This document shows positions 1 through 23,706 of a stretch of DNA of 23,706 bases, one piece after another. This stretch comes from Ginkgo biloba (lineage: Eukaryota > Plantae > Ginkgophyta). Numbering within the stretch: the first letter of the stretch is position 1; every line of letters starts with the position of its first letter. The notes beneath the pieces are model-generated. The model did no database searches and was not told the origin of the DNA. It was given only the letters and a program-made list of their open reading frames with translations. The stretch is from positions 90,527,062 to 90,550,767 of the forward strand of contig JANKJI020000004.1 of assembly GCA_024626585.2 (NCBI GenBank), given 5' to 3'. Position numbers and translations under genes: made by a program.

Positions 1-1179
1 CCTTAGGGGTGTAACATCTACATTGGTGTAAAACATGCAAAGTATATAACACATATCCAACATATAACACTTCTTCACCCCAAAGGTGCTAAAGTGTGTC
101 TCCAACAATGTGGATTGCCTCTAGGAGATATGGAACACATAAGTTAATGAGAACAATAATCCCTGGGTGCACTAGAGTACAAAAGGAAAAGAGAAAAGAA
201 TCATTAGTTGTGAACCATATAACAACCTAAAAAACATCATGAAAATTTATATCCTAGAACTTAATGGGTAGAAACATAAAGATTAATAATATTGACTAAT
301 GGAATAGAGAAATAATAGAATATGCACTCTTTAATCTATGGTAAAATTAAAGATAAAGACAACCAATGTTTTATATATGGGGATGGAAAAACTATACGGC
401 ACTATTGCCCATTTTTAATAACTCTCAAAACACTCCTCTAGAAAGAGGAATGTTATTAAGAATGAAACAAAAATATGCAAAGACCAACGGTGTTGGAAGA
501 AAAAAATATATTTTAATGATTTAGCCCAAGTACTCATTCTTAATCCCATAACACTCAGGAAAAGAAAACAAAAATAGATGCATTATCCCCCAAAGAAGAA
601 TTACATCACACCATTTCATATTAACATCCATCCAAAGAGAAGAACAAACAATAATTTCAATTTTAGTATTAAAATTTAATTTCCATTAAGTAAGAGGGTA
701 CAAAATTTATAATAAGTTCCCTCTCACAAATTTTATAAAGATTGTCAAGGAAGGCATATTTTTACACATCTTAAATAGAAATATTTAATGCAAAACCTCT
801 CCATAAATCTCACTCTTTTCCAACTCCTAAGCATATTTAATTCCTTCAAACTCCTTCTCCTTATGTGTAACTTTATTTATTTTTCTCTCCTCTTATAGTA
901 TTCTTCCTCTCCCCATTTCGTTTTCTACTCATCACTTCCCTTTCTCTTCTTTTTTAATTTTTTTTTTTTTTTTTAAATGAGTGAAAATAAAGAGTAAGTA
1001 TGGAAGGATTTCCCATAATATGATATGGCCTCCATGTGTAATCACCTCCATGGTGTGGTATGCCACATCATCAAAGAAATCATAAGTAGAACCCTCCATC
1101 TCATAGTCATAATGCACAAGTCAAATCCTCAATTTTATAATCCCTAAGGAGGAGATGGATGCATAGCTCTAATCCATCC

Positions 1180-1850
1180 TTCACCAAAGGTACCTACTAC
1201 AATAATAAGGTAGAAATTTATTTTTTTTATGGGATACTCAATGATGAGCACACAAATCTCCCTTCACACAATGCCCTCCCTTGAGAATTCAAGCTAAGCT
1301 TTTTAAAAGAACCTTCTTCCCCTTTCCATATATCTCACAAGAATTTGTGAGCATAAGCATGTGGGGAAGGCACATTATTTTCACACATTCTCAAACATAT
1401 GTTAGCACGATCCCTAAAATTGGATATACTTCTAAAGAAAAGAAAAAAATGAATGGGCACATCAAATCTTAACTTTCAAAGTAGGTCATAAGAATAAATG
1501 CACAAAAGTAGGAAATATATGGTGGAGTTTTGTACAACATGACACCCTTCCTTTATTGGGAGGGGGGTCCATATATGTAGTATTAAATTATAACCCCTCC
1601 ATATGTGACATGTTCTAATTTATAGATAAATGCATAATTCATACTCCAAAATGCCAAAATAATCAATAATGCATCTATGTGGTTATCATAGCATGTTAAA
1701 TAAAATATGGGAGAAAAAAACACAAAAGCAAGGTCCCCATGTTAAATAGTTTGCTAGAATAATATAATCATGTTGGATTTTTCTATGTCAATCATTTGGT
1801 CCATCTATATATTTCCATGTGGATAATAAGGTCATTCTAACTCCCCCCAT
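1180..1850 (-). mobile_element. Probable degenerate LTR of a Ty3/gypsy-type retroelement, with a PPT on one side and a PBS-like site on the other
   Basis: The minus strand reads GACGAGATTATCTAGATGGGGGGAG (PPT-like; plus ctccccccatc at ~1841-1851) just upstream of the segment. GCTCTAATCCA at 1166-1176 resembles the reverse complement of the tRNA-iMet PBS TGGTATCAGAGC. Termini are degenerate and boundaries approximate. Confidence 0.35.
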
Positions 1851-4475
1851 CTAGATAATCTCGTCATTTAGATCTAGTTATTTAGATCATCTAGTCACTC
1901 TAGTTCCTTCCATCTAAATAATCTACCAACTATAGATCTAGGAAGTTACCACCTAGAATATATGGTAGCTAGTAGGGACCCTACATTCTCAAGCATAATG
2001 AATCTAGGTACTCTAGAGAAAATTTGATGGCATCTTCTAAAAAGTTTATAATACTAGAAATGTTAATGGATAAGGGATGATGGGATTGGCCATTCATTAG
2101 TGATATGGATAAAGGATAATATGAGTGGATGTAGGGAAACTTTGAAAAGAGGAGAAAAATAAGAAGCAAAAAATCAACATCAAAGAAATAGAGAATTCAG
2201 TAGAAAAATAAAGAGTGTCATATAAGGTGTTAGGGATAGTCTAATATGCCATGCATAGTGAGGTGGTGACATGGCACCTAGAAAGAAGGAATTGAGTAGT
2301 ACTATCCAATAAAAAAGTGCACTAGAAAAGTGTTTACACTCCAATATATGGTGAAAGGTGAGTATATAGGAGCCCATTTATACATATGTAAAAAAGGGAC
2401 CTACAATACTCCTAAGTAGAGGGAAACAATAAAAAGAGTAGACAGAAACCCACTCATGTACTAATAGGGTTGAAGCGCAATGCGAAATAGAGAATGCAAG
2501 ATGCATAGGTAAAGCAAAGTGGGTAAGATTCAAAGTGATGGACTTAGGGCACGAGGCCTTTTCTACTTCCATAAAATGACATTTTTTACTTATATATACA
2601 TATATCTATTTGTGCATGTATGCATGATGGCAGACCAAGTGATAAGAAGCTCCAAAAATCAACATGCAAAAGCAAATAGTATTCAAAAACTCATTCCATT
2701 CATAACACCTGACATGCAGGTCCATGCAAAACTCCTTTACATAACATGCAAGGCTGAAAACTATCCACTCCTCCTATTCCATCCCTTCTTATCTCTAAAT
2801 TCGTTATTCCATACATAAAAAGAGAAAACTGTCCTTAACAAACTCCTAAAGTTTTGCTGAGGATTCTGCTCTGAAACATTCTATCCAAAAAAAATGAAGT
2901 TTACTAAAACTGAAATTTGAGGCCTAAACAACATTTTTTTGAAACATTTACCCCCCCATGCCTATGGCCTCTCGGACAACTTTTTTTGCTAACTACACAT
3001 AATTCTGCTCATTTTGGCGCTGACGAGGCGCAAATCAGACATCATATGAAAAGGTTATGGTCATCGAAAGTTGACCTATCTTAGATGCTCCTGCATCAAT
3101 ACTCCACCTAAAATGGGTTTTAGCCTAAATTTGGATTCATAATATTTTTAAAAAATAAGGAAGTAAGATAATAGGATGAATAATAGATGAAAAAATAAGA
3201 GGAGAAGAAGATTGAACCATTTATGTTGGTGCAATTGAAGTTGGTTTATTTTATTAAGATAATTGAACATGCATTAGTTCTATGAGACTAATAAGATTTT
3301 TCACCAAATTTAGGGTCTCCTTTTATTCTCTTTTTCATCTACTATATCATAACTTGAATAGTCTCCACTTGATGTTCAAAAGTACCTTTAGCATACTCAA
3401 CCAACTAAGTTAATCCCTTTCATATTTGTAAGTCCTCCCTGCTATAAAGGGATTCACCATAGGCAATAAAGTATGAAAAATTACTTCTTCTAAAACAACA
3501 TAATTAACCATATATATTCATATAGTATTATACATGGCCCTCATATTAAACATAAGAAAAAAATAAAATAAAAATTGGATAAGAATGTAATTTTAAAATC
3601 CTCTTCTAATGAGTGAATATTATAATACCGATTATTACATCCTTAGTAATGGATTCCCAAAGTATATCCCTTTAGAGTTTGTAGAAGTAGTAATAAATCT
3701 CTAATAAATTTCTTCTAATGGATATTTCAACTTAGTAGAGTATTTTACTAGTTTGGAAAACTTTAGTTGTCTTTTTCTAAAACTAAAATTTAACTCAGTA
3801 TAGAAAAAATGATCTTTAAAAAATATACAAAATTTATAGTATATTCCATATGTTTTCTTGATGGCACAATATCTCTACTAAATTTTACCACTCTAATTTT
3901 TCCTTACATTACAAGTTTATCTGCATCTAAAAAATTATTGATCCTTCTACTTCACGTGCATAAAACTCTATACATGAACCAATGATGGTATTCTACAAAT
4001 GACTTCTAAACCCTTTTGCATTCCACTCTCTTCAATAATATAATCCCAAAGTAAACACATGAATATAAAAGAGATTATTGAAAGAGAATCCATAGAAGTA
4101 AAAAATAATGAAGCGATAGAATAATAATAATTGTATTAAGCCTCTTTAAGATTAGAGGAATTATTCCAACTCAAAATAATAATCTGATATGAGAATACAA
4201 AGAACACAACATATGAACACAAGGTCTAAGGATCTCTTAAATAGATAATCTATGTATAAATATTTTACAATGCACATGAAGAGTTAATCTCATATAAGTA
4301 TTCATGTACTAAAGACTATGTATCCATGTAAGGAGTCTATTAGTCACTAAGTCCATGCACCCATTCATCCAAAAAAAGACTTGATCCATGCAGGAAGTCC
4401 TTATAAGAATATGAATAGTGGATATTTTTCCTCATAGGAGATAATTTATGATAAGGATAAACATTTTATTAAATT

Positions 4476-4575
4476 NNNNNNNNNNNNNNNNNNNNNNNNN
4501 NNNNNNNNNNNNNNNNNNNNNNNNNNNNNNNNNNNNNNNNNNNNNNNNNNNNNNNNNNNNNNNNNNNNNNNNNNN
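4476..4575. other. Assembly gap (100 N); further gaps at 9925-10024, 14495-14594, 15655-15754, 21757-21856 (100 N each) and 22825-22869 (45 N)
   Basis: Runs of N seen directly; 100-N runs are usually placeholders of unknown true length. Confidence 0.99.
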
Positions 4576-4637
4576 TCTTTAAAGTTTAAAGTAGTTGATA
4601 AACTTTAAAAGTTATACTTAGCCAAAATTCTTGTCTC

Positions 4638-4875
4638 TGTCGGTCAAAGTCCAAGTCTGTGAAAGGCCAAGTCGGTGAGAAGGCAAGTCAGTGAAAGGCC
4701 AAGTCGGTGAAAGACCAAGTCGGTGAAAGGCCAAGTCGGTGAAAGACCAAGTCAGTGAAGACCAAAATGATGAAGTCGGTGAAGACCAGACTGACGAAGT
4801 CGGTAAAGGCTAAACCAATGGCATCCAGGAAAGCCAAACCGATGAGCCTTGTTAGTGGAAGCCAAACCGATGACC
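4638..4875 (+). repeat. Minisatellite: ~7-8 copies of the 16-bp unit CCAAGTCGGTGAAAGG grading into ~24-bp units (GAAGTCGGTGAAGACCARAMTGAY) and AAGCCAAACCGATG units
   Basis: Units are directly readable in the sequence. They explain the spurious repetitive ORFs 4688..4891 and 4752..4943. Confidence 0.9.
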
Positions 4876-4929
4876 GTCGACGATTTTTCAAAAAAGAAAA
4901 AATTACTCTTGATAAATAAACCCTGCCTA

Positions 4930-5516
4930 GTATATTCTAACATCCAGATCCCTAATCCTCACAATGAAGGCGTGCAACTAGATTGCTGACTAGCTACCAC
5001 ACATAGCAAGAACCATTACTCACCAGATAACATTTGCCATTCAATGAATGTGTCAAAACTGATTCTGCTTGATTACTAATACTTGCAGAATCAAAAGTCA
5101 AAATCACTGTGTAAACGTTGGCATGATATGGGGCCCAAAAGCTTCCACAATCTATATGGTTGGCCCACTTGTAGAGACCAAAGGTCTTGAAGCTAAGAGA
5201 AGCTTGCCCATTTTCCCAAAGGATAATGGTTCAATCACAGATTTTGAAGATCTGTAGAAAGTTGGAAGTATTTGGGAGTAATCTGTGCTTTACATAGAAA
5301 GGCCATAAGTTTCAGAAGTTGGAAGAGTGTGAATGGGTTCAGACTTCATCACCAATTACTCCAGCAGCTTTTGAAAATGGCAACATAGCAGTGGGCCTCA
5401 AAAAGGTGCACCTTAGATGCTGGAAAATGATTAGATATATGAAGAAATCCAATTCGATTTGGACAGAACGAATGCCTTCATCATTACAACTCCAAAAGAG
5501 AATCTGTTGCCTATAG
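4930..5516 (+). pseudogene. Possible degraded leucine-rich-repeat (NLR-like) coding fragment
   Basis: The frame starting at 5091 reads ...QKLPQSIWLAHL*RPKVLKLREAC...LKICRKLEVF...FQKLEECEW...GLKKVHLRCW, resembling the NLR LRR pattern LxxLPxSIxxLxxLxxLxLxxC. In-frame stops are present. The resemblance is motif-level only. Confidence 0.35.
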
Positions 5517-6450
5517 TGCAGAAGATAGAGGTGATAGTGATAAGCCTGGTGGGTTAAATGCCACATTGCATGTTTTCTTTTATCATGAAAATAATGTCAC
5601 AACTACTAACAGTGCTAATAATTTATGTTATGATACACTGAATGAACAACTTATGAGGTAGAATTTTGTTTAGTACTTCCTATTATAGTGGTAAGATCTA
5701 TGAGATAGAATCAGAGTATGACTTAGAGGTAAGAGCCATACTTCTTTGTGCTCTTGGCACGAAGGATGGATCCTCGTACATAGTAGGGAAACTATACCAA
5801 AGACTTGCCATAGAGCCTAGAAGGGGTGAAAGATTCCCTTCGAAGAAAGTTGATTCATCTAGACCAAGGCAATGCCTAAGGCAAGATCTCAATCTACATT
5901 CAGAGGGACAAGATGAGATGGTGGAAATTAGTGACTAAGGGTATCAAGGTGGTAGCTATTTGAAATAATTATTGGCATGAGAGGACTTTTCACAACTATG
6001 TTTTTTCTAATTTTGGATGTGGAACCCTCAGAGGATTTTTATAAACTAATGTATGTTGTACATATTATTCATAATCCTACATTGTGTACGGATCCAAATT
6101 TTTATTTTTTGAGGAGCCACGCTGTTATATTACAATGTATTTTATCCTTTATGTGATATTAAAGTCTCATTTCTGAAAAATAAATAAATAAATAAATAAT
6201 ACTAATAATAATGTGATGGTTTGAAAAATAGTATGAGATTTTAATATAAATAATCAAGCATTTATTCTTTGGAGTTTGTCACCTATGTTCACATTTAAGA
6301 TTAAAAAAGATTAGAGCCTACTATGATTAGAATGGTTCTCTCACGCATAGAACACAACACAAAATTCGTTCCCTAAATTCAAAGGCTTAAATGTAGAAGT
6401 GCAACATTATATCGAACATTTCCTTTGAACACCACCCAATTATTTTTTAG

Positions 6451-6837
6451 GAAGATGTCTCGTTGGAAGGAGAGGAATGCCATATTTTCACCGAGAAACT
6501 GTTGTTGTATAATGAAATGCAAAAATTTTATTCAAAACCGTCGACGACAACTTTTCCAAAATCCACTGGGTATGTATAAATATTTTGAGTTCCACGTAAT
6601 CCTGCCAACATGGAGCGAGAAATTCAACCAACGTGGAGTAGATACCCTGTCCTAACGAAGCTCGAACGGAATGGACTTCCAAGCTCGCGTTGTAAATTAA
6701 AACTGCTTCTGGCTGATAGCTCCCAATGACATTTTATAAACATAACCACGATCAAGTTTGTTGTCCAGTGCGAACGCATGCACCGGTTAAATCTGGCGTG
6801 GTCCGTCGTCTGAGAATTGGTCGTTGTTGGCGGGGTC
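6451..6837 (-). mobile_element. Composite GH9-fragment-carrying repeat, copy 1 (truncated, CpG-intact) in the Gnk2-like upstream region
   Basis: Co-linear with 11318-11708 (e.g. gttgtaaattaaaactgcttctRgctgatagctcccaatgacattttata shared) and with the reverse complement of ~19650-19965. Minus strand 6835-6801 encodes PANNDQFSDDG, the tail of the GH9 exon. Confidence 0.85.
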
Positions 6838-7097
6838 AATATTTTTTTGAATAACACAGAGATTTGTTCAAATAATTAAAATTGGGTATCGATAATTGGT
6901 CGTTGTTGGCAGGGTCAATTTTTTTTGGAATAACACAGAGACTTGCTCAAATAATTAAAATTGGGTATCGATAAGACCGTGGATTTTGACGACTTTAATT
7001 TATATCCTTCTGTATGCTTTGATGCTTCATTAAATAATTTATATCAAATAATTTATAGCTTTCTGGATGCTTTGACCGTTCATTCAAACACGCCAAT
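6631..7097 (+). promoter_or_regulatory. Candidate cis-elements: ABRE-like ACGTGG (6631-6636), RY element CATGCA (6777-6782), W-boxes (6834-6839, 6913-6918, TTGACC 7072-7077), TGACG (6987-6991), CCAAT (7093-7097)
   Basis: Motifs seen directly upstream of the gene. Short motifs occur by chance, so function is inferred only from fit to a seed-expressed defence gene. Confidence 0.45.
6815..6974 (+). repeat. Tandem duplication, 2 x 79 bp, in the promoter; each unit contains a W-box (GGTCAA, 6834-6839 and 6913-6918)
   Basis: Unit 1 starts aattggtcgttgttggcggggtcaat at 6815, unit 2 aattggtcgttgttggcagggtcaat at 6894. Both end ...aataattaaaattgggtatcgat, with only a handful of mismatches. Confidence 0.95.
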
Positions 7098-7175
7098 TGA
7101 AACCATTCAGCTTTTAACCAAAGGACAGATATCATCTACCCATGGCTGGAAATCTCTCTCAACTCAATTCAGAGC

Positions 7176-7182
7176 TATAAAT
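7176..7182 (+). promoter_or_regulatory. TATA box (cTATAAAT); predicted TSS near 7206-7210 (TCACA initiator-like)
   Basis: Canonical plant TATA 93 bp upstream of the ATG, with a pyrimidine-A initiator ~30 bp downstream. Confidence 0.75.
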
Positions 7183-7268
7183 CATAGATGCCGCGAACGC
7201 TAGACTCACAAGAGCAATAGAAATCATAGTGCATATTAGTGAATAGTGCGTAAGAAATAGCAATAGTC

Positions 7269-7673
7269 ATGAAAACCATGAGAACGAATTCAACATTCAT
7301 TCTTACACTCGCATTGGCAGCAGCGATGCTCATAGTTACAGGAGCTGCCAATACAAACTTTGTCTCGTCTGCCTGCAACACGCAGAAAATTCCAAGCGGC
7401 AGCCCATTTAATACAAACCTGGGAGCGATGCTCGCAGATCTGAATCAAAACACTGCCTTCAGCGGTTACGATTACAAGACCTCCCGTTCAGGAATCGGAG
7501 GAGCACCCACTGCCTATGGACGGGCGACCTGTAAGCAGTCAATCTCTCAGTCTGATTGCACTGCTTGCCTCTCCAATCTCGTCAGCCGCATCTACTCTAT
7601 TTGCAACAACGCTATCGGTGCTCGTGTGCAGCTTGTCGACTGCTTCATCCAGTATGAGCAGAGTAGCTTCTAA
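7269..7673 (+). CDS. GNK2: Ginkbilobin-2-like secreted antifungal protein (single DUF26/Gnk2-homologous domain, Stress-antifung family), 134 aa, intronless; signal peptide approx. residues 1-26
   Basis: Hydrophobic N-terminal signal peptide, C-X8-C-X2-C motif ([13 protein letters not shown]), six Cys, C-terminal [14 protein letters not shown]. About 89% identical (15/134 differences) to Ginkgo Gnk2 as recalled from memory, so probably a paralog rather than Gnk2 itself. Flanked by TATA and AATAAA. Confidence 0.97.
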
Positions 7674-7735
7674 TCCTTTCTTCCATCTCTAGTCAGCAGG
7701 ACATAGTGTCCGATGATCTTACTACTTACCATTTC

Positions 7736-7741
7736 AATAAA
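7736..7741 (+). terminator. Putative polyadenylation signal AATAAA
   Basis: Lies 63 bp after the stop codon and is followed by T/GT-rich sequence. Confidence 0.55.
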
Positions 7742-9799
7742 ATTGGCACCGGCTCTACTGCCAGTCCGAGCTGCTTGGTGCCTTTTTATAAGCTATTATA
7801 GTTAGCCTTTTATGGGTTTCCGTTTACAAATGTGTGTGAAGAATTATTATCAATATGACTATGAAATGTATGATGTGCAATATGGCGTTAAATCAAAATG
7901 ATAGCTAATACATGGTTAAATCAAATTTCATATTTTATAGAGAAGTTGCATTTCCTTATAATTGCAAGACTAATAAAAATCTTGGTCTCAATTGGCTCAC
8001 CTAGCATCTATTTAAGGATAATACAAGTACATGAACATAGAATGTATTGGCAGCTAGTTTACAAGAATAGTTGTTGTAGATCTTTGTATAGAATATAGTG
8101 TTTTATTCCTTAATTTGAAATTTTTTTAACCATCATAATTTAGAAAAGCATTGTATTCAATAAGATAATTATTGTTGGAAAGATAGTTTTACAATATTTT
8201 GGACATATAATATGAACATTACATAATGTAGTAGATCTTAATGCACGTATGATATTCAATTAATTTGACACAAATTACTCAACATATTATCCTTTTTGTT
8301 CCCAAATGAAAGGAGTTTGAATAGTCAACAAATAAAACTTTATTTGAAAGAAAAAGCAATGCATGTTGTTGAGAGTTAAGATAGTTCAAGAAGATCAACT
8401 ACAATCCTTGGTCCAATTGCACTTATTTTAATCCCTTTCGAGGTATTATCATTAGATGAATGAACGAATATACATGAAATGAGTTATAGTCAACCTTCAC
8501 GCACTAGATTTAGAATTCTAATCTAACCAGTCAAATCTTTAGTAAAGTCAGTGCTAACACAACTGGCCTGGATGTAATCTTGTTTCTCTATTCCATATCT
8601 TCTATTTATGGCTTCACACAACCCATTATATTTTAATTTCACCCTCATGCCACTTGCATCAATCATTATTTTCCATCGTGATTGATCACCATATCATTCC
8701 ATCTATTGGCACGTTAGATTCTTTTGTGTTACACTTTCCAATGACCACCATTTTTAATTAAAGATTACACACCCTCTTCCGTGTCCTTTGAATCATCTTA
8801 ATCCTCATAATTTCGTAGGCCTTTCAATGTGTTCCAATACAATCCTAATGGTCATAGCACTTTAGTTATTTTCACACCAACTCTTTTTCATGATCACTCT
8901 TCTCTCTATAGTTAGTATTTGTAGTAGTCATTGTATTACCATGGCAAATCACCAAAGTGCCAATGATGAATTCTTTCTCCTGTATACGTCTTTGTGGGAT
9001 TCAAAGGAGCATGAACATAAACGTATCTGCTAGATTTAGAAGTCAAGGATGAGTTAGTTTTTATCGATAGTTTAGATGCTCAAATAGATTCCTTTGGCAA
9101 TTTAGAGGATTGGGACATAACAGACACGTTTGAATGAGAACTGGGAAAATTTTACTCGAACAAAGTTCTCTCAAATTTTTTTATTGCCCCGTCATCTATA
9201 CTTCCCATAGGTGGAATTAAGAAGGAAAGACACCTTAGATGACACTATGACTATTATCCCCAATGATATTTTCCATCCAACTTGGAAGGATGGCATAGGG
9301 AGTTTTGCGATTATGCTACAATGCCATGATAGTTAAGCTTTCCCTTGCTTGTTTTGTTCTATTGGAATATATCTCTCTCAACTCTATTTTTAAACTTTAG
9401 GCGTAGTTTTTTCTATAGTTTGTTATATATCTAGCTTTGTTTATGTTAGATGTACTCATACAAACTAGTTAATACTAGTTAAAAAAACCTCTAGTTATGG
9501 CATATAACACATTATGTAATATTGTGACATGCATAACATACATATGACTCTATAATCACCTTACTATTGATATTAAAAAAAAAATCACATAATATAATAG
9601 AACATAATTCATATTACTTATAGAACATAATAGAACATAATTTGGGATGGCAAAAAGTTTTAACATCCTATGAACTCTCTATTTCTCAAAATATATTACC
9701 TATAGAATCTAAGTATAATTTTTGTGCATGTATATATCAAATCAAAATCTATAAAACATTTAAAACCACCACACACACACAGACACCTACTCACATTTA

Positions 9800-9847
<48 letters not shown>

Positions 9848-9870
9848 TACATATATGTATATGTATATGT

Positions 9871-9902
<32 letters not shown>

Positions 9903-9924
9903 GTATATGTATATATATATATAT
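9800..9924. repeat. Compound microsatellite (GT)n(AT)n(ATGTAT)n running into an assembly gap
   Basis: Seen directly; source of the Y/I/M/C-rich ORFs at 9642-10059. Confidence 0.97.
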
Positions 9925-10354
9925 NNNNNNNNNNNNNNNNNNNNNNNNNNNNNNNNNNNNNNNNNNNNNNNNNNNNNNNNNNNNNNNNNNNNNNNNNNNN
10001 NNNNNNNNNNNNNNNNNNNNNNNNTAGTTACTGAGGTAAATTTATGTAATGCTTGCTAAAGACAATGCTTGCACTATTGAAAGAATGGGAGTTGGTGGAC
10101 ATAAAGTTACATAAAATGATGATACTATTTTAGAACCTTCAATTCTATATCAACATACTTGCAAATAATATTGAGTTGAACACGTTAAACTAGGATTTTC
10201 AAGAAGGTGATTGAACATCACTTCAATTCATCATATTTTAGATGCATACTAGTCATTACCCATGGTAAATAGTTGCCATGGGTCCCATCCCTCTATTTGT
10301 ATTCCGTTCCCCTTTTCCCATTTCACGTTCTTCCATTTTTTGTTGTTTTACCTC

Positions 10355-10503
10355 GCATATCATGGGAATGCTTGCACAAAAAATCTTAAGTGTAGAGTTC
10401 CATCTGCTATGAGTAAGAAATCCTCCCATAGATGGGTGAAAAAGAACCTTTGTTTAAGGGGCCCAACCCACAAAGAAACTGCAATTTTTTGTTGTAATAA
10501 ATT
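10355..10503 (-). pseudogene. UDP-glycosyltransferase PSPG-box fragment, copy A (premature stop: [27 protein letters not shown])
   Basis: Near-identical to 12534-12680; the CAA (Gln) codon of WAPQ is TAA here. Confidence 0.85.
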
Positions 10504-10575
10504 GCATCAAATTACCTCACATCCTTATAATGCCATAATCTACTACACTTTCAAGGTTCCTCACACAATTCCTCA

Positions 10576-10822
10576 GTTACCACAATTGGCATAAAGCATC
10601 TCATCTAAACATATCTCCTCCAGAACCGTCACCACAATTGGCATTAATCGATACTCAACCTCAAAATAGTAGAACATCTAAACTCTACATTGTTCCTCCA
10701 GAATAATCACTACGATTGGTATAAAGCATCTAAGCTCAACATAGCTTGTCTAGAGTAGTCACCATGATTTCCATAAAGCTTCTCAAATCAACATATCTTG
10801 TCCATAACAATCACCACGATTG
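10576..10822. repeat. ~52-bp minisatellite inside Helitron copy A
   Basis: Recurring gtcaccacgattggcataaagcatctca... units, same organisation as 13079-13325. Confidence 0.85.
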
Positions 10823-11671
10823 AGCTTCATGTCATCTGAGATAAAAATATGATTGAGTGGAGCTTGCTAACAGATGCACCAATTACAATTGGACCATTTC
10901 ATAAAAAATATAACTTGACATGCCAACTACAACTAGACCATTAACATTGCATGGGATGACTACATTATTCTATTATATTTTACTCTTTTAGATTATTAAC
11001 CTCACACTCGAATTTTATTGGTGACTCCATTATTTTATTATTTTATAGAGTTATGGTCAATAAAATCATGCATTCCTAAAACATTCCTTATATTTTTTCA
11101 TTTATAAAATCTCTAAATTGAGTTCGCAAGCACATGCAAAGTGTTTTTAGTGATGAGTAAGAACATCAAGGAAAAACATAGGGAAGATTAACCTTACCCC
11201 TCCAAGAAACCAAGCAAGCAAGAAGCTAATTACTTGTAGTATATGAATCCAATTAAACACTATTAAATAACTTGGAGATTAGTATTGCATTGACTAAACA
11301 ACAGTGAAAATAAAAATGAAGACGTGTCATTACCTGATGTTGCAAAGAAAGGAGCGTCATATTTTCACTAAGAAGATGTTGTTGTAGAATTAAATGCCAA
11401 AATTTTATTCCAAACCTTTAAACGACAACTTTTTCAAATTCTAGTAGATATGTTATTCAACTTTTATAATGTAGAGAATAGATTTTGAGTTCCACACAAT
11501 CCTACGAACATGGAGTGAGGAATTTAACTAACATGGAGTAGATGCCCTATTAGAATGAAGCTTGATCAAAATGGACTTCTAAGCTCATGTTGTAAATTAA
11601 AACTGCTTCTAGCTGATAGCTCCCAATGACATTTTATAGACATAATCGCGATGACGTTAGGTGTATGTTTG

Positions 11672-11881
11672 GTCCACTATTTGAGAATTGGTCATTTTTG
11701 TTGGAGTCTCTTATGACTTCACCAATCAGCATGTTTGGGTTTAGACATTTGTTGATATGACAGATGTTGGACTATAGACGCTAAGGCAGAGCCTCTATGA
11801 TAGACTTGCTATGCAATCCTTGGCCCATAACCCACCATGTATGACATCCTCTTTAGGTTATCTTCCCAATATGTAGTCAAC
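11672..11881 (-). pseudogene. Glycoside hydrolase family 9 (endo-1,4-beta-glucanase) terminal-exon fragment with frameshifts and a stop
   Basis: Minus strand: ttgatttggcAG|VDYILG(fs)DNLKRMSYMVGYGPRIA*QVYHRGSALASIVQH...LNPNMLIGEVIRDSNKNDQFSN. This matches plant GH9 QVDYILGxNPxxMSYMVGYGxxxPxxxHHRGSS...PNPNxLxGAVVGGPxxxDxFxD. Confidence 0.92.
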
Positions 11882-12533
11882 CTGCCAAATCAAAATTTAT
11901 TTCTATGAAGATATTCTTAAGGCTTTAGCTATAAGCGTATAAGAGGCATTCACCAAGGTTTAACACCAAATATTATTGTGATGGTCGTCATATATTAGAT
12001 GTTCTTTATATAAATTATGTAAGAAGCATTGATAAAGAATGATGTTTTAAGCTATATAAGTTTATACTTAGAATATATTGATAAATTCACAAATGATGTT
12101 TATTTATGGATGGATAATTTTTCTACAAGATAGAGGGTTAAAAAATTTAATAGAGGCATTTTAATTCACTAAATTAGACATTTTAAAGATTGAATGATTT
12201 CGATAGTTACTGAGGTAAATTTATGTAATTCGTGCTAAAGACAATGCTTGCACTATTGAAAGAATGGGAGTTGGTGGACATAAAGTTACATAAAATGATG
12301 ATACTATTTTAGAACCTTCAATTCTATATCAACATACTTGCAAATAATATTGAGTTGAACACGTTAAACTAGGATTTTCAAGAAGGTGATTGAACATCAC
12401 TTCAATTCATCATATTTTAGATGCATACTAGTCATTACCCATGGTAAATAGTTGCCATGGGTCCCATCCCTCTATTTGTATTCCGTTCCCCTTTTCCCAT
12501 TTCACGTTCTTCCATTTTTTGTTGTTTTACCTC

Positions 12534-12695
12534 GCATATCATGGGAATGCTTGCACAAAAAATCTTAAGTGTAGAGTTCCATCTGCTATGAGTAAGAAAT
12601 CCTCCCACAGATGGGTGAAAAAGAACCTTTGTTTGAGGTGCCCAACCCACAAAGAAACTGTATTTTTTTGTTCTATTAAAAAATTGACGAGGGAC
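12534..12695 (-). pseudogene. UDP-glycosyltransferase (family 1) PSPG-box fragment, copy B, within ORF 12435..12764
   Basis: [54 protein letters not shown] matches the PSPG consensus [39 protein letters not shown]. It is truncated before WPxxxEQ. Confidence 0.92.
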
Positions 12696-13078
12696 AATCA
12701 TCGATATGATGAGGGAAAGATTCAAGAAATATGATGCAGGTAGTGCATCTGACAGACATATCAATGGTGAGCTGCATTTTAGCTACCTCTTTATTCTTTC
12801 TTTCTACACTTGGATGGTCTAAGTTATTTATATTTATGTATTTTCTATCTTCCAAGAGGGGGACGATATCTAAGAGGAGTTGGATTTAAGGTAAAACATG
12901 GGGGATTTTGCTCATATTAAGTGTGTTGTATATATTCACATATCACACTCAGTCAAATTTTTAAGAAAAAATCTCAATTTGTTTGAAGACCAAAAAAAAC
13001 TTAAGGGCATCGAATTACCTCACATCATCATAATGCCATAATCTACTGCGCTTTCAAGGTTCCACACACAATTCCTTA

Positions 13079-13325
13079 GTCACCACAATTGGCATAAAGC
13101 ATCTCATGTAAACATAACTCCTCTAGAACTGTCACCACTATTGGCATTAATCAATACTCAACCTCAAAATAATAGAACATCTCAACTCTACATAGTTCCT
13201 CCAGAACAGTCACCACGATTGGCATAAAGCATCTCAGCTCAATATAGCTCCTCTAGAGTAGTCACCATGATTGGCATAAAGCATCTCAATTCAACATATC
13301 TCCTCCGCAACAGTCACCACGATTG
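13079..13325. repeat. ~52-bp minisatellite (4+ units, one expanded to ~78 bp) inside the Helitron
   Basis: Units beginning gtcaccaYNattggcat at 13079, 13131, 13209, 13261 and a partial unit at 13313. Confidence 0.9.
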
Positions 13326-13493
13326 AGGTTCATGTCACTTGAGATAAAAATGTGATTGGGTGGAGCTTGCTAACAGATGCACCAACTACAACTGGACCAT
13401 TTAACAGAAAAAAAAACTTGACACGCTAACTGCAACTAGACCATTAACATTGGATGCGATGACTGCATTATTCTATTATATTTTACTCTTTTA

Positions 13494-13675
13494 GATTATT
13501 AACGTCACACTCGAATTTTATTGGTGACTCCATTATTTTATTAATTTTGGGGCTCGGGGTATTATTTTATTATTTTTATAGTGTTCTCGATTATTAACCT
13601 CATACTCGAATTTTATTAGTGACTCTATTATTATATTAATTTTGGGGCTCGTAGTATTATTATTTTATTATTTTG
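13494..13675. repeat. ~95-bp tandem duplication near the Helitron 5' end
   Basis: gattattaacStcaYactcgaattttattRgtgactc...aattttggggctcg occurs at 13494 and 13589. Confidence 0.85.
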
Positions 13676-15303
13676 AGCGGGCCAATATTTTTATAATTTT
13701 TACTGTCAGTTGAAGGAAATATTTTAGAAGTATGATATTTAAATGCTTAATAAGAGATTTTTAAGAGGCATATTTGGAAGAGGTACCATATACATATTTT
13801 CTTTCTCAAGGAGAGTAGAGCAATGGGATTTTGAGTTTGTTGATAGAGTAAACATAGAGCACACATTACATTTTGATGATATATCTTAATCGTAAAGAGT
13901 AGGTATAATTTGACTCTATATATCCCAGTAGTAAAGATTAGGATCATTAGATAATCACATTGCCTTGGGAAGGCCATTTATTACGAAGGTGACTAATTAT
14001 TTAGATGTAAGGTTTATATATTTACCTGTATTTAATGTTGTTATATTTTTTTTAAATTAAGATGTAAGGTTTATAGATCTTTAATATATTATTGTATATT
14101 CATAGTTGATGCAACCATGAAAAAGAATTCTTATTATTCTAGCAAGTATTGCAATTTGAAAGAGGCTTCTCAATGTTAAATAGGATTAAAAACATTGACA
14201 AATCAAGATTTTTTTTATTGAATACATTAGACATGCATATGCTTCTATATCTCTTTGTAAACCTAATGCATTACATGAGCATTACATGAGGTAGATTAGG
14301 GTCAAATTTAAAAGGCTTGTCAATGGATGAAAACTACAAAGCCTCTTCCATCACGTTAATATAAATATTATTTTAAATTATATGTAAGTTTTAAGATTTT
14401 AAAACAAATATAGAGGGAGCTTCAAAAACCATGTCTTTATAATTAGTCTTTAGTGAGTTAATTCTAATGTTTTTAATATTGTCAAATATAACAANNNNNN
14501 NNNNNNNNNNNNNNNNNNNNNNNNNNNNNNNNNNNNNNNNNNNNNNNNNNNNNNNNNNNNNNNNNNNNNNNNNNNNNNNNNNNNNNNNNNNNNNTAATTG
14601 ATGGTTGAGGTATCTTGGTAATGGGGACACCTATGCTTCCTTGGTAATGGGGGAAGTCTATTGGACCACTATTTTGAGGAGGTATCTCTCAGTTGAATAG
14701 AGAGAGAGTCCTAGTGCCTAAAGGTAGACCTTAGCACTCTTCTAGTTATAGGGGTGTGGACTTATGATGATGGGGTCGAGGGTGAACCTTTATGGTGCCC
14801 AAGGTTTGGTTGGCAGTTTTGGTGAATTCCTCTAGGAGTTTATCATCCTCATGCCCAAAAGTGGTGTATCTTATTCATAACAGTCCTACATTGGAGTTTA
14901 TCAGTGAGTCACGATTGATGCATTAGGGTTTATACATTTGAATATGATTATGTTTGATGATTTGACTCATGAAATTAGACTTTGTAAATCAATTTTATTC
15001 GATGTGCTTATTTATATGAATATATACAATGATAAAGATAATGGTTATGCTTTATTATGGAAAGTTTTATATAAATTGATAACCAAAGTTGCAGGCTTAA
15101 GGTGGGGGTTGTTACATTTTGGATCCTCTTATCTTTTTTAATTCCAGTAGTTTAATTTCCTTTTCCTAATTCCAATTTTTCTCTTCTCAAAAGGGGAGTA
15201 CTTAGGATGGAATAAGATATATGTTATCCAAGGGAATAATTACATATTTCATGAGCAATTTTATTGTGAGTTCTTTGTCCATGTAATAGGCAAAGGCCTA
15301 CAA

Positions 15304-15630
15304 TTTTCTAAGTTCTCACCTATGATTCTACCAAGGGGCAGTTAGCAAAGTATTGAGGGAGCGGGTCACTTATAATATTCTCTTCACCAGGCATTATCCT
15401 GTGAATTTCTAGGTTCTCACCTATGATATCACCAAGGGTCACTAGCAAATTATTGAGGTAGTGGCTCACTTGTGATGTTCTCTCCACCAAGCATCAGCCT
15501 GTGACTTCTAGGTTCTCATATGCGATTTCACTAAGGGGTAGCTAGCAAAGTCTTGAGGCAGTGGCTCACTTGTGATCTTCTCTTCATCAGGCATCAACAT
15601 GTGACTTTCTAGGTACCCACCTATGATGTA
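15304..15630. repeat. ~100-bp tandem repeat, ~3.3 diverged copies before a gap
   Basis: ttctaRgtWc units at 15306, 15407, 15506 and 15607 with shared tagcaaa...ttgagg...tcactt cores. Confidence 0.9.
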
Positions 15631-15759
15631 ACCAACCAGACGCTTGGGATACCANNNNNNNNNNNNNNNNNNNNNNNNNNNNNNNNNNNNNNNNNNNNNN
15701 NNNNNNNNNNNNNNNNNNNNNNNNNNNNNNNNNNNNNNNNNNNNNNNNNNNNNNAGATA

Positions 15760-16800
15760 AAAATATCACATTTCAACACAAATAAAGAGACCAAGAATAC
15801 CATAAAGAAGGCCTATCTTTGCTCCAGATAAATTCTTAGCACATCCATGAGAGACATACCAGAGAAAATTGAATATAATTCATTAATAATAGAATATCGA
15901 TTCCATTTGGTTAGTTGAGGAAGAGGTCTTATAAAGTCAATACAAATAGGCCCAGTAGGCATATTTCTTCTAGGATAAATCTCTAAAGAAAAATAAGGTC
16001 CCTAAGGAGAAGTGGAAGGGTGAGTAAGATCAGAAGGATGGACTACCTCTTTATGAGAATGAGCTCGAGTGGTAACCATGACTTCCTCATATTTTATGGG
16101 AACTACATCAAGAAGGGTGATAACCATAGAATTTCCTTTAGGATCCTTAGATGATTTGGGAGCAAGTGGTGTCATTTTGGAGTTGCAGACTTTTGAACTA
16201 TTAGTGGCCTACCTATAGTGGACCACCAACTTCTTATTTTTGGAAGTTTCTCCTTTTTCTGTGGAAGAAGAAGAGGCAATGGATGGTGAGAAATAAGTCT
16301 TTACTTTTTGTATTATTATTATTCTTATGAGATTTAGATTTATTTCTCTTAGTTTTAGGATTATGGTTAGGGAAAGGATATTGATAAATCTACAACTCTT
16401 CATTTGGTTGGAGATAGGATGCTTTGAATTGGATAAGAGCCTCTGCAACTTCTAGAGTGTAAAAAAATTATCTTGGTTATGACTAACGAATTTATGATAA
16501 TCGCACCAATTTGTGTAATCAAAGGAAATATAGAAGTTTGGGTGGAGGAGAACCCTTAGGTGAAGACTTTGAATCCTTCTCTATCAGATAGATCATTTTG
16601 GTCTCATTCTTTTGGCTTTCATCTCTATTTCCAAATGACCTATTTGAGGGAAAGGGCTTGGAGTGACTTATAATGGTGCTCTTGATCTATCAAATGGCAT
16701 AGGTGATAGGGTCCAATAACTTATCACTTGGATGATAACATCTAGAGTTAGTAACTACATCATTGATGGTGACTAGAAATATTTAATCATTTTCACACCA
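15760..16800 (-). mobile_element. Degenerate Ty3/gypsy gag remnant (non-chromovirus, Tat/Ogre/Athila-like)
   Basis: Minus strand ~16525-16435 reads FDYTNWCDYHKFVSHNQDNFFTL*KLQRL (decayed Cx2Hx4Hx4C gag knuckle). ~15905-15800 reads YSIINELYSIFSGMSLMDVLRIYLEQR*AF (gag-protease linker pattern). Many stops. Confidence 0.65.
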
Positions 16801-18014
16801 ACCTGAACCTCATAGGCCCCGATGGTCAATCATTTTTTATTGGAATCCTAATAGAAAGTGGGACTCATATTTAATAACTTAAAATGAACTTCATATATTA
16901 TTGTATTTATGAACAAATCATATGACTATCAGCTAACAAAAGGATTTTTTCATGTGTAAACTAAGGATTTTTAATTTATTTTCCAATTTCTCATCACAAT
17001 CAAAGAAAAGACACATAAAGAGAAACTAGAACATTAATACTTGAATTTATGGGGAAATGGTGGATCATGAAGTTTATTATAGAATCCCAAATGCATTATG
17101 TCTCCTCCTTTTGGTTCCCTCCTTCAATATAGCATTCAACATCATGACAAAAAAGTGTAGAGAACATCATTAATCCATAGAAATCTCACCATAATGTTCC
17201 AAGCATTAGACACCATCAAGAATAAGAGTTCAAGGTAAGTACTAGAAATATTTTAAAAATAACAAGGCTTACAAGAGGTTTCATCAAGGTAGGCAACCCA
17301 AATGAAGGAAGGGCAGAGGGTAGGGACTAGAAAATCAATATAAAGATACTATGGTAGATCTTGTGAATGATCCTCCAAGGGGAATTTTGGTAGCATAACC
17401 CTACATAATCCAATTACCTCCCATTAAGTCTATATAGGGATCAATTTATAGATGTAGGAAAGGAATGCTCACTAATTAGGCCCCTACACCTAGAATTTAT
17501 ATGAATTTAGGCCTTGTGACATAAAGGAAAACTTGTCCATCTATAAAATAGACAAGGCATTTGGAAGTCTTTGAATTTATTTATTTTTTTAATCATAAAT
17601 GGACAACATCACCTAAAGGTGACTAGTTGCAAGTATAATTGCTTAAGGCCATTCTCTTAAATGACATAATGTAATAGGGCACACTGAGAAGCAATGCTTA
17701 GTGCAGATAATTAATGTAGGCCCCACTATCTATAAAATTCAAAAAAGGAAAAAATAAGGACATGATGAGGAGAAAAGAAGGTTAATTAATCATATGAAAG
17801 GGATTCAAATAGTTTCTAAAGGGGTGATGAATATTTCTGAGTGACGAAGAGGGTCCAAGGGAGCAATAGCAATGAAATATACTTGTAACAACTAATTGAC
17901 AACCCATTTTACTAACAATAGAAAAATAATATATAATACGCACAATAAGGCACAATTATTTCTTCAATAACCTAATGTACCCAAGATTTTATTTCAAGAT
18001 CCATAGACATCCTC

Positions 18015-19970
18015 TCATTACAAAAATATGGTTTTTTCAATCAAAACCATAATTTTTTGATATATTTAAAAATATTAAAACTTACATATCATTTAAAATA
18101 TTGTCTATATTAACTTGATGGAGGAGGTTTTGGATTTTTCATCCATTGCCAAGCCTCATAAATTTGTCCCTAATATGCCTTATGTAATGCATGATGTACA
18201 CAAATAGAGATAGATGCATGTCTAAAGTATTAAACAAAAACTTGAATTTTCAACATTTTTAATCCTCTTTAGCTTTGAGAAGCCTCTTTCATATATTGCA
18301 ATACTTTCTTGAATAATAAGAATATTGTTTCATGGTTGTATCAACTATGAATATCCAATAATGTATTCTAAATCATCTCTACATTATTCCCATGCTCAAA
18401 GAATATACTTTTTAAGATATGAACCATAAAGAGAAACAACAATCCCATCTATTTCACCCATGCATATGGTATTATCAACTATTAGGTAGTGTCCAACATC
18501 AAACTTTCCATACATATATAAGAAGTGAGAACCATTCATATGTTTGACATTCTATTTTATTCACCTCCTCAAAATAATCATGAAGAAAAAAAATTAAGTG
18601 CATTAAATATACGTAAATATATGAACCTTACATCTATATAATTAGTCACCTTCGTAATAAATATCCTTCCCAAGGAAATGTATCATCCAATGCTCATAAT
18701 ATTCATGAATAGGATATATAGCTTCAAATTGTAGCTAATCTTTATGAGTGGTAATATAGCCTCAAATTATAATGTGTCTACTATATTTACTCTATCAACA
18801 AAATCAAAAGTCCCTTGATCTAATCTCCTTAAAAAATAATACATGTATATGGTACCTCTTCCAAATATGCCTCCTAAAAATATCTTATTAAGAATTTAAA
18901 TACCTACATCTAAAATATGATGAATTGAAGTGATGTTAAATCATCTTCTTGAAACTCCTAGTATAACATGTTCAATTCAATAATATTTTCAAATACATTA
19001 ATATAGAATTGAAAGTTTTAAAATATTATCACCATTTTATGTAACTTTGTGTCCACCAACTCCCATTCTTTTAATAGTGCAAGTATTATATTTAGTAAGC
19101 ATTACATAAATTTACCTTGTCAACTATCTAAATTAGTGAATATGCATAACCTATAACTTAGAGAATTGAAATGCCTCTATCAAAAATTTTAAACTCTCTA
19201 TGTCTTATAGAAAATTTATTCATCCATAAATAAACATTGTTTATGATCTTATTGATCAATAAATTCTAAGTATAAATTTAAATAGATTAAAATATCATTT
19301 ATTATCAATGCTTTTTACATAAATTATACAGTGAATATCTGTTATGTGAGGGCAATTAAGACAATATTTATTTATTAAACATTGGTGAATTACTCTTCTA
19401 GGATTATAGCTAAAGCCTTAAAAATACCTAAATAAAATGTATCTTGATTTGGCAGGATGACCACATACTAGGAGAAAACCTAAGGAATATGTCATATGTG
19501 GGGTTATGGGCAAAGGATTCCATATCATGTCCATCATAAAGGCTCATCCTTGTCATCTATAGTCCAACATCCATAATTCATTTCATCATTCCCTCTACAA
19601 TAGTTCTCTAAACCCAAACATTCTAGTTGGAGCAGTCATTGGAGGCCCCAACAACATAACAATTCTTAGACAATGGACTACACTAGGCATAATAGGTATG
19701 TGCATTCACACTAAACACCTAACACTATCGTAGTTATATCTCTCAAACATCATTAGGAGATATCAACTAGAAGTCATTTTTATTTACAACATGATATTGG
19801 AAGTCCATTCTATTTAATCTTCATTCTTATAGGGAATCTACTCCACATTCGTCAAATGCCTTGATCCATGTTGGAAGGATTATGTGGAGCTCCAAAAAAA
19901 TGCATGTTTCACTTTCAAAAATTTGAATAACATATCTAGTGGAATTTGGGAAAGTTATCACTCGATGAAT
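18015..19970 (+). mobile_element. Composite GH9-fragment-carrying repeat, copy 3 (inverted relative to copies 1 and 2; no Helitron insertion; cut by an LTR element)
   Basis: Reverse complement aligns to ~11420-12427 plus 13736-14445 (e.g. tatatggtacctcttccaaatatgcctc; tgtccaccaactcccattcttt). Confidence 0.85.
19456..19677 (+). pseudogene. GH9 endoglucanase terminal-exon fragment, copy 3
   Basis: ttgatttggcAG|[15 protein letters not shown](fs)[24 protein letters not shown]...(fs)LNPNILVGAVIGGPNN...QFLDN. Confidence 0.92.
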
Positions 19971-22900
19971 GTTTTTGTGTAAATGAACAATAAGGGTTAA
20001 AAACCACATTTATGGCCTTAACTATCCCCAACATAAATCTCCCTTAATAAAATTCAAAATAAGGGTCAAATAGGATTAAGAAAATCCCCAAAATAAGGTT
20101 CCCTAACTTAATGGGCACTTAGAGTCATTATAAGTGAGATGGATCCTACATTTGAAGAGTTGTGACCCTTGGAGTAAGATGTCCAATTTCTAAACTATAT
20201 AAAGGCATTTTCCCCTCATTTCTTCTAACACATTCAAGAATTCATTATTATTTTTTATTCTAATTGTGAGAAACTATATTTTAGGAGAGTATTTCTCCTC
20301 TCTTCTACATAGAAATTCATAGTATTTGGACCCTTTTCTACTTAGAAGCAAAGTGCTTATTCTTCTCCCTGGTTAGTAGAGTGTTATCTCTCTCTTGATA
20401 TTTATATTAAATTATTGTGGATTTGTGACATTGATGTTGGATTTATTATACAAATACTCTATGATTATTACTATAACTATGATTTGTATATCATTTTGAT
20501 CAATGTTTGTTGTTATTTTTTAACTTTTAACATAATAAGTGGATCAGAGTTGAGTTCCTTCTCTTAATGAAGAGTGACTGAAGTATATTCAATTCATCAT
20601 TGTTTAAGACATAATTATACATAATTATTTTTAGATTCAGATAATTTAGATTGATCTATGTAGTTTAAAAAAAAGAAGTGTCTGATTGGGAGTTTGAAAG
20701 TTCCCAAAAAGTGCATTTAAAGTTGGGATAAATTCAAGTCATTTTTTAAGCTATTTGGTAGGCAATGTGCAAAATTTATAAGTTTAGGTGAATAATTTGG
20801 AAAATTTAGGGAGTATTTTTATACATTCAGAAATTACACATCTTCCCACATAGTTTCAAGGGAAATTTAGAGATATTTGGGTTCTAAACAAGGTTGAAAA
20901 ACTCATCAAAAGATAAGATGAGGTTTTAAAGTTATTTCTAGGGTACTAAAAGTAATTAATGGCACCAAAGTCATAAATTTATGAAATATTTTTTCATATT
21001 AAGAAATTACATATTTTTATACCCCAAATTCATATAAGGAGCATCAGAATTAGCCATTATATGACTCTGTAATTTATCCTAGAAGATAGGGTAAAATTTA
21101 AAGCTAAAATTAGGGTTTCAACCAGAGGTGATTGAATCTAAGGTATTTTTTCCTATTATTATTTTAAAATTTTCAAAAAAATTATAATTTTTATAATTGT
21201 TGGTATCTTATAGTTAAGTCGAATAAAATTTGAGATCAATTGTCTTTGGAAAGTATCTTTAACACTACAATCAAGTTAGGGTGTGATTTAAAGATAATGT
21301 CGAAGATAACTCCAAAAAGGTGATCAGATCATAGCCTTTAAGGAGAAAGCATGAAGATCTTGTTTTACTCATTTGAAGGAAAAATAACACTAGAAAAATG
21401 GTTTAAAATCTTTCTAGAATAATTATTCAATTATATTAGACTCCAAGATGAAAGGAGAAAGACATTGGCAATAATTTAGTCACCTTAAAGTTTAAGCTTA
21501 TATAGGGAAAAATGGATATGTAAACATTGGCATAAAAACTATCCATGGGATTTACTTGAGGACTTAAATAAGGAATTAGAGTTTGAGTAAAGTCAATACT
21601 ATAAAATGAAGAATTCATTTAGAGTAGTAGGACTTGAAGAAATTGACAATAAAAAGGAAGATTCGACCATTGAAGTGTCCTCTCTAGAATAAGAGTTTAG
21701 ATGAAGGGTTCAATAAACTTGCAGTAAAAAATGAATACATCGTAGAGGCTACCACTNNNNNNNNNNNNNNNNNNNNNNNNNNNNNNNNNNNNNNNNNNNN
21801 NNNNNNNNNNNNNNNNNNNNNNNNNNNNNNNNNNNNNNNNNNNNNNNNNNNNNNNNCATTGGGCTATTTGTTTTTAAGTAAGAGTTGATTCCACCTTGAT
21901 TAATGAGTATAGAGTATCATATGAGTCTAATTTTGTCCATTGGCCATTTAGCTCACCCATGATGAAATTGGGTCATTTACCATGGTGAAAGTCATAACTC
22001 TTCACCAATTAGTGTAACCATAGGATACACATGATTCAAAATGAAGCCACCAATTATATTGACCTCCTTCTTCTATATTTGTATTGTTGATTAATTACGT
22101 CAATGACCTCAAACCATAGAACCTCATATTATATCTATTATAATGGTACCATTATTATCTTCCTTATCAAGAATAAGATGATAAAGACCATATAAACATC
22201 CTCTTATATAGATACTATAATACTTCTAATAATAATTATTGATTCAAGATGAAGGATAGGAACCTTACCATAAAATAATACTAAGGAAGAAGATAAATTT
22301 GAATATGAAGAAATGGACCATGAAGATAATTATATGACAAAAATTATTATAATCCTAGCTTGTATGACAATACTAAGGATGACCCTCTTGATGGAGATGA
22401 AGAACCTAAACACTCTGAATAGGTAAAGTTTGGAAAAGAAAGTGACTCAAAATATTGAGAACCTAGAGAAGTGATTGAAGATGAAGAACTGGATGAAAAC
22501 ATCTAAGAGGAAGATCCTTCCGATGAAGAAGAACTAGATGAAGAAGAGTTGGCATACCCTCCTGATAAAAAAATAAGACCACTCAAAGAGGATGAGCAAC
22601 AAGAAAAAATTAAAGAACCAAGAAAAGATGAATAATTAAATATTGATGATGAGGATTTGGACAAATATTTTTATTCTAAAGGAGGTCGTAATGGATATCC
22701 AAATGAAGAACTACATAAAGATGATGATAGGGATGAAGATTATGATGACGACAAGGGTGATGATGACAAAGATTATTGTGAAGAAAAATATTATGATCCT
22801 GATGAACCTAAGGATACCATAAGTNNNNNNNNNNNNNNNNNNNNNNNNNNNNNNNNNNNNNNNNNNNNNAACCCTTGACACAATTAGATTATTCTGAAGA

Positions 22901-23706
22901 GATATTGCACGAAGGACTTACAAGGATAAAAGATAGTAATTTTATTGATTGAATAACCAGAGGGTTTGCCTATGATCTTGTTTGATATCTTTCCCCCAAA
23001 GAATGTTCCATCAAAATATAAGTATGTTTGTCACACTTGGTCTGAGAGAGAAAGAGCAAAGGCATAACAAAAGAATGAGAAACCAAGGCTAAAGTTGCAA
23101 TCCCATTCCATCCCCATATGAGCACAATTAAAATCTACTAGTATCCCAAAAGATACACCTTAGGAGTGATGCAGTGAAAGAATATAGCCTTATTTTTATC
23201 AATTATTTCCTTGAGGACAAGGCATATCTAAGGGGGAGGGTATGTTGTGTAAATACACAATAAGGGTTAAAAACCCTATTTATGGCCTTAACTAGGACCC
23301 AAGTTATAGATCCCTTAATAAAAGTCACAATAAGGGACAAATAGGATTAATAAAATCCCCAAAATAAGGCACCCTAAATTAAGGGATACTTAGACTCTTC
23401 ATAACTGCGATGGATCCTAGATTTGAAGAGTTGGCACCCTTGGAGTAAGATGCCCAATTTCTAGCTTATATAAATGCCTCTTCCCCTCATTTCTTCTCAC
23501 ACATTTAAGAATTGACTATTATTTCTTATTCTCCTTATGAGAACCTATATTTTAGGAGAAGATTTATCCTCTCTTCTACTTGGGAAATTAGAGTGCTTCC
23601 TTTTCTTTGTGGATAGCAAAGTTCTACCTCTCTCTTGAGATTTATATTGTATTATTATGAATTTGTGACATGGATATTGGATCTATTATACATATATTCT
23701 ATGATT
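19970..23706 (+). mobile_element. Old Ty3/gypsy (chromovirus-like) LTR retrotransposon: 5' LTR ~19970-20537, degenerate PBS 20540-20549, gag remnant ~21350-21650, PPT 23230-23240, 3' LTR 23243 to window end
   Basis: Two direct repeats, ~85% identical by eye (tgtgtaaat..acaataagggttaaaaacc...). TGGATCAGAG (tRNA-iMet PBS with a 1-nt loss) follows the first and AAGGGGGAGGG precedes the second. cttgaggacaag...aagggggaggg (LEDK..xG) is a chromovirus-type integrase tail. No intact pol is seen; two gaps lie inside. Confidence 0.85.

Follow-up and report, generated by a model that had tools for sequence, protein, structure and literature searches.

A repeat fragment upstream of a Ginkgo biloba Gnk2 paralog has kept its CpGs and is probably sheltered within a gene-proximal unmethylated region

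Methylated CpGs decay to TpG/CpA, while unmethylated promoter-proximal DNA stays at a CpG o/e near 1. Genes and regulatory space in plants are marked by stable unmethylated regions; in maize, an overlap with transposable elements is seen for 18.8% of such regions (10.1101/2020.05.21.109744). In the methylome of Chinese pine, a conifer, methylation in all contexts falls sharply at gene starts and ends (PMC10082083). The same logic applies to vertebrate CpG islands and to repeats that retain CpGs in places of germ-line hypomethylation, where dispersed repeat copies serve as internal controls (for context, PMC12582260; 10.64898/2026.06.15.732472). As reported in PMC12582260, transposable elements are hardly ever found in vertebrate islands with a transcription start.

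The window analysed here is a stretch of 23,706 nucleotides (23.7 kb) from Ginkgo biloba, and it offers a natural experiment: three copies of one sequence occur within 14 kb, of which one lies inside the CpG-preserved zone of a gene and two lie outside. The locus resembles the unmethylated regions of maize in that a block of about 1.3 kb, made up of promoter and gene, lies between flanks with the signature of heavy methylation, and in that repeat-derived sequence is included in the block. It differs from them in that the host is a gymnosperm whose genome is very large (10 Gb in Ginkgo), and in that the Ginkgo state is read solely from the CpG/CHG footprint against sister copies. Compared with vertebrate CpG islands, the system is a plant one in which the CHG context also counts, the Ginkgo island is short and its GC content is modest (0.33-0.49); unlike vertebrate islands with a transcription start, it has a repeat fragment as its outer third. 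The locus also recalls transposable-element-derived cis-regulatory elements and the ABRE pairs and RY elements of seed genes, with repeat DNA that contains two ACGT-core words less than 50 bp apart and one CATGCA. In contrast to those systems, the Ginkgo motifs appear to be ancestral to the repeat and lack conservation in the promoters of homologs, only part of the RY word is present and no constraint is apparent.

The gene in question is an intact, intronless Gnk2 (ginkbilobin-2) paralog at 7269-7673 on the forward strand, with a DUF26/Stress-antifung domain (PF01657, E 4e-15 in a Pfam profile search); its product is a secreted DUF26 protein of 134 amino acids. This protein shares 89-91% identity with Gnk2 proteins already known from Ginkgo biloba, those compared being A4ZDL6/Gb_24476, Gb_21398, Gb_24478, Gb_07036 and Gnk2-1, all EukProt entries that give protein only. 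Exact look-ups of the window's Gnk2 protein and of Gb_21398 matched no record. Seeds are the source from which Gnk2 was isolated, and its conifer relatives are embryo-abundant proteins, as names in the database matches also indicate. A TATA-like word, CTATAAAT, can be read at 7175-7182 on the forward strand, 93 bp before the ATG. The repeat fragment at 6451-6837 lies 430-820 bp upstream of the ATG and would be roughly 340-730 bp upstream of this putative TATA word. Among words sampled from 6300-7800, fractions of 0.79-0.98 occur in 14 DNA-like contig sets from six studies; in six small sets of contigs that are putatively RNA the fraction is 0.14-0.27, which is about the share of the coding sequence.

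CpGs are preserved in an island-like domain at 6451-7770 that comprises the Gnk2 paralog and its promoter, of which the repeat fragment is a part. CpG density at 6451-7700 is 4.24 per 100 bp, against 0.3-1.4 elsewhere and about 1 in the flanks. The three CpG-richest 400-bp windows of the 23.7 kb all fall within 6401-7000, and the last closely spaced CpG of the domain is at 7767. Upstream of the domain the CpG o/e is 0.25 (5300-6161) and 0.56 (6215-6450). It then rises to 1.21 in the fragment, stands at 0.91 in the non-repeat promoter (6838-7268, with a 79-bp tandem duplication included) and at 0.84 in the coding sequence (7269-7673), and falls to 0.39-0.42 downstream (7674-9780), the value for the whole window being 0.31. 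The stretch 6451-7700 is thus a discrete block of the kind expected of an unmethylated region, with an o/e of 0.84-1.21 against 0.25-0.56 in its flanks. The CpG richness that the initial annotation reported for 6451-6837 is real but is not confined to that segment, since the zone runs from 6451 to about 7770. The left edge of the CpG-rich zone is also the left edge of the repeat (6451), a coincidence that would fit a fragment arriving already CpG-rich as well. Elsewhere in the window, at 4623-4775, about nine head-to-tail 16-bp units (GTCGGTGAAAGGCCAA-like) with one CpG each form a small CpG-bearing patch directly past a scaffold gap.

The fragment (hereafter the promoter copy) is a truncated piece, 387 bases long, of a repeat of about 2 kb, and it contains 22 CpGs. 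Sibling copy 2 of the same segment lies at 11318-11700 on the forward strand, at the start of the repeat formed by 11318-12423 and 13719-14445, and has 7 CpGs; sibling copy 3 lies at 19648-19960 on the reverse strand, at the end of the inverted repeat 18015-19970, and has 2-3 CpGs. Comparison of the window with itself, with 6162-6214 masked, revealed the full unit of about 2 kb, in which 11318-12423 plus 13719-14445 corresponds to 19970-18015 reversed. Copy 2 is split by a nested insert (12424-13718) that carries a UGT PSPG piece (PF00201, E 2e-8). The promoter copy is about 73-79% identical to its siblings. A blastn search of the upstream region against the window matched 6462-6764 to 11339-11664 at 76.7% with gaps and 6583-6830 to 19896-19648 on the reverse strand at 72.7%, while ungapped blocks found between the repeat copies by the repeat search reach 82-84%. 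Pairwise K2P distances among the three copies are 0.25-0.36, and the promoter copy has two deletions, of 22 bp and 10 bp, relative to its siblings. Together, blastn and the three-way alignment confirm the earlier proposal that 6451-6837 is a truncated copy of the repeat seen at 11318-14445 and 18015-19970.

In the three-way alignment the likeness between the promoter copy and copy 2 starts at 6451/11318 and is clear by 6462/11339, and the DNA farther upstream is unrelated. Because this left boundary is identical in both, the two copies descend from one unit and not from two separate samplings of a parent gene. The right ends of the repeat copies fade without a sharp edge, and no terminal inverted repeat was found that links 11318 with about 14445. 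A hAT-like look of ERGFSMLNRIKN (14143-14286) was considered and dropped, as it was without Pfam support. A word search with the 83-amino-acid open frame of the fragment yielded zero candidates, and a metagenome scan with a degenerate 24-mer derived from the repeat found no hits.

Two adjacent pieces of copy 3, searched apart and not joined over frameshifts, match positions 370-416 of the Glyco_hydro_9 profile below threshold (Pfam, E 0.0045 and 0.008). Read on the minus strand, the segment would represent the end of a GH9-like last exon and its 3' flank, of which the promoter copy, ending within the exon, would contain at most the decayed tail of the exon. Of the gene fragments ascribed to the repeat, a GH9 piece (below threshold) is indicated in copy 3 and a UGT piece in the insert of copy 2; the frames of the promoter copy, like those of the DNA upstream, have no Pfam match. 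Apart from the three copies, the region 10025-11044 compares with 12204-13547 in a 477-bp block of 98% identity and a 541-bp block of 90% identity. These blocks duplicate part of copy 2 together with its UGT-bearing nested insert, and they begin right at a 100-N scaffold gap (9925-10024); they may stem from a local duplication of recent date or from an artefact of assembly. At 15288-15641 there are 3-4 copies of a tandem repeat of about 100 bp (75-85% identity), with a scaffold gap at the end.

Comparison of the three copies revealed a strong asymmetry in CpG content that is accompanied by the same trend at CHG sites. The promoter copy, with its 22 CpGs at an o/e of 1.21, has a CAG/CTG o/e of 0.97. 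The corresponding values are 7 CpGs, 0.56 and 0.42 for copy 2 (counted over 11308-11760) and 3 CpGs, 0.28 and 0.0 for copy 3 (counted over 19620-19990). The word pairs listed in the initial annotation are all seven present in the alignment with the 11318 copy (ccgagaa/ctaagaa, tccacgt/tccacac, ggagcgag/ggagtgag, aacgtgg/aacatgg, aacgaag/aatgaag, ctcgaacgg/cttgatcaa and ctcgcgtt/ctcatgtt). At two sites (6616 and 6632) the siblings differ from each other, TG standing against CA, and at four (6663, 6667, 6797 and 6807) they have undergone double hits (TA, TT). Such patterns require an ancestral CG, since single transitions yield them only from CG. Among 16 inferred ancestral CpGs, the promoter copy retains 14, copy 2 retains 4 and copy 3 retains 1 (Fisher P=0.001 and 7e-6 for the promoter copy against the two siblings).

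Within the part aligned in all three copies, 26 differences are unique to the promoter copy; 17 of these set a C/G in the promoter copy against T/A in both siblings, and 2 are of the opposite kind. By context, the 17 sites comprise 11 CG, 4 CHG and 2 CHH. The comparison covers the three copies in the window and is unrooted, and at the six CpG sites with the same TG or CA in both siblings, as well as at the 4 CHG and 2 CHH sites, we infer the direction of change. Losses at CG/CHG sites kept by both other copies number 0 in the promoter copy, 5 in copy 2 and 9 in copy 3. Sequence comparison thus supports the claim that the promoter copy escaped CpG decay, and hence that it has probably long been unmethylated, unlike its siblings.

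The escape need not be complete. At 6456, 6478 and 6747 a CG of copy 2 faces TG/CA in the promoter copy, which may have lost as many as three CpGs at these sites; its o/e of 1.21 leaves no room for net CpG depletion. Positions 6456 and 6478 are the only sites with CG in copy 2 and TG in the promoter copy where just these two copies align, and both lie less than 30 bp from the outer edge of the fragment. This pattern could look as if methylation had encroached slightly from the flank, and it could equally represent gains in copy 2. A capture-recapture estimate from the promoter copy and copy 2 gave about 48 ancestral CpGs and was rejected as unrealistic, the CpGs present only in copy 2 being as few as ordinary gains predict. 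As for the rest of copy 3 (18015-19647), it has 2 CpGs in 1633 bp (o/e 0.07; CAG/CTG o/e 0.19), and the matching part of copy 2 is far more mildly depleted (o/e 0.41). Copies 2 and 3 appear to have had very different decay histories.

Analysis of homologous loci revealed a similar island at Gnk2-like genes on metagenome contigs of gymnosperm-like nuclear DNA, clearest in three of them (L001, L003 and L008), where an o/e of about 1 extends from about -600 or farther upstream into the gene. The L001 contig has values of 0.9-1.2 over the stretch that begins at about -600 and includes the gene; most of its other bins have 0-0.45. Downstream it is about 0.2-0.6 in L001 and L003, whose contigs extend past the gene, and farther upstream it is lower again in L001 and L008. 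In each of the three contigs the gene occupies an island about 1.1 kb long; that of L001 (800-1900 of contig Ga0643154_010359, JGI metagenome 3300072920) has strongly CpG-depleted DNA on both sides, and a reverse-transcriptase gene follows about 2.8 kb downstream. Alignment of the promoter with that of the conifer-like L001 gave no match, the coding sequence alone being alignable (77.6% over 326 bp). Judging from these sequences, a CpG-preserved block of 1.1-1.3 kb that spans promoter and gene looks like a habit of the family.

Overall, our analysis suggests that the retention of CpGs is probably due to passive inclusion of the fragment in a stable unmethylated gene-proximal region. Together with about 0.8 kb of upstream DNA, the Gnk2 paralog would constitute one region long free of germ-line CG methylation, and CHG methylation is probably missing from the same region. 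The outer 387 bp of this region would be an old fragment of a repeat that was dispersed or duplicated, presumably the tail of a GH9 pseudo-exon with its 3' flank. The cytosines of the fragment, unmethylated there, would have been spared the fast transitions from 5mC to T, while the siblings in methylated intergenic DNA would have been stripped of CpG and CHG. The fragment would then be shielded by the unmethylated zone of the gene, and a function of its own would not be needed for the retention. The CpG-rich zone exceeds the repeat, and for this reason the site is a better explanation than the fragment itself. The unmethylated state, the residence of the fragment in place for the whole period and its lack of function are all points that we infer from sequence.

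Three other explanations have to be weighed against passive inclusion. A gain of CpGs in the promoter copy, for example through GC-biased gene conversion at a recombination-prone promoter, would account for the asymmetry without loss in the siblings. GC is in fact higher in the promoter copy (0.42-0.43) than in the siblings (0.33-0.34), and parsimony alone cannot separate gain from loss where both siblings share one state. We nevertheless consider such a gain highly improbable. Sites with C/G in the promoter copy only make up 11 of 40 CpG-making positions and 6 of 98 other A/T positions (27.5% vs 6.1%; odds ratio 5.8, Fisher P=0.0012), and this concentration, which a general AT-to-GC bias does not predict, argues against a uniform bias of that kind in the promoter copy. 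The TG/CA splits and double hits demand an ancestral CG, and the unique changes of the siblings are largely C-to-T and G-to-A (10 of 19 and 15 of 35). Among the 11 CpG sites, true gains in the promoter copy could amount to about 2-3, as expected from the background rate, the others being losses in the sibling lineages. The shared left edge at 6451, with an o/e of 0.56 and then 0.25 in the DNA just upstream, raises another possibility, namely that a CpG-preserving lineage sat elsewhere, for instance as an unmethylated source copy, and was only recently placed upstream of Gnk2. In that event the CpG richness would say little about methylation at the Gnk2 site. A younger arrival is unlikely, since a tandem duplication took in the end of the fragment and its units have diverged from each other since then. 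The duplication lies at 6812-6969 on the forward strand, and its first 79-bp unit (6812-6890) opens with the last 26 bp of the fragment; the second unit occupies 6891-6969. The units show 6 differences in 84 positions (K2P 0.075), which, set against the 0.25-0.36 between the repeat copies, implies a residence of the fragment that spans no less than about a quarter of the divergence time, a calibration with only 6 differences behind it. Furthermore, the adjacent non-repeat promoter and the coding sequence are CpG-preserved and a similar island occurs at the homologs, so that the site alone suffices, and a recent arrival needs the extra assumption of a source copy that was unmethylated throughout the divergence time.

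The third alternative is exaptation, in which the fragment would be a working upstream module of the Gnk2 paralog. Its inverted ACGTGG pair, with or without the CATGCA, would bind ABA and seed-maturation factors (bZIP/ABI5-type and B3/ABI3-type), and factor occupancy or selection would preserve both the unmethylated state and the words. The initial annotation had mentioned an ABRE-like ACGTGG that is missing in the siblings; it is indeed missing there, but the fragment has two such words and not one. The first lies at 6592-6597 on the reverse strand (CCACAC and CCACAT in the siblings), and the second at 6631-6636 on the forward strand (ACATGG and ATGTGG in the siblings). The two words are 39 bp apart and inverted, they are the only ACGTGG words in the window, and no other ACGT core is present between 6215 and 8244. 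Their isolation, their absence from both siblings and the seed and embryo associations of Gnk2 and its conifer relatives speak for exaptation, as does the low probability (about 0.02, from a local first-order model and with the motif picked post hoc) of finding at least two ACGTGG words. The words are candidate sites that may be bound by bZIP factors; in full they read ACGTGGA, and their flanks are not of the strong ACGTGGC/ACGTGTC form. Both appear to be ancestral to the repeat and erased in the siblings by CpG decay. Since nearly all CpGs were kept (about 14 of 16), the retention of the two words calls for no special explanation, and the ACGT count of the fragment is as expected (2 vs 1.94). 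The RY element that was also reported is present as the six-base core CATGCA at 6777-6782 on the forward strand, in the context GCATGCAC, but the full RY word CATGCATG is absent at this position. The window contains CATGCA 24 times where 10 occurrences are expected (P=0.15 for one in the segment), and the presence of the word in the fragment is at background frequency and unremarkable. No ABRE pair was found at the eight homologous loci (L001-L009), several of which have less than 550 bp upstream; single ABRE-like words occur upstream of only two of the eight, L001 (-461) and L008 (-828), and ABRE-like and RY words are sporadic there and not conserved. The non-CpG rate points the same way, as changes outside the C-to-T class number 9-11 on the promoter branch, 9 on that of copy 2 and 20 on that of copy 3, with no apparent sign of constraint, and the fragment has suffered its 22-bp and 10-bp deletions relative to the siblings. 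On these grounds exaptation is rather improbable, and control by seed-maturation factors, as put forward earlier, is not supported by the motifs or by the pattern of substitution. Its most specific form appears quite improbable: an ABA- and seed-responsive module recruited from a GH9 3' region, with the inverted ACGTGGA pair bound by bZIP factors whose occupancy would set the outer boundary of the unmethylated domain and confer paralog-specific expression.

Passive inclusion in the unmethylated zone of the gene is consistent with established knowledge. No new mechanism is revealed by this analysis, as unmethylated gene-proximal regions, repeats within them and methylation-driven CpG decay are already established. 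Beyond what had been noticed before, this study adds that CHG sites follow the same trend as CpG sites, that the island exceeds the fragment and that homologous genes have a similar island. The case would thus be one of a known phenomenon, a repeat fragment shielded in the unmethylated region of a gene, in a giant gymnosperm genome. It suggests that the footprint of long-term germ-line methylation is legible from sequence, at CpG and probably at CHG, and that a promoter-proximal zone may shield the repeat DNA within it. Such footprints may be of use in flagging candidate regulatory space in very large genomes for which methylomes are lacking.
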